A stretch of 64,000 bases of DNA from Desulfatiglandales bacterium (GTDB lineage: Bacteria > Desulfobacterota > DSM-4660 > Desulfatiglandales > Desulfatiglandaceae): NCBI GenBank assembly GCA_963666345.1, contig OY762721.1, positions 192,001 to 256,000 of the forward strand, written 5' to 3'. Shown piece by piece: positions 1 through 64,000 of the stretch (position 1 is its first letter; every line of letters begins with the position of its first letter). The notes beneath the pieces were generated by a model. The model did not search any database, had not been told where the DNA came from, and was given only the letters and a program-made list of their open reading frames with translations. The position numbers and the translations under genes are program-made.

Positions 1-866
1 TTGTCGGCACCATATAGACCGGGAAGGATTACCCTCCCATGTCGCCCGACCACGTCAAACAGGGCCTTAACGCCTTTACCGCTTCCGCTTACATCCATGG
101 CGATATCGGCCATATTTCCTCCGGTGATCTCTTTAACGACACCTACAAGGTCCTCCTTTTCAACATCGACACACAAATTTGCACCGAATCTCTCAGCGAG
201 TTCAAATCTTTTCTTGTCTTTTCCTATCCCCGCCACAATGATGTTGGAGGCGCCCGATTCCCTGGCCGCGATCACAGCCGCCATGCCCTGCTGGCCCGGC
301 CCTATTATGACCACTGTTTCACCTATCGATACATTCCCCTTCATCCTCAGCCATCTTATGGCGTTACCCAGAACCGCACAGATAAGTATCCCGGTCTCGG
401 CTGATATCTCCTTACTCACCTTATGAACCATTGCCCTTGGGTGGAGATAAACATGCTGACCATAGCCTCCGAAAAGGTGGGGCGGATTCCTGCAGGAAAT
501 CATTGATCCGTAATTGTAATTTTTCTCGCATGTGACATAGTTTCCCGTAAGGCATGAAAAACACTCACCACATCCGAATGCATATTCAACTATCACGCGA
601 TCGCCCTCTTTAAGCCCGTTTTTTTCCCCAAAATGTCGACCCAGTTTTTCAATCGTTCCTATGATTTCATGCCCCATTATTATGGGATAGGGCCTGGGCG
701 CCTTAAAAGCCTTACCCTTGTAAATACCCGGATCCGAACCACACACCCCCGTCATCTCAACCTTTAGGAGCGCGTCATCATCCTTTATCGATGGGATATC
801 GAATTCCCGCATCTTCATCTGTCCCGGTCCCTCCAGGACCATCGATCTGGTCTTTTTGTCGGCCAT
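1..866 (-). CDS. Zn-dependent alcohol dehydrogenase (MDR family), 3' end beyond window
   Basis: Not in the ORF track. Manual translation from ATG 866 (GAGG upstream): MADKKTRSMVLEGPG...GVCGSD...MGHE...CGECFSCLTGNYVTC...IIGPGQQG. Catalytic and structural Zn motifs plus a Rossmann GxGxxG; frame open to the window edge. Confidence 0.9.
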   Translation of the reverse strand, partial: MADKKTRSMVLEGPGQMKMREFDIPSIKDDDALLKVEMTGVCGSDPGIYKGKAFKAPRPYPIIMGHEIIGTIEKLGRHFGEKNGLKEGDRVIVEYAFGCGECFSCLTGNYVTCEKNYNYGSMISCRNPPHLFGGYGQHVYLHPRAMVHKVSKEISAETGILICAVLGNAIRWLRMKGNVSIGETVVIIGPGQQGMAAVIAARESGASNIIVAGIGKDKKRFELAERFGANLCVDVEKEDLVGVVKEITGGNMADIAMDVSGSGKGVKALFDVVGRHGRVILPGLYGAD

Positions 867-968
867 TGCACACCCCTCAAAACTCTGATGTAATGGGTCT
901 TTTTTTCAATAAACCTGCTTCTTCAAGTAACTGTCTGAAAGTCTTCTTTAGCAAATAATATTGAAGGC

Positions 969-2885
969 TCACACCTGCCTTTTCCTTTTGATTTTAACCT
1001 GAATGAACTGCCACAGGAAAATCGTTACGGTCAACCCGAAGCCGACGATATCCGTATAAAGCCCAGGTTTGAGGAGCACGATACCTCCCGAAAACAGAAG
1101 CACCCTCTGAATAATATTCATGGATCTGAAAAAATAGCCTTCAAGGGAGGAGCCAAGCGCGGTGCAGCCCACCAGCGCGGTGAAAAGTGAAAAGGCTATG
1201 CGGAATATATTTCCCTGCCACAGCAGTACAGGATCGTATACAAAGAAAAAGGGTACGATATATGCTACAAGCGCTAGTCTGACTGCGGTAAAGCCTGTCT
1301 TGAAAGGAGAGGACCCCGCCACCCCTGCTCCGGCAAAAGCCGCAAGGGCTACCGGAGGCGTTATGGTTGACAGGCAGGCATAGTAAAACACGAACATATG
1401 TGCCGCAAGAACCGGAACCCCCAGGTTCACCAGGACAGGCCCCCCGATTATAACCGTGAGTATGTAAGCGGCGGATGTGGTAAGACCCATCCCAAGTATA
1501 AGAGAGGTGATCATTATATAGATCAGCGAGATGAAAAGATGTCCTCCGGCGGCGGAAATAACCAGGGTGGAAAACTTGAGGCCGAGGCCTGTCTGGGTTA
1601 TCACCCCTATTACTATTCCCGCAGACGCACAAGCCGTTACCACCTGAAGAGATCCCACGGCCCCCCGTTCGAGACTTTTCAATATCGTCGGCACACTCAT
1701 CCTGGTGTCTTTTTTCAGCATGCTGACGGCCACCACCGCTAAGATTGACCAGAACCCCGCCTTCATCGGAGAATATCCCAGCCCAAGGAGTATGACCAGT
1801 ATGATGGCAGGCAATACCAGATGTCCCCTTTTAACGACCTCCTTTTTGAAAGAAGGAAGCTGGTCTTTTGGAATTCCTGTCATACCTCTTTTTACGGCTT
1901 CAAGATGCACCATATAGAAAAGTGCGTAAAAATACAGGAGGGCCGGTATAAAGGCCGCAACGCACACTTTCAGGTACGATATACCTATCATTTCCGCGAT
2001 TATAAAGGCCGCGGCCCCCATTATGGGGGGCATGAACTGCCCTCCGGTTGACGCAACCGCTTCAACCGCCCCCGAGAAGGTAGCGCTGTAACCGATCTTT
2101 TTCATTAAAGGGATGGTAAAGGTCCCGGTACTGACGACATTGGCGACCGCGCTTCCCGATATCGTTCCCATGGTAGCACTGCTAAGGACCGCTACCTTTG
2201 CGGGTCCTCCCCTCAGATGCCCGGCAATGGAACTTGCAAAACCTATGAAAAATTCCCCTACCCCCGAGTGCAGCAGAAAGGCACCGAACAGTATGAAAAT
2301 AAAAATAAAACTTGCAGACACCCCCAGCGGAATGGTGAAAAGACCTTCGGTTGTCAGGTATTGGTAACTGATGAACATCTCCAGATCTATTGCACGGTGA
2401 CCCCATGTACCGGGTATCAGGTGACCCAGAAGTGCGTAGCCGACGGACACAAGCGTTATGATAGGAAGGGCTGAACCGAGTACACGTCTGGTTGATTCAA
2501 GTACTATTATGATCAGGATTCCCCCATAGACAAGATCGGCCGTAGTGGCGGCACCCCCTCTCAGAACCAACTCCTTGTATTCCGAGATTATATAAATAAG
2601 GCTGAAACAGCTCAGAATCATAAGGCCGAAATCTATTATATCGCCTATGATCCTTGAGCCCTTTCCCTTATCCTGTCCTTTAAAACAAGAGGCGGTTAGG
2701 AACGTTATAAGCAGGGCGAAAAGCAGGTGAATTGATCTCTGCACAACGGCGGAATAAAGGCCGAACTGAGATGTATAGAGATGAAACCCCGACATGGCAA
2801 GGCCGGTGACGGTCACAAGGAAGCCCTTGGTGAACATCCTTTTTCTTGCTGCCTGAAATGTCTGACCATTGATCATAAAGTCCAC
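969..2885 (-). CDS. TRAP transporter 4TM/12TM fused permease
   Basis: 638-aa polytopic protein with GGPAKVAV, ASTGGQFMPPIMGAAAF and TPPVALAAF motifs. Confidence 0.93.
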   Translation of the reverse strand: MDFMINGQTFQAARKRMFTKGFLVTVTGLAMSGFHLYTSQFGLYSAVVQRSIHLLFALLITFLTASCFKGQDKGKGSRIIGDIIDFGLMILSCFSLIYIISEYKELVLRGGAATTADLVYGGILIIIVLESTRRVLGSALPIITLVSVGYALLGHLIPGTWGHRAIDLEMFISYQYLTTEGLFTIPLGVSASFIFIFILFGAFLLHSGVGEFFIGFASSIAGHLRGGPAKVAVLSSATMGTISGSAVANVVSTGTFTIPLMKKIGYSATFSGAVEAVASTGGQFMPPIMGAAAFIIAEMIGISYLKVCVAAFIPALLYFYALFYMVHLEAVKRGMTGIPKDQLPSFKKEVVKRGHLVLPAIILVILLGLGYSPMKAGFWSILAVVAVSMLKKDTRMSVPTILKSLERGAVGSLQVVTACASAGIVIGVITQTGLGLKFSTLVISAAGGHLFISLIYIMITSLILGMGLTTSAAYILTVIIGGPVLVNLGVPVLAAHMFVFYYACLSTITPPVALAAFAGAGVAGSSPFKTGFTAVRLALVAYIVPFFFVYDPVLLWQGNIFRIAFSLFTALVGCTALGSSLEGYFFRSMNIIQRVLLFSGGIVLLKPGLYTDIVGFGLTVTIFLWQFIQVKIKRKRQV

Positions 2886-2970
2886 CGATAGTTGAAAACT
2901 GAAAAATGTAACGTGGAAGTATTCAAAAACGAACGTTGCTTATGATCGCTCAAACAGATTACTGTTCCCT

Positions 2971-3450
2971 TCAGGGCACTTCGATTAATACCTTGAGTGT
3001 TGTTCCTGCGGGGATCAACTCACTGAGATAAAAGACCTCGTCTTTAAATAGAAGCCTGTGATTTGCATCGCTTCTTGAGCCCATGATAAAGGTGACTTCT
3101 TTCACAACTCTATCGATAGCGGTTATCTCCCAGGTTCCATCTTTTTTTATGACAAAATTTTCATAGAAAAACCCCTGCCCGTTCAGGTTCGAACGACCGC
3201 CTGATTTTACATGAACAATAGATCCCCTGTCTTTTATCTGGAAGGTATCTCGGTAGTAAACCCTGTCATAGGAGTGAAGGAATTCGATAGCGAATCGATC
3301 CTTTTTTGAGACGGGAACACTCAAATACGTATTCCCGTCTCTGACACCCCTAATTGACAGATGTAAAGGTTCGTCTCCGGATTCCTGAGAGGATACGGGA
3401 AATGAAATCAGGATAAGGAGAGTCGTCAAGAGTGAAACGAACCTTTTCAT
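2971..3450 (-). CDS. DUF1850-like exported protein of TAXI-TRAP operons
   Basis: Signal-peptide-like N-terminus, F.IEFLHSY motif, located between the TAXI receptor and the fused permease. Confidence 0.65.
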   Translation of the reverse strand: MKRFVSLLTTLLILISFPVSSQESGDEPLHLSIRGVRDGNTYLSVPVSKKDRFAIEFLHSYDRVYYRDTFQIKDRGSIVHVKSGGRSNLNGQGFFYENFVIKKDGTWEITAIDRVVKEVTFIMGSRSDANHRLLFKDEVFYLSELIPAGTTLKVLIEVP

Positions 3451-3455
3451 ACCCT

Positions 3456-4424
3456 CTATTTTAATACGCCCTTTTCTTTGTAGAATTTGACCGCACCGTC
3501 ATGAAGAGGAATAGGGACCTTGTACGCAGCATCAAGGGTTATTTTTTTGTATTTCACATGGATATTGTCGATATCGCTCTTGTTATCCCAAAAGGCCCTG
3601 AGAAGATTATAAACCAGTTCCTTATCCAGATGTGTCGTGGTGTTGATTACTCCCATCCATGAAAGCACTTCAATGGGACTGTCCTGATCCTTGTAGATAT
3701 CGGCAGGGATCTGCCTGGGGACATAATAGGGATACTTGCTGTTTATCTTCTTCATCATATCTTCTTCTATATTTATAAACCTCACCTCTCTGGCGGTTTG
3801 AAGGTCCATTACTCCAGGCGCCGGAGTGCCCACCGCAAACATTCCTATATCCAGGTTCCCGTCCTTCAGTCCCTGTACCTGCTCGGCAATTGAAAGGAAC
3901 TTTGGATCGATATCGTCATAGGTTATCCCATACTCGGCAAGGATCAGCTTATTCATGATTTCTATACCGCTTCCGGGTGCCCCCAGGCCCACCTTTTTAC
4001 CCTTAAGGTCATAAAGGGACTTGATGGGAGATTCCTTCGGCACGACGATAATTTCATCTATCGGATAGAGGGACATCAAGGATCGCAAGGCCCCGAAAGG
4101 TTTCTCTTTTTCAAACTTTGCGATACCCTTGTATGCCCAGAAGGTCACATCAGGCATCATAAATGCCATATCTGTCTGTTTTTTCAACAGGGCACGCGTA
4201 TTTTCTATCGAGGCCCCGGATGGATAGGCTGTCGCCTGCACCCCTTCTATATTCTTGCTGATTAGATTGGCCCAGGCCCCTCCCAATGGGTACCATGTTC
4301 CGGCGGTTCCTGCGGTAGCAATGGAAAGCCTTGTTGTTGCGTTTACCGCACCAGCCGTAGCCAAAAACAGAAAAAGAGTTAACAACGCAAAAAAACCTAG
4401 AAACCTTCTGCTCGTAAATCGCAT
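3456..4424 (-). CDS. TAXI family TRAP solute-binding protein
   Basis: Signal peptide, IATAGTAGTWYPLGG, GASIEN, GAPGSG, PIPLHDGAVKFYKEKG. Confidence 0.93.
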   Translation of the reverse strand: MRFTSRRFLGFFALLTLFLFLATAGAVNATTRLSIATAGTAGTWYPLGGAWANLISKNIEGVQATAYPSGASIENTRALLKKQTDMAFMMPDVTFWAYKGIAKFEKEKPFGALRSLMSLYPIDEIIVVPKESPIKSLYDLKGKKVGLGAPGSGIEIMNKLILAEYGITYDDIDPKFLSIAEQVQGLKDGNLDIGMFAVGTPAPGVMDLQTAREVRFINIEEDMMKKINSKYPYYVPRQIPADIYKDQDSPIEVLSWMGVINTTTHLDKELVYNLLRAFWDNKSDIDNIHVKYKKITLDAAYKVPIPLHDGAVKFYKEKGVLK

Positions 4425-4652
4425 AGGGACCTCCTTTTGGACAAAAATGGTTTATATCGCCCTATCTTGTAACAACCCCTTGATTGTGTTATTTGCCACC
4501 GGCATTATCACCTCCTTTCAAAAGGCCTTTTTCAAAGAAATAATTAATGGAAATCTCATGAAACATCCTGCTGCCAATGAGTCAGTTAATCGGGGAAAAA
4601 GGCAAAATCCGTTTAAATACAATATCAAAAGACATCCCGAAATACTTTTTTT

Positions 4653-6023
4653 CTATGGCTCATAGACCTTTTCAAAAATAGGTGTTTTCCGAGTCTCTTT
4701 CGGAAGAGTTCCAGGTGGTACCAATTCGATTTCAGGCCGAACCTTTATTGAGTGGTGAAGGGCATCCCCTATCCTCTTTTGCAAGCCGGGGAAATCCTGC
4801 TTACCGATTTCTTTTCCATGCTCAATTTTCACCTTCAACGGGGGTACAACCCTTGGAGGGGGTGCATTTAGGACTACTCGCATTTCGCCTGTTACTTCAG
4901 GTGAGAAGGTGGATACGATATTTTTTATAGAAACAGGATATATGTTTACCCCTTTTACTATAAGCATGTCATCCGACCGACCGATCAGTTTGGCGCGTCT
5001 TCCCTTAAATCCGCATCCGGGGCATTCTTCTGTGAAAATCTGCACGATATCTCCATATGCGTATTTTATGGCCGGGCATGCCTGTCTCTCAAGAGACGTG
5101 TGAACCATTTCACCGATCGCCCCGTCCACATCAGCATCTACAGGCTCTTTGGTGACAGGGTCGACCAGGTCCTCATAACTGGTGCAGACATCAGGAGCAA
5201 CCGCGTGGAGGCCATGGTATTCGTATGAATCACAGGAAATCCCCATGGCGTTACCGCATGGAGACCAATAGTCCCACACCCTGCAACCATAGGCGGATTC
5301 CAGTTTCTCTTTGATTTCAGGGATGGAAATACCAACCTCGCCGCATGTCAAAAGGCCCTTCAGACCGATTTCTCCCACCTCCTTTTTCATGGCTCTCGGG
5401 TATTTATCGATCAGAAACTCGGCCAGAGACGGTGTGCATGCCAGGTAAGTAGGCCTTGTAAGGTTGATGAATTGCATCAGGAGATCGGTGCCCGCCCTTG
5501 CGTCTATATCAATAGGAAGGGCCCCAAGTTCCCTCAGACCCCAAAGTGTCATGGTGGTGGCATAGATACCGAGAGCGAAAAAGAACACGACCCTGTCCCC
5601 CCTGCCCACACCTGCAAGTGAAAGTCTGTGCCCCAGTTGTTTGCCTATAAAATCAAGGTCTTTTTTGGTAAATGTGTAACTGAAGGTAGGTATTCCGGTT
5701 GTCCCGGAGGTAGTTCCTGTGAGGTAAATATCCTCAGGTTTCGCGCACAGGTGCATTCCGAACGGATGCCCCAGCTTTTCCAGAGATTCCTGAGCGCTTT
5801 TCCGTTCATCATCCTTCACCATGAACACAGGAAGTCTTCTCAGGTCTTCAATTGTCCTTATGTCTTCGGGTAATGCCCCTGCCTCATCAAACTTTCTACG
5901 GTAAAATTCGGAATTATCGTAGCAGTATCTAAGCTGTGGAACAAGTTTTATCTCCTGGTAATGTCTTATCTCCTCCGCCGACATCCCGTTCAATTGGTTT
6001 TCCAGATAGAAATCCTTTTCCAT
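4653..6023 (-). CDS. Phenylacetate-CoA ligase (PaaK/FtsA-like) family acyl-CoA ligase
   Basis: TTSGTTG P-loop, YAYGD, GRSDDMLIVKGVNIYP; start set at ATG 6023 after an AAGGAG RBS (track start 6101). Confidence 0.85.
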   Translation of the reverse strand: MEKDFYLENQLNGMSAEEIRHYQEIKLVPQLRYCYDNSEFYRRKFDEAGALPEDIRTIEDLRRLPVFMVKDDERKSAQESLEKLGHPFGMHLCAKPEDIYLTGTTSGTTGIPTFSYTFTKKDLDFIGKQLGHRLSLAGVGRGDRVVFFFALGIYATTMTLWGLRELGALPIDIDARAGTDLLMQFINLTRPTYLACTPSLAEFLIDKYPRAMKKEVGEIGLKGLLTCGEVGISIPEIKEKLESAYGCRVWDYWSPCGNAMGISCDSYEYHGLHAVAPDVCTSYEDLVDPVTKEPVDADVDGAIGEMVHTSLERQACPAIKYAYGDIVQIFTEECPGCGFKGRRAKLIGRSDDMLIVKGVNIYPVSIKNIVSTFSPEVTGEMRVVLNAPPPRVVPPLKVKIEHGKEIGKQDFPGLQKRIGDALHHSIKVRPEIELVPPGTLPKETRKTPIFEKVYEP

Positions 6024-6780
6024 TTTGAGAGCTCCTTGATGAACGTTCTTTGAACCTCCCGAATACCGACTGCATCTTTGATTTTTCAGCCATCTTTCCA
6101 CCCACTTCCAGAATATGTTTCATACACAGATCGGAAGCGTGCCGGAAATCCCGTTTTTCCAATAGGTTGATAATCTCCAGGTGCTCCTTCATGGTCGTCT
6201 TGAACATCGATATGGAAGGCTGCGCTATTTCGAAAAAAGGGATAGAAAGTCCTACAACCAGCTTATGGGTCATACTCAAGACGGGATTTTCCGCCAGCTC
6301 GACAATTATTCGGTGAAATTCGAAATTGGCTGACAACCGCCTGTCATGTTTCTCCGCCCTGTAGTACTGCTCGGCCAGTTCCATGTTGGCTCTCATTCGC
6401 GCTATATCTTCATCTGTAATTTTTGAAGAAATAAATTTGCTTATAACGATTCCTTCAATCGCTGCCCTAGCCTCGGATAGCTGTTGAATGGTCAGATTTG
6501 ACATCCGCAACGCGTTTTCGATCTGATCAACGACTTCATTGATATCCGGTTCCTTTATATAGGCACCTCCCGTGCTTCCCTGACGAACCTCGATTACACC
6601 CGACTGTTCAAGCGACCTGATAGCTTCCCTTACGGTCACCCGACTTACTCCGAATATCTCAACGAGTTCTTTTTCGGGGGGGAGTTTGTCATTAGGACCA
6701 AGGTCTCCTCTTACTATCGCCTCCATCACCTGACTGGCGATTTCCTCATACATCCTTTTCTGTTTTAGTTTTCGAAACAT
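5929..6780 (-). CDS. GntR/FadR family transcriptional regulator
   Basis: LPPEKELVEIFGVSRVTVREA winged HTH; FCD domain (NFEFH...NPVL...EHLEI...H). Confidence 0.92.
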   Translation of the reverse strand: MFRKLKQKRMYEEIASQVMEAIVRGDLGPNDKLPPEKELVEIFGVSRVTVREAIRSLEQSGVIEVRQGSTGGAYIKEPDINEVVDQIENALRMSNLTIQQLSEARAAIEGIVISKFISSKITDEDIARMRANMELAEQYYRAEKHDRRLSANFEFHRIIVELAENPVLSMTHKLVVGLSIPFFEIAQPSISMFKTTMKEHLEIINLLEKRDFRHASDLCMKHILEVGGKMAEKSKMQSVFGRFKERSSRSSQNGKGFLSGKPIERDVGGGDKTLPGDKTCSTA

Positions 6781-6792
6781 ACACCAAACCTC

Positions 6793-6845
6793 ATGTTATA
6801 AAATAATATGTTATACATTTAAATATATACCCATATCCATGTCAA
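6793..6845 (-). promoter_or_regulatory. Candidate sigma70 promoter and GntR-type operator of the regulator operon
   Basis: TTGACA (6845-6840), 17 nt, TTAAAT (6822-6817); ATGTTATA direct repeat (6793, 6808) and near-palindrome ATGTTATACAT (6808-6818). Confidence 0.5.
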
Positions 6846-7050
6846 GCACAATTTTAGTCAGTGCGTCTCCTAGTTCAACTTTCCGGATGCATCACTCAGA
6901 TACAATTCAAGCAAAATGGAAAACGCCTCTGGATTTCCGGGCATCGGGGGATTATTTTAGGTCCAAGGCCCCTAAAACACACGACTGAGGTGCATTCCCT
7001 ATATTCAGAAAAGCACCTCTTGTTGATGAATCGGGGAATGAATGCCCGAC

Positions 7051-7092
7051 TTGACATGCAATGTTTTATAGCTACTCTTTAATAGAATAGCT
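7051..7092 (+). promoter_or_regulatory. Candidate promoter with overlapping inverted repeat
   Basis: TTGACA-16 nt-TACTCT; imperfect inverted repeat AGCTACTCT-ttaat-AGAATAGCT over the -10. Confidence 0.35.
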
Positions 7093-7175
7093 TTCAAAAA
7101 TAACTAACCTGTAAAAAGGTATATTAATATTATTCCATTTTATCTTTTCATGATAACTTCCCCCAGGATAACCTA

Positions 7176-8024
7176 ATGACGGAATATATTTCAAACCATG
7201 AAGCTGCCATCAGGCTATCCTTTTTCTTCGGCATTCTCCTTGTAATCGCCATTCTTGAAATTCGCCGTCCCAGGAGGTCCCTTACCACTTCCAAGGCCAG
7301 TAGGTGGTTCGGGAATCTGGGGGTCGTAGTGATAGGATCCGCAGCATTGCGCGTGGTTTTTCCTATTACAGCCGTTCAACTCGCCATTGTGGTAAATGAA
7401 AAGGGATGGGGCATATTCAATGCCGGTGATCTGCCATACTGGCTGACAGTGGTTTTATCGATTGTTATACTGGATTTCATCATATACCTTCAGCATGTCA
7501 TGTTCCACGCCGTGCCCACCCTGTGGCGTCTTCACATGATGCACCATGCTGATCTGGACTTCGACCTGACAACAGGTATACGTTTTCACCCCATTGAAAT
7601 TCTCATATCCATGCTGATAAAATTTTCAGCCATATTAGTGCTCGGGGCGCCTGTTCTCTCAGTGATCTTTTTTGAGATCATTTTAAACGGCATGGCCATG
7701 TTCAACCATGGCAACTTCAACCTCCCCCTAGGTCTGGATCGCATCTTGAGACTTCTTGTAGTAACACCCGACATGCACAGGGTTCACCATTCGGTTTTTC
7801 CGAGCGAGACAAATTCAAACTACGGATTCAACCTATCCTGGTGGGACAGACTTATGGGCACCTACCGAGCCCAGCCGCGCCTTGGACACACGGAGATGAC
7901 AATCGGTCTTAATCAATTCAGGGACCCGTCAAAATTGAACCTCTTGTGGATGCTCATACTGCCATTTACAGGCAGACAGGGCGCCTATGCCATAAACCGC
8001 AGAGGGGCAAAGGATAAAAAATGA
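7176..8024 (+). CDS. Sterol desaturase / fatty acid hydroxylase superfamily membrane protein
   Basis: His boxes QHVMFH, HMMHH, NH, HRVHH; NYGFNLSWWDRLMGTY. Confidence 0.9.
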   Translation: MTEYISNHEAAIRLSFFFGILLVIAILEIRRPRRSLTTSKASRWFGNLGVVVIGSAALRVVFPITAVQLAIVVNEKGWGIFNAGDLPYWLTVVLSIVILDFIIYLQHVMFHAVPTLWRLHMMHHADLDFDLTTGIRFHPIEILISMLIKFSAILVLGAPVLSVIFFEIILNGMAMFNHGNFNLPLGLDRILRLLVVTPDMHRVHHSVFPSETNSNYGFNLSWWDRLMGTYRAQPRLGHTEMTIGLNQFRDPSKLNLLWMLILPFTGRQGAYAINRRGAKDKK

Positions 8025-8155
8025 TCCCGCCCACCAAATCAAGGCCTAAGACAGGCTCAAGACAATAAAAGGCTACGGCCCGCAGGAAACGGTCTTCCTT
8101 AAGTGAAATAAAAGGGTTTCAAGACTTTGCGGCAGGAGGCCTCAACTACCCGGCC

Positions 8156-9685
8156 TTACACAAGCATCTTCCGATCCAGGGTGCGGTACTGGATGGCCTC
8201 GGCTACGTGGTCCGCGCCTATTTCGACGCTTTCCTCCAGATCCGCGATTGTCCTTGCGATTTTAAGGATTCTGGCATGGGCCCTTGCGCTCAAGGCGAAT
8301 TTCTCCATCGCCCTTTCTATAAGATTGTTTGATTCATCATCAGTCACGCAGAAGCGCCTTATCTGGCGGCTGTTCATTGTGGCGTTTATGTGGATACCAG
8401 ATCTTTTAAACCTCTTCTGCTGAAGGCTTCGCGCCCTGACCACCCTATCAAGGACCTCAGCCGAGGAGTCTCCCTGCTCAAGGCCTGAGAGATCTTTAAA
8501 AGGCACACTCGGGACCTCCAGGTGGATATCTATCCTGTCCAGAAGCGGGCCTGAGATCTTTGATCTGTACCTCTGAATCTGTAGAAAAGAGCAGGTGCAG
8601 TCCCTCTTCGGATCACCCAGATAACCGCACGGGCATGGATTCATTGCCGCAACCAGCATAAACGAGGACGGATAGGTTACGGTTGAACTGGCACGGGCGA
8701 TCGTAACGGCCCCATCCTCTATGGGCTGCCTGAGTACCTCCAGAACATTTTTCCTGAATTCCGGCAATTCATCCAGAAAAAGGACCCCGTTGTGGGCAAG
8801 GCTTACCTCCCCCGGCTTAGGATTCTGCCCCCCACCTATAAGGCCGGCATCGGAAATGGTATGATGAGGCGAACGAAAAGGCCTGAGTCTTACAAGCCCC
8901 TTTCCTTTCGGCATAAGCCCCATGATGCTGTAAACCTTTGACGTCTCGAGGGCCTCTTCGAATGACAGTTCAGGTGTAATAGTAGGTAGACGTCTTGCCA
9001 GCATAGTCTTGCCTGAACCGGGCGGGCCGATCATAATCAGATTGTGCCCTCCCGCAGCGGCTATCTCCATGGCCCTTTTGGCACCTTCCTGGCCCCTGAC
9101 GTCCCTGAAATCAACCTGATATTCAGGCTTTTGAAACAGGGATTGAGGATCGACACTCAGACTGTCTATCCTTGAGTACCCTGCCAGATGATCAATTACA
9201 TCGGAAAAGGTGTCGACAGGATAGATTTTCGTCCCCTCTACAACTGCCGCCTCAGCGGCATTTTCACGGGGCAGAAATATTGATTCTATTCCCATCTCTT
9301 GCGCTGAAATCGCTATAGGCAGAACTCCTCTGACCGGCCGCACAAGACCGTCCAGGGCAAGCTCTCCTAAAAATATGCACCTGCTGAATGAAGAACCGTC
9401 TACCAGCCCGGTAGCGGCCAGGATACCGATGCCCATGGGAAGATCAAAGGCCGCCCCCTCCTTCTTTATATCGGCAGGGGCGAGGTTAACCGTTATCCTG
9501 TCGGCAGGGAAATGATACCCGGAATTCTTAATAGCCGCCTTTACCCTTTCCTTACTCTCTCTAACCGCACCCTCAGGCAGCCCAACGGTTGTAAAAGAAG
9601 GCAATCCCTGGGAGATATCAACCTCGACTTCCACGATATAGGCGTCTATGCCTATAATGGCGCTGCTCAGGACCCTGGAAAGCAT
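8156..9685 (-). CDS. comM: YifB/ComM Mg-chelatase-like AAA+ ATPase
   Basis: RITVNLAPAD, GPPGSGKT, RPFRSPHH, PGEVSLAHNGVLFLDE, MNPCPCG. Confidence 0.93.
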   Translation of the reverse strand: MLSRVLSSAIIGIDAYIVEVEVDISQGLPSFTTVGLPEGAVRESKERVKAAIKNSGYHFPADRITVNLAPADIKKEGAAFDLPMGIGILAATGLVDGSSFSRCIFLGELALDGLVRPVRGVLPIAISAQEMGIESIFLPRENAAEAAVVEGTKIYPVDTFSDVIDHLAGYSRIDSLSVDPQSLFQKPEYQVDFRDVRGQEGAKRAMEIAAAGGHNLIMIGPPGSGKTMLARRLPTITPELSFEEALETSKVYSIMGLMPKGKGLVRLRPFRSPHHTISDAGLIGGGQNPKPGEVSLAHNGVLFLDELPEFRKNVLEVLRQPIEDGAVTIARASSTVTYPSSFMLVAAMNPCPCGYLGDPKRDCTCSFLQIQRYRSKISGPLLDRIDIHLEVPSVPFKDLSGLEQGDSSAEVLDRVVRARSLQQKRFKRSGIHINATMNSRQIRRFCVTDDESNNLIERAMEKFALSARAHARILKIARTIADLEESVEIGADHVAEAIQYRTLDRKMLV

Positions 9686-10027
9686 TTTTCAGATGCCCTT
9701 ATCCTAATTGTTCCATGTGAAGTGATATGAACCCGCTTTATCCGCAATAATAAAAAAACAACCGGTCAATCCTATGAGATTTTTTCTATTTACATTTTTA
9801 GAAAGAAATTATATAAGAATAAATTTATCCTGAAATAGAAGATATCGAAACAGAAGATTCTGTTTCAGATCCCCCTTTTCTTATTAAGTTTTTTTACCCG
9901 GAATTATCATACTGATGATCTGTTCCCTTATTGTAAAGGGAATGAAAAGATCCGGCTTTTTATCTGTTTTATTAATCTTGGCTTTTTTTATATTAACATA
10001 TTTTTTCAATTTATAGGAGACAAACAT

Positions 10028-10324
10028 ATGGCTCGCATAACCGTAGAGGATTGTCTGAAAAGAGTGGACAATAGATTCGGTTTGATTCACCTTGCGGCAA
10101 AAAGGGTTCGGCAACTCAGAAAAGGGTCAGAGCCTCTTGTTAAATGCAAGAATAAAGATGTCGTTGTAGCGTTAAGAGAGATCGCATCCGGGGATATTTA
10201 TCAATCCCCCGGTGCCCAAGGTTCTGCATTGGAAAATCAACCTGAAATAGACGCTCCTGAACTACCTGAAATCAAATCTCTGGAGGCTGAAACCGACCAA
10301 GAGGAGAAAGATGTTTCTCGGTAA
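10028..10324 (+). CDS. rpoZ: RNA polymerase omega subunit
   Basis: [17 protein letters not shown]...AAKRVRQL...[16 protein letters not shown]. Confidence 0.95.
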
Positions 10325-10327
10325 CAA

Positions 10328-11449
10328 ATGATGGAAAAAAGAGATTACTATGAAGTCCTGGGCGTTTCCAGAAACGCAGGACAAGAAGAAATAAAAAAGG
10401 CATATAGAAAGCTGGCACTCAAATATCACCCGGACAGAAACCCTGAAGACAAGGACGCTGAAGATCTTTTCAAGGAAGCGGCCGAGGCATACGATGTCCT
10501 GAGTGACAATGAAAAAAAACAGGTCTACGACCGATTCGGTCATCAGGGGCTTGAGGGAAGAGGCTTTACAGGTTTCAGCGGGTTCGAAGATATCTTTTCC
10601 AATTTCGGTGACATATTTGAAGATTTTTTCAGCTTCGGAGGCCGCAGGCAGAGAGGCTCAAGGGCAAGACAGGGTAAAAGCCTCAGGTATGATCTTGAAC
10701 TGAGCCTTGACGAGGCATTTTTCGGAATAGAAAAGGAGATCTCTTTTCAAAAATATGAAGGATGCGCGACTTGCGAAGGATCTGGAATGAAGCCGGGCAG
10801 TCAACCTCAAACGTGCCCGACATGCAACGGCAGAGGCCAGGTTATCAGGTCCCAGGGTTTTTTTCAGATCAGCTCAACCTGCCCGTCATGCCACGGACAG
10901 GGACAGATAATTACTGATCCCTGTGAAGACTGTGGGGGGCACGGCAAGGTATCCATTGAAAAAAGCATCAACGTGAAGATCCCTCCCGGAGTCGACACCG
11001 GTTCTCAACTGCGACTTCGAAACGAAGGAGAACCGGGTGAATTGGGTGGACCCTCAGGAGACCTCTTTGTTGTAATATATGTAAAGGAACATGAATTTTT
11101 CCAAAGAGACGGCGACGATCTGCGTTGTCAATTACCTGTTTCATTCGTCCAGGCAGCCCTTGGAGACACCATACAGATACCCATACTCGGTGAAGAAAAA
11201 GGATACAGGCTTGAAATCCCTGCCGGCACCCAGCCTGGAGATACCCTGAGGGTTTCAGGCAAGGGCATGTCGAGTCTCAGGGGAAGGCACAGGAGAGGCA
11301 ATCTTTATGTTCACATAAGCGTAAAAATACCGGAAAGGCTCAACCAGGAACAAAGGGAGCTTCTCGAGGCCTTTGCAAAGACGGAGGAGTTGGATATAAG
11401 CGAAAAAAAAGCTAAAAAAAAGGGCTTTTTAAAAAAGATAATGGCATGA
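10328..11449 (+). CDS. dnaJ: Chaperone DnaJ
   Basis: J domain with HPD, G/F region, four CxxCxGxG zinc-finger repeats. Confidence 0.97.
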
Positions 11450-11554
11450 AAGAGGTTTTTAAAGTAACAGGTTAACCCTCTTCACAAGCATTCGGGGTTT
11501 AAGTTTTAATTTACCAGAACCTACAGAATCCATTTAGAACGGGGCGATCAAACC

Positions 11555-11920
11555 ATGTTAAGTGATGAGAAAAAGCAATACTTTAAAGAATTACTCGGTA
11601 CCAGGCTAAACGAACTTTTAAACACAGCGAACAAGACGGTCAGCGGGATGACCGATCAGGGGCAGAATTTTCCAGATCCGACCGACAGGGCTTCAATGGA
11701 ATCAGACAGGAATTTTGAACTCAGGATACGCGACCGCGAACGCAAATTGATAGCAAAGATAAAAGAGGCCCTTGAAAGGATAGAACAGGGGACCTTCGGT
11801 ATTTGTGATGAATGCGGTGAAGATATCTCCGAAGAGAGACTGACAGCACGGCCGGTTACCACGCTATGTATCGAGTGCAAGAAAAAGCAGGAAACGGACG
11901 AGAAGGTAAAGGGATTATGA
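11555..11920 (+). CDS. dksA: RNA polymerase-binding protein DksA
   Basis: PDPTDRASME, RDRERKLI, CDEC...CIEC zinc finger. Confidence 0.96.
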   Translation: MLSDEKKQYFKELLGTRLNELLNTANKTVSGMTDQGQNFPDPTDRASMESDRNFELRIRDRERKLIAKIKEALERIEQGTFGICDECGEDISEERLTARPVTTLCIECKKKQETDEKVKGL

Positions 11921-11955
11921 TCTGATATCCAGCAAACTCCCACGATGTTTCCAGC

Positions 11956-11988
11956 AGGCCGGTTAATGGAAAATGACCGGCCTTTTTT
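11956..11988 (+). terminator. Intrinsic terminator after dksA
   Basis: Stem AGGCCGGTTA/TGACCGGCCT followed by a T run. Confidence 0.7.
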
Positions 11989-12074
11989 ACTCATTGAAGT
12001 TATCTGATGAAAGATATCATTTTCACCCCTGCTTCAGGTTGAAGACCTGAATGGCGTTGTGATAAACTTCTTAT

Positions 12075-14780
12075 ATGGTAAAAAACGGAAGAATAAAAGG
12101 CAGTGCAAAAAAAGAGGCCTCCAAGGACATCTATGAAGAGGTTATCACCACCCATATAAACGCCGATTTCGATGCCCTTGCCTCCATGATCGCTGCTCGC
12201 AAACTCTACCCTGAAGCAGCCCTTGTATTTCCCGGTTCGCAGGAAAAGAACCTCCGTAATTTTTTTCTTCAATCCACCTCTTATATTTTTGATTTCAAGA
12301 AAATCAAACAGTTGAATCTTGAAAGCATAAAAAAGCTTATCCTTGTGGATACGCGGCAGAGAAGCAGAATAGGCAGATTTTCAGAGGTCATTGATAGGAA
12401 GGATGTTGAGATCCACATCTTTGATCATCACCCTGAATCGGACGATGATATACGCGGGAGTTTCGAGTTAATAAAAAAGGCGGGTTCAAATACGGCTATT
12501 CTAACATCCTTATTAAGAGAAAGGCACATACCTGTTTCCCTTGACGAGGCGACGATCATGTGTCTCGGGATACATGAAGACACAGGATCTTTCACCTTTT
12601 CCTCCACCACTGCTGAAGATTACAAGGCCGCGGCGTGGCTTACCCAACAAGGTGCGGATCACAACCTCATAGCCGATATGCTTACCAGGGAACTTACGGC
12701 GGAACAGGTATGGGTACTCAACGACCTTACCCAAGCCGCCACCACCAGGGTGATAAACGGGGTTGAAGTGGTTATTACAAAGGTGATAAGGGACGATTAT
12801 GTAGGCGATTTCGCCGTGCTTGTCCACAAGCTGATGGAAATGGAGAGTCTTAACGTCCTTTTCGCGCTGGGCCAGATGGAGGACCGTATTCATGTGGTTG
12901 CCAGGAGTCGCATTGAGGAAGTAAACGTGGCGGAAATCGCCCTTGCCCTTGGGGGTGGAGGGCACCCTCAGGCGGCATCGGCAACGGTAAAAAACAAGAC
13001 ATTGATGCAACTTGAAAGGTCCCTTCTCGCACTGCTCAGAAACCGCATAAGACCTATCAAAAAAGCAGGTGACATGATGGTTTCACCTGTGATTAACGTC
13101 TCCCCCGAGGATACCCTGAAAAAGGCCACCAATCTTTTGACCAGGTACAATATAAATGTCCTGATGGTAATCAACGGGCAAGGAGCCCTGAAGGGTTATA
13201 TTTCCCGGCAGGTGGTTGAAAAGGCGGTCTATTTCGGCCTTGAACTGCTCAAGGTAAAGGAATACATGAATATCGAGTTTTCCATCGTAAGGCCTGAGGC
13301 AAGTCTAAGGGAGGTGCAGGAGCTTATTATAAGAAACAAGATGAGGATACTTCCTGTCGTGGAAAAGGGGGTCGTCGTCGGCGTTATTACCAGAACGGAT
13401 CTTCTTAATATCCTCCTTGGTGATCCGGTTATCCCGGAATTTCTTTATGATTTCAAGACGGATTCCCAATTAGCGCGCAAGAAAAACATGGCAACGCTCC
13501 TGAAGGAACGCCTGCCCAGAAAATTGATACGGCTCATAAAGGCGTTCGGGCACATCGGCGATACGCTGGGAACCAAAGTATACCTTGTCGGCGGGATTGT
13601 CAGGGATGTAATGCTCAAGAAGGAGAATCTCGACGTGGATATAGTTGTCGAGAAAGACGGGATCCTTTTTGCTCATGAATTTGCCAGACAACATGATGTG
13701 AGGGTTAGAAGTCACCGTAAATTCGGAACAGCCGTTCTGATATTCCCGGATGGATTCAAGGTTGATGTGGCTACTGCCAGGATGGAATATTATGAATCTC
13801 CGGGGGCACCCCCTGTTGTTGAGTCCAGTTCCCTCAAAATGGACCTCTACCGCAGGGATTTCACAATAAACACCCTTGCAATAAGGCTTAACAAAAGGGA
13901 ATACGGTACCCTGATAGATTATTTCGGTGCGCAGAAAGACATAAAAGAAAGGGTGCTTAGAGTACTTCACAACCTCAGCTTCGTGGAAGACCCAAGCCGG
14001 GTGTTCAGGGCCGTAAGGTTTGAAAACAGGTTCGGATTCAAGATCGGCAAACTCACCTTGGCCTTGATAAAGAATGCCGTTCGAATAAATACATTCAAGG
14101 ACGTTTCAGGAAGACGCCTTCTGTTGGAATTAAGGCTTATCCTTAATGAAGAAAATCAGTTGAGCGCAATAGACAGGATGCATCAACTCGATCTGCTTCA
14201 GGTCATATCACCAAGAATACGGTTTACCGAAACCTTAAGGTTATTGCTGGAGGAGATAGAAAAGGTTATTGGATGGTATAAGTTGCTTTTTCTTGAAGAG
14301 CCGGTTGAATCGTGGCAGGTTTATTGGCATGGCATTACATCACAGGTTGAACCCGGGCACCTGAAAGAAATCTTTGAAAAAATGGATTTCATTGATAAAG
14401 ACGGGGTCAGGATTCTCAATCAGAGAAAGGCCGTTACCAAGCTTTGGGATGAACTGTTCAGGTACAAAGGAGACAACTATCTTTTGTATACATTACTTAG
14501 CCCCTATGATACAGAATTATTGTTATATCTGATGGCAAAGGCCCAGAGTGAAAAGGTCAGAAGGCTTATTTCAAAATATTTCACCCAGCTAAAAGGCACA
14601 AAAGTAAGCATGAACGGAAAAGACCTTCTATCAATGGGCATAAAACCGGGACCTATATTCAAGCAGGTCTTTGAAAGACTCTTACAGGCCCGTATGAACG
14701 GTCTGCTTAAATCGAAGGACGATGAAATCGACTTTGTTCATAAAAATTTCAAGGAAAAAATAGCAGCCCAGCATCAATAA
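12075..14780 (+). CDS. DHH/DHHA1-CBS-class II tRNA nucleotidyltransferase (likely A-adding enzyme)
   Basis: THINADFD, DHH, GGGGHPQAASA, CBS pair, VGGIVRD, DVDIVV, RRDFTIN, EDPSR. Confidence 0.88.
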   Translation: MVKNGRIKGSAKKEASKDIYEEVITTHINADFDALASMIAARKLYPEAALVFPGSQEKNLRNFFLQSTSYIFDFKKIKQLNLESIKKLILVDTRQRSRIGRFSEVIDRKDVEIHIFDHHPESDDDIRGSFELIKKAGSNTAILTSLLRERHIPVSLDEATIMCLGIHEDTGSFTFSSTTAEDYKAAAWLTQQGADHNLIADMLTRELTAEQVWVLNDLTQAATTRVINGVEVVITKVIRDDYVGDFAVLVHKLMEMESLNVLFALGQMEDRIHVVARSRIEEVNVAEIALALGGGGHPQAASATVKNKTLMQLERSLLALLRNRIRPIKKAGDMMVSPVINVSPEDTLKKATNLLTRYNINVLMVINGQGALKGYISRQVVEKAVYFGLELLKVKEYMNIEFSIVRPEASLREVQELIIRNKMRILPVVEKGVVVGVITRTDLLNILLGDPVIPEFLYDFKTDSQLARKKNMATLLKERLPRKLIRLIKAFGHIGDTLGTKVYLVGGIVRDVMLKKENLDVDIVVEKDGILFAHEFARQHDVRVRSHRKFGTAVLIFPDGFKVDVATARMEYYESPGAPPVVESSSLKMDLYRRDFTINTLAIRLNKREYGTLIDYFGAQKDIKERVLRVLHNLSFVEDPSRVFRAVRFENRFGFKIGKLTLALIKNAVRINTFKDVSGRRLLLELRLILNEENQLSAIDRMHQLDLLQVISPRIRFTETLRLLLEEIEKVIGWYKLLFLEEPVESWQVYWHGITSQVEPGHLKEIFEKMDFIDKDGVRILNQRKAVTKLWDELFRYKGDNYLLYTLLSPYDTELLLYLMAKAQSEKVRRLISKYFTQLKGTKVSMNGKDLLSMGIKPGPIFKQVFERLLQARMNGLLKSKDDEIDFVHKNFKEKIAAQHQ

Positions 14781-14842
14781 ACTGCTGAGGCAAACGCAAG
14801 GCTGTTACAAAAGACCTTTGGTTGCCGGACCAGGCTTATTAA

Positions 14843-15547
14843 ATGGAATATGAAGTCAAACTTGAGATATTCGAGGGTCCCCTTGATCTTCTGATACACC
14901 TGATTCATAAAAATGAGGTCGATATATTTGATATACCTATCTCAATAATCACTGATCAATATCTCGAATACATTGATATGATGAAGGCGCTCAATGTGGA
15001 CATTGCGGGCGATTTTCTGGTTATGGCCTCAACTCTCATTCATGTCAAGTCCAAGATGCTGCTTCCGGGATTGAACAACGAGGAGGAAGATGATCCCAGG
15101 GTGGAAATAACACGTCCCCTTCTCGAATATATGAAGTTCAGGGAAATTGCCGGGGAGTTTTCAGACAGAGACCTTCTTGAAAGAGACGTCTTCAGGCGTG
15201 AACTGGCTCCCTATTTTGAAAAAGACCCCTCAGAGGACGAATCAAGGCTGGAGGTCAATCTGTTCCAGTTGATGGATGCATTCAAGCGCATAATTGAAAA
15301 AAGTCTGCCGGAACCTCAGTTGAAAATGCAGGGTGACAAATGGAGTTTAAAAGAAAAAATAGAGGCGATTACAGCCCTTGTAAAAGAAAAAGGGCCAGTC
15401 TTTTTCAGCGACATTTTCACATCTGACAGAGGCATGTCGGAAATGGTGGTTAGTTTTTTGGCCGTTCTTGAATTGATACATGTTGGTAAGATTAGAGTCA
15501 TTCAACCCAATTTGGAAAGCGACATACGCCTGATTCCATGTTTCTGA
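14843..15547 (+). CDS. scpA: Segregation and condensation protein A
   Basis: FEGPLDLLIHLI...FLAVLEL. Confidence 0.95.
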   Translation: MEYEVKLEIFEGPLDLLIHLIHKNEVDIFDIPISIITDQYLEYIDMMKALNVDIAGDFLVMASTLIHVKSKMLLPGLNNEEEDDPRVEITRPLLEYMKFREIAGEFSDRDLLERDVFRRELAPYFEKDPSEDESRLEVNLFQLMDAFKRIIEKSLPEPQLKMQGDKWSLKEKIEAITALVKEKGPVFFSDIFTSDRGMSEMVVSFLAVLELIHVGKIRVIQPNLESDIRLIPCF

Positions 15548-15677
15548 ATAAGGATTATATCCAGCTGAGCGGTCGTGCCCCCTTGCCGAAAAACCTGTTG
15601 GTATTTTCGGCTCCCATTTTTCCAACCGGATTGGAAAGAAACCATAAACGATTTTCATTCGTAAGGTAAAATCTATC

Positions 15678-16298
15678 ATGTCGGATGAACTTAAGCTCAT
15701 AATTGAATCCCTTCTGTTTACCTCAGGCAGGCCCCTGAGCGTGAAAGACATAGCTTCTCTTCTGCCTGATGAAAAAAAAGGCATTGTAAAAGAGGCCATA
15801 GAGTCCCTTAAAGATGACTATGATTCTTTTGACAGGAGTTTTGTGCTCAAGGAGGTTGCAGAGGGCTACCAGTTCAGGACTAAATCCAGCTACTCGCCTT
15901 ACATACTCAATATGCTGAAAAAATCACCTGCCAGGCTTTCCCGAGCCGCCCTCGAAACGCTTGCCATTATAGCCTATAAGCAGCCTATAATACGCCAGGA
16001 GATCGAAAGGATACGTGGGGTGGACGCTGGCGGCATATTGAGAACCCTGATGGAAAAGGGAATAATAAGGATAATGGGCCGAAAAAAACTTCCGGGTCGG
16101 CCCCTTATCTATGGGACGACTAATAAATTTCTGGAAATTTTTGATCTTAAGGACCTTCAATCCCTTCCGAGGCTGAAAGAGATAAAGGAATTTTCACCTG
16201 ATGAAGAAAACGGTTCCGAAACCGGGACAGGGAGCCAACATGAAGGACATGAACAGGAAAACCGGGAACCGGATCAACCGAATAACGGTTCGGATTGA
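15678..16298 (+). CDS. scpB: Segregation and condensation protein B
   Basis: LSRAALETLAIIAYKQP...IRGV...PGRPLIYGTT. Confidence 0.95.
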   Translation: MSDELKLIIESLLFTSGRPLSVKDIASLLPDEKKGIVKEAIESLKDDYDSFDRSFVLKEVAEGYQFRTKSSYSPYILNMLKKSPARLSRAALETLAIIAYKQPIIRQEIERIRGVDAGGILRTLMEKGIIRIMGRKKLPGRPLIYGTTNKFLEIFDLKDLQSLPRLKEIKEFSPDEENGSETGTGSQHEGHEQENREPDQPNNGSD

Positions 16299-16311
16299 AA
16301 CAAGGTAAATC

Positions 16312-17031
16312 ATGAGATTAAATCAGATAATAGCCTCGGCCGGTTTGACCTCGCGCCGCAAGGCGGACGAGTGGATCACGGCAGGAAGGGTTTCGGTAAA
16401 CGGCAGTCCGGTTCGAAAGCTGGGAACCAAGGCCGTGTGGGGCACCGACAGCATAATGGTGGACGGAAAAGAGATCCCCGGGCCTTCTGAAAGAATCTAC
16501 GTTATGATGAACAAGCCGTTCGGCTATATTTGCGCCCTTGAAGAACCTGAAGGCAGGCGGCTTGTCACAGACCTGCTTGAGGGGATCTCCACCAGGATCT
16601 ATCCTGTGGGACGCCTGGATTTTGATTCTCTCGGCCTCCTGCTCCTCACAAATGACGGGCAGCTCACCAATCGCCTTACCCATCCCCGATACGGTCTTCC
16701 AAGGACCTATAAGGCGACCATTGAAGGATCTATCTCCGATGAGGCATTAAAAAAACTGACCAGGGGCGTGAACCTGGACGACGGTCCGAGCGGTCCGAGC
16801 AAGGTGGCCGTCGTAAGCAGGAAAGGCAGGCAGAGCGTGGTAAGGATAACCATAACCCAGGGAAGAAACAGACAGGTGAGAAGAATGATTTCCGCGGTGG
16901 GGTACGACGTAGTTCATTTGATAAGAACCGGCTTTGGCACGCTAATGCTTGGTGACCTGAAATTGGGCAGATACAGACATATTGAGGATCAGGAGCTGAG
17001 AGATCTAAAAAGGCTCGTGGGTCTAAAATAG
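16312..17031 (+). CDS. rluB: RsuA/RluB-family rRNA pseudouridine synthase
   Basis: S4 domain SRRKADE, catalytic GRLD, GRNRQVRRM; follows scpAB. Confidence 0.88.
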   Translation: MRLNQIIASAGLTSRRKADEWITAGRVSVNGSPVRKLGTKAVWGTDSIMVDGKEIPGPSERIYVMMNKPFGYICALEEPEGRRLVTDLLEGISTRIYPVGRLDFDSLGLLLLTNDGQLTNRLTHPRYGLPRTYKATIEGSISDEALKKLTRGVNLDDGPSGPSKVAVVSRKGRQSVVRITITQGRNRQVRRMISAVGYDVVHLIRTGFGTLMLGDLKLGRYRHIEDQELRDLKRLVGLK

Positions 17032-17084
17032 TTTTTTTTGTTTACAAAGGATTCCTCATTATTGTATCAAGTCAGTAGTTCATC

Positions 17085-17159
17085 GGGCGGTTAACTCAGC
17101 GGGAGAGTGCCATCCTCACACGGTGGAAGCCCCGGGTTCAAACCCCGGACCGCCCACCA
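17085..17159 (+). tRNA. tRNA-Val (CAC)
   Basis: GGGCGGT/ACCGCCC acceptor, anticodon arm CCATC-CT-CAC-AC-GGTGG, TTCAAAC T-loop, encoded CCA. Confidence 0.96.
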
Positions 17160-17197
17160 CCTAAAAGGTATTGACAGACAAGCGTTCTGATTATTCG

Positions 17198-17237
17198 ACC
17201 TTCTGTAATTTCTATTATTACAGGAGGTTTTCTTTTT
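17198..17237 (+). terminator. Intrinsic terminator after tRNA-Val
   Basis: 12-bp stem ACCTTCTGTAAT/ATTACAGGAGGT followed by TTTCTTTTT. Confidence 0.75.
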
Positions 17238-17504
17238 ATAGGCACACGAAATATTAGGCATCTTCCGACTCGGAATCCTCCACGCCTCGAGTCTGAAATC
17301 TTACTGAAGCCCGGCAGGAATTACAGAGAATTTAAAGGCCCCGGTCGACTGTGCGCGGATATGTCGTAAATATTAGTATTTTACCATATTGAAAAAGCAT
17401 TTAAAATTAAATTAACATGCTGGTTTTTAAATCGCTTTCATGTATACTTAAGGTATATGTTTTCCGTAAGGTTTGCACCCAACTGGGATTAGGCAGGTGG
17501 CGGA

Positions 17505-18155
17505 ATGTTTTCATTTCTATTCAAAAAAGAACATCACCTGGAATCTTTGATCTACGAATATCTTGATGCCCTGTCCGAGGCTCAGGAAAATTTCTCGCTG
17601 GCACTGCACGTGTGCGTTGAAAACCAGCATTGCGAGCAGTTTGATTTTCTCACGGAACAGACCCATAAGCTGGAATCCAAGGCGGATGACATCAGGGAAA
17701 ACATTAAATCCCTTATGTACAGAAAGGCCCTTATCCCCGACTCACGGGGTGATATTATGGGTCTGCTTGAGGCGATTGATGAGATCCCCCGTGTGTTCGA
17801 GGAAGTCCTTTACATACTCCAGCTTCAGAAACTTACCATTCCCGAATTCATACTTTTCGATTTCAACGAAATCATCCGCATAAGCCTGGAATGTTGCGAT
17901 CTGCTGGATAAGCAGGTCAGGATCTTTTTCAGGAGATCCGGAAGCATCCGGGAACTGATATCAAAGATTGATATAAATGAGAGTCATTGCGACCACATAG
18001 AGCGTCGAATCATCATGAATATCTTCAACTCCCAAACCGACCCCTTTCAAAAGCTGCAACTCAAAGAACTCATATTAAAGATAGGGGACATAGCGGATAA
18101 GGCGGAAAGCGTTTCCAGACGCGTAAACATAATCAACATGAAGAGGCGGGTCTGA
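17505..18155 (+). CDS. DUF47 / PhoU-like phosphate transport accessory protein
   Basis: ESKADDIR...ESHCDHIE...IADKAE helical repeats; stop overlaps the PiT start (TGATG). Confidence 0.88.
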   Translation: MFSFLFKKEHHLESLIYEYLDALSEAQENFSLALHVCVENQHCEQFDFLTEQTHKLESKADDIRENIKSLMYRKALIPDSRGDIMGLLEAIDEIPRVFEEVLYILQLQKLTIPEFILFDFNEIIRISLECCDLLDKQVRIFFRRSGSIRELISKIDINESHCDHIERRIIMNIFNSQTDPFQKLQLKELILKIGDIADKAESVSRRVNIINMKRRV

Positions 18156-19099
18156 TGTTATCTCTTTTGGGAGGTATCTTTCTGGGGTGGTCACTTGGAG
18201 CAAACGACGCATCCAATGTCTTCGGCACTGCCGTTTCCTCCAGGATGATCAAATTCTGGACCGCTGCCCTGCTCGCCTCTTTTTTTGTCATCGCCGGTGC
18301 CCTTGTATCTGGCAGGCCCGGAATCGAGACACTTAAAGGACTTACTACCTTCAAACTCGAACATGCGGTAATAATATCGATAGCCGCCGCCCTTACCGTT
18401 ACCGTCATGACGGTGATGGCCCTTCCCGTATCCGCATCTCAGGCGGTCATCGGCGGCATTCTCGGGATAGGCATCCTGAATAAACAGATTTATCTGTCAG
18501 GACTTGGAAAGGTGATCCTCTGCTGGGTCGGAACTCCCACAGGTGCCGCCCTGATTGCGTTTTGCACATACTACGCGCTGGGAAGACTGTATAATCACCT
18601 CAGGTTTACAATTTTTAACGCTGATATCCTGATCCGTACCTGCATGATAATAGCTGGGTCATACGGGGCATACGCCCTGGGAGCAAACAATGTGGCTAAT
18701 GTGACCGCTGTGTTCGTTGGTGCAGGCACATTGAGCGTCTTTAACGCGGCCCTTATAGGCGGGGCAAGCATAGCTCTCGGCATCCTGACCTTCAGCAGGC
18801 CGGTCATGGAAACCGTGGGTAGACGGCTAATCGAACTGGACCCCTTCTCCGCCCTTATCGTTGTCCTCTCACTTGCCATTACGGTACACATATACGCGCT
18901 CATAGGAGTGCCGGTCTCCACATCCCAGGCGGTAATAGGAGGAGTGCTCGGCATCGGCATAATCAAAGGAGTAAAAACCATAAGCAGGAAAACGCTGAGG
19001 CATATCCTCATTGCATGGTCCCTTACACCCATAATTGCCTGCTTTCTTTCCATGGTTATCTATTTTTCGGTACATTTGCGCTACATGCCTCATCATTAG
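18155..19099 (+). CDS. PiT family inorganic phosphate transporter
   Basis: Duplicated signatures GANDASN and GANNVAN; PVSASQ and PVSTSQ. Confidence 0.92.
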   Translation: MLSLLGGIFLGWSLGANDASNVFGTAVSSRMIKFWTAALLASFFVIAGALVSGRPGIETLKGLTTFKLEHAVIISIAAALTVTVMTVMALPVSASQAVIGGILGIGILNKQIYLSGLGKVILCWVGTPTGAALIAFCTYYALGRLYNHLRFTIFNADILIRTCMIIAGSYGAYALGANNVANVTAVFVGAGTLSVFNAALIGGASIALGILTFSRPVMETVGRRLIELDPFSALIVVLSLAITVHIYALIGVPVSTSQAVIGGVLGIGIIKGVKTISRKTLRHILIAWSLTPIIACFLSMVIYFSVHLRYMPHH

Positions 19100-19327
19100 C
19101 GTCTTTTGAACCTTTTTTACTTCCATTTCAGCCTTTATCCGTTCCTGGGTCTTAAGGGCCCTTTTCTTTGAAAGGGCATTGGGTTACCATAAAATCGGTT
19201 GATCAGCTGTAAAGCCTTTTAGCTCTTGCCAAGATTCCGGATTATGATGTAAAGATAAAAAAGTGGGATTAAACTATATGTCTTTTTATGGTCTGCCCTA
19301 ACGCCGGAAACAAGGAGCGGCACGTAG

Positions 19328-19825
19328 ATGATCCAGAAAAAAATCTGCATGTTAGGAACATTCGCAGTCGGAAAGACAAGCATTGTAAGACGCTTTACGG
19401 AAGACATGTTTTCTGAAAAATATCTCACTACAGTTGGGGTCAAAATAGATAAAAAAGAGGTTGAACTCGACGGCGACAAGGTAATGCTGCTGCTATGGGA
19501 TCTTGAGGGTGAGGATGACTTTACCGAAATAAAACTCTCCTATCTGAGGGGGGCGTCAGGATACCTTCTCGTGGCAGACGGAACCCGCGCAGAGACTTTT
19601 GACATAGTAATTGATATCCAGAAAAAGGTGGAGGCATCACTGGGAACGCTGCCTTTTCTTTTACTCATTAACAAGTGTGACCTTACGGATCTCTGGGAGA
19701 TCGAGGAAATGGACGGCCTGCAGAGACTTTCTGAAAATGGATGGGATCTCCTTACAACAAGCGCCAAGACCGGTTTAAATGTTGACACGGCATTTGCAAA
19801 GCTGGTTGCCAGGATGATTCGATGA
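19328..19825 (+). CDS. Small Rab/Ras-like GTPase (Rup-type)
   Basis: G1 GTFAVGKT, G2 YLTTVG, G3 WDLEG, G4 NKCD, G5 TSAK; AGGAG RBS. Confidence 0.92.
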   Translation: MIQKKICMLGTFAVGKTSIVRRFTEDMFSEKYLTTVGVKIDKKEVELDGDKVMLLLWDLEGEDDFTEIKLSYLRGASGYLLVADGTRAETFDIVIDIQKKVEASLGTLPFLLLINKCDLTDLWEIEEMDGLQRLSENGWDLLTTSAKTGLNVDTAFAKLVARMIR

Positions 19826-19838
19826 TAACAGGAGTAGG

Positions 19839-20924
19839 ATGAAAGGACCGGACGAAAAGATAACCGAACCTTTACTTGTCGAGCTCATGGCCGCTTTGGA
19901 CATGCTGGTATTGGAACGAATTAAGGCTTATGAGTACAGGGTACAGGGAGAGATTCCAAAATTTTTCAGACGCCTTTATCTTGATGGAGTTCCTGAAGGG
20001 GGGCCTTTCAGATTCTGGGAAATCGCGCCTTTTATAGATCATTTTCTTGAACAGGCTGAACCCTTCTGGATGCTGGGAAGCAGGGGTCGTCTCAATTCCG
20101 GCACCTGGATCGAAAACGACATAAAAGGCAACCGGTATCAGTTGAACGCATCGGCGCTCTGTATTGGGGACAGCAGGATTCTTCTAATCCAGAACCTTAG
20201 TCAGGAAAACGAAATACAATCAAAACTCAAGCAGAGCGCACGTGAGGCAATGCTGGCAAAACGGACCCTGGAGGCGCAGGTCAAGGCAAGGACAAAAGAT
20301 ATAAGAAACCGCGAAGAAGAACTTGCAGTACGCCTTTTGTCCGCGATAGAATACCGGCACGGGGACACAGGCGCTCACATACGCAGGATAGGCCTCTATG
20401 CGGAGCTGCTGGCCGCTAAACTTGGATGGACGCCTGAACAATGCTACGACATCCGTATCGCAGCCCCCCTGCACGATGTAGGCATGATAGCGATTCCTGA
20501 TTCCATTCTACTGAAACCGCGACGTCTGAATCCAGAGGAATTCGATATCCTTATGAAGCACCCTGAAATAGGTTACGAAATGCTGAAGGACTCCGAGATA
20601 CCGCTTTTGCGAATGGCAGCCGATATCGCAAGGTATCACCATGAAAAATGGGACGGCACCGGCTATCCGGAGGGCCTCTCCGGAGACGCCATTCCTCAAA
20701 GCGCGAGGCTCACAACCATATGCGATATATTTGATGCCCTTATTAATTCTCAGGTCTACAGGGGATCTTTGACGTTTGAAAGCGCAACAGAGATCATAAA
20801 AAGTGAGAGCCACCGATTCGATCCTGATATCTACAGCTGTTTTGTGGATATTTTACCGGAGATCCGGGCCATATGGTGGCAAAACCTGCAAGAGGGAAGC
20901 AAGGGGGAAAATACCGTTAAATAG
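19839..20924 (+). CDS. HD-GYP protein with an uncharacterised N-terminal domain
   Basis: HDVG, HHEKWDGTGYP, DIFDAL; ~120-aa N-terminal domain plus coiled coil; 13 nt after the GTPase. Confidence 0.88.
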   Translation: MKGPDEKITEPLLVELMAALDMLVLERIKAYEYRVQGEIPKFFRRLYLDGVPEGGPFRFWEIAPFIDHFLEQAEPFWMLGSRGRLNSGTWIENDIKGNRYQLNASALCIGDSRILLIQNLSQENEIQSKLKQSAREAMLAKRTLEAQVKARTKDIRNREEELAVRLLSAIEYRHGDTGAHIRRIGLYAELLAAKLGWTPEQCYDIRIAAPLHDVGMIAIPDSILLKPRRLNPEEFDILMKHPEIGYEMLKDSEIPLLRMAADIARYHHEKWDGTGYPEGLSGDAIPQSARLTTICDIFDALINSQVYRGSLTFESATEIIKSESHRFDPDIYSCFVDILPEIRAIWWQNLQEGSKGENTVK

Positions 20925-20950
20925 ATTGCCATGCTTGACCACTCGATACC

Positions 20951-21844
20951 CTACCAGATCACACCGCCGCTTTCAAAACGCCTTTCATAATTTCTGCGGG
21001 ATGAGTCCAGAACCTCTCGGAGACGGACAAGGTTTGCCTCCACAGATGCCTCATATGGATCGACCTCTTTTCCATGACGAGACTTGAAATGTGCCTTCAT
21101 ATACCCTGTTATATCCCCCAGTGTTTCCAGCCGCAATTTAACTACATAATCGTAAAAGCTCTGCGTCTTTTCAATCAACATAAGCTCCGAATCAAAGCCA
21201 GGAACAGATGCCTCTTCAAATTCATAAAAAAGGAGGGTAAGCTTGCTCAGATATTCAGGGTCAGCCATCTGACCCAACAGATCGCATGCTGCCAGACACT
21301 TACCTATCAGCTCTATCTCCCTGTTTCTGAATGAGATCTCAGATATCTCCCTTCCCAGTATTGTGCTGAAGATCATACTTCGGCAGTCAGAGATATCTTC
21401 ACTGCTGCGTCCTCTTTTTCCGAGATACCCTGAGAGCAGATCAGCGCTTCTTTCTTCATGACCTACCGTGTGTTTGGCGCCGGTTCCGATCATATCCCCG
21501 GCTTCCTGTATAAGCCCGGTATCATGAAAAAGGGATGAGATAAGGCCCATTTCCATATCCCTTCTTGTTACGGTTTCTCCTGAAAGTCTTGCCCCGTTCA
21601 TAACCCTTGCCATGGCAAGAAAAACAGAAAGGGTGTGCTCAGAGTTATGATACGAGGTGTTACTCTCACGGTAGCCCTCGTATTCGCCTGCAAAAAGCCT
21701 CAAAACGTCGTCAAAAACCTCTTTTACAAGGTTCATTTTCATGTCGGGATAGGCCATTTCGCACACGGACATGACCTCTGAATATATCTCACTTTCAGTA
21801 TACGGTCCGATAAGTTCTCTCAGTTCATCGTTTTCAAGATTCAT
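20951..21844 (-). CDS. HD/PDEase-like metal-dependent phosphohydrolase
   Basis: YHNSEH, FHDTG, HEERS, DLLGQMAD, EFEE; start at ATG 21844 after GGAG (track start 21874). Confidence 0.8.
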   Translation of the reverse strand: MNLENDELRELIGPYTESEIYSEVMSVCEMAYPDMKMNLVKEVFDDVLRLFAGEYEGYRESNTSYHNSEHTLSVFLAMARVMNGARLSGETVTRRDMEMGLISSLFHDTGLIQEAGDMIGTGAKHTVGHEERSADLLSGYLGKRGRSSEDISDCRSMIFSTILGREISEISFRNREIELIGKCLAACDLLGQMADPEYLSKLTLLFYEFEEASVPGFDSELMLIEKTQSFYDYVVKLRLETLGDITGYMKAHFKSRHGKEVDPYEASVEANLVRLREVLDSSRRNYERRFESGGVIW

Positions 21845-21928
21845 CAATAAATCTCCACCGGCACAATGTTCCATGAAAAGCGTGTTGAATCATCTTCCGC
21901 ATGTCAGTAAAGAGCCGTCCGGCTTCAA

Positions 21929-22324
21929 TTATTCCCACCTGTCACCCCTTTTGCGCATCTCTATATGCTCCTCCGCCCTCCCCTTTTCATTGAAAAAGGA
22001 ATTCAAAAACCAGCTGACAATGCTTATGACAAGAGATCCTATCACGGCAGGCCAGAAACCGTAAACCTCAAAGCCGGAAATCACCCCTGATGCCATTTTC
22101 AACAAAAGCGCGTTGATAACGAATGTGAAAAGACCCAGGCTTATGATATTTATCGGAAGTGTAAGGATTATGATGACAGGACGGAAAAAGGTATTAAGGA
22201 TACCCAGGATGGCAGCGGTGAAAAAGGCACTGAAAAAGCCGCTTACGATTATCCCGTCTATAAGGTATGAGGCAAACATTATGGAGGCGGCAAGCATAAA
22301 CCACCTTAGCAGGAGCCATTTCAT
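21929..22324 (-). CDS. YvlD-like ('phage holin family') membrane protein
   Basis: Four TM segments; RPVIIILTLPINIISLGLFTFVINALLL. Confidence 0.85.
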   Translation of the reverse strand: MKWLLLRWFMLAASIMFASYLIDGIIVSGFFSAFFTAAILGILNTFFRPVIIILTLPINIISLGLFTFVINALLLKMASGVISGFEVYGFWPAVIGSLVISIVSWFLNSFFNEKGRAEEHIEMRKRGDRWE

Positions 22325-22586
22325 GGTTTTTCCTCTCACAATATCCTTTTCCGTAATCGCTCCACCGGCATTCGGCCTTCAACTTCCGGCAAAAGCATTC
22401 ATAAAGCAAGTATTTAAACCAATAACTTAATGTCGACGGTTGAGCCCTGCATCCCGAATCCCCCTATTTTCGGATAAACACCGTCTAATAATATAAAAAA
22501 AAATAGTTTCTTCTCAAGCTGATAATTTCAAGTTATCATTTGGGCTGAGCGAAACCGACTTAAACCCCGGTTGTCAAGCAGGAGAT

Positions 22587-23342
22587 ATGAGAATGGATAA
22601 AGATATTAAAAAAGGCGCGGAATTTATCGAAAATTCAAAGAATATCATGGTCTTTTCCGGAGCGGGGCTTAGTACCGAATCAGGCATCCCGGATTTCAGA
22701 AGCCCCGGTGGGGTCTGGGACAGGTATGATCCTTCCGATTTCGATTTTCAAAATATAATATCTGACGAAAGAATAAGGGAAAGATATTGGCAAATGAGCA
22801 CTGAATTTTATGAAAGCATGAGGGACGCGAAACCGAACAAGGCACATATTGCCTTAAAAAAACTGGAAGATAAGGGGAAACTGTTGGCAATAGTGACTCA
22901 AAATATCGACAATCTTCACCAGAAAGCGGGAAATTCAATTGAAAGGATTATTGAACTCCATGGAAACGCCTTTTCCGTCTCATGCCTTGAATGCGGGAAA
23001 AGATACGCAAGGGATCAGATTCAGGAACGGATAAGAAACGGAGTGAAAATCCCCTATTGTGACGATTGCTCAGGGATACTTAAGCCCGACACCATCTCCT
23101 TCGGTCAAACCATGCCTGAGGATAAGATGACCCGGGCATTCATTTGTGCAGGCGAATGTGACCTTTGCATGGTCCTTGGCTCTTCACTCGTGGTTTACCC
23201 GGCCGCATCGGTGCCTGATTATGCCTTAAAAAGCGGGGCCAAAATTATGATTATCAACCGGGATAAAACCCCGTTGGACCCAAAAGCGGACATCGTGATC
23301 CATGAATCCGTGTCATACGCGCTTGTCCGGATGATTGGGTAG
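22587..23342 (+). CDS. cobB: NAD-dependent protein deacylase (Sir2 family)
   Basis: GAGLSTESGIPDFR, TQNIDNLH, HG, two CxxC, GSSLVVYPAA. Confidence 0.93.
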   Translation: MRMDKDIKKGAEFIENSKNIMVFSGAGLSTESGIPDFRSPGGVWDRYDPSDFDFQNIISDERIRERYWQMSTEFYESMRDAKPNKAHIALKKLEDKGKLLAIVTQNIDNLHQKAGNSIERIIELHGNAFSVSCLECGKRYARDQIQERIRNGVKIPYCDDCSGILKPDTISFGQTMPEDKMTRAFICAGECDLCMVLGSSLVVYPAASVPDYALKSGAKIMIINRDKTPLDPKADIVIHESVSYALVRMIG

Positions 23343-23353
23343 GATATTTTTTC

Positions 23354-23382
23354 TTGAAGTAGGAGAAAGATAACTCTAAAGT
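23354..23382 (+). promoter_or_regulatory. Candidate sigma70 promoter of asd
   Basis: TTGAAG-17 nt-TAAAGT. Confidence 0.45.
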
Positions 23383-23419
23383 GTATTGTTAAGGTTTTAA
23401 AAATGCCTCACTCGCGATT

Positions 23420-23518
23420 ACCCTGTGGCTTGTTGCACAGGGTTAGCCGGCGATAGCAAGGTAAACAAAAGGCCTTAAAATTTGGAGATTCCCCGCAGCT
23501 TCCAGCGGGGAGTTTTAA
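23420..23518. repeat. Two related GC-rich hairpins (REP-like) in the asd leader
   Basis: ACCCTGTG-gcttgttg-CACAGGGT (23420-23443) and TTCCCCGC-agcttcca-GCGGGGAG then TTTT (23489-23516); both loops contain GCTT. Confidence 0.55.
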
Positions 23519-23535
23519 TTTATCCGGAGGAAATT

Positions 23536-24651
23536 ATGCTCAAAATCGGTTTTATAGGGTGGAGGGGCATGGTCGGCTCGGTCCTCATGGAGCGGATGCG
23601 TGAAGAAAAGGATTTCAAGGACTTTGAGGCCACATTTTTTACCACCTCTAATGTGGGAGGTAAAGGACCTGAAACAGGGCTTATGATTCCGCCCCTCAAA
23701 GACGCCTTTGACATTAAGCTCCTTTCATCTCTGGATATCATCCTGTGCTGCCAGGGAGGAGACTACACCAAGAAGGTCTATCCTGAACTGCGTTCAAAGG
23801 GATGGAACGGCTACTGGATCGATTCGGCTTCCACCTTAAGACTCAGCCAGGATAGCATAATAGTCCTGGACCCTGTTAACAGATCCGTAATAGACAAAGG
23901 GCTCAGCTCCGGGATAAAGACATATGTCGGCGGGAACTGCACGGTAAGTCTTATGCTCATGGCCGTTTCCGGGTTATTCGCCTCCGGACATGTGGAATGG
24001 GTCTCTTCGATGACCTACCAGGCGGCCTCAGGTGCCGGGGCAAAAAACATGAAGGAGCTTGCCGAGCAGATGTCTCTGATAGGCCGGGTCGCCCGGCCGT
24101 TTCTGGATGACCCCGCTTCCACCGCAATTGAAATAGACAGGGCCGTAACTGAAAGCATGAGGCAGGCGGACTTTCCTACAGACAATTTTTCAGCCCCGCT
24201 TGCAGGAAGTGTACTGCCCTGGATCGATTCTCAAATGGAATCGGGCCAGACACGAGAAGAGTGGAAGGGATCTGTTGAGACGAACAAGATACTTGGAAGT
24301 CAATCCCCCGTGCCGGTTGACGGGCTATGCGTCAGGGTGGGAGCAATGCGCTGTCACAGCCAGGCCCTTACCGTAAAACTGGATGCCGACCTGCCTGTTG
24401 ATGAGATAGAAGACATCATCAAAAAGGCAAACGACTGGGTACGTCTCATTGAAAACGACAAAAAATCAACCCTTGCACATCTTACACCTGCCGCCGTGTC
24501 CGGATCTCTGAACGTCCCGGTGGGAAGGATCAGGAAGATGCTCATGGGCCCTGAATATCTCGCCGCCTTCACTGTCGGCGATCAGCTTCTATGGGGTGCG
24601 GCTGAACCTGTTCGCAGGGTACTCAATATTATCATTGAGCATCTTCGCTAG
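23536..24651 (+). CDS. asd: Aspartate-semialdehyde dehydrogenase
   Basis: GWRGMVGSVL, GGNCTVS, TYQAASGAGA, RCHSQA, GDQLLWGAAEP; GGAGG RBS before ATG 23536. Confidence 0.97.
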   Translation: MLKIGFIGWRGMVGSVLMERMREEKDFKDFEATFFTTSNVGGKGPETGLMIPPLKDAFDIKLLSSLDIILCCQGGDYTKKVYPELRSKGWNGYWIDSASTLRLSQDSIIVLDPVNRSVIDKGLSSGIKTYVGGNCTVSLMLMAVSGLFASGHVEWVSSMTYQAASGAGAKNMKELAEQMSLIGRVARPFLDDPASTAIEIDRAVTESMRQADFPTDNFSAPLAGSVLPWIDSQMESGQTREEWKGSVETNKILGSQSPVPVDGLCVRVGAMRCHSQALTVKLDADLPVDEIEDIIKKANDWVRLIENDKKSTLAHLTPAAVSGSLNVPVGRIRKMLMGPEYLAAFTVGDQLLWGAAEPVRRVLNIIIEHLR

Positions 24652-24675
24652 CTTGCCGCATTCTTCACAGGGCTG

Positions 24676-24703
24676 TTGACAAATGTATATGTTTGATTAA
24701 TAT
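24676..24703 (+). promoter_or_regulatory. Candidate sigma70 promoter of selC
   Basis: TTGACA-16 nt-TAATAT ending 15 nt before the tRNA. Confidence 0.55.
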
Positions 24704-24717
24704 AGCAACTGAGCCAT

Positions 24718-24815
24718 GGAAGTGGAAAGCTCACTGGTGGGGCTCCCGGACTTCAAATCCGGTGTGCCGGGCTAAACCCTCGGCAGGTGGGTTCGATTCC
24801 CATGCACTTCCGCCA
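24718..24815 (+). tRNA. selC: tRNA-Sec (TCA)
   Basis: 98 nt, GGAAG...CTTCCGCCA ends, anticodon arm CCGGAC-TTCAA-ATCCGG, long variable arm TGCCG...CGGCA, TTCGATT T-loop. Confidence 0.95.
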
Positions 24816-24826
24816 AAAAAAACTCG

Positions 24827-24864
24827 AAAAGGCCCTGCAACCTCATTTAGCCGCAAGGCCTTTT
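24827..24864. terminator. Probable bidirectional terminator between selC and iorB
   Basis: AAAAGGCC-CTGC...GCAA-GGCCTTTT between convergent genes. Confidence 0.6.
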
Positions 24865-24875
24865 ATTCCGACCTT

Positions 24876-25496
24876 CTATTTTCTGACCATATTCACCCCG
24901 ATGTCAAAGGCCTCCAGGTTCACTGCGATCTTATCAGGTGACATCTTCCTTAACAGCACCGATTCGAAGCACTCACGGTCCAGGGGGAGAACCTTTGTTG
25001 CGGCTAGGGCGCCCACGGATATTATGTTACCGAAAATGGGATTTCCCAGCTTGAGGGCCTCTTCGGTGGCACCGATAAACCAGGCATTGAGACTCAGTAC
25101 CCCAACCCATTCCCTTATCTCTTTTAGAGCTGGACATGTCTGTTCCCCGGAGATGACCCCTATGGAGTGGATCGGCCTTGTATTGCAAAGGACCCCCACT
25201 TTCGGGTTTCCGTAATCCCTCAGGACCCGTATTGCTTCGGTCGGCTCAAGGGCCACGATCATATGTGCCCTGCCCTTCGGCATCTGGGGAGAAAAGATTG
25301 AGGCAGCGGAGATCCTCAGGTGGCTCATGACCGAGCCGCCCCGCTGCGAGGCCCCGAAGGTTTCACCGATGGTCACATAAAACCCGCGTCGGGACAGCAT
25401 GTCTCCCACCATCCTGGAGGCAAGGACGTTACCCTGGCCTCCTACACCAGCGATAATAAGGTTGTAGGGATCGCTTTTAAGCTGTGCGTTTTCCAT
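24876..25496 (-). CDS. iorB: Indolepyruvate:ferredoxin oxidoreductase beta subunit
   Basis: IAGVGGQG, GASQRGGSVMSHLR, ALEPTEA. Confidence 0.9.
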   Translation of the reverse strand: MENAQLKSDPYNLIIAGVGGQGNVLASRMVGDMLSRRGFYVTIGETFGASQRGGSVMSHLRISAASIFSPQMPKGRAHMIVALEPTEAIRVLRDYGNPKVGVLCNTRPIHSIGVISGEQTCPALKEIREWVGVLSLNAWFIGATEEALKLGNPIFGNIISVGALAATKVLPLDRECFESVLLRKMSPDKIAVNLEAFDIGVNMVRK

Positions 25497-25499
25497 TTC

Positions 25500-27443
25500 T
25501 TAGGCAACCTCCCTTTTTTCGATGGCCCCTGACGGGCAGATGGAGGCACAAACGCCGCACCCGGCGCAGATAACCTCGTCTATCCCGGCCGTCTTTTTCT
25601 CACTGTCCCATACCAGACCCGGACACTTTAGAACCCTTGTGCACAGCCGGTTGCACCCGCAGTTCTCACCGATGCAGACTTTTTCATTCACCCACATATC
25701 GAACATCTTTTTGCCCTTCTTTTCAGGGCTCAGGGCACAGATCTGCCTGAGGATGACGACCTTGACACCTTTATCATCCTCCAGCGTTTCCAGCAGGGTC
25801 TCCTGTGTTTTTTCCATATCAAAGGGGTCCACGACCCAGACCTTTGCGCCCATTGCCTCGCAGAGCCCCTGTATGTCAATATCCGGGACTTCTTCTCCGC
25901 ACGCATTGACCTTAAGACCCGGATGGGCCTGAAAACCGGTCATTGCCGTTCCGCGGTTGTCAAGGACCACGAGGGTGATATTAGCCCTGTTATGGACGGC
26001 GTTCACCAGAGCGGGCATGACCGCATGAAAAAATGTGGAATCGCCGCACACAGAGACGATGGGCTGGTCCATGCCAAAGCCATCGAGTTTGCCGAATCCG
26101 CTGGCAAGGCCGGTCCCGCATCCCATGGCATGCAGTGTCTTGAGGGTTTCAAAACCGCTGGCCCCGGCGGCCAGGGAATAGCAGCCGATATCACCGCACA
26201 TGAAACCCTCCCGGTTGTCAATACTGAGCGCCTTATGGATGTTCCAGAAGGATGCCCTGTGAGGGCATCCGGGGCAGAACGTCAATGCCCGGTCCGGCGC
26301 CCCCTGGACAGCAATCTCCTGTGCCCTTTTTGCGTAGTCCTCGGAAACACTTTTATATGGGACATCCAGGATCTTTGAAAGGGCACCCACTAAAAGGTCG
26401 GGATTAAGTTCGTTTGTTGTGGGAAGGGTGCCGTCGTGCTTGCCGTGAAATGTTTTGATCCCGATCTTTGGGGCAATCCGCGCGGCAAGGGCCTCGATAT
26501 TGTCCTCTAAAAAGGGAAGCACCTCTTCCACTATCAGTACTCTTTCAGTAATGGACAGGTATTTCGTGAGTAAACGGTCGGGAAGAGGCCACGTGGTACC
26601 CAGTTTAAGAAGACCCACCCTGTCATCGACCCCGAGCAGATGGATCGCCTCCTTGCTGTAAAGCGTGCAGGCGGAGCTGGTGATAAGGAGGAGTTCGGGT
26701 GCCTCCGGCCCGGTGTAGGTGTTAAAAGAAGAATCCTCCATAAATTTTGCGGCCATACGGAGTCTCTCCTGCTGACGGGCATGAAGGGGGCCCACCATGC
26801 CCGGAAGATTAATTATGGGCCCCTTCATCTGATCCAGGAAGGCCCCGTTGTAGCGGAAGCGGGCCTCCGCCTTCACGGTGGGAAGTTCTCCCAGGACCAC
26901 GTTCCCGCTGGCATGGGAGAGCCTGGTCACGCTCCTCACCATCACCACGTTTCTTATCTCTTCCGAGAGCTCAAAGGCCCACTTGGTCATGTCCTTGGCC
27001 TCCTGGAAGCCCCCGGGCTCCAGGAGAGGAAATTCCATCATCTTTGCGTAGTACCTGGATTCTCCTTCGTTGGTGCTTGAAAGGGCCCCAGGATCTTCGC
27101 ATGATACCAGGACCATCCCTCCCCTCGTACCCGACTGGGCCAAGTGGAGCAGAAAGTCCGCGGCCACGTTCACGCCGACCTGCTTCATGACGGCAAGGGA
27201 GCGCAGACCCGCAAAGGAGCCTGCAGCGGCCACTTCTGTCGCCACCTTTTCATTTACCGACCATTCCACATAGATATTCCTCTCTTGAGAGACCCTTGAG
27301 AGGTTTTCGATGATTTCGGACGAAGGTGTCCCGGGATACCCGGCCGCCACGCTGATTCCCGCCTCAAGAGCCCCCTGGGCGATGGCGTCGTTCCCCATCA
27401 TCAGGAGCCTTTCCCCCTTTTCCGCCTGTAATAGGATAGGCAT
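25500..27443 (-). CDS. iorA: Indolepyruvate:ferredoxin oxidoreductase alpha subunit
   Basis: GYPGTPSSE, NEKVA, FCPGCPHR, GDIGCY, GDSTFFH, TAMTG, C-terminal ferredoxin cysteines. Confidence 0.92.
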   Translation of the reverse strand: MPILLQAEKGERLLMMGNDAIAQGALEAGISVAAGYPGTPSSEIIENLSRVSQERNIYVEWSVNEKVATEVAAAGSFAGLRSLAVMKQVGVNVAADFLLHLAQSGTRGGMVLVSCEDPGALSSTNEGESRYYAKMMEFPLLEPGGFQEAKDMTKWAFELSEEIRNVVMVRSVTRLSHASGNVVLGELPTVKAEARFRYNGAFLDQMKGPIINLPGMVGPLHARQQERLRMAAKFMEDSSFNTYTGPEAPELLLITSSACTLYSKEAIHLLGVDDRVGLLKLGTTWPLPDRLLTKYLSITERVLIVEEVLPFLEDNIEALAARIAPKIGIKTFHGKHDGTLPTTNELNPDLLVGALSKILDVPYKSVSEDYAKRAQEIAVQGAPDRALTFCPGCPHRASFWNIHKALSIDNREGFMCGDIGCYSLAAGASGFETLKTLHAMGCGTGLASGFGKLDGFGMDQPIVSVCGDSTFFHAVMPALVNAVHNRANITLVVLDNRGTAMTGFQAHPGLKVNACGEEVPDIDIQGLCEAMGAKVWVVDPFDMEKTQETLLETLEDDKGVKVVILRQICALSPEKKGKKMFDMWVNEKVCIGENCGCNRLCTRVLKCPGLVWDSEKKTAGIDEVICAGCGVCASICPSGAIEKREVA

Positions 27444-27446
27444 CTC

Positions 27447-28574
27447 TTATCCCTCCTGTTCTCCGACTATCTTCCGGACCACGTCTTCACTTATCCTGAG
27501 TACGGAATGGCGTTCCTTCTCACCGCTATTCAGAAACCCCTGCTCAATACACTTAATGAGGGATCTTTTTCGCTTTTTGGAGGCCGCAAAGGCAAGATGC
27601 GCCAGGCTCCGTTCCGGTATCTCTTTAGTCTGAAGCCAGCCCTCGGAAACCGCTTTTTCAACGATTTCATTCCCTTTTTCCGAACGTATGACAAGGATGT
27701 TCCACTCAGGTTCCCCTTCCAGCACACCCACCGAGATGTCGGCCCACTCCGAGGTCATATCGGGACACACAAGGCATCCTTGTGGGACTAGGGGCCGGAT
27801 TTCATCCAGGGGGATCTCAATGCGACCTTCATCCGTCTCAAGCACAAAGATCTCGGCAGGCGGGGGGGGTATGTCCATCTTCCTGATCCCGCTGATATCC
27901 AACCGTTTCGAAAGCATTGCTATGAGTTTGCGTGTGTCAAGAGCCCAGGTGCAGAACAGCCCCACCACCAGGGCAACCGGATCGACGAAGTCGGGCCGAT
28001 CCAGCGGGTTCAAGCGCATCTGTTCAATGGCGGTAACCTGGCAGGGCGTTCCGACAAACCCCATACGGGTGTAACCCTCACGCGCACCCCGGTTCACGGC
28101 CGCAACCGTAGGGGCGGCCATGTACTTGGAGCCGGCGAATTCCACCACCTCGCTTGCTCTGGTTGCGATTTTTGGGACAGGCACCAGCCCCTCCCGGTCC
28201 GTGAGGACCGCCGAGTCGATTATTGCGTTTTCCAGGGCAAATGACATTATAGCGGACACTGCCCCGCCCGCCTGGAAGGGACCCTCTGACATCCTGTCAC
28301 CGGCCCTGGCGGCAAACACCTTACTGTAATCGCCCAGGGCGCTCCCTTCATAGGGTTTGCCCCGAAGGTTCTCGGACAGTTGGTCGAGATCAACTTCGGC
28401 CTTGGGGCAATGCGCGTAGCACCTCCCCTGTTCAAGATCGCACGGGAAGATCATGGCGGTCTTGCCCCTGTATGTCTTGAAATAAGGGCACAGGTCCACG
28501 CACGCCCCGCAAGCTACGCACAAATCTCTTTCATGGATATCTTTCAGAAGCTCATTTGGTCCATAGATATGCAT
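27447..28574 (-). CDS. FrhB/FdhB-family (F420 hydrogenase beta-like) Fe-S flavoprotein
   Basis: CVACGACVDLCP, GGAVSA, GSKY, VGTPCQ, GLFC, CLVCPD...ADISVG; GGAGG RBS before ATG 28574. Confidence 0.88.
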   Translation of the reverse strand: MHIYGPNELLKDIHERDLCVACGACVDLCPYFKTYRGKTAMIFPCDLEQGRCYAHCPKAEVDLDQLSENLRGKPYEGSALGDYSKVFAARAGDRMSEGPFQAGGAVSAIMSFALENAIIDSAVLTDREGLVPVPKIATRASEVVEFAGSKYMAAPTVAAVNRGAREGYTRMGFVGTPCQVTAIEQMRLNPLDRPDFVDPVALVVGLFCTWALDTRKLIAMLSKRLDISGIRKMDIPPPPAEIFVLETDEGRIEIPLDEIRPLVPQGCLVCPDMTSEWADISVGVLEGEPEWNILVIRSEKGNEIVEKAVSEGWLQTKEIPERSLAHLAFAASKKRKRSLIKCIEQGFLNSGEKERHSVLRISEDVVRKIVGEQEG

Positions 28575-28828
28575 CTCAGGAAAACCTCCCAGGCTCCTTT
28601 TGGCTTGAAAAATAGAGCAATTATCCGGGCCACCCGGATCCATACATTTATTTACTGTTGTTGATTTGTACTTGAAAACCCTGACCTTCTTCAGTGTCCG
28701 CCTTAAGGCTTTAAAATAAAAGCATGCCAGTTGTATTCTTCAATAAAATGTTGATATATGAAAGTATGGATTATGGCAAGGGATGTTCGCCTTCAATCTG
28801 TTTCTTTGAATATATTGATATATTACAA

Positions 28829-29057
28829 GATTGCATTCGTAAAAAGTCAAGATTCACACGGCACAGTAAAAAGCTCCAAATGCAAGGATTGCACTTCCGG
28901 GAACCCGCTTCGAAGCAGTGGCACTGAGCAAGGCCCGGTGGGATTTGCGAAGAAGCTTGAGGAATAAGGCGTACTTATAGTACGACGCAATGACGAAAGA
29001 TGAAGCATAATCCCGCCCCCGATGCGGGACAGTTGGACTTCTTACGATGCCGTCAAC
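28829..29057. mobile_element. Non-coding miniature inverted-repeat element (MITE-like)
   Basis: Left ends GATTGCATTCGTAAAAAGTC (28829) and CACGGCACAGTAAAAAGCTCC (28857) are imperfect inverted copies of the right end GGACTTCTTACGATGCCGTCAAC (29035-29057); internal hairpins; no transposase. Confidence 0.65.
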
Positions 29058-29233
29058 ATTAATCAACCTGCTGTCTTAAAAATACTCTTCTGCAGATAAG
29101 TCCGCGTCGGCAGGATCGGTCCGTTTTATCTGAATATGCCTGACAACAATGATCTGTTATTGCTCCTGACGGAGGAAATATTTTGACTAGGCAAGGTTTA
29201 ACAACTATATTTGCTCCCAAGGAGCTCATAGCT

Positions 29234-30295
29234 ATGAATAAAAAATATGGATCAAGTTTTTTTCTCATACTTCTACTCTGTTCTCTCCTCCTGTTGATGG
29301 GGCTTTTCCAGACCTATATCTCGGCAATAGTCTTTGCCCTGCTCATTGCAAGTGTATTCAATCCGATGTACCTGAGGTTAAATAAATTTCTGGGGAACAG
29401 GGAAAACCTTGCGTCGGCCTCCATGCTGGTATTCATTCTACTTGTGCTCATTATTCCCACTGTATGGTTCGTTGGAACCCTCTCCAATGAGGCATATGAT
29501 TTTTATGACCGTACCCGCGATTCGGTTTCTCTTGCTCAGATAAAGGAGACGCTGAACAGCGATTCCATATGGGTTGAAAGGGCAAGAAATCTCTCGGAAA
29601 AGGCGGGGATCGAATTCACGCCTGAATCGATTGAAAAACTTGCGGCTGGCCTTGGAAAACAGGTGGGCTTTTTTCTCTATAAACAGTTGAGTTCCGTTGC
29701 GTCCAACCTGTTCAATTTTCTCATCCACTTTTTCATGATGATGTTTACCATCTTCTATCTGTTCCGTGACGGGGCAAGGTTAAGGGAGTATATTACCCGG
29801 CTTCTGCCTGTGCCTGAAGAGCAGGTGGCAAAGGTCATAAAAAAATTCAATGAAATGGGGAGTTCCCTTATTTTTGGAAACGGCATCTCAGGTATTGTTC
29901 AAGGGATACTCGGAGGTATAGGCTTTGCCGTTTTCGGCCTCGGTTCCCCCCTCCTCTGGGGTTCCGTACTCGCCTTCATGGCCTTTTTGCCTATAATCGG
30001 TGCCTCGATCGTCTTTTTCCCCGCCACGGCCATACTCGTTTTTCAAGGTAAGATGTCCGTGGCCATAACTTATCTGCTCTACAACATGGTCTACAGCTCT
30101 GTGATAGAATATATAATAAAACCCCGCCTGATCGGACGGGGCATGGAGTTAAACGCGCTGTTGGTTTTCATCGGAATAATCGGAGGAATAAAACTTTTTG
30201 GAATTCTGGGAATTATTTACGGTCCGTTTATCATAACCATTTTTCTAACCCTTGCAGAGATCTACAGGATTGAATACAAAGATCAGACAGGCTAG
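29234..30295 (+). CDS. AI-2E (PerM/YdiK) family transporter
   Basis: Hydrophobic profile, FLPIIGA, IIKPRLIG, FGILGIIYGP; AAGGAG RBS before ATG 29234. Confidence 0.9.
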   Translation: MNKKYGSSFFLILLLCSLLLLMGLFQTYISAIVFALLIASVFNPMYLRLNKFLGNRENLASASMLVFILLVLIIPTVWFVGTLSNEAYDFYDRTRDSVSLAQIKETLNSDSIWVERARNLSEKAGIEFTPESIEKLAAGLGKQVGFFLYKQLSSVASNLFNFLIHFFMMMFTIFYLFRDGARLREYITRLLPVPEEQVAKVIKKFNEMGSSLIFGNGISGIVQGILGGIGFAVFGLGSPLLWGSVLAFMAFLPIIGASIVFFPATAILVFQGKMSVAITYLLYNMVYSSVIEYIIKPRLIGRGMELNALLVFIGIIGGIKLFGILGIIYGPFIITIFLTLAEIYRIEYKDQTG

Positions 30296-30339
30296 GAAGT
30301 CGTCACCGAGGAAATATCTATCCAAAGGAGAGAACAGAG

Positions 30340-30834
30340 ATGGACCCCAAAAAGATGCTCCAAGATAAGAAAATTTTGATAGTTGATGATGAAGTGGATA
30401 TCCTTGAGTTTCTTGGAGAAATCCTGGATATGTGCGATATTGACAAGGCTTCGGAGTTTCATGAGGCAAAGAATCTTTTGGAATCAAATAGTTACGACGT
30501 CACCATCCTGGATATAATGGGAGTACGCGGATATGAGCTGCTGGAAATCGCCCAGGCCCGGGATATCCCCGCTCTCATGCTGACGGCCCATGCGATTTCA
30601 AAGGAAAATCTGAAAAAATCGGTTGAAAAGGGTGCAAGCTATTATGTCCCAAAAGACGAGATAAACAATATTGATATCTATCTTTCAGACATACTCGAGG
30701 CGAGGGAAAAGGGCAAAAATGTATGGATAAAATGGTATGAGCGCATGAGCGGCTTCTGCAACAGAAGGTTCGGGCCGGACTGGAGAGATGAAGAACCTGA
30801 ATTCTGGGACGTGTACCTGAAAAATGACTCCTGA
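30340..30834 (+). CDS. Response regulator receiver protein with a Trp-rich C-terminal tail
   Basis: IVDDE, LDIMG, LTAHA, YVPK. Confidence 0.88.
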   Translation: MDPKKMLQDKKILIVDDEVDILEFLGEILDMCDIDKASEFHEAKNLLESNSYDVTILDIMGVRGYELLEIAQARDIPALMLTAHAISKENLKKSVEKGASYYVPKDEINNIDIYLSDILEAREKGKNVWIKWYERMSGFCNRRFGPDWRDEEPEFWDVYLKNDS

Positions 30835-30931
30835 GCTCATCGGCTTTAATAATTCCTCGCAAAGTGTATGTGGAAATATCCTGATTGTTTTTTTGCGATA
30901 ACCTTTTGAGAAGTGCAGGAGAGGATGAAAC

Positions 30932-31972
30932 ATGAAGCAGCAAAGTGTGGGAATCACGATAACTCAGCACATCCTTAATCAGCAAAGGAAAAACCCGGAG
31001 GCAACAGGGGCCTTTACAACTCTTATTTCTGAGCTGATTGTGGCTGCCAAGGTTATCTCACGAGAGGTAAACAAGGCGGGGCTGGTTGATATACTCGGAC
31101 CGACGGGAAAAATAAACATCCAGGATGAGCAGGTGCAGAAACTGGATATCTTTGCCAATCAGGTAATGATTGAAAGGATGCAGCACATCGGCGAGCTCTG
31201 GTGCATGGGTTCCGAGGAAGACCCCGATCTCATCGAAATCCCCTCCAGGTATCCTAAAGGCGAATACATCCTGGTGTTTGACCCGCTGGACGGTTCCTCA
31301 AACATAGATGTAGACGTCAGCATCGGGACGATCTTCGGGATCTACAGGAAAAAGGAGAATAACGATTCCGGAGAACCGCTTCTCGAGGATGTGCTTCAAC
31401 CCGGTATTGAGCAGGTAGCCGCCGGCTATTTCATATACGGATCAAGCACTATAATGGTTTACACCACCGGAAAGGGAAACGGAGTGCATGGTTTCACCCT
31501 TTTCCCCGATGTGGGAGAATTTCTGCTTTCACACGAAGATATCAAGATACCTGAAAGGGGAAGGATCTACAGTGTAAACGAGGGAAATTACGCCCACTGG
31601 GATGAAAAGACAAAGGCACTCATTCAATATTTCAAGACCAAGGACAAGGAAACCAGCAGGCCCTACTCATCCCGTTACGTAGGCAGCCTGGTAGCGGACT
31701 TTCACAGGAACCTCCTCAAGGGAGGCATATTCATGTACCCGGCCGATCTGAAGGACCCCAAAAAGCCGACAGGAAAACTGAGGCTCATGGTTGAGGCAAA
31801 CCCGCTTGCCTTTATCGTTGAGGAGGCCGGTGGATATGCCAGCGACGGCCATGGCCCCATACTGGAAATAGAGCCTTCGCAGCTTCATCAGAGGGTCCCC
31901 TTGTATATCGGAAGCAAAAAGGACGTGGAAGTGGCGGAATCCTTCATAGGCGGCGGAAAACAGCCTATTTGA
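30932..31972 (+). CDS. fbp: Class 1 fructose-1,6-bisphosphatase
   Basis: QKLD, SEE, FDPLDGSSN, RYVGSLVADFHR, GKLRL..EANPLA. Confidence 0.97.
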   Translation: MKQQSVGITITQHILNQQRKNPEATGAFTTLISELIVAAKVISREVNKAGLVDILGPTGKINIQDEQVQKLDIFANQVMIERMQHIGELWCMGSEEDPDLIEIPSRYPKGEYILVFDPLDGSSNIDVDVSIGTIFGIYRKKENNDSGEPLLEDVLQPGIEQVAAGYFIYGSSTIMVYTTGKGNGVHGFTLFPDVGEFLLSHEDIKIPERGRIYSVNEGNYAHWDEKTKALIQYFKTKDKETSRPYSSRYVGSLVADFHRNLLKGGIFMYPADLKDPKKPTGKLRLMVEANPLAFIVEEAGGYASDGHGPILEIEPSQLHQRVPLYIGSKKDVEVAESFIGGGKQPI

Positions 31973-32597
31973 CGGAATAGAACATCATTTCATTGAGCTC
32001 AAGGCAGGTGAGGCTCCCCCCGTACACCGCTCCGGTGTCGATCCCGATCTTATTTTTTTCTATAAGGGGTTTTTCAAAGGGGGTATGGCCGAAAATGACC
32101 TGTTTTCCAAAATCATGATCCGAGTAAATGAAGGGATCCCTTATCCACAACATATCCTGCGGGTCCTGTTCCTTGAGCCGCCTTCCCGGCCTGAAACCGG
32201 CGTGAACCACGATATGCCGTTCCAGTTCGATATACATCTTCAGGGATCCATAAAAATTGAGGTGGTCTTCAGGGACAGAAAAGCCTTTATCCCGGCTGTA
32301 GCTTCTTATCGTGCGCAGCCCGCCGTTCATAAAATAGAGGTCCCTGTCTCTTCCCGACATATACTCCAGAAACATCGATTCATGGTTCCCCATGAGGCAC
32401 TCTATGTTGGGTGAATCCCTTATGAGATCCAGTATGAAATTGACCACCTCCTTTGAATTTTCTCCCCTGTCGATATAATCACCTACAAATATCAGGCTGT
32501 CCATTGCCGGGTCCCAGTCGATCTTTTCCATCAGCCGCATCAATGGATCAAGGCACCCATGGATATCTCCAACAACGAATGTCCTGTTTTCTTTCAT
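31965..32597 (-). CDS. PPP-family (calcineurin-like) metallophosphoesterase
   Basis: GDIHG, GDYIDRG, GNHE, VHAG, FGHT, IDTG. Confidence 0.92.
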   Translation of the reverse strand: MKENRTFVVGDIHGCLDPLMRLMEKIDWDPAMDSLIFVGDYIDRGENSKEVVNFILDLIRDSPNIECLMGNHESMFLEYMSGRDRDLYFMNGGLRTIRSYSRDKGFSVPEDHLNFYGSLKMYIELERHIVVHAGFRPGRRLKEQDPQDMLWIRDPFIYSDHDFGKQVIFGHTPFEKPLIEKNKIGIDTGAVYGGSLTCLELNEMMFYSVK

Positions 32598-33529
32598 CGG
32601 AACCTGAAGATGATTCGCTTTCTTTCCCTTGTATCCAGCCTCTTGAGACCTGCCTCTCCGGCGGCGGCCACCGCCTCCCTGAACTCATACGACCTGAGCC
32701 GCCTGTCTATGTATTCATCCTCCCCCGCCCTGCCGCATGGTCTGTACTGATCCATGACATTGAGGTAGGTGCCGACAGAGATCTCTTCCGCGATAAAATC
32801 CGTTACATACCTTGATCCTGAGATCCCGTTGGGCATGACTAGGTGCCTCACAATAAGTCCCGTTTCGGCTAACCCCGCTTCATCCACCTTAAGATCCCCC
32901 ACCTGACGGTGCATCTCTTTCACCGCATCGATTGCATACCGCCTGTATCGGGGAGCATCACAGTACCTGAGTGCCCATTTGTCGTCCCAGAATTTAAAAT
33001 CAGGCATGTAGATATCAAAGATATTTTCCAGCAGCCTCAGCGTTTCAACCCGTTCATAGCCTCCGCAGTTATAGACCAGGGGCAGTTTGAAGCCGTTATC
33101 AACAGCCGGCAAAAGGGATTCCAGGATCTGGGGTACTACATGGGTGGGGGTGACAAAATTGATATTGTGACAACCCATCTCCTGAAGCCTCATCATCATA
33201 TGTGCCATCTGTTCAGGCCCCACTTCAATCCCTTCGGACAGATGACTTATCTCATAATTCTGACAAAACATGCACATGAGATTGCAGGAAGCGATGAAAA
33301 TGGTTCCCGATCCTAATCTTCCCACCAAGGGAGCCTCTTCGCCGAAGTGCGCGTCAAAGCTTGCCACGCGAGCCCTTCTTCCTGTCCGGCAGAAACCCGT
33401 TTCATTTTTCAGTCTGTTCACACCACACCTTCTGGGGCAAAGATGACACGATTTCATCATATCGGTTGCCACCGAGATACGGCGGGACAACTCCCCGCTT
33501 TCCGCCAGTTTCAGGTATGAGGGTTTCAT
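32594..33529 (-). CDS. Radical SAM protein, PflX-like
   Basis: CHLCPRRC, HFGEE, CNLMCMFCQN, HNINFVTP, DIYMPDFK; start set at ATG 33529. Confidence 0.9.
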   Translation of the reverse strand: MKPSYLKLAESGELSRRISVATDMMKSCHLCPRRCGVNRLKNETGFCRTGRRARVASFDAHFGEEAPLVGRLGSGTIFIASCNLMCMFCQNYEISHLSEGIEVGPEQMAHMMMRLQEMGCHNINFVTPTHVVPQILESLLPAVDNGFKLPLVYNCGGYERVETLRLLENIFDIYMPDFKFWDDKWALRYCDAPRYRRYAIDAVKEMHRQVGDLKVDEAGLAETGLIVRHLVMPNGISGSRYVTDFIAEEISVGTYLNVMDQYRPCGRAGEDEYIDRRLRSYEFREAVAAAGEAGLKRLDTRERKRIIFRFR

Positions 33530-33548
33530 GTCGTTTGGATCTTGAAAC

Positions 33549-33588
33549 AAAAAACCCCCTAAAAGAATATATCCTTGCAGGGGGTTCG
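33549..33588 (-). terminator. Intrinsic terminator after the YccA-family gene
   Basis: Minus-strand AACCCCCTG...TAGGGGGTT followed by a T run. Confidence 0.6.
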
Positions 33589-33621
33589 CTTTGATATCGC
33601 TCGTTGACGGCTTTTTCCTGT

Positions 33622-34326
33622 TTAGTCTCTGGAAGTTCCGAAAATCCTCAGCAGCATCAGGAAAAGGTTTATAAAATCGAGATAAAGTGAAAGAGCCCCC
33701 AGGATCGCCCCTTTTCTCATCACCCCCGCCTCGAGATCCCCAGGCCGGCTCATTGCCATGTTTTTTATCTTCTGGGTGTCATAGGCGGTCAGACCCACGA
33801 AAACGATAACCCCGATATAGCTTATTATCATATGCATGGCACTGCTTCTTATGAACACGTTGACAAGCGAGGCTATTATTATGCCTATGAGCCCCATCAT
33901 TACAAAACCGCCCAGAGAGGTGAGGTCTTTTTTGGTGGTCCATCCGTATATGCTGCATCCCACGAATGTCCCTGCGCATATGAAGAAAACGCTGGCAATG
34001 GACGCCCCGGTATACGCCAGGAATATAAAAGACAGCGTCACTCCGTTAAGTGCCGAATAGAGGATAAAAAGGGACGTTGCCGTACCGGCGCTTATCCTGT
34101 TTATCATCCCACTTATTGAGAATACAAGCCCCAGTTCGGCAAAGATTAATATAAAGAAAATAAAACGGTTCCCATATATAAGGTTGAGCATAGTCTGACT
34201 GCCGGCCACATAAAATGCGATAAATCCCGTCAGTGCAAGACCTATTGCCATCCAGTTATACACGCTTCTTACAAAATCGTTTACAAGGGCATCTGTCCCA
34301 GCTCTTGTTATTGAACCTTCAACCAT
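33622..34326 (-). CDS. Bax inhibitor-1/YccA family membrane protein
   Basis: Seven TM segments, AYDTQKIK, GALSLYLDFINLFL. Confidence 0.94.
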   Translation of the reverse strand: MVEGSITRAGTDALVNDFVRSVYNWMAIGLALTGFIAFYVAGSQTMLNLIYGNRFIFFILIFAELGLVFSISGMINRISAGTATSLFILYSALNGVTLSFIFLAYTGASIASVFFICAGTFVGCSIYGWTTKKDLTSLGGFVMMGLIGIIIASLVNVFIRSSAMHMIISYIGVIVFVGLTAYDTQKIKNMAMSRPGDLEAGVMRKGAILGALSLYLDFINLFLMLLRIFGTSRD

Positions 34327-34381
34327 CGGTTTGCCTCCTGAAATATTGTTTTCTACGGTAAAAGAATAATGTATCGTAACA

Positions 34382-34473
34382 GTTGATGCATCCGTAAAAG
34401 GCCAAAGACGACACGGTAAAGAGTTCTCCCGCCCTAGGTGCGTGGCAGTCGGTCTTTTTACATAGCCGTCAAC
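34382..34473. mobile_element. Short degenerate relative of the MITE-like element at 28829
   Basis: GTTGATGCATCCGTAAAAGGCC ... GGTCTTTTTACATAGCCGTCAAC imperfect terminal inverted repeats. Confidence 0.5.
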
Positions 34474-34581
34474 CTTTAAATTATAATCCCTATCATAAAA
34501 ACTTCAAGATCAATCAACCGGCAGATCAGGCCAAAAAAACAAACCTGCCCGTCACATAACGCTTGCTGTTAAATTAAAAGC

Positions 34582-34723
34582 GAAGGTGCCGGAGCTCTTT
34601 TCTTTGCTTCGCTATACTCAGTCCCCGTTAACCACTATAGAGCAGGCGCCGGCACTCTCTATCCGGCCTTATCTATTTTCTACGGAGAAAATGTGAATGG
34701 AGAAAGACCTCCATACTTTTTTT
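34582..34723 (+). ncRNA. Candidate intergenic small RNA
   Basis: Extended -10 TGtTAAATT (34567-34575), long hairpin 34586-34655, hairpin 34675-34692, terminator ATGGAG/CTCCAT then T7; opposite strand to both neighbours. Confidence 0.4.
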
Positions 34724-34817
34724 GACTCATGAACGGGGGAAGCCCTGGCCGTAAGACTCGGAACAGAAAAAAATGATCCATGCCGTGGTATTGAAAAGGG
34801 ATTCTGTAGCGCCTGTG

Positions 34818-36065
34818 CTATTTATCTATCTTTTCAAGCCGTTCAACCCTTTCAAGAAGCGGGGGATGGGAATAGTTGAACAGGACATACAGGGGGTGTG
34901 GCCTGATATCTGCAAGATTATCCTTTGCCATTTTTTTAAGGGCGGAAGAAAGCATTTCAGGCCCGCCTGCCGCCCGCGCTCCATAATAATCGGCCTCTCT
35001 TTCAAATCTCCTGGACAGGGCCATACTGATCGGCGACAAGAAAAAACCGACAGGCCCCCAGATCACCCCTACCAGAAATAAACCCACGTATGCCGATGTT
35101 TCCGAAAAACCGAAGGCCTCATACATCCCCTCCCATTCAATCATCAATGAGGCGGCATAGAAAAGGACAAGCGTACTGAAAGAGCTGATAAGAAGCTGTT
35201 TCAAGATATGTCTTTTCTTTAAATGACCGATCTCATGGGCAAGTACGGCAGCTATTTCGCCCACGCTGTGAGAGCTTATCAGGGAATCAAAAAGCACTAT
35301 CCTCTTTGCCTTTCCAAGACCTGAAAGATATGCGTTGGTGTGCCTGCTCCGTTTGGAGGCATCCATTTGAAAAATCCCCTTGAGACCTATCCCCTGTCTT
35401 GCGGCCAGATCTTCCACCTCCTTTCTCAGATTTTCATCTTCAACAGGAGTGAATTTATTGAAAATAGGTGCAATAACAGTAGGATACAGTACCGTAACAA
35501 GGAGCTGGAATAAAATAAACAGGACCCATGCCCATATCCACCAGTTTTTCCCCGAATATTCAAGAATAACCAGCACCAGACAGAGAAGTCCTCCTCCCAG
35601 AACCGCGACAATCAGCACCCCCTTGATCTGATCCATTACCCAGGTCAGGCGGGTGGCCGTATTAAAACCGTGCCTGTCCTCTAAGACAAAACGATTATAG
35701 TAATCAAAAGGCATGCCGGCACAGACCATGATCACGGATGGAAACGCGAAAAAAAGGACCCCTGAAAGGATGTACGGAAGCCCTTTTGTCAACCCCCGGA
35801 ACCAGGGAAGCAACTCTGTAAGAATGATCAGGAGGAACAGTGTCTTTGACACGGCAGAGTGAAACATGTTGAAACGGCTCCGATCCCTGCTGTAACTGGA
35901 TATCTTGTTTAGCTCCGCCCTGTCTATATAACCCCTGAACTGCTCCGGGGGTTGCTCACTGAATTTTGCGCAATATCCGGAATTAATAAACTCTATAAAT
36001 AGTTCTCCGAGCCCGCTTACCGCAAACAGGAAAAGATACGCTATCAAAACGGGATTTGCATTCAT
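34818..36065 (-). CDS. M48 family (Ste24-like) zinc metallopeptidase
   Basis: NAY..G.G..KRIVLFD, HEIGH, EREAD, YSHPPL. Confidence 0.93.
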   Translation of the reverse strand: MNANPVLIAYLFLFAVSGLGELFIEFINSGYCAKFSEQPPEQFRGYIDRAELNKISSYSRDRSRFNMFHSAVSKTLFLLIILTELLPWFRGLTKGLPYILSGVLFFAFPSVIMVCAGMPFDYYNRFVLEDRHGFNTATRLTWVMDQIKGVLIVAVLGGGLLCLVLVILEYSGKNWWIWAWVLFILFQLLVTVLYPTVIAPIFNKFTPVEDENLRKEVEDLAARQGIGLKGIFQMDASKRSRHTNAYLSGLGKAKRIVLFDSLISSHSVGEIAAVLAHEIGHLKKRHILKQLLISSFSTLVLFYAASLMIEWEGMYEAFGFSETSAYVGLFLVGVIWGPVGFFLSPISMALSRRFEREADYYGARAAGGPEMLSSALKKMAKDNLADIRPHPLYVLFNYSHPPLLERVERLEKIDK

Positions 36066-36292
36066 ATGGGTATTGACATAAGCTTTTCATGAAGATTTAC
36101 TGTTTATCGCCCCGCAACCGCCATTTTGTCTGAGACTCGAAAGATTAGTATGATACGGCAAAGTGATCAAGAAGTCACGTGAGGTTCATAGATCACCTCG
36201 GCAACCAGGGCGGGGCAAAATCATGGGGTTGATCGACTCCAGGGATTGAAACATCGACCCCTTTTACCCACTCATATCGGAGAAGCGGTATA

Positions 36293-37510
36293 ATGGACAG
36301 CGAAAGGCTTTTTATAGTAATGATGGGACTGCCTGCCAGAGGCAAATCTACCCTTGCAAACAAACTGAAGGAAAATCTTGTCCGGGATTCGATAAAGACC
36401 AGGATCTTCAATAACGGTGACCTGCGCAGGAGACTCATCAAGCGGGATACGTCCTATCCGGAATTCTATGACCCGGACAACTATGAGGCGGCGACATTCA
36501 GGGAGAAGATAGCCCTCATAAACATAAACCGCGCAAAAAAATTCCTGGAGCATCGCGGCGATGTGGCGATACTGGATGCGACCCATGTAAGCAGAAAGAG
36601 GAGACAAAGGGTCACCGGCCTGTTGAAAGATCACCCGATCCTGTTTATCGAGTGCGTCAACATGGACCCTATGATCCTTGAAGCCAGCATAGAAAGGAAG
36701 ACCACCCTGCCTGAATTCACTCACCTGTCAAAGGCAGAGGCAAGAAAGAGTTTCAAGGAAAGGATAAGGTACTATGAGCGCATATACAGCCCCTTGGGGA
36801 AGGAAACAAACTATGTCCGGCTTGATACCCTCAACAACCGGATAGAGGAGGAGGAGATAAAAGGCTCAATCCCCTTTTACGACCGCTTGAGGGATTTTCT
36901 TGTCACGGACAGTGTAAAGAACCTGTTTCTTATAAGGCATGGGGAGACATATTTTAATCTTGAAAACAGGATAGGCGGAGACTCCAGCCTTACGGAAACC
37001 GGGGTTGCTCAGGCCAGAGCCCTTTCCAGGGCTTTCAGCAGCCGGAAGATCCCCTTTATTTTTACAAGTGAAAAAAAGCGAACCATTCAAACCGCCGAAC
37101 CTATAAAGGCGCTTCAGAGTAAGTGCTCAATCATCGGCCTAAAGGAATTCAACGAGATAGACAGCGGGGTCTGCGAATGCATGAGTTATGAGGAAATCAA
37201 CCTGAAGATGCCGGAGATCTATCATGCCAGAAAAGTGGACAAATACAATTACATATATCCGCAAGGCGAAGGATATATTTCCATGAAAAAGAGGGTCTAC
37301 CTCGGAATAAAGAAGGCCCTTTATCTCAGCGGCAACGCCAGCAATATCATGATAATAGGGCACAGGGCGGTAAACCGCATGATCCTTTCACACTTCCTAT
37401 ACAAAAGGCAGGAAGACGTGCCCTACATATACGTGCCCCAGGACAAGTTTTATCATGTAGTGGCCACGCAGGACAAAAAGCTTTTCCAGCTCAAGGCCTA
37501 CGATATCTGA
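36293..37510 (+). CDS. Bifunctional 6-phosphofructo-2-kinase/fructose-2,6-bisphosphatase-like protein
   Basis: Kinase: VMMGLPARGKST, FNNGDLRR, DATH..R.RR. Phosphatase: RHGE, RIGGD, NEIDSGVCE.MSYEEI, DKYNYIYPQGE, GHRAV. Confidence 0.9.
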   Translation: MDSERLFIVMMGLPARGKSTLANKLKENLVRDSIKTRIFNNGDLRRRLIKRDTSYPEFYDPDNYEAATFREKIALININRAKKFLEHRGDVAILDATHVSRKRRQRVTGLLKDHPILFIECVNMDPMILEASIERKTTLPEFTHLSKAEARKSFKERIRYYERIYSPLGKETNYVRLDTLNNRIEEEEIKGSIPFYDRLRDFLVTDSVKNLFLIRHGETYFNLENRIGGDSSLTETGVAQARALSRAFSSRKIPFIFTSEKKRTIQTAEPIKALQSKCSIIGLKEFNEIDSGVCECMSYEEINLKMPEIYHARKVDKYNYIYPQGEGYISMKKRVYLGIKKALYLSGNASNIMIIGHRAVNRMILSHFLYKRQEDVPYIYVPQDKFYHVVATQDKKLFQLKAYDI

Positions 37511-37535
37511 ACAGCCCCCTGACCGGGAACCGCAA

Positions 37536-37700
37536 CTAATCGAACAGCCCCTTTACCATGTACAATTTTCCTTCCCGATGGTTCAGGTACATTACAATGC
37601 TCCTGAGCGGTTCAGGCTTGATCCCCGTCTCTTCCATTATTGTTTGAGCGTCTTTTTCAAGACGTATAAGCTGTTTTACCTTGTTTATATTCCAGTTCAA
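37536..37700 (-). CDS. Small hypothetical protein (54 aa)
   Basis: Manual: TTG start after AAGGGGTGG; MNWNINKVKQLIRLEKDAQTIMEETGIKPEPLRSIVMYLNHREGKLYMVKGLFD*; 14 nt after the synthetase stop. Confidence 0.65.
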   Translation of the reverse strand: MNWNINKVKQLIRLEKDAQTIMEETGIKPEPLRSIVMYLNHREGKLYMVKGLFD

Positions 37701-37714
37701 AAATCCACCCCTTT

Positions 37715-39268
37715 TTATTTCCTGCTTTCTTTAAAAAAGCGTTTCACATTATCGTTTAATACCTTTCCCATGCTGTTTCTGGGAAGCTCGTCAACAAATA
37801 TTACCTGTTTGGGGCACTTCCACGGCTGAAGATCTTTCCTGCAAAAATCCATGATCTCCTCCGGCGCGGCCTCCCCGCCCTGTTCCAGGACTACTGCCGC
37901 ACATACCATTTCACCCCACAGTTCATCCTCGATGCCTACTACCGCTGAATCGGCCACACCCTCAAATCGGGCGATTACGGACTCAACCTCCTTGGGTGAA
38001 ACATTCTCGCCGCCTGATATGATAATGTTCTTTATTCGGTCTGTAAGATAATAATAACCATCCTTATCCGCCTTTGCCATATCACCCGTTCTGAACCACC
38101 CATCCCTGAAGGCACTCTCGTTTTCCTCGGGCCGGTTCCAGTACCCCGGGCTTATCCCTTCTCCCTTGAGCCATATTTCACCGGTCTGTCCATGCTCCAT
38201 ATCCACCAAGGTCTCGGGATTCACCAATCTTACCTCAACTCCGGACATGGGCAACCCTATGGATCCGGCCTTTTTGATGCCTCTGACCGGATTGGAAAAA
38301 TTCATGCCCGTCTCAGACATGCCTTCACGTTCGACAGGTTCCTTCCCGAAAGTCGTCTTTATAAGCTCAAAGAGCCTCAGTGAAAGAGGGGCGGACCCTG
38401 ATGCGATAAGCCTTAAATTCTCGTAGTTCCCTCCGTTATCCTCTGCGTATCCAACCAGCCTTTCATACATGGAGGGTACACCCATGCAAAACGTGCAGGC
38501 AGTTCCTCCGTAGCCCTCGGACAGGACTTTTGAAACGACCTCACGGGAAAACCTGTCAAGCATGATTACCCCGGCGCCTGCGAGAAGCGGTGTATGAAGG
38601 GCGAAGCAAAGCCCATGCACATGAAATATGGGCAGCGCGTGGCAGATAGTGTCCGATTCGCCGATTTCCCACGCGGACATGACCTTTTGTGCATCGTGAA
38701 GCAGGTTTTTATGTGTAAGCATCGCCCCTTTCGGCCTTCCCGTAGTGCCGGAGGTATAGATTATAAGCGCCGTCTGCTCAGGTAGAAGCTCAATATTGGT
38801 CAGTTCCGGTCCGCAGGCACACCCGAAAGAGGCCCATATCTCTTTTTCACGGCCCTTTTCAAAAATAAGCCTGTTTACACAGCCGCCTATCCTGTCGATC
38901 ACACGGCCGGCCGAGTCCCCGCATATTACCAGACAGGGGCTGCAGTCAGGCACCAGGAATGACAATTCATGCTCAGTCAAAAGGGGATTAAGAGGAACGG
39001 ATACGGCCCCGATCGCCTGGGCCGCCAGATGCGCAAACAAGAAAAAAGGCTCCTTTTCCATCAGAAGCATTACCCGGTCCCCTTTTCTTACGCCGAGCCC
39101 ATCCAGTATCCCCGCCATGCGCCTGGTATGATCATACATATCCTGATATGAATATTCCGATTCCTTTTGCCCGTCTCTCAAAAACACCATCGCGGTTTCC
39201 CCGCCCTTTGTTCTGAACGTCTCAAAGAGCGCCCTCACGAGGGTATCTGCTTTTAATATGTCTTTCAT
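37715..39268 (-). CDS. AMP-forming acyl-CoA synthetase (MatB/malonyl-CoA synthetase-like)
   Basis: YTSGTTGRPKG, LPIFHVHGL, SGSAPL, EREGMSET, GWFRTGD, LPRNSMGKV. Confidence 0.88.
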   Translation of the reverse strand: MKDILKADTLVRALFETFRTKGGETAMVFLRDGQKESEYSYQDMYDHTRRMAGILDGLGVRKGDRVMLLMEKEPFFLFAHLAAQAIGAVSVPLNPLLTEHELSFLVPDCSPCLVICGDSAGRVIDRIGGCVNRLIFEKGREKEIWASFGCACGPELTNIELLPEQTALIIYTSGTTGRPKGAMLTHKNLLHDAQKVMSAWEIGESDTICHALPIFHVHGLCFALHTPLLAGAGVIMLDRFSREVVSKVLSEGYGGTACTFCMGVPSMYERLVGYAEDNGGNYENLRLIASGSAPLSLRLFELIKTTFGKEPVEREGMSETGMNFSNPVRGIKKAGSIGLPMSGVEVRLVNPETLVDMEHGQTGEIWLKGEGISPGYWNRPEENESAFRDGWFRTGDMAKADKDGYYYLTDRIKNIIISGGENVSPKEVESVIARFEGVADSAVVGIEDELWGEMVCAAVVLEQGGEAAPEEIMDFCRKDLQPWKCPKQVIFVDELPRNSMGKVLNDNVKRFFKESRK

Positions 39269-39359
39269 ATCTTCCCTAGTTCACGTTAGGCGTTCCAACG
39301 CCCGGCATAACAAACTGGCCCTTTCGGAGCAAACCGACGGTCCTTTTCGCCTGGATTCT

Positions 39360-40256
39360 TTAATGCCCTCCCCTGTTTTCAAGCATCTCTTTTATAATGC
39401 CCCTGTCCCTGTGCCTTTCAAGTCCAAGCTCGCTTAAACCGGCTCCCAGACAAAGTCCCACAAGCTGGGTAAAAAAGAGCGCGGACGGCAGACGGGACTC
39501 CTTTTTCCGGTATTTCTTATCCACCACAAAGGGGTACAGGTAATATACGACCTGACAGTTGGGGCAGGCGTTTATTATGAAATCGGCACCGCTTTCTTTA
39601 AGGGCTGCGTATCTTAAGGCCACAAGCCTCCTGCCGACCTCCTCGTCAAAGGCCAGCATGGTTCCCCCACAGCAGCGTCTTTCATAGGCGAAATCGCATA
39701 TTGAAGCGCCGGTTATATCGATCAACCCCCTCAGCTTCCTATTGAAGGAATCACAGTCCATGCCGGGATGAAGGCTGAGAGGTCTCGAAGCATTACAAGG
39801 CTCCTGGATCGCGACCCTGACATCGATATCATCCCTTTTCAGTTCCCCTATTTTTTCAAAAAGCCCCTTTTGAGTGAGAAATTCCACTATGTGCATTACA
39901 TTGAAATTCTCATCCGGTTTGTATTCAAGCCCCTCTTTTCCCAGGACCTCGTTTATCTCCGAGAGCCGTTCACCTTCTTCCATCTCCTTTTTGGCCCTCA
40001 AAAGCTCGAAGGTACAGCTTCCGCACAGGGCCACCAGGGTGTTTACGCCATGTGATTGCGCAATAGCAAGATTTCTGGCACTGAGTGCCGTCAGGGCCTT
40101 CTCATCCACGGACTCGAGCACCTGGGAGCCGCAGCAGGTGAATTCAGGTATGAACATGCCTTTAAGGCCCAGTTTTTCGAGGATAACGTAGGCCGATTTT
40201 TCATATTCAGGGTATCTGTAGGTTACAAGGCATCCCGGGAATATAGCCAGAGTCAT
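39360..40256 (-). CDS. Heterodisulfide reductase subunit B-like protein (two CCG domains)
   Basis: FPGC...CCG...CGSC and EPC...CCGG...CPNC. Confidence 0.88.
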   Translation of the reverse strand: MTLAIFPGCLVTYRYPEYEKSAYVILEKLGLKGMFIPEFTCCGSQVLESVDEKALTALSARNLAIAQSHGVNTLVALCGSCTFELLRAKKEMEEGERLSEINEVLGKEGLEYKPDENFNVMHIVEFLTQKGLFEKIGELKRDDIDVRVAIQEPCNASRPLSLHPGMDCDSFNRKLRGLIDITGASICDFAYERRCCGGTMLAFDEEVGRRLVALRYAALKESGADFIINACPNCQVVYYLYPFVVDKKYRKKESRLPSALFFTQLVGLCLGAGLSELGLERHRDRGIIKEMLENRGGH

Positions 40257-40266
40257 AATTCACCAT

Positions 40267-40677
40267 CTATGTCCTATATCTGCGAATATTTTCAAAAAAG
40301 GAACTCATGCCGCAGCTGATTTTTTTCAGATCCAGTTCAGGCAGACCGAGCGCATTCCTCTCCTGATTGGTATCATCGTCCACAGGGAAGAGAAAGCCTC
40401 TTTCTTTCAAAAGCCTGATATACTTGAGCAGCCTTTCCCCACCCTTGAATCCGTTAGCAATTTTCAACCTTCTGATCGCGAACATCTTATCGCGGGGGCT
40501 CAAGGCCTCGGGGCAGTTATCCGTGCACAGATGACAGGAACAGCAGAGCCATGGATTTATCTCCTTTTCAAAGAAGAGATCACTCAGGACCCTGTCCGGC
40601 TCGATCTCTTCTATGGGACAAATCCTGCTGCAGGTACCGCACTGCTGACATGTGACATCGTTCATCTCCATATCCAT
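40267..40677 (-). CDS. HdrC-like 2x[4Fe-4S] protein
   Basis: CQQCGTCSRICP and WLCCSCHLCTDNCP; directly upstream of the HdrB-like gene. Confidence 0.85.
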   Translation of the reverse strand: MDMEMNDVTCQQCGTCSRICPIEEIEPDRVLSDLFFEKEINPWLCCSCHLCTDNCPEALSPRDKMFAIRRLKIANGFKGGERLLKYIRLLKERGFLFPVDDDTNQERNALGLPELDLKKISCGMSSFFENIRRYRT

Positions 40678-40741
40678 CCTTTCCGATACGTTGGGGAATA
40701 TAAAGGCTGGGCAAAGTTAAGGCAAGAAATATCGAAAAAAA

Positions 40742-41059
40742 TCATCCGCCCCTGACCCTGAAACGCGGCCTTTGAATGTGGGTGCCCCTGCACTTCGGGC
40801 ACCGCCCCGGTTCCGTAAAACGGGTTCTTTTTGCAAAGATAAAACCGCACCCGATACACCTTGAAGGAATTATCTCAACCTTTGCGCCCGATGCCGTCAG
40901 AGAACGGTTTACCTTCGGCAGATGATCGTAGACCTCTTTCTCCCCGATTCCTATCCGCCGGGACAGGTCCATGGCGCTCATTTCCTCATCCTGCAAAAGA
41001 CGCATGATCTGTTTTCTTATGCTCTCCGCCCGATCGCTCATGACGGATGATTCTTTCAC
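40742..41059 (-). CDS. HTH plus Zn-ribbon predicted transcriptional regulator
   Basis: SAMDLSRRIGIGEKEVYDHL, CIGCGF, PGRCPKC. Confidence 0.8.
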   Translation of the reverse strand: MKESSVMSDRAESIRKQIMRLLQDEEMSAMDLSRRIGIGEKEVYDHLPKVNRSLTASGAKVEIIPSRCIGCGFIFAKRTRFTEPGRCPKCRGTHIQRPRFRVRGG

Positions 41060-41211
41060 ACATCTTGAGCAGGTTCAAGAGGGACTGATTTTTTTCTTGT
41101 ACAAACAAGCTTTGAGCTGATAGTTAATTTTGGTTATCCAAATTCTGCAGCTTTTTAATGATGGAAAACCGGAGTGGATTCATTAAGTTTTGTCGGATGG
41201 AGGAATACCGG

Positions 41212-41601
41212 ATGAAGGCACTGGGCAGGCATGTTCTGGTGGAGATGTACGGCTGCGATCAACTCATTTTGAACGACAGGGAGTCGGTACGGAACTCGAT
41301 GCTCAAGGCGGCCCGGCAATCAGGCGCCACCATAATGGGCGATTCCTTCCATGATTTCATGCCTCACGGAATCAGCGGAGTTGTGGTAATTGCAGAATCG
41401 CACCTGTCAATACACACCTGGCCCGAATATGGTTTCGCGGCCCTTGACCTTTTCACCTGCGGTGATGAAGTGGATCCGTGGCAGGCATTTGAGCATCTGC
41501 GTGAGGCGTTTAAGGCCGATCACTCCTCACAGATAGAAATCAAACGGGGGCAGTTCCCTCTAGAAAAAGACACCCGGCGACCCTACAAGCCGGATATCTG
41601 A
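41212..41601 (+). CDS. speD: S-adenosylmethionine decarboxylase proenzyme
   Basis: [12 protein letters not shown] cleavage site, DLFTCG; GGAGG RBS before ATG 41212. Confidence 0.95.
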
Positions 41602-41743
41602 ACCATACTGCCATTTACAGGTGTACGGTCCTGTGCACGACAAGAGGGGGTTTTCTTCGGGCATTGCAAGTTTTAAGCGACTGCTTCGGCCCTTTTTCCC
41701 GTCCTGCTTCATACAAACAATCGGATGGTCGAAGGATAGGATA

Positions 41744-42592
41744 ATGGATCAACAACACTGGTATACAGAGCTCGAAAATGAAAGCTACGGCATAACAATA
41801 CGGATCGACCGGCAGATATTTAAAGCTGACACGGGTATCCAGCAGATAGAGATATTTGAAAACAGGGACCTGGGAAGGGTCCTTGTCCTTGACGGCTGCA
41901 TAATGCTTACGGAAAAGGACGAGGCCGCATACCATGAAATGCTAGTTCACCCTGCCCTGCTTTCCCATCCGGACCCTCAACAGATACTCATCATAGGCGG
42001 AGGCGACGGCGGAACGCTCAGGGAAGTTGTCAAACATGGGGAGGTGAAAAAGGCGGTCGTCTGCGAAATCGACAAAGCCGTGATCGAGAACAGCATCAAG
42101 CACCTTCCCTTCACGGCGGCCGCATTTGATTCCCCCAGGGCCGAGATACATATCGGAGACGGAATAAGGTACGTGGATGATCACCCGGGATCATTCGATA
42201 TAATAATAGTCGATTCCACGGACCCGGTCGGCATGGCGGAAGGCCTTTTCAGGGCACCCTTTTACAGGAGCTGCCTCAAGGCCCTTAAAACAGGGGGAGT
42301 GTTTGTGCAGCAGTCTGAATCACCATTTTTTGAATTTGATTCATGGCGGCGCATATTCAGGGAGCTTGGATCGGTTTTCACGGACGTATTTCCCTATTGC
42401 GCGGGAGTACCGATGTATCTGAGCGGATTCTGGACCTTCGCCTTTGCATCAACCCGGATCGACCCATGGAGATTCTTTGACAAAAAACGGGCGTTTCAAC
42501 TGCCCGAGCTGCGATATTACACGCCTCAAATGCAGCAAAAGGCATTCTGTCTTCCAGGTTTTGCCGAAAGAGGTATAAATAATAACGCCTAG
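41744..42592 (+). CDS. speE: Spermidine synthase / polyamine aminopropyltransferase
   Basis: YHEMLVH, IIGGGDGG, DIIIVDSTDPVG; start at ATG 41744. Confidence 0.95.
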   Translation: MDQQHWYTELENESYGITIRIDRQIFKADTGIQQIEIFENRDLGRVLVLDGCIMLTEKDEAAYHEMLVHPALLSHPDPQQILIIGGGDGGTLREVVKHGEVKKAVVCEIDKAVIENSIKHLPFTAAAFDSPRAEIHIGDGIRYVDDHPGSFDIIIVDSTDPVGMAEGLFRAPFYRSCLKALKTGGVFVQQSESPFFEFDSWRRIFRELGSVFTDVFPYCAGVPMYLSGFWTFAFASTRIDPWRFFDKKRAFQLPELRYYTPQMQQKAFCLPGFAERGINNNA

Positions 42593-42770
42593 TTTCTTAA
42601 GTCGAAGATATCGCGCTTCTGCCTGCCGGTAAATCCCTTTTTCTGCCCGTTAATATAACCGGATCACCTGCCCCGGGAGATCCTCTTTGATTCGGCAGGC
42701 GTGAAGCCTCAGGGCTTAAAAGGGGTTCTTACCGAAGATCCCGCCGGGGGGATTCCCTTTTACCACCAGG

Positions 42771-45700
42771 TTGCAGGAAGACCATATAACCGGGCTCATC
42801 CATGAACCGGGAGTAAATGAAAGGCTGTCAGCTTTGCCGCATATGAAAGACATCGAAAAGATACGTTCCCTTATACCGGATCTTATGATCAGTGACAGGG
42901 GCTTGATCCTTAAGGGCCTCAAAAGGCTGAAGAGCAAAAGCAGGAACGCTGGAAAACCGGAACACGCACGCGTCCTTCTAAGGAGTCTTCTCAGGAAGGC
43001 GGAGTCCTCGGTCGCCAAGGCGGAAAAACGCCTCAGGCTTAAACCTCACATAGATATCCCCCAAGCCCTACCGATATCCTCCAGAACCAGGGAGATCGTA
43101 GACACCATAAAAAAGAACCGGGTTGTCATTATAGCCGGTGACACCGGTTCCGGCAAAAGCACCCAGATCCCGAAGATGTGTCTCAAGGCGGGTCAAGGCG
43201 TTAGAGGCATAATCGGCTGCACGCAGCCCAGGAGGATCGCCGCCACTACTATTGCCGGACGCATAGCAGAAGAGCTCGGAGAGGATATCGGCAGGTCGGT
43301 CGGCTACAGGATCAGATTCAAGGACAGGACAAGCCCGGGGGCGTATATCAAGATGCTCACAGACGGCATGCTTCTTGCCGAGGCACAGAGGGACCCTTTT
43401 CTAAACGATTACGACACGGTCATCGTTGATGAAGCGCATGAAAGAAGCCTCAATATAGATTTCATCCTGGGGATACTCAAGAGGCTTCTGAAAAAGAGAA
43501 AAAACCTGAAGGTCATAATCACCTCTGCTACAATAGATACCGGAAAATTTTCAGCCGCCTTTGACAGTGCACCGGTAATCGAGGTGTCCGGGCGCATGTA
43601 CCCTGTGGACCTTGAATACATGCCGCCTGATGAGACGTCAGGGGATTCTGAAGAGCTCACATATGTCGACAGGGCATTAGAGGCGGTTGAAAAGGTGAGG
43701 AAAGAGAGCCTGTTCGGCGGAATCCTCATCTTCATGCCGACCGAGCGGGATATCCTCGAGACGTGTGAGCGGCTCAAGGGAAGAAAATATACGGAAACCC
43801 TTATCCTCCCGCTCTTTGCAAGACTTCCAGCCTCAAGGCAGAAAAGGATCTTTTCATCCTTTGCCGGACAGAAGATAATCGTTGCCACAAATGTTGCGGA
43901 GACATCCCTGACCGTGCCGGGCATAAGGTATGTTATCGATACCGGACTTGCCAGGATTTCCAGATATACCCCGAGAACCAGGACTACCAGCCTTCCGATA
44001 AGCCCGATATCGATAAGCAGCGCTGATCAGAGAAAAGGCAGATGCGGAAGGGTGGAAAAGGGAAAATGCATAAGGCTCTATTCAGAGGAGGATTACCTGT
44101 CAAGGATCGAATTCACCCCTCCCGAGATACTCAGGGCGAATCTTGCCGAGGTCATACTTCGCATGATCTCTCTAAAGCTGGGAGATATCGCCTCGTTTCC
44201 TTTCATAGACAAACCCGGAGGCAGGAGCGTAAAAGACGGATTCGACCTTCTCATGGAGCTGGGCGCACTTGAAAAAGCGGGTAATCGTTACCTCCTCACT
44301 GAAAAGGGAAAATCCATGGCACGCATGCCTCTTGACCCTAAAATATCCAGGATGATGATAGAGGCTCAAAAAGAGGGCTGCATAAAAGAGGCGGCAGTGA
44401 TAGCCTCGGCCCTCAGCATACAGGACCCGAGAGAGCGGCCGCTTGAAGCGGCAGGTGAAGCGGACAGGGCGCATGAGGTCTTCACGGATCATACCTCCGA
44501 TTTCATGAGCCTCCTGAATATCTGGAACAGCTACCACGCATCGCTGAAAAAACTCAGGACCCAGAACAGGATGAGGAGGTTCTGCAGGGAGCATTTTCTC
44601 TCTTTTGCAAGGATAAAAGAGTGGCGCGATATCCATGATCAGATAATCTCCATACTTAAGGAGCAGGGCATAAACCCCGATTCAACCATAAACGGCACGC
44701 CTGAGGCCCTTTACCAGGGGGTTCACAAGACGATCCTGAGCGGGTTTCTCTCCAATATCGCTCTCAAAAAGGAGAAGTATATATACGGCGCGGCAAAAGG
44801 CAGGGAAGTGATGCTGTTTCCCGGGTCAGGCCTTTTCAAGAAACCGCCTGCCTGGATAGTGGCGGCGGAAATGGTCAAGACGTCCAGGCTTTTCGCCAGG
44901 ACCGCCGCCCGGATAGACCCCGGCTGGCTGGAAGCGCTCGGAAAAGGCCTTTGCAGGTACAGCTATTCCGATCCCCACTGGGAGAAAAGCAGGGGCGAGG
45001 TGGTGGCATCTGAACAGGTAAGCCTTTACGGTCTTATTATTATCGAAAAAAGACCTGTATCCTACGGCCCGATAGACCCGGAAAAATCAGCCGGAATCTT
45101 CATGGAACAGGCCCTTGTATCCGGAAACATCAAGGGAAATTTCCCGTTTCTAAAACACAACCTGGAGCTCGTAAACAGGATAACGGAAATGGAGGCCAAG
45201 GTCAGGCGCAGAAACATACTTGCGGATGAAGACAGGATGGCTCGATTTTACGAGGAGCGGCTTGGCAGGATCTACAGCTCAAGATCCCTGGCCGCCCTTA
45301 TCAGGAAGACAGGTGACGACGCATTCCTCAGGATGAGCGAAAAGGACCTTGTCACGGCCTATCCTGAAGATTCCGAACTTGATCAGTACCCGGATCATCT
45401 GAAGATCGGCAAGGCAAGATTCAGTTTTACCTACAGATTCGCGCCGGGCGCTGAAGAAGACGGGGTAACCATAAACATCCCTTCAAGTCTCGCGTCCCAG
45501 GTGCCGCCTGACAAACTCGAATGGACGGTCCCCGGGCTTTTCAGAGAAAAGGTGACCGCCCTTATAAAGGGGCTCCCCAAGCGGTACAGGCGCAGACTCG
45601 TGCCCGTATCCAGGAGCGTGGACATAATCCTGTCGGAGATGGAAAAGCAGGACATACCTCTTAAGATTGCCTTGAGCAGGTTTATATATAACAGATTCGG

Positions 45701-46763
45701 CACGGACATCCCGCCTGAACAATGGCCTGACAAAGGCCTGCCCGAACACCTCAAGATGAGGGTTTCCATAATAGATCATAAGGGGAAGGAGATAACCTCG
45801 GCCCGGGATTCACGCATTCTTTCGACAAAGGGATTCGGAGGCAGGCCCGAAGAACTCGACTCGTGGAAGGCGGCCGTGGAAAAGCTTGAAATCTCCGGCA
45901 TCACGAAATGGGATTTTGACGCCCTGCCGGAGAGGATAGACATCGACTCATCACTTGCCGCCTACCCCGCCCTCACCCCTGAAGGTGACGCCCTTTCAAT
46001 AAGGCTTTTTTCAGATAGAAACAAGGCGGAAACAACCCACAGGGAAGGAATGGGAAGGCTCTTTGAGATCCATTTCAGAAAGGAAATCAAATTCATTAAA
46101 AGGATACTTGTCTTCCCCGCAAATATAAATGAGCCATGTGAAATTCTGGGAGGCAAAAAGGACCTTGAGGCCTCCCTTCTCGTAAGTCTCACGAGCCGCC
46201 TCTTTAAAAAGGATTTCAGGAGCCGGGATGAATTCGATTTACACGCGCAAAAGATTTCCCCCCTGCTTTTGACGGAGGCAAAAGAGCTCCTTGACGCCTC
46301 GATAGACGTGGTGAGCGCGTATGCGGATACCAGGGGGTGCCTTTATTCACTTGAAAAATCAAACAGAAAAAACAATCCCGCGCTCCTTCTTTGCTCTCAG
46401 CTTCGCGATGAACTTGAAGAGCTTGTTCCGAAGCGCTTTCCTGAAAAATATCTGCCTGAAAGGCTCGCGCAGATTCCCCGTTATACAAGGGCCATATCCA
46501 TAAGGGCCGAGCGGGCCGTAAACGATCTTGAAAAAGACAAAAACAAGGCAATTAAGATAACCCCTTTCATATCTGTCTTAAGGGGAATGCAAGACGGCAT
46601 TTCAGAGCATGCCTCGGAGGGAAAAAGGAGTGCGGTCAAATCCTTTCGCTGGATGATCGAGGAGCTGAAGGTCTCGATCTTCGCGCAGGAGTTAAGGACC
46701 CCTTACCCGGTTTCCGAAAAGCGGCTCATTAAAATGGCGGATGAAATAAACCGTATGCTCTGA
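42771..46763 (+). CDS. hrpA: ATP-dependent RNA helicase HrpA
   Basis: GDTGSGKS, TQPRR, DEAHERS, SAT, QRKGRCGR, C-terminal EELKVSIFAQEL; start may be ATG 42843. Confidence 0.95.
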   Translation: MQEDHITGLIHEPGVNERLSALPHMKDIEKIRSLIPDLMISDRGLILKGLKRLKSKSRNAGKPEHARVLLRSLLRKAESSVAKAEKRLRLKPHIDIPQALPISSRTREIVDTIKKNRVVIIAGDTGSGKSTQIPKMCLKAGQGVRGIIGCTQPRRIAATTIAGRIAEELGEDIGRSVGYRIRFKDRTSPGAYIKMLTDGMLLAEAQRDPFLNDYDTVIVDEAHERSLNIDFILGILKRLLKKRKNLKVIITSATIDTGKFSAAFDSAPVIEVSGRMYPVDLEYMPPDETSGDSEELTYVDRALEAVEKVRKESLFGGILIFMPTERDILETCERLKGRKYTETLILPLFARLPASRQKRIFSSFAGQKIIVATNVAETSLTVPGIRYVIDTGLARISRYTPRTRTTSLPISPISISSADQRKGRCGRVEKGKCIRLYSEEDYLSRIEFTPPEILRANLAEVILRMISLKLGDIASFPFIDKPGGRSVKDGFDLLMELGALEKAGNRYLLTEKGKSMARMPLDPKISRMMIEAQKEGCIKEAAVIASALSIQDPRERPLEAAGEADRAHEVFTDHTSDFMSLLNIWNSYHASLKKLRTQNRMRRFCREHFLSFARIKEWRDIHDQIISILKEQGINPDSTINGTPEALYQGVHKTILSGFLSNIALKKEKYIYGAAKGREVMLFPGSGLFKKPPAWIVAAEMVKTSRLFARTAARIDPGWLEALGKGLCRYSYSDPHWEKSRGEVVASEQVSLYGLIIIEKRPVSYGPIDPEKSAGIFMEQALVSGNIKGNFPFLKHNLELVNRITEMEAKVRRRNILADEDRMARFYEERLGRIYSSRSLAALIRKTGDDAFLRMSEKDLVTAYPEDSELDQYPDHLKIGKARFSFTYRFAPGAEEDGVTINIPSSLASQVPPDKLEWTVPGLFREKVTALIKGLPKRYRRRLVPVSRSVDIILSEMEKQDIPLKIALSRFIYNRFGTDIPPEQWPDKGLPEHLKMRVSIIDHKGKEITSARDSRILSTKGFGGRPEELDSWKAAVEKLEISGITKWDFDALPERIDIDSSLAAYPALTPEGDALSIRLFSDRNKAETTHREGMGRLFEIHFRKEIKFIKRILVFPANINEPCEILGGKKDLEASLLVSLTSRLFKKDFRSRDEFDLHAQKISPLLLTEAKELLDASIDVVSAYADTRGCLYSLEKSNRKNNPALLLCSQLRDELEELVPKRFPEKYLPERLAQIPRYTRAISIRAERAVNDLEKDKNKAIKITPFISVLRGMQDGISEHASEGKRSAVKSFRWMIEELKVSIFAQELRTPYPVSEKRLIKMADEINRML

Positions 46764-46895
46764 AAGGTTGAATGGATAAAAAAGGCCCTTATATTTTCAT
46801 GGCTCCCGGCTCAGATTTGACATATAATAACGGAATCGATTTTATATGGCCCTTTTACTTTTATTAGCCTGCCGATACCAAGGAGGGTAAGAGAT

Positions 46896-47789
46896 ATGGA
46901 AAAATTCGACCTAGTCACCGATAGCACGAAAACACCCGCCTGCACTGATACCGGAAACACCTACTCATGTTATGCCTGCAAGACTTGCGTATCGGTCTGC
47001 CCGATAAATATAGGCTCAGGCAAGACACGCCTCCAGCCGGCGGTCATAGTAAGGATGGCCAATATGGGCATGCATGATCAGGTCCTGCGGCTGCCGGAAC
47101 TCTGGTACTGTCTTTCCTGCGACCGCTGCAGCGCCCTCTGTCCCATGAACGCAAACCCCTCTCAATTGATCTCTTCACTGAGAAAAGAGGCTTTCAGCAG
47201 CGGCATAATCGATAAAGGCTCCGTGCAACAGTTGGAAAGGCTTGTATACCGTTTTCCAAGGGCCCTCTGGCATGCGGCGTATCTATGCATAAAAGGAGAA
47301 GACCCGGCACCCATAGCCGGGGACTTCGATCACTGGACCGATCAGCCGGTAATCCATAACCGGGACCCACTGTTAGTGCAAAAGGAATCTTCCGGGACTC
47401 CTCATTTCAGAAACGAGGCTGCGGATTATTTCGGTCTTTCATCCAGCCTGCTTTCCTGCCTGACATGCAGTGAGTGCAGTAATGCCTGCCCGATTTCATC
47501 TCTTAGAAAGGCCTTTGATCCTCTTTTCATATTCCGCATGGCGGCACTCGGAATGGAAAACGAACTTCTCAGTTCCCCGTCCCTCTGGATATGCCTTTCA
47601 TGTCAGTCATGCACCAACGCCTGCAGACAGGGGGTTAAAGGTCACCTGCTGATTGAAAAGCTGAAATATCTGGCTGTGAGCAAGGGGATACTGGAAAAGG
47701 GTTTTCTGGAGCGCTGGAGGGGGATAAGGGCCAGGTTATACGACAGACTGCTTGAAAAGATGGACCATATAACAGGTCTTGGCACCTGA
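46896..47789 (+). CDS. Tandem HdrC-like protein with four 4Fe-4S motifs
   Basis: CYACKTCVSVCP, CLSCDRCSALCP, CLTCSECSNACP, CLSCQSCTNAC; AGGAGG RBS. Confidence 0.85.
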   Translation: MEKFDLVTDSTKTPACTDTGNTYSCYACKTCVSVCPINIGSGKTRLQPAVIVRMANMGMHDQVLRLPELWYCLSCDRCSALCPMNANPSQLISSLRKEAFSSGIIDKGSVQQLERLVYRFPRALWHAAYLCIKGEDPAPIAGDFDHWTDQPVIHNRDPLLVQKESSGTPHFRNEAADYFGLSSSLLSCLTCSECSNACPISSLRKAFDPLFIFRMAALGMENELLSSPSLWICLSCQSCTNACRQGVKGHLLIEKLKYLAVSKGILEKGFLERWRGIRARLYDRLLEKMDHITGLGT

Positions 47790-47853
47790 GGGTTTCTTAT
47801 AGGCCTTTTCACTTGGATCCCGCACCCCTTGAATCCTTGTCCCCTTTTATATG

Positions 47854-48237
47854 CTAGGTATAAGCTATTGCGTCCATTTCAAGCCGTATGCCGAGCGGCA
47901 GCCCGGCCGCCTCAATGCACGTCCTGGCGGGAAGTACCCCTTTGAAATATCTTTTGTAAACATTGTTAAACCTCACATATTCCTTCATATTTATCAGATA
48001 AACCGTTACCTGAAGAACCTTTTCAAGAGATGAGCCCGCGTCCTCCAGGATTATCTTCATGTTTTCAATGGCAAGCCCCGCCTCCTCCTCGATGGTTCCC
48101 AGGCTGAGCCGGTTGGTGCAGGGATCGATCGCTCCCTGCCCCGAAACATACACAATACCCTTGTGTATGACCGCCTGTGAGTAGGGCCCCCCGATGATCG
48201 CGGCCCTTTCGGTTAAAAACGCCCTTTTTTCATCCAT
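47854..48237 (-). CDS. RidA/YjgF family enamine-imine deaminase
   Basis: GPYSQA, VSGQ, FNNVY, PARTC, LP....LEMDAIA. Confidence 0.92.
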   Translation of the reverse strand: MDEKRAFLTERAAIIGGPYSQAVIHKGIVYVSGQGAIDPCTNRLSLGTIEEEAGLAIENMKIILEDAGSSLEKVLQVTVYLINMKEYVRFNNVYKRYFKGVLPARTCIEAAGLPLGIRLEMDAIAYT

Positions 48238-48247
48238 AAGCCACTCC

Positions 48248-51200
48248 TTATTCCTCTTTTTCAGGGGTCGTTCCTGTTATGCGGTAAAAAGGGGCCCAGT
48301 AAAGCCTTCTGATCCCCTTCACGCTCCTCTCGGCCGCCCTGGAGGTGGTATATACCATGGAGTAGAGAGTCGGAACGACCACCAGGGTCAGGATGGTGGC
48401 AAGGGCGAGCCCGAATATGACCGCGCTTGCCATGGAGCTCCACCACTGTGTCGACTCACTTACCCAGGAGATCTCCATATCGTGAAAGTTGTAGGAGATG
48501 CCGGTCACCATCGGAAGAAGCCCAAGTATGGTGGTAATTGCGGTGAGTATCACGGGCCTGAGTCTCGTGCACCCGGCCGCGATTATGGCCTCCTTGAAAT
48601 CAAGCCCCCTCATATGAAGCCTGTTCGTGTAATCTATTAGGACTATAGCGTTATTTACCACAACCCCGGCAAGAGAAATCACACCCACACCTGTCATTAT
48701 TATCCCGAAGGGCTGTTCCATAAAAGAAAGCCCGAGGAAGACACCTCCAAGAGACAGTATGACCGACGTCATAATAATGAGAGGCTGGGTTACGGAATTA
48801 AACTGGGTTACAAGCACAAGCACTATCAGGAACAGGGCCGCGCCGAAGGCCTTGGTGAGAAAGGCCTGTGATTCTTCCTGAAACTCGAACTCGCCCGTAA
48901 AACGCATCCTGTATCCGGGGGGATGCGGATATTGTGCGAGAAGCTTCTCCGCCTGGGCACGGGCCACAGGCCCGGGGATATGCTTCTCATCAACGCTTGC
49001 CTCCACCGTTACCACCCTTTCATGGTTTATCCGGTTTACCTCTCCCAGCCCGCCCGTCACCTCAAACCTTGCCACGGTGGTAAGCGGAACAAGCCCTTCA
49101 TTGGTAGGTATGAGAAGTTCCCTAAGTATATCCGTAACCTTTCTGTCCGATTCGGGAAGCTGGACCGTTATGTCGTATTCCTCATCCGCCTCCCTGTATG
49201 TGGACACCTGTATCCCGTTAAATGCCACCTTGAGCGCGAATCCTATCATATCGGTTGAAAGTCCCAGAAGTGCCGCCCGCCTGCGGTCCACGCGCACCTT
49301 TACGGTCGGTGCGCCTGCCACGTAATCGTCCCGTATGTCCCTGACAAAGGGGATCTTCTCGAGGATCTTTTTTACATCCTTTGAGATCCTGCCGAGGATG
49401 TTGAAATTTTCCCCCGAGATCTCGATATTGATGGGTGCGCCCGTTGGGGGGCCTTCCTCCTGCTCGGAGATGCTTATTTCGGCTCCCGGGATACTCCTGA
49501 TCCTTTTCCTTATCTCATCCACGCTCTCGGGAGACGGTTTCACCCTGTCTTTCATGTCATGGAACTGTATTCCGACATGATTCGGCGAATTGCTTTCGAA
49601 TGCGGACTGCCCGCCTATCACTGCTACAGTCTTTGCATAAACATATTTTATATCGGCCATATCGGTCGGACCTTCATACCTCTGTCCGTGCGCCAGGGTG
49701 TGTACCCTGGCCTCGTCATTTTTTGAAAAACACTCGACAGGATCGGCATCCGGATTATCAAGGCCGTACTCAGGCCCTCCTTTGCAGATCGCAAGCTCCA
49801 CCTGTCTTGCCAGTCTGTCCGAATATTCCAGGTCGGCTCCTTCCGGCATATCCAGATTCACATAAACGGCATTAGGCTCGATACTGGGGAAAAACTCTAT
49901 CGGCTTTTCAAGGCCTATCTCGTAAAGCCACACCATTGCCATGGCAACCAGGATAAGGAAGGATATCAGGATAACCGCAAGACGGTTGTTGAGCGCGCTT
50001 CTGAGCAAACTGCGGTACCCCTTTAAGATGGGACCCTTCACGGCAATAGGCGCTTCACCCGCAAGTTCCATCTCCTCGGCGCTTGCATGTTTTCTGGAAG
50101 GCCTTGAGCTGGGCAGCCGCATGAATATGGCCGCAAGCGCAGGGTTTATCACAAGCGCCACAAAAAGGGACGAGGAAAGCGTGATAATGACAGTCAGCGG
50201 CAGATAGCGCATGAACTCGCCCATGATACCGGGCCAGAAAAGGAGCGGGAAAAAGGCAGCCACGGTTGTAAGAGTTGAAGCCGCAACCGGCTGGGCCACC
50301 TCTCCGGTCGCCTTCATGGCTGCACGAAGCCGCGGCACGCCCTGCTCCATATAACGGAATATGTTTTCGATTATTACTATGGCATTATCGACAAGCATTC
50401 CCAGAGAAAGGGTAAGGGAAAAAAGCACAACCATGTTGAGGGTTATTCCTAATCCGTGCAGGATCATAAAGGAGATAAACATGGAAAACGGGATCGCCAG
50501 ACTCACCAGTACCGCGTTTCTTACCCCCATGACAAAAAAAAGGACGATTATAACCAGCAGGAGTCCCGTTATGATATTGTTTTCCAGGTCCGCCACCATC
50601 ATCCTTATGTCCTTGGCCCGATCCATAAGTTTGGTGATCCTGGTCCCGGCAGGCCACGTGACACTTCGCTCTTCGATTAAACGGTCTATCTCATCGCTTA
50701 TCTTGAGGACGTTTTCCCCCGCCCTCTTCTTTACCTGGATATTTACCGCCTGAGTCCCGTTCAAACGCGCCCGTCCCGCCTCGTCCTTGAACCCGTCCAC
50801 CACCCTTGCCACATCCTTCAGGTATACGGGCCGGCCCTTGTGGTTCCCCACGACCAGTCCGTATATCTCATTAGGGCTTGAAAACTCGCCCGGCACCCTC
50901 AGCTGAAAACGCCCGTCCCCCATGCGGATGCCGCCGCCCGACACATTCTGGTTCTCCTCGGCTATCACCTTCTGAAGGCTTGTTATGGGAAGCCCGTAAT
51001 AGGCAAGCTTTTCAGGAAAAGGCTCCACCCTTATCTCCCTTTCAAGCCCCCCTGTCACGTCCACTTCAAGCACGCCCGGTATGGCCTCGAAGTCTTCTTC
51101 CAGGTCATCGGCGAGCCCCTTCAATCTGACAAGGCCCACGGTACCTGAAAGCGAAAATACCACTATCGGAAGTTCAGAGACATTTATCTCGAACACCTCG

Positions 51201-51580
51201 GGATCATCTTCCAGATCGGCGGGCAGATCAGGCTTTGCCAGATCGACTTTGTCCTTGGTTTTGGTGAGGACATCATCTATGTCGGTGCCGGCGACAAACT
51301 CTATGACGATCGAACTCATGCCCTCGGTGCTCGATGATGTTATTTTCTTTACACCTTCAAGACCCTTCAGCTTCTTTTCGATCGGCACTGTTATGGACTG
51401 TTCTATATCCTCGGGCGCCACCCCCTCGTAGTTTGTCATTACGAAAATGTAAGGGATGGTTATGTCCGGATCGGACTCCCTGGGCATGGCGTTGTATGCC
51501 AAAAAACCGAATACTGCGATGACAAGCGCCATGATCACTACGCTGGTCCTTTTTTTGACTGCCGTATCAGATATTATCAT
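48248..51580 (-). CDS. RND efflux transporter permease (AcrB-like)
   Basis: GMLVDNAIVIIEN, GVVVNNAIVLID, RLRPVILTAITT. Confidence 0.95.
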   Translation of the reverse strand: MIISDTAVKKRTSVVIMALVIAVFGFLAYNAMPRESDPDITIPYIFVMTNYEGVAPEDIEQSITVPIEKKLKGLEGVKKITSSSTEGMSSIVIEFVAGTDIDDVLTKTKDKVDLAKPDLPADLEDDPEVFEINVSELPIVVFSLSGTVGLVRLKGLADDLEEDFEAIPGVLEVDVTGGLEREIRVEPFPEKLAYYGLPITSLQKVIAEENQNVSGGGIRMGDGRFQLRVPGEFSSPNEIYGLVVGNHKGRPVYLKDVARVVDGFKDEAGRARLNGTQAVNIQVKKRAGENVLKISDEIDRLIEERSVTWPAGTRITKLMDRAKDIRMMVADLENNIITGLLLVIIVLFFVMGVRNAVLVSLAIPFSMFISFMILHGLGITLNMVVLFSLTLSLGMLVDNAIVIIENIFRYMEQGVPRLRAAMKATGEVAQPVAASTLTTVAAFFPLLFWPGIMGEFMRYLPLTVIITLSSSLFVALVINPALAAIFMRLPSSRPSRKHASAEEMELAGEAPIAVKGPILKGYRSLLRSALNNRLAVILISFLILVAMAMVWLYEIGLEKPIEFFPSIEPNAVYVNLDMPEGADLEYSDRLARQVELAICKGGPEYGLDNPDADPVECFSKNDEARVHTLAHGQRYEGPTDMADIKYVYAKTVAVIGGQSAFESNSPNHVGIQFHDMKDRVKPSPESVDEIRKRIRSIPGAEISISEQEEGPPTGAPINIEISGENFNILGRISKDVKKILEKIPFVRDIRDDYVAGAPTVKVRVDRRRAALLGLSTDMIGFALKVAFNGIQVSTYREADEEYDITVQLPESDRKVTDILRELLIPTNEGLVPLTTVARFEVTGGLGEVNRINHERVVTVEASVDEKHIPGPVARAQAEKLLAQYPHPPGYRMRFTGEFEFQEESQAFLTKAFGAALFLIVLVLVTQFNSVTQPLIIMTSVILSLGGVFLGLSFMEQPFGIIMTGVGVISLAGVVVNNAIVLIDYTNRLHMRGLDFKEAIIAAGCTRLRPVILTAITTILGLLPMVTGISYNFHDMEISWVSESTQWWSSMASAVIFGLALATILTLVVVPTLYSMVYTTSRAAERSVKGIRRLYWAPFYRITGTTPEKEE

Positions 51581-52722
51581 GACTCAAAGATCTCTTTCGG
51601 ATCCGTAATATTCTTCATCACCTCCACCGGCTGTCCGTCATCGACCATCCGGTGGCCTACCGCGATAACCCGCTCCCCAGGCTCAAGCCCTGACTCTATC
51701 ATGACCTGCCACCCGAAAAGCACGCCTATCTTGACCAATCTCTTTTTCGCCACCCCCTCCTCTTCGATAAAGACGAACTGCTCCTCATCATGAGTTATCA
51801 CGGCATAGAGAGGCACGCTCAGCGCCTTTTCATAAACCGACTTTATCAGAAATACCCTTGCGAACATTCCGGGCAGTATCCTGCCTTCCGGATTTGCTAC
51901 CTCAAGCTCAAGGTCATAGAGCCTTGAAAGACTTCGCGGCTGGCTTGAAAGGAACACCTTTTTACCTGTAACCCTCTTTCTGTCGAGCGCGTCTATTATC
52001 ACCTCCGCCTGATTCAGATCCAACACGGCGGCCACATCGCTTTCAGGCACCCCTGCCGTCACCTTGACTTTGTCAAACATTAGTATATGCGCCACCTCCT
52101 GGCCTTTATCCAGAAAGTCGCCCAGCTTGGCGGGGATCTCATTTACCCTGCCGCTTATAGGAGAGGTAATCCTGGTTCTTTCAAGCGCAAGCTGTGCCTC
52201 TTTTCTCTGCGCGACAAGATCCTTGAGTCTCGCCTCTACCTCATCCAGTCTGCTGGCTGATGTTATTTTCTGACTTGTAAGTTTTTCCATACGCTTATAT
52301 TCAAGCCTGGCCAGGTCGTAATTGGCCTCTATCCTGTTAAGCCTTGCGATATAGTCCCGATCGTCGAGTCTTATGAGCACCCGTCCTTTTTTTACCCTTA
52401 TCCCCTCATCGGCCAGTATATGGGTGACCTGGCCCGGCACCTCAGCCTTTACCCACAAATCATCCCAGGGTTCAATTACGGCCGGCAACTCGATTCTGTC
52501 CTTCACCGTCTTCTCTTTAAGGGTCAGGGTGATAACCCTTACAGGCGGGATCTCCTTTTTCATGGCCGCGGCCTTCTCTTTTTCAATCCGCGCCTTTTCA
52601 TGATTAATCCGTCCTCCCATGGATACCACAAAGCCTACCACGGCAAGAACCATAAGCCACGGGACAATACCCCAGACAAACCTCAAGATCCTGGTTTTTA
52701 TCTTCTTTTCATTGTCTGCCAT
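51577..52722 (-). CDS. RND membrane fusion protein
   Basis: N-terminal TM segment, lipoyl-like halves, RITSPISG, ILPGMFA; ATGA overlap with the permease. Confidence 0.93.
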   Translation of the reverse strand: MADNEKKIKTRILRFVWGIVPWLMVLAVVGFVVSMGGRINHEKARIEKEKAAAMKKEIPPVRVITLTLKEKTVKDRIELPAVIEPWDDLWVKAEVPGQVTHILADEGIRVKKGRVLIRLDDRDYIARLNRIEANYDLARLEYKRMEKLTSQKITSASRLDEVEARLKDLVAQRKEAQLALERTRITSPISGRVNEIPAKLGDFLDKGQEVAHILMFDKVKVTAGVPESDVAAVLDLNQAEVIIDALDRKRVTGKKVFLSSQPRSLSRLYDLELEVANPEGRILPGMFARVFLIKSVYEKALSVPLYAVITHDEEQFVFIEEEGVAKKRLVKIGVLFGWQVMIESGLEPGERVIAVGHRMVDDGQPVEVMKNITDPKEIFES

Positions 52723-53053
52723 CTATTTTGACTCCTGAAAAAGGGCACCTAACATCTTAATACGGAAAACAGGGGATGGTTACGGATGAGTAGACCTGAG
52801 AAATACCAGATTTCCTAAAAGATGTAAAACACAAAAAAAACAACCGTTTAACATCATTTGGAAAAGGCATTTCAATGAAAATCCCCTGGGCCCCAGGCTG
52901 CATAATATCTGTTCCGTTAGGGATCCCAATAATATAGGTTCGATTGTTTCCTTCTTGTATATAGGAACAGACATGTGTCGGGTCACAGGAAGGTGGGATT
53001 TTTCTGTTTATAACGGCTAAACCAGCGTCCGCTGAAGGCGTTTTTCACGGTCT

Positions 53054-53840
53054 CTATTTTTTGATACCTATTATGAATTCCCCTTCCGTAACCCCTTTTT
53101 TGATCGGATGCTGATCCTGCCTGGAGGCATTTGGAACCGTCTTGGAAAGATACCCGAATATCTCCTCAACGGTTATGAGGCCGTCTTTATCATAATCCGC
53201 CCTGCCCCTGAGCCCTTCTATGAGGTAATATGTAAAAACGCCATGTTTCAGTTTGTCATCCTCTTTACTGACCTCATTAGCCGAACAGGAGGCTATGCTG
53301 ACGCGCGCCTTTCCTCTGGTGATCCTCTCATAGAAACTGTCTGAAAGACTTGCTCGGGTCTTGCTGGAAAGGATTGTCCTTCCCCCACTCGCCCCGCTGT
53401 AACAGGTATCCGCTATAAATATGAGACGCTCGACACGGATGCGCTGAAAGATCTTTTTGATCTCATCCATGGATATCACTGTTGTGTAAAGGTCATTCAG
53501 GTCCGCCTCATGGGCAAGAGGGTATTTCTCGAATCCATCACCGTCCATATTTGTGGGATCCGTTTCCACCTCGCCGTGACCGGCAAAAAATATAAAGACC
53601 GCATCCTCTGCGGCTGTCTTTCGCTTTATCCGGGTGCCGAGAAGGCTTTGAATGCTGTCTTTGGTCTCTTCATGATCAGACAGAAAAAAATATCCTTACC
53701 CGATAAGGCCAGATTGTATTTAAGATATCCCCTGAATTCATTTGCGTCATTGAGGGCGTATTTGAGATCCCGCGCATTTCTGTAATCATTTATTCCGATG
53801 ACCGCGGCGATTATCTTTCCCCTCTGGATCGTGCGGTTAA
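53054..53840 (-). pseudogene. Caspase-family (peptidase C14) gene, frameshifted and 5'-truncated
   Basis: RGKIIAAVIGINDY..L.YALNDA in one frame; FAGHG, DTCYSG and HGVFTYYL in another; shift at the A7 run 53684-53690; no own start. Confidence 0.8.
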
Positions 53841-54448
53841 TTCACTTGCTATTTGCTTAGGATATGTTTTCCCTGCTTCTAGAATTGATTTGTCGGTTTT
53901 TGGGGAAAAAGACTGCTTTTCTAATTCTTTCAGCAATTCACCTATACGAATTTCCATTTGTTCCATGGGACCCTTTGCTAGATAGTTCCCATCTAGAAAT
54001 GATCCATTTCTGGATGTTGCCTTCAGCTGTCAGCTATCAGCAAGTAGCCAATAAATTGATATCTCAAGTGTTTTACTGACTGCTGAGAGCTGATTGCTGA
54101 TAGCGTGAGTCCATATATCTTGATTTATGGATGAGCGCCAGATAGTGATCAGCGCCTGTTTCTTCTATTTCATCACGTTGCTCAATAATAATGCCTGAGA
54201 CAGCAACAATTGGAAAAGGATCGTTTGGAAATTTATCTCGGATAAATTCCATCACTTTCCGACCATCTATTTTGGGCATAATTAAATCTACAAAAAGAAT
54301 ATCGACAGGATCTATCGCATCCAGTTTAGGTATGCATTCCTTGCCATCATAGGCTTTAAGGACATCATTATGTCTCTTTTCAAGTATCTCAGAAAGAAAT
54401 TCCACAAAGAAAAAAATCGTTGCCTACAACCAAGGCTCTCTTAACCAT
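53811..54448 (-). pseudogene. Response regulator pseudogene (frameshift plus inserted element)
   Basis: MVKRALVVGNDF then a +1 shift in the A7 run near 54410-54416 into FVEFLSEIL...DLIMPKIDG...GADHYL; continues YLAKGPMEQM beyond the insert. Confidence 0.78.
53985..54138. mobile_element. 154-bp miniature inverted-repeat element with 6-bp flanking direct repeat
   Basis: Ends GTTCCCATCTAGAAAT / ATTTATGGATGAGCGC, flanks TAGATA / CAGATA, internal inverted 7-mer arrays. Confidence 0.72.
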
Positions 54449-54462
54449 TTCCCGCCCATTTA

Positions 54463-55467
54463 CTAAAAAGTGAACTTTTTCTCTCTGAATAACTTCAAAC
54501 AGGCATCCGCTACATCAGGATCATAAAAAACCCCCTTATTCTTTGAAATCTCATCCAAGGCCTTGTCAATCCCTATGGCCGCTCTGTAAGGTCGATGAAA
54601 GGCCATGGCCTCTATAACATCGGCTACGGCTATAATCCTTGCTTCAAGTATGATGTCATTTTCTGAAAGGCCCTGAGGATAGCCTGACCCGTTCATTCTC
54701 TCATGATGCTGGTGCACGGCGTCAGCGATTGGCCAGGGGAATTCAATCTCTTTTAGGATATCGTAACCGACCTGGGGATGAATTTTTATAAGGCCGAATT
54801 CAATATCGGTGAGACGGGTGGGCTTGCTGAGTATCTCCGCTGGAACCGATATCTTGCCCAGATCATGGATTAGACCGGCAAAACGAATTCCCTGTATCCG
54901 ATCTCCTGAAAGCCCCATCTCCTCTGCAATTGCTCCGGAAAGGACACCCACCCGCTCCTGATGGCCGGATGTATAGGGATCCCTTGACTCTACTGTCAGG
55001 CTCATTGCCCTAATAATCCCTTCCATGGCCTTTCTCAAACTGGCAGTACGCTCTTCCACCAACACTTCCAGGTCCCGGCTGTAACTCCTGGTGACCACTT
55101 CAAGATCCCGACGCTTCAGGGCATTATGGATATTGATAACCACCTCATTAACATCAAGAGGCTTGATGAGGTAACCATAGACGCCGGCGCTTATAGCCCC
55201 GTCTGCAACCTTGGGATCATCCACACCCGTAACCATAATGACCGCCGTATTCTCATACTTCGACTCGATATATCGTGCCAGTTCAATGCCGGACTCCCCG
55301 GGCATGTTTACATCGCAAAGGACCAAATCAATGCTTTGCCTTGCAAGATATTTTCGGGCTTCTGCGGCATCTGCGGAAAGGCTACAAGCGAATCCGTTCC
55401 TTTCAAGGATCCGGTTCAGCATTCGCCGGATCTGTTCTTCATCGTCCACTATCAGAATATGGGCCAT
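54463..55467 (-). CDS. REC-HD-GYP response regulator (c-di-GMP phosphodiesterase)
   Basis: IVDDE, DVNMPG, RDPYTSGH, HDLGK, HHERMNGSGYP, HRPYR. Confidence 0.93.
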   Translation of the reverse strand: MAHILIVDDEEQIRRMLNRILERNGFACSLSADAAEARKYLARQSIDLVLCDVNMPGESGIELARYIESKYENTAVIMVTGVDDPKVADGAISAGVYGYLIKPLDVNEVVINIHNALKRRDLEVVTRSYSRDLEVLVEERTASLRKAMEGIIRAMSLTVESRDPYTSGHQERVGVLSGAIAEEMGLSGDRIQGIRFAGLIHDLGKISVPAEILSKPTRLTDIEFGLIKIHPQVGYDILKEIEFPWPIADAVHQHHERMNGSGYPQGLSENDIILEARIIAVADVIEAMAFHRPYRAAIGIDKALDEISKNKGVFYDPDVADACLKLFREKKFTF

Positions 55468-55542
55468 TTCCGAGTTTCCTCTTTCCGATATACATACTCA
55501 ATTGCCGATCCAGCGGTTGCGGACAGGTCTTTCACCTTCAGC

Positions 55543-58500
55543 CTATCTGTTGAGTGCCTCACTCACCTTGCGGCACAAAGAATCAGGCGTGAAGGGCTTG
55601 TTAACGAGATCTATAGGCGATTTGAGGATTTCGTTATGGGAAAGGGAACCATCCGGGTAGCCTGACATGTAAAGCACCTTGGTCTGCGGACGAAGTGAGG
55701 CCATTCTTTCCGCCAGTTCCTTACCCCCCATGCCCGGCATCACTACATCGGTAAGCAGTAGATGGATCTCCCCTTCGAATCCCTCACTCACCTGGAGTGC
55801 CTCTTCACCGGCTCCGGCCTCAAGGACTTGGTATCCCGCCCTTTGAAGGGACCTGACGGCCAACCTCCGAAGGGATACTTCGTCTTCCACCACCAGCACA
55901 ACTTCGCCGCCGGCTGCTGCCTTCTCAGATGCCTTTTTTTTCTTCACCTTCGCCTGAACGCCCTTTGCCCTGGGAAGATAGACCTTCATCGCCGTCCCCA
56001 TCCCTGGTTCGCTGTATGCCCAGATATATCCTCCGCTCTGCTTCACTATTCCATATACCGTGGAAAGCCCCAGCCCTGTTCCTGTACCCCTTTCCTTAGT
56101 TGTAAAAAACGGCTCGAATATCCTGGCCTTGGTTTCCTCATCCATACCGAGTCCCGTGTCCGTTACCGACAGCATCACGTAAGGCCCCCTAGATCCCTCT
56201 ATCCCGTGGTATTGAACATATCTCCCGTCAAGCTCCACATTGGCAGTCTCAATTGTCAGCTTTCCACCATCTAGCATGACGTCCCTGGCATTTACCACTA
56301 GGTTCATGATCACCTGTTCCATCTGCCCTGGGTCCGCCTCCACCTCCCACAGGTCCGACGCCAAGGTGGTCCGCATATCGATATTCTCTCTGATCAAACG
56401 CCTTAAGAGCTTATCCAGATCCAGAATGAGTTTATTGAGGTCCAGGATCTCGATATGGCGCGTTTCCCTGCGGCTGAATGCCAGGAGCTGCCGGGTCAGA
56501 CGCGCACCCCTCTGCCCGGCCTTCTCAATCTCTTCAACATCCTCCCTAGTGGGATCGTCCTTGGGCAGAGTATCCAAGGCGAACTGGGCGTTCCCGATAA
56601 TCGCTGTGAGCAGGTTATTAAAGTCATGGGCCACCCCGCCCGCCAGTATTCCTATGGCCTCTATCCTCTGTGCATGATGGAACTGGGCCTCCAGTTGCTT
56701 TTTTATCTTTTGCTCCTTTACCGCCTTTAATCTCGAATCAAGAACAGGTGCTATGTTATCAGCAATATCTTCCAAAAGTTTTATGTCTCTTTTATCATAA
56801 TCCGTCTCTTTGTTACCGACAACCAAATTGCCGATTAATACCCCTTTATAGATGATAGGAACATCCAGAGCGCGGGTGATCTGGATATGCCCCTCAGGAA
56901 TGGTTAAGGTGTTATTGGAACAGATTGTTTTTTTCTCGGCCATGGCCCGGCCCCAGATGCCGCCCCATTTCTCCTGCGGAAACACAATATCCTTTTCTTT
57001 AATCTGGCACCTGTCCCAGACATCTCTGGTCATGGAGGGACAGACCAATTCGCTATTCTCGTTTATATAACCGAAGATTCCATATCGGCTATGCATGGTC
57101 TCCAAAATGACATTGAGGACCTCTCCATACATCTCCTTATCGGGAATGGTGAGGAAGATTTGGTTGATTCGGTTCCGGATGGACAATTCGAGTTCTGACC
57201 ACCTCAGCGCCTGTTCCGCTATCTTCCGCCCGGTGATGTCTTCAACTATACCCCTGAAATGAGTGATGTGTCCGTCATCATCCCGGACCATAAAAGTCCA
57301 GTCATCGACGATTTTTTCAGAACCGTCCCTTGCAATGATGCGATACGGTTCGTGGACAAAATCGAGCGTTTCCGCCTTGCCGCTAAATGCCTCTACCTCT
57401 GCATTCACTCTTTCAAGGTCTTCAGGATGGATACGCTCTTTATAGGTCAGTTTCCCCTTAATGAATTCTTCAGCCGTATACCCAAAGAGCTTCGCGACAT
57501 TTTCAGAAACAAACTCAACCGGCCATCCTTCCTCATTCTTCCAGGTAAAGGCCACGGATGAGCTTTTGTTGATGGTATCATAGGCCTCCCTTAATGCCTT
57601 CTCCGCCTCCTTGCGCTCGGTGATATCATCGTACACGGCCACGACCTCTCCTGAAGGCAATTTGTAAATATGATTTTCGCGCCAGCCCTTGATCCGGTTG
57701 TCGTGATAGAAAGTTATTGGAAACTCTTCAGGCACGCCAGTCTTCCACACCCTTTGAAAAACATTTAGCAGGCCGAAATCCCTGACACCGGGAAACACCT
57801 CGGAGACCCGCCGCCCGATCACATCCTCCCGGCGAATTTTTTCCATCCTTTCTCCCGCCGTGTTGAAGTCCCTGAATATGAAATCTCTGCCACCGTCCAC
57901 AGCCTCGTACACAGCCACGGCGCTGTTTATATTGTTAAACAACTCTTTGAATCGAATTTCGTTTATCTTGATCTTTTTATGCGATTGCTTCAGCTCAGTG
58001 ATATCTCTGCCAATACCCAGTATATCCAATTCGTTTCCATCCTGCATCCGGAGCGTTGCCGTAAATTGAGCTACAATATGCCCGCCTGATTTGGAAAGAA
58101 TGCGCAATTCAAAGATCGGCGGCGTTTTACCCTGCAAGACACCCTGAAATGCCTGCATCGCCAGATGCAAGTCCTCGGGATGGATGATGTCCGTAAAGGC
58201 TCTACCAAGCCACTTAGCCCTCGACCAGCCGGTGACCGTTTCGAATGCCTTGTTAAGTGATGAGAAGGTCCCATCTGTTGCAAGAATAAAGACAACATCC
58301 GGGCTGCTTTCAAACAGGGCACGATAGAGTTCTTCCGACTTATGCAGTGTCTCTTCGGCCAATCTGCGTTCGGTGATATCCTGCACTGTGCCCATCATTA
58401 AGGCCGGCATTCCGTCATCATCATAGATGCTTTGGGTTCTTTCATGCAAATATTTGACCGTCCCGTCCTTGAGCAATACACGATATTCGATATCGGATTT

Positions 58501-59229
58501 GCTCTTTTTCGCCAGTGACTCCCTGTGGGACGTTGCAACATAATCCCTGTCGTCCGGATGCACAGCCTCCAGAAACGCCTCGTAAGAGGGATCAAAACCA
58601 TGCGGCTTTAATCCCAAAATACGGTACAGTTCATCAGACCATTCCAGGGACTTGCTTTTAAGGTCGAGTTCCCAGTGACCCAGATAGGCCAGTTCCTGGG
58701 CCTCTTTAAGCCTCTTTTCCGATTTAATCAGCGCCTTCTTTTCAGTTAAGAGTTCTTCCACGGTTTCCGCCAGCTTGCGGGCAATGCTATTATCATACAT
58801 CTCCAGAAGCAGATCTTCACTCCTGAGAGGCTCCTCAGGAACCGGCAGGGTTCCCCGCTGGTGTTCCTTAAGCACTTCATCAAGGATCTGTATGAATCGC
58901 TCCCCCTCCGTGGGTTTTATGATAAAACGGGAGGCTCCCAGACTCATGGCCAGTCTCTCGTCGTCCTTTTCGACGAAGGTGGCAGTATAAAAGATAAAGG
59001 GAATAGCCCTCAGTTCAGCGTCTCCCTTTATTTCGCGACAGAGTCTGAAACCATTCATTACCGGCATCATTATATCGGAAATGATGACCTCGGGCTGGTC
59101 CTCACGGGCAAGCCGCAGTGCCTCCTCCCCGTTTTCAGCAGCCATAATCTTATGACCGCTTGATTCCAGCAATTGTTTCAGCAGGTAACGGCTCTCGGCA
59201 TTGTCTTCAACGATAAGAATTTTGCTCAT
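55543..59229 (-). CDS. Hybrid histidine kinase REC-PAS(x4)-GAF-HisKA-HATPase-REC
   Basis: N- and C-terminal receivers, PAS/PAC repeats (HPDD/HPED, DITER), AHDFNNLL, NARD, FFTTK, GTGLGL. Confidence 0.93.
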   Translation of the reverse strand: MSKILIVEDNAESRYLLKQLLESSGHKIMAAENGEEALRLAREDQPEVIISDIMMPVMNGFRLCREIKGDAELRAIPFIFYTATFVEKDDERLAMSLGASRFIIKPTEGERFIQILDEVLKEHQRGTLPVPEEPLRSEDLLLEMYDNSIARKLAETVEELLTEKKALIKSEKRLKEAQELAYLGHWELDLKSKSLEWSDELYRILGLKPHGFDPSYEAFLEAVHPDDRDYVATSHRESLAKKSKSDIEYRVLLKDGTVKYLHERTQSIYDDDGMPALMMGTVQDITERRLAEETLHKSEELYRALFESSPDVVFILATDGTFSSLNKAFETVTGWSRAKWLGRAFTDIIHPEDLHLAMQAFQGVLQGKTPPIFELRILSKSGGHIVAQFTATLRMQDGNELDILGIGRDITELKQSHKKIKINEIRFKELFNNINSAVAVYEAVDGGRDFIFRDFNTAGERMEKIRREDVIGRRVSEVFPGVRDFGLLNVFQRVWKTGVPEEFPITFYHDNRIKGWRENHIYKLPSGEVVAVYDDITERKEAEKALREAYDTINKSSSVAFTWKNEEGWPVEFVSENVAKLFGYTAEEFIKGKLTYKERIHPEDLERVNAEVEAFSGKAETLDFVHEPYRIIARDGSEKIVDDWTFMVRDDDGHITHFRGIVEDITGRKIAEQALRWSELELSIRNRINQIFLTIPDKEMYGEVLNVILETMHSRYGIFGYINENSELVCPSMTRDVWDRCQIKEKDIVFPQEKWGGIWGRAMAEKKTICSNNTLTIPEGHIQITRALDVPIIYKGVLIGNLVVGNKETDYDKRDIKLLEDIADNIAPVLDSRLKAVKEQKIKKQLEAQFHHAQRIEAIGILAGGVAHDFNNLLTAIIGNAQFALDTLPKDDPTREDVEEIEKAGQRGARLTRQLLAFSRRETRHIEILDLNKLILDLDKLLRRLIRENIDMRTTLASDLWEVEADPGQMEQVIMNLVVNARDVMLDGGKLTIETANVELDGRYVQYHGIEGSRGPYVMLSVTDTGLGMDEETKARIFEPFFTTKERGTGTGLGLSTVYGIVKQSGGYIWAYSEPGMGTAMKVYLPRAKGVQAKVKKKKASEKAAAGGEVVLVVEDEVSLRRLAVRSLQRAGYQVLEAGAGEEALQVSEGFEGEIHLLLTDVVMPGMGGKELAERMASLRPQTKVLYMSGYPDGSLSHNEILKSPIDLVNKPFTPDSLCRKVSEALNR

Positions 59230-59618
59230 ACAACGCCTCCTCTCTCCTGTCCGGGCAGAAAACTTTTTACCTGTGCGACAAAGCTGTCAGGATCTATGGG
59301 CTTTTCAATGTATCCTTCACAGCCCGCGGCCAAAATAGCTTCCCGGTCCCCAGCCATTGCATAAGAGGTAACCGATACGATTGGAATGGATCTGGTTTCC
59401 ACATCCTGCTTCAGCCGCCCAGCCACTTCATACCCGTTCATCACCGGCAACTGGATATCGAGAAGGATCAAGTCCGGTTTTTGGGATACGGCGAGCTCCA
59501 GTCCCTGCAGCCCGGTCCGGGCCTGGACTACATCGAAACCCTGTTTTTCCAGTAAAAACGTCGTCAGATAAAGGTTCTGCTCATTATCCTCAATGATCAG
59601 GATTTTCTTTTTCGTCAT
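59226..59618 (-). CDS. Single-domain response regulator (DivK-like)
   Basis: IEDN, DIQLP, AMAGDRE, GCEGYIEKP. Confidence 0.92.
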   Translation of the reverse strand: MTKKKILIIEDNEQNLYLTTFLLEKQGFDVVQARTGLQGLELAVSQKPDLILLDIQLPVMNGYEVAGRLKQDVETRSIPIVSVTSYAMAGDREAILAAGCEGYIEKPIDPDSFVAQVKSFLPGQERGGVV

Positions 59619-61734
59619 CTTTTCCCTCCCGGTTCAACGGCAATATGACGGTAAAGGTACTGCCTTTACCAAATTGACTTTTCACTCGAATATGGCCGCC
59701 CATTATTTCAAGGATCCTTTTGCAGATGGATAGCCCAAGGCCTGTTCCTTCATATTTCCGGGAAATCCCGGTATCAAGTTGCTTAAACGGTTTGAAAAGC
59801 CTGTCAATCTCCTCATTTTTGATGCCGATTCCGCTGTCTTCGATCTCAACTTCTATGCTGGAATCGCATCTGCGGCAGCTAATCTTCACCCCTCCTTCTT
59901 CGGTAAACTTGATGGCATTATTGGCCAAGTTGATCAGCACCTGCCGAATGCGGCGTTCATCACCGTAGATAACTTCGACCTCCGGTGCGATCTCCACGGT
60001 CATATTCAGCTCCTTCTTTTCCACGAACGGGATAAGCGATTCAGCAACCTGGTTAACGGCATTTCGCATACTGAATTTCTCAGAGGAAATCTCCAGTTCT
60101 CCCGCCTCAATCTTTGAAATGTCCAGCACGTCATTGATCAGATTCAGCAGGTGCCTGGAACTGCCTCGAACCATCTTCAACTGTTTTTTCTGCTCCAAAT
60201 TTAAAGGTCCTGCAAGCTCACTGATAATGATACCGGTAAAACCGATAATGGAGTTGAGAGGCGTACGCAGTTCATGCGACATACTGGCGAGAAAGGCGCT
60301 TTTTACCCGATTGGCGGATTCGGCCTGATCCTTGGCAATTACCAGCTCTGCGGTGCGCTCCGCAACGCGTTGCTCCAGCACCTCCGCATTCCGACGCAAT
60401 TCATCATTAAGCTTACGAATCTGCTCTTCAGATAGTATGCGATCGGTTATGTCGGAACCGATGCTTAAGATCTCTTTTATTTGGCCCTGCTCATCGAGCA
60501 TCACCTTGTTTGTCCAGTCGATCCAGACCCGTTCTCCATTTCGGCGCACATTCTGATTTATATTACGCTCGTACTTTTGGGGGTTAGCTAAAATCTCTTC
60601 CATTAGCAAATGTAAATCCCTGCCTGTACTCTCTTTATCCGGAACTATGGTCCCAACCACATTTCTGTCAAGAATCTCTTCCTCAGTATAGCCGAAAAAC
60701 TTCTGACCGAATTCATTCAGGAAAATGATTTGCCCGTCGCGCGACCAACGCATGATGATACTGTTGGCCAGCATCACCAGTTCACGGTATTTTTGTTCAC
60801 TTGCATGCAGGAAAAGGTTCGTCTTCTGAAGATCCCGAGTACGCATATTCACCTGCCGCTTCAAAACCATGCTTCCCAACAGGCTCATAAGCAATACGAC
60901 AACAAGGACAAGACCCGTGGCCTTAACCCAATTCGGCAACTTGAATGGGACCTTCTCGGAGATCCATCGTTTCAGGGACTGGTAGTATATCGACTCTGTG
61001 TCTCTTTTCAGCTTTATAAGGTTAATGTCAATAGCGTCTAATAGTTTTTTATTAACACCTTTGGGCGCGGCGAAAAAAAGGTCGGAAGGATGAAAAATCA
61101 CGGCCGTATCTTCAAGGCCGAGTTTTTTCGCGTGCATCGTTCCATAGAAACGATTAGTGATAGCAGCGTCGGCCCCACCCCTGGCAACGATGTCAAAAAT
61201 GGCTTGGTAATCCGGCAGGGGAATGATGGTGGTACTTAATCCAAAGCCGGCAGAGAGTCGGACAAACGCATCGTGCTGAACTGAACGCTCCAGTACGGCA
61301 ATTCGTTTTCCGCCAAGATCCAATATAGATCTGATCCCGCTTCCTTTACGAGCATACACCTGAAACCAGGAGGACAATACCGGCACTTTGTGAAAGTCAA
61401 ATATCTTTTCACGATCCCCTGTATAGGCCACATCGGGCATAAGATCAATTTGCCCTTTTTCCAGCCGGTCCAATCCTTCACCCCAAGTGCCTAAAAGATA
61501 TCGCAGACGCCAACCTTCCTTTTCTGCAATGTATTCGATGATATCAATAAAAATGCCTGCTGGTTTACCGGATTCGGAGATAAAAACCTTTGGTGCATTT
61601 TCATAGACGCCAATTGTCAGAATCAAATCACCGGATCTTGCAGGTAGGGTCCTGGGATATAATAAAGCCAATAAGACAATGAAAAGGCTTAAAAATAAGA
61701 GCTTGTGACAAGCTTTGTCCCTATTAATTGGCAT
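59590..61734 (-). CDS. Sensor histidine kinase with periplasmic substrate-binding (PBP2) and PAS domains
   Basis: Signal/TM, family 3 solute-binding-like domain, TM, PAS, SHELRTPL, NNAIKFT, GTGLGL. Confidence 0.92.
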   Translation of the reverse strand: MPINRDKACHKLLFLSLFIVLLALLYPRTLPARSGDLILTIGVYENAPKVFISESGKPAGIFIDIIEYIAEKEGWRLRYLLGTWGEGLDRLEKGQIDLMPDVAYTGDREKIFDFHKVPVLSSWFQVYARKGSGIRSILDLGGKRIAVLERSVQHDAFVRLSAGFGLSTTIIPLPDYQAIFDIVARGGADAAITNRFYGTMHAKKLGLEDTAVIFHPSDLFFAAPKGVNKKLLDAIDINLIKLKRDTESIYYQSLKRWISEKVPFKLPNWVKATGLVLVVVLLMSLLGSMVLKRQVNMRTRDLQKTNLFLHASEQKYRELVMLANSIIMRWSRDGQIIFLNEFGQKFFGYTEEEILDRNVVGTIVPDKESTGRDLHLLMEEILANPQKYERNINQNVRRNGERVWIDWTNKVMLDEQGQIKEILSIGSDITDRILSEEQIRKLNDELRRNAEVLEQRVAERTAELVIAKDQAESANRVKSAFLASMSHELRTPLNSIIGFTGIIISELAGPLNLEQKKQLKMVRGSSRHLLNLINDVLDISKIEAGELEISSEKFSMRNAVNQVAESLIPFVEKKELNMTVEIAPEVEVIYGDERRIRQVLINLANNAIKFTEEGGVKISCRRCDSSIEVEIEDSGIGIKNEEIDRLFKPFKQLDTGISRKYEGTGLGLSICKRILEIMGGHIRVKSQFGKGSTFTVILPLNREGKDDEKENPDH

Positions 61735-62288
61735 CGTCCCGTTCCTTTTGTATGAAAGCCCTGTAACTTTTCGATTTTAAATAATGTATTAAATTACCTT
61801 TTCGGTCGTAGTGAAGTAGGGACGAGATTCGCTCTCGTCAATCAGCTCCTCTCTAAAAAACCTGTAGTTTCTGACAAAGACGATTATCAATTCCTGGGGT
61901 TAAAATTGCAGCTTTACTTGATGTGTTAATCTTGATTCTTCAAGTCTTTACAATAGAAATGGTATCTGCAGGTAGTAATATATCCAAATGGTTGTTAGAC
62001 CTACACAGGGGCTTGTATATCTGAACCAACAAAGAAAAGTATGATTTTTATTAGCCAGTTTATCAGCTTGATGAAAAAAAACAATATTTTTGAGTGAGTT
62101 GCGCACCTATTCAGGTTGAGGGAGCTTATCGATACACCAATATTTCAACTGAAAAATTTTGTATATCTGACTAGGCGCTGTCTTTTTTATTAGCCAAAAG
62201 GGACATGTTTTGTCTTGGGATGTCAGGTAGCCAGTGGTGTGATATTTGCTATATATGCCAGCATTAGAGAAGGTTATGATTTTATGAT

Positions 62289-62591
62289 CCGTATCAGGAT
62301 CGAAGGAAATTCATGAAGACCCTTTGCAAGGCGGCAAAGGTTCCCTACTTCAGGTTTCATCCCCTGAGACATTCCGGGGCTTCGGTCTTGGACAATAACA
62401 ATATCCCTATTGGATCGATTCAGAAAATCCTTGGTCATGAAAATCGTAAGACAACCGAGATCTATCTTCACACCATCGGAGATTCAGAAAGGAAGGCAAT
62501 GGAGATTTTTGGTCAGGTTTCCAAAAAGTCTCACACAGATTCTCACACAAAAACAAAGAAGGATTTAAACGAATTTGTTATTACCGCTTAA
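62289..62591 (+). pseudogene. Tyrosine integrase C-terminal remnant
   Basis: FRFHPLRH, LGH, TTEIY catalytic motifs; N-terminal and core regions absent; adjacent to a tRNA 3' end. Confidence 0.85.
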
Positions 62592-62597
62592 ATCCTT
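62529..62597. repeat. att-proximal direct repeats and hairpin
   Basis: TCTCACACA twice at a 12-nt period (62529, 62541); inverted repeat AAGGATTTAA/TTAAATCCTT (62559-62597). Confidence 0.55.
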
Positions 62598-62615
62598 GAT
62601 TTACTTTAATTTTAC

Positions 62616-62692
62616 TGGTGCGCCTGGGAGGACTCGGACCCCCGGCCTGCGGATTAGAAGTCCGCTGCTCTATCCAGCTGAGCTACAGGCGC
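62616..62692 (-). tRNA. tRNA-Arg (TCT)
   Basis: GCGCCTG/CAGGCGC acceptor, anticodon arm GCGGA-CT-TCT-AA-TCCGC, encoded CCA; T-loop reads TCCGAGT. Confidence 0.93.
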
Positions 62693-62828
62693 TTTTGAAT
62701 GAATCTATAATATATATTGAATGGAAGTAAACAAAAAATATTTCTTTCAAATCGGGTTGGAGAGGAGGATTCAAAGACCCAAGGGGCCAATGATTCAGGG
62801 GAATGTTTTCTATCGATCTTATCAGTCG

Positions 62829-64000
62829 TTATCCGGAACTTTTGCCGTTGTTTTTCCCGTTTAGTACCTCTCTGAGAACCCTGTTCGTCCTTTTCTCCAT
62901 ATCATCCATGATATCCCTCATGGTCTTGAGCTGCAAGATGCTCTTTTTGGACTTTTCCTTGAAGGGCAGTTTCAAAGAGGGTTCTTCGAGTATCTGAAGG
63001 AGTCTGTTCAGATAATTTGAATCCAGTTGATCCCTGTCGTTGTATATCAGATCCACCCATTCCTGTTTGAGCGAATCGGACATGGCGCCGTAGGCATTGA
63101 GATTATCAGGGTCTTTTCCTTGATAAAGGGACCTCTTAAGCTGTTCGAGGTTGTCTTTTATCTCCTGCCTGACAGAGTCTTCAAGAGCTGCCCTTTCGAG
63201 TAATCTCATCCACCTCTTTTCTATCTTCATCCGGATCCAGTTCTCTCCCCTTTCAGGAGGAAGAGAGAATTCAAGGAATCTTTCCTGAAGCTCGACCAGC
63301 TCCTTTGCCAGTTCACCTGCTTTCCCGTCCACCCTGGACAGGAGGCTGTTCAGATTTTCCACTGCCAGCTGCTTTATCCCCTTTTTACCAATCTCCTTGA
63401 GCAGTTCCTTTTCCCACTGGCGTCTCAGAAAGCCCAGCTCCAGCTTTATGAGAGAAAGGATGAGGCCCGATTTGGTTATGGTGTTTCTGAGCGCGTCCGC
63501 CAGTATGTTACATGAGTTAAGCCTGTCTTCTGCCAGATGCTCCATGGCATCCAACGATTCCTGTCTCAGTTCGTAGGAGAGCAGTTCCGTGCCCAGGGTC
63601 CTTGAAAGGCGTTTTATGACCTTTGTCGCAGGCCCCCCTATCCTGATGCTTTTTTCCTGAAAGTGTATCTTTATGACGGCTGCTACCAGATATTCACTGT
63701 CCTGCCATATCGTGCCGCCCTGGACGACCTGGGGGTACCTGATCTCATTCTTACTGCCCTTATACAGATCCTCTTTTCTTATCAGAACCGGCTCCATGTG
63801 ATGGGTATCATTCTGAATACCTTCTAGCTGGAGTTTCACGCTTCGCTGGTCGTTTTCAGGGTTTTCGGCGGTCCAGCTTCTCTGCTTTTCAACGCACCAT
63901 GCCATGGCCTCGAGTGCCCGGCCTGTTTCATCCCTGTATTGAAGCCATGGCTTGCCGGGCGGATTGTACTCCGAGTCCTCGGGAAGGCCCCAGGAAATAG
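62829..64000 (-). CDS. Hypothetical protein, 5' end beyond window
   Basis: Frame stays open upstream of the track ATG to the window edge (ISWGLPEDSEYNPPGKPW...); helical C-terminal part; family not recognised. Confidence 0.75.
   Translation of the reverse strand, partial: ISWGLPEDSEYNPPGKPWLQYRDETGRALEAMAWCVEKQRSWTAENPENDQRSVKLQLEGIQNDTHHMEPVLIRKEDLYKGSKNEIRYPQVVQGGTIWQDSEYLVAAVIKIHFQEKSIRIGGPATKVIKRLSRTLGTELLSYELRQESLDAMEHLAEDRLNSCNILADALRNTITKSGLILSLIKLELGFLRRQWEKELLKEIGKKGIKQLAVENLNSLLSRVDGKAGELAKELVELQERFLEFSLPPERGENWIRMKIEKRWMRLLERAALEDSVRQEIKDNLEQLKRSLYQGKDPDNLNAYGAMSDSLKQEWVDLIYNDRDQLDSNYLNRLLQILEEPSLKLPFKEKSKKSILQLKTMRDIMDDMEKRTNRVLREVLNGKNNGKSSG

Follow-up and report, generated by a model that had tools for sequence, protein, structure and literature searches.

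To our knowledge, the textbook view holds fructose-2,6-bisphosphate (Fru-2,6-P2) to be a regulator of glycolysis and gluconeogenesis that belongs to eukaryotes only. A PFK-2/FBPase-2 homologue of Desulfovibrio desulfuricans is nevertheless mentioned in the introduction of PMC9721465, where it is credited to Rider 2004. Our literature search found no assay of any bacterial member of the PFK-2/FBPase-2 family; these bacterial genes were first noted about 20 years ago and have apparently never been tested in the laboratory. Here, we describe a further copy of this gene in a window of 64,000 nucleotides, the whole stretch of DNA that was analysed. The host is a marine sediment bacterium of the sulfate-reducer type. 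The family to which the gene belongs is a widespread, strongly conserved and minimal bacterial form of the predicted enzyme of Fru-2,6-P2 synthesis and degradation, and it is nearly always found alongside a class I fructose-1,6-bisphosphatase (FBPase). A Fru-2,6-P2 circuit in these bacteria is a plausible idea and one that is easily tested.

The PFKFB-like gene and its product

The gene and the two halves of its product are located as follows:

36293..37510, + strand: PFK-2/FBPase-2 (PFKFB-like) gene, 405 aa, a stand-alone transcription unit (ORF, Pfam, PDB match, AF2 model)
36299..36838, + strand: kinase half, residues 3-182, Pfam 6PF2K (PF01591)
36923..37480, + strand: phosphatase half, residues 211-396, Pfam His_Phos_1 (PF00300)

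The 405-aa frame, which is longer than the public gene call, has no internal stop, and the strand opposite carries stops throughout. Both domains scored well above their Pfam cut-offs in the profile search that the preliminary description had proposed, 6PF2K with 128 bits (E 4.3e-37, cut-off 27) and His_Phos_1 with 119 bits (E 2.6e-34, cut-off 21.7). Among PDB sequences the top phmmer match was human PFKFB3 (E 2.3e-61, residues 7-383), followed by the rat testis and the human liver and heart isozymes, and as a sequence match this is far above chance. All PFKFB motifs that had been named earlier were recovered in the translation, that is GLPARGKS at residues 12-19, DATHVSRKRR at 95-104, RHGE at 215-218, NEIDSGVCECMSYEEI at 287-302, DKYNYIYPQGE at 316-326 and the second His as H357. 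No NCBIfam model was passed by the protein, the best being the CobC equivalog with 85 bits against a cut-off of 163, which we attribute to NCBIfam having no model of such proteins and do not count against membership; public annotation of the family is mostly 'histidine phosphatase family' or 'PhoE/predicted kinase'. Judged from its sequence, the product is a full two-domain PFK-2/FBPase-2 homologue with both active sites intact-looking, and its predicted activities are the synthesis and the degradation of Fru-2,6-P2.

Missing substrate-binding residues had been put forward as grounds on which the proposal would fall, and alignment to PFKFB3 found them present. In the kinase half, K18, S19, R45, R46, R70, D95, T97, R103, R104, K136, R157 and Y161 all align and are identical to PFKFB3 except for S19, which is Thr there, and they are kept in 121-125 of the 125 members of the bacterial clade. 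In the phosphatase half, R215, H216, N222, R263, E288, Y299, R313, K317, Y328, H357 and R362 align likewise and are kept in 125/125. The mean background is lower, overall identity among the 125 members being 63% in the kinase and 75% in the phosphatase. The catalytic and substrate-binding roles of these residues (the P-loop, the Arg, Lys and Tyr contacts of Fru-6-P, His216, the Glu, the second His, and the Arg, Lys and Tyr contacts of the 6-phosphate) are those which we take to hold in PFKFB enzymes. Position 263 is Arg here and Ser in PFKFB3, an exchange that presumably is the reason for the weak phosphatase of PFKFB3. The residue after the second His is R358 (118 R and 7 Q among the 125) where PFKFB3 has Gln, and position 98 is H where most clade members and PFKFB3 have N.

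The AF2 model of the 405-aa monomer (pLDDT 93.8) aligned with PFKFB2 (5htk_B) over 391 residues at a VIA-align Z of 34.5, and with the rat liver FBPase-2 domain (1fbt) over 188 residues at Z 27.3 and an rmsd of 1.7 A; as modelled, the fold of both domains is of the PFKFB type. In this monomer model the whole-chain rmsd against PFKFB crystals was 15-16 A (TM 0.5) although each domain fits, and the orientation of the domains relative to each other differs from that in the crystals. The protein begins 5 residues ahead of the first strand of the P-loop fold, its PDB alignment starts at residue 36 of the PFKFB3 chain, and it ends with residue 405, soon past the phosphatase core. Regulatory tails with protein-kinase target sites were absent at both the N- and the C-terminus in the translation, the PDB alignments and the model.

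Distribution of the family and its tie to class I fbp

Bacterial homologues had been described beforehand as sporadic, which is wrong for the source phylum, where the PFKFB family is present in 51 of 401 sampled genomes; there are at least 592 family loci among species genomes, and 1802 proteins match the family. It has also spread to the anammox bacteria Scalindua. Both halves are fused and of full length across families, and the wide conservation of the gene is vertical. A 643-aa form is present in one genome (G137).

In the phylogeny against eukaryotic PFKFB, which had been proposed earlier and was carried out, the bacterial clade was old, separate and monophyletic, with a long stem of its own of 1.34 changes per column, and it was nested in no eukaryotic group. 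Identity of the clade to eukaryotic enzymes was 30-37%. In a drawing that is midpoint-rooted, the root itself not being inferred, short bacterial and metagenomic clades separate the query clade from the eukaryotes, and a Myxococcota pair is placed among the eukaryotic sequences. The term eukaryote-type, as used in the preliminary description, is not to be taken as a recent import from eukaryotes, given the long branch and a GC content that matches. The GC of the gene is 0.47-0.48, the same as its surroundings, and a recent foreign origin was rejected on this ground. We hold it to be very improbable that Fru-2,6-P2 signalling predates eukaryotes, such that the fused PFK-2/FBPase-2 arose or already worked in anaerobes of the Desulfobacterota type, where it acted on class I FBPase to switch between gluconeogenesis and the consumption of glucan reserves, with the eukaryotic enzyme descended from it, although our trees are compatible with this; if true, a bacterial ancestry would fit models with a deltaproteobacterium-like partner in the first eukaryotes.

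The gene for a class I FBPase, placed about 4.3 kb upstream in the preliminary description, is indeed there and ends 4321 nt ahead of the PFKFB start, with four opposite-strand genes in between:

30932..31972, + strand: class I fructose-1,6-bisphosphatase (fbp), the proposed target (Pfam FBPase and FBPase_C, NCBIfam)
31965-32597, - strand: metallophosphoesterase (Pfam), present in 39/80 related loci (tblastn)
32594-33550, - strand: radical SAM (Pfam), present in 37/80 related loci (tblastn)
33622-34326, - strand: Bax1-I membrane protein (Pfam), present in 50/80 related loci (tblastn)
34818..36065, - strand: M48 (CAAX-type) peptidase (Pfam), adjoining PFKFB in only 18/80 related loci
36066..36292, no strand: intergenic region between the M48 and PFKFB genes, 227 nt

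The fbp product scored 226 bits with PF00316 and 155 bits with PF18913, passed the NCBIfam equivalog NF006778 for class 1 fructose-bisphosphatase (480 bits against a cut-off of 368) and matched the E. coli FBPase 2gq1 at E 1e-97. It is the single PF00316 match in the genome, in which neither GlpX nor FBPase_3 had a match, and by these profiles fbp is the only dedicated FBPase found. The metallophosphoesterase, radical SAM and Bax1-I genes (31965..34326) accompany the fbp and PFKFB pair in relatives.

The PFKFB gene is divergent from the M48 gene and convergent with an AMP-ligase gene, and it is not in an operon with fbp because the opposite-strand genes intervene. GGAG is found 9-14 nt ahead of the ATG. 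A scan of 35900-37900 for promoters and terminators gave 2 promoter-like matches against a shuffle mean of 2.6, which gives no basis for naming a regulatory site in this interval. In a single marine-sediment metatranscriptome run (X15), small contigs 93-97% alike matched fbp, radical SAM and Bax1-I, and one 130-nt piece with 4 differences matched within the PFKFB gene (37032-37161). These contigs derive from a relative and DNA carry-over is possible, which makes them an at best weak hint of expression.

Co-occurrence with class I FBPase, which had been suggested as a check, was observed in 50/51 PFKFB-positive against 166/350 PFKFB-negative genomes (216/401 overall); as the genomes are related to one another, the independence of these counts is overstated. 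The single exception is a genome that is 80% complete. When counted by hand by genus in the same 401-genome sample, class I FBPase was present in 32/33 PFKFB-positive and 108/222 negative genera. The anammox order, with class I FBPase in 8/8 PFKFB-positive and 36/53 PFKFB-negative genomes, provides a weak independent test. Informative loci, for which 6 kb or more upstream of PFKFB was available, numbered 45. In 28 of them fbp was found 1.2-5.4 kb upstream on the same strand with variable intervening genes, and this linkage held in 21/24 loci at 65% identity or more and in 7/21 below 65%. The tie of PFKFB to class I fbp is thus supported indirectly, by co-occurrence and by partial synteny within the order.

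A possible Fru-2,6-P2 circuit and the alternatives

The N-terminal P-loop kinase half would phosphorylate Fru-6-P at C2 with ATP to give Fru-2,6-P2, the C-terminal histidine-phosphatase half would hydrolyse it via a phospho-His216 intermediate, and the balance between the two would set the size of the cellular Fru-2,6-P2 pool. Most likely this pool would restrain the sole dedicated FBPase, the Fbp encoded 4.3 kb upstream, by binding in the active site, which could let carbon flow toggle between gluconeogenesis with glycogen build-up and the glycolytic use of stored glucan. The proposed link to Fbp is thus a small molecule and not a contact between the proteins. Since the protein is a tail-less catalytic core, its control must be either transcriptional or exerted on the two halves by metabolites. 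Fru-2,6-P2 binds to the FBPase active site, and for this reason no residue test separates a sensitive from an insensitive Fbp. The genome harbours genes for glycogen synthase and glucan phosphorylase, and polyglucose is stated in PMC4287179 to be kept as a reserve by Desulfovibrio gigas. That a working bifunctional enzyme sets a Fru-2,6-P2 pool which most likely restrains class I Fbp, and thereby switches carbon flow, is in our estimate a proposition evenly poised between right and wrong.

Another explanation, which we consider unlikely, is that Fru-2,6-P2 is indeed made and degraded by the enzyme but has a phosphofructokinase, and not Fbp, as its main receiver, in parallel with the PPi-PFK of plants. 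There are three PFK-family genes in the genome, two for ATP-type PFKs and one for a PPi-type-looking PFK-B of 391 aa with the motifs GGDDT and PKTMDND, which we assume to be marks of PPi use. In genome G085 a PFK-B orthologue, 61% identical, is located 90 nt upstream of PFKFB on the same strand, yet PFK adjacency was seen in only 1 of 14 sampled neighbourhoods. Orthologues of PFK-B (E 1e-140 or better) were present in 20/51 PFKFB-positive and 22/350 negative genomes, but 27 of the 51 positives were without a PFK-B match even at E 1e-90 or better. The PFK family as a whole was found in 356/401 genomes (51/51 positives and 305/350 negatives) and is so near to universal in the sample that its co-occurrence says little. 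Fru-2,6-P2 activates plant PPi-PFKs, and the characterised bacterial PPi-PFKs are all non-allosteric, according to statements in PMC12203962.

Somewhat less probable still is that the clade acts on another phosphosugar, such as another ketose phosphate, or that one half only is active or the protein is mainly a phosphatase, so that there is no bacterial Fru-2,6-P2 signalling. The modest identity to eukaryotic enzymes and the long stem leave room for such a shift, as do H98 and the Arg for Gln beside the second His, and histidine phosphatases of related fold use quite different substrates; the prevailing public annotation as histidine phosphatase or PhoE/predicted kinase is in line with it. In three Desulfohalobiaceae loci PFKFB is adjoined by the pentose-phosphate genes for transketolase (tkt) and ribulose-phosphate epimerase (rpe). 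However, the residues aligned to the Fru-6-P and Fru-2,6-P2 contacts of PFKFB are kept in 124-125/125 members in both halves, PFKFB chains are matched at E 1e-57 to 1e-61 and any other phosphatase in the PDB at E 1e-9 or worse, and an idle half is hard to reconcile with the fusion and full length of both halves across families.

The fbp neighbourhood is a feature of a single order and may therefore be inherited gene order only. It was absent from the Scalindua, Desulfovibrionaceae and Desulfohalobiaceae loci examined and from 14 further genomes of the phylum, in most of which the PFKFB neighbourhood was without sugar-metabolism genes. That the enzyme is genuine and the nearness of fbp has no functional meaning, its Fru-2,6-P2 role being unrelated to FBPase control, is improbable to the same degree as a different substrate: fbp and PFKFB are on separate transcription units, and within the order the block of AI-2E transporter, response regulator, fbp, metallophosphoesterase, radical SAM, Bax1-I and PFKFB keeps the unrelated Bax1-I and radical SAM genes as often as fbp or more, but the fbp and PFKFB pair persists where the intervening genes change (at locus L045 with Bax1-I alone between them, 1182 nt apart), and the genome-wide co-occurrence of 50/51 is independent of linkage.

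Returning to a Fru-2,6-P2 circuit, if a family member makes this compound and controls Fbp or PFK, it would add a layer of allosteric control to the central carbon metabolism of sulfate reducers, syntrophs and marine anammox bacteria, organisms that count in the carbon, sulfur and nitrogen cycling of sediments. The family would then also provide a tail-less core enzyme for the study of how the balance between kinase and phosphatase is set, and the origin of eukaryotic Fru-2,6-P2 signalling would be reopened.

Comparison with known systems

The protein resembles animal PFKFB1-4 (6iby and 2axn for PFKFB3, 5htk for PFKFB2, 1k6m for the liver and 1bif for the testis enzyme) in having the same two domains in the same order, at about 32-35% identity over residues 7-383 (E 2e-61), and it shares with them the P-loop, DAT/RxRR, KRI..Y, RHGE, NEID..GxCE, DKYxYxYPxGE and the second His. 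In contrast to the animal enzymes it is a bare 405-aa core that lacks the regulatory tails and belongs to a separate long-stemmed clade. It further departs from PFKFB3 in keeping the Arg at 263, and from PFKFB crystals in its predicted inter-domain orientation.

Single-domain histidine phosphatases, such as the CobC alpha-ribazole phosphatase, PhoE/YhfR, the PspA phosphoserine phosphatase and dPGM, share the C-terminal fold and the RHG...H core (Z 22-25), but their matches are no better than E 1e-9, compared with 1e-31 for the FBPase-2 domain, the NCBIfam scores of the present protein for them are all below cut-off, and none has a fused 6PF2K kinase. Closer in architecture are proteins from Myxococcota MAGs (the P0184 cluster) and from an AT-rich marine metagenome clade (P0179, P0234 and others), which likewise have about 400 aa, two domains and no tails and are 28-33% identical; in the tree the Myxococcota pair is grouped with eukaryotic representatives, and the marine clade takes a position intermediate between eukaryotes and the clade of the query. 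The D. desulfuricans homologue belongs to the same bacterial family and the same phylum, and the copies of the Desulfovibrionaceae fall in the same clade at 57-58% identity to the present protein. Unlike these, the present copy, from a Desulfatiglandales-like lineage, keeps a class I fbp in its neighbourhood.

The PFKFB gene and its predicted product

The PFKFB homologue under study is a real, intact and ordinary-looking member of a known bacterial family. Both domains expected of it were recognized in one reading frame above their Pfam cut-offs, and the opposite strand is interrupted by stops.

Features of the PFKFB gene and its product
36293-37510, + strand: PFKFB gene, single open frame of 405 codons
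residues 3-182: 6PF2K (6-phosphofructo-2-kinase) domain, Pfam E 4.3e-37, 128 bits (cut-off 27)
residues 211-396: branch-1 histidine phosphatase domain, Pfam E 2.6e-34, 119 bits (cut-off 21.7)

Each of the PFKFB motifs that the preliminary description had claimed for the two halves was found in the translation, where it had been placed. Among all PDB sequences the top match was human PFKFB3, with E 2.3e-61 over residues 7-383; after it came the isozymes of rat testis, human liver and heart, and unrelated phosphatases reached E 1e-9 or worse. The publicly called gene on this contig of 4,162,108 bases (P0307) has 396 amino acids, which puts its start at Met10. The longer, 405-residue start is more likely: a GGAG lies 9-14 nt ahead of the ATG at 36293, and the frame from there includes the P-loop fold's first beta strand and agrees with the N-termini of relatives.

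A confident AlphaFold2 model (pLDDT 93.8, pTM 0.89) was obtained from an input alignment of 50 sequences. It aligned with human PFKFB2 over 391 residues (VIA-align Z 34.5), and its phosphatase half superposed on the rat liver FBPase-2 domain with an rmsd of 1.7 A over 188 residues. Both domains fit PFKFB crystals individually; over the whole chain the rmsd was 15-16 A and the Foldseek TM-score about 0.5, revealing an inter-domain orientation in the monomer model that differs from the dimeric crystals and may be an artefact of monomer modelling.

The positions checked were the P-loop, the Walker B Asp and the Arg/Lys/Tyr cluster around Fru-6-P in the kinase half, and the RHG His, catalytic Glu, second His and the Arg/Lys/Tyr holding the sugar 6-phosphate in the phosphatase half; we take their roles to be those in the PFKFB literature. 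None of the substrate-binding residues checked was missing, and in the alignment the query was identical to PFKFB3 at the checked catalytic and substrate positions (S19 being aligned to Thr). These positions were unchanged in 124-125 of 125 members of the bacterial clade, apart from S19 (Ser in 121, Thr in 3, Ala in 1), H98 (Asn in 121 and in PFKFB3), R101 (variable; Leu in 61, Arg in 16), E218 (Glu in 120), D230 (Asp in 91, Asn in 34) and R358 (Arg in 118, Gln in 7 and in PFKFB3). At the position of Arg263, PFKFB3 has Ser whereas the query retains Arg. Such retention, despite overall clade identities of 63% in the kinase half and 75% in the phosphatase half (n=125), suggests that both halves are catalytically competent and subject to purifying selection, as judged from aligned residues. 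The protein is a bare core that starts 5 residues ahead of the first beta strand and carries neither an N- nor a C-terminal tail; control would thus have to come from transcription or metabolites.

Distribution and transfer of the bacterial family

Bacterial homologues had been described as sporadic, which they are not. Of 401 genomes sampled evenly across the phylum, 51 had a strong match, and these represent 11 families; among 41 close genomes, 24 had large matches with an E-value of 1e-100 or lower. When species genomes were scanned, at least 600 stretches with 592 confirmed relatives were obtained, and hence at least 592 loci; a word-indexed protein search matched 1802 proteins, and an exhaustive search of representatives matched 263 clusters with E-values of 1e-30 or lower. 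The best 120 of the 1802 proteins were about 400-470 residues long and 67-72% identical to the query, bar one near-identical sequence (98%), and those named were Desulfobacteraceae, Desulfatiglandaceae or Desulfobacterales MAG proteins. The best 80 of the at least 592 loci came from Desulfatiglandales, Desulfobacterales, Desulfohalobiaceae, Desulfovibrionaceae, Candidatus Scalindua and Brocadiaceae.

The anammox carriers among these 80 loci (L055, L066, L067, L082 and L086 in Ca. Scalindua, L061 in Brocadiaceae) belong to the same clade and are 60-64% identical to the query. In an unrooted tree of 60 rows (IQ-TREE quick search, SH-aLRT only), the 12-row query clade had a support of 100 and a stem of 1.34 changes per column, and the Scalindua copies were nested within those of the Desulfobacterota (support 93). 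This nesting points to transfer into marine anammox bacteria, and the gene has likely passed from Desulfobacterota to the marine anammox Planctomycetota with which they share anoxic sediments. The neighbours at the anammox loci are Maf, Na/H exchanger and MltA genes rather than sugar genes. Between the query clade and the eukaryotic representatives lie a clade of AT-rich marine metagenome sequences and one lone sequence, and a Myxococcota pair is placed among the eukaryotic sequences; it can be said that the bacterial clade was not recently acquired from a crown eukaryote.

Two further sequences deserve mention. P0127, a query-clade member in the representative library (43% identical), is labelled as a Nanobdellota archaeon MAG, which may reflect either faulty binning or one more transfer. 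Within the phylum, genome G137 encodes a 643-residue PFKFB-like protein (L105:630-2561) with a 237-residue N-terminal extension; it is 32% identical to the query yet has a higher Pfam 6PF2K score (218 bits), which indicates a different, more eukaryote-like clade, and is a possible contamination.

Association with class I FBPase

The fbp gene (30932-31972, + strand), said to lie about 4.3 kb upstream, encodes a genuine class I FBPase; 4321 nt separate its end from the start of PFKFB.

Other genes of the fbp-PFKFB neighbourhood
29183-30295, same strand as fbp: AI-2E family transporter gene upstream of fbp, retained in 29 of 80 related loci
30340-30834, same strand as fbp: stand-alone response-regulator receiver gene directly upstream of fbp, in 19 of 80 related loci
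32594-33550, - strand: radical SAM gene (no NCBIfam match), upstream of PFKFB on the opposite strand in the query's order

In 34 of the 80 related loci fbp precedes PFKFB on the same strand at a distance of 1182-5356 nt (median 3565). Among the loci whose upstream sequence extends to 6 kb or further the figure was 28 of 45, made up of 21 of the 24 loci with identities of 65% or higher and 7 of the 21 with lower ones. The pair persists while the genes in between (metallophosphoesterase, radical SAM, Bax1-I, M48) vary. The radical SAM gene accompanies PFKFB also in a second arrangement in Desulfohalobiaceae, directly upstream on the same strand (L062:8808-9890, L071:8999-9946), and on the same strand in L079 by tblastn. 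In all three of these loci transketolase lies downstream, and in L071 and L079 it has ribulose-phosphate epimerase as its neighbour.

Co-occurrence in relatives, proposed earlier as a check, was observed: class I FBPase, present in 216 of the 401 sampled genomes, occurred in 50 of 51 PFKFB-positive genomes against 166 of 350 others, counts that overstate the strength of the association since related genomes are not independent. The single exception is an 80% complete genome. By genus, in a hand count of two tables, the figures were 32/33 and 108/222. The PFKFB gene was present in 8 of the 61 genomes of the anammox order, and class I FBPase in all 8 carriers and in 36 of 53 non-carriers.

A putative fructose-2,6-bisphosphate switch

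The window lies inside a single 4.16-Mb contig. PFKFB is a stand-alone gene there, diverging from the M48 peptidase gene (227 nt apart) and converging with an AMP-dependent ligase gene; its GC content is that of its surroundings, and no promoter- or terminator-like matches above chance lie around it. The genome holds one 6PF2K gene, one class I FBPase gene and no GlpX or FBPase_3 match. Three PFK-family genes are present, one above the cut-off of the ATP-PFK equivalog NF005301 and one above an ATP-PFK subfamily model. The third, PFK-B (L013, 391 residues), falls below every NCBIfam PFK model and has the motifs GGDDT and PKTMDND, which we take to be PPi-type. The 367-residue protein passing the subfamily model (L012:1492-2595, outside the window) is unusual in carrying GGFDS and PKTIDRN in place of the GGD(D/G)T and PKT(I/M)DND motifs of the other two. 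With glycogen synthase and glucan phosphorylase also encoded, the cell is equipped for the Fru-6-P/Fru-1,6-P2 step in both directions, with a glucan store to switch to and from. The large polyglucose reserve of Desulfovibrio gigas, mentioned in one report (PMC4287179), suggests a purpose for such a switch in this group.

In the proposed mechanism the kinase half would convert Fru-6-P and ATP to Fru-2,6-P2 and the phosphatase half would remove it via phospho-His216; the resulting pool would restrain the sole dedicated FBPase and perhaps activate a PFK, directing carbon either towards hexose and glucan or back through glycolysis. The query probably has the two predicted activities; for the whole mechanism, with Fbp as receiver, we put the chances at about even. 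The circuit of the preliminary description is thus plausible and somewhat strengthened, but unproven.

That the main receiver is instead a PFK seems unlikely. In G085 (L102:6710-7867) a PFK-family gene 61% identical to PFK-B stands 90 nt upstream of PFKFB on the same strand, and PFK-B orthologues occur in 20 of 51 PFKFB carriers against 22 of 350 others, enriched but not required; the PFK family as a whole is so widespread that its co-occurrence is uninformative. As stated in a passage of a 2025 PFK review (PMC12203962), plant PPi-PFKs are activated by Fru-2,6-P2 and the characterised bacterial ones are all non-allosteric. A genuine enzyme with no functional tie to fbp is rather improbable given the retained pair and the co-occurrence. 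It would accord with the two genes being separate transcription units, and with fbp linkage being absent from the Scalindua, Desulfovibrionaceae and Desulfohalobiaceae loci examined and from 13 others of the phylum in which the neighbouring genes were scanned (same-order G029 left out). Equally doubtful is action on another substrate, or by one half only, given the PFKFB3-like active sites. A literature search, supplements aside, found no assay of any bacterial PFKFB member.

Whether bacteria use Fru-2,6-P2 is directly testable with one expressed protein. The gene itself will not surprise a specialist, as the bacterial family is already known, a Desulfovibrio desulfuricans homologue being cited from Rider et al. 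2004 in the introduction of PMC9721465; new in comparison are the extent of its spread, which reaches Scalindua, its all but obligate co-occurrence with class I FBPase, an fbp neighbourhood retained in the query's order and, in one lineage, an adjacent PFK gene.
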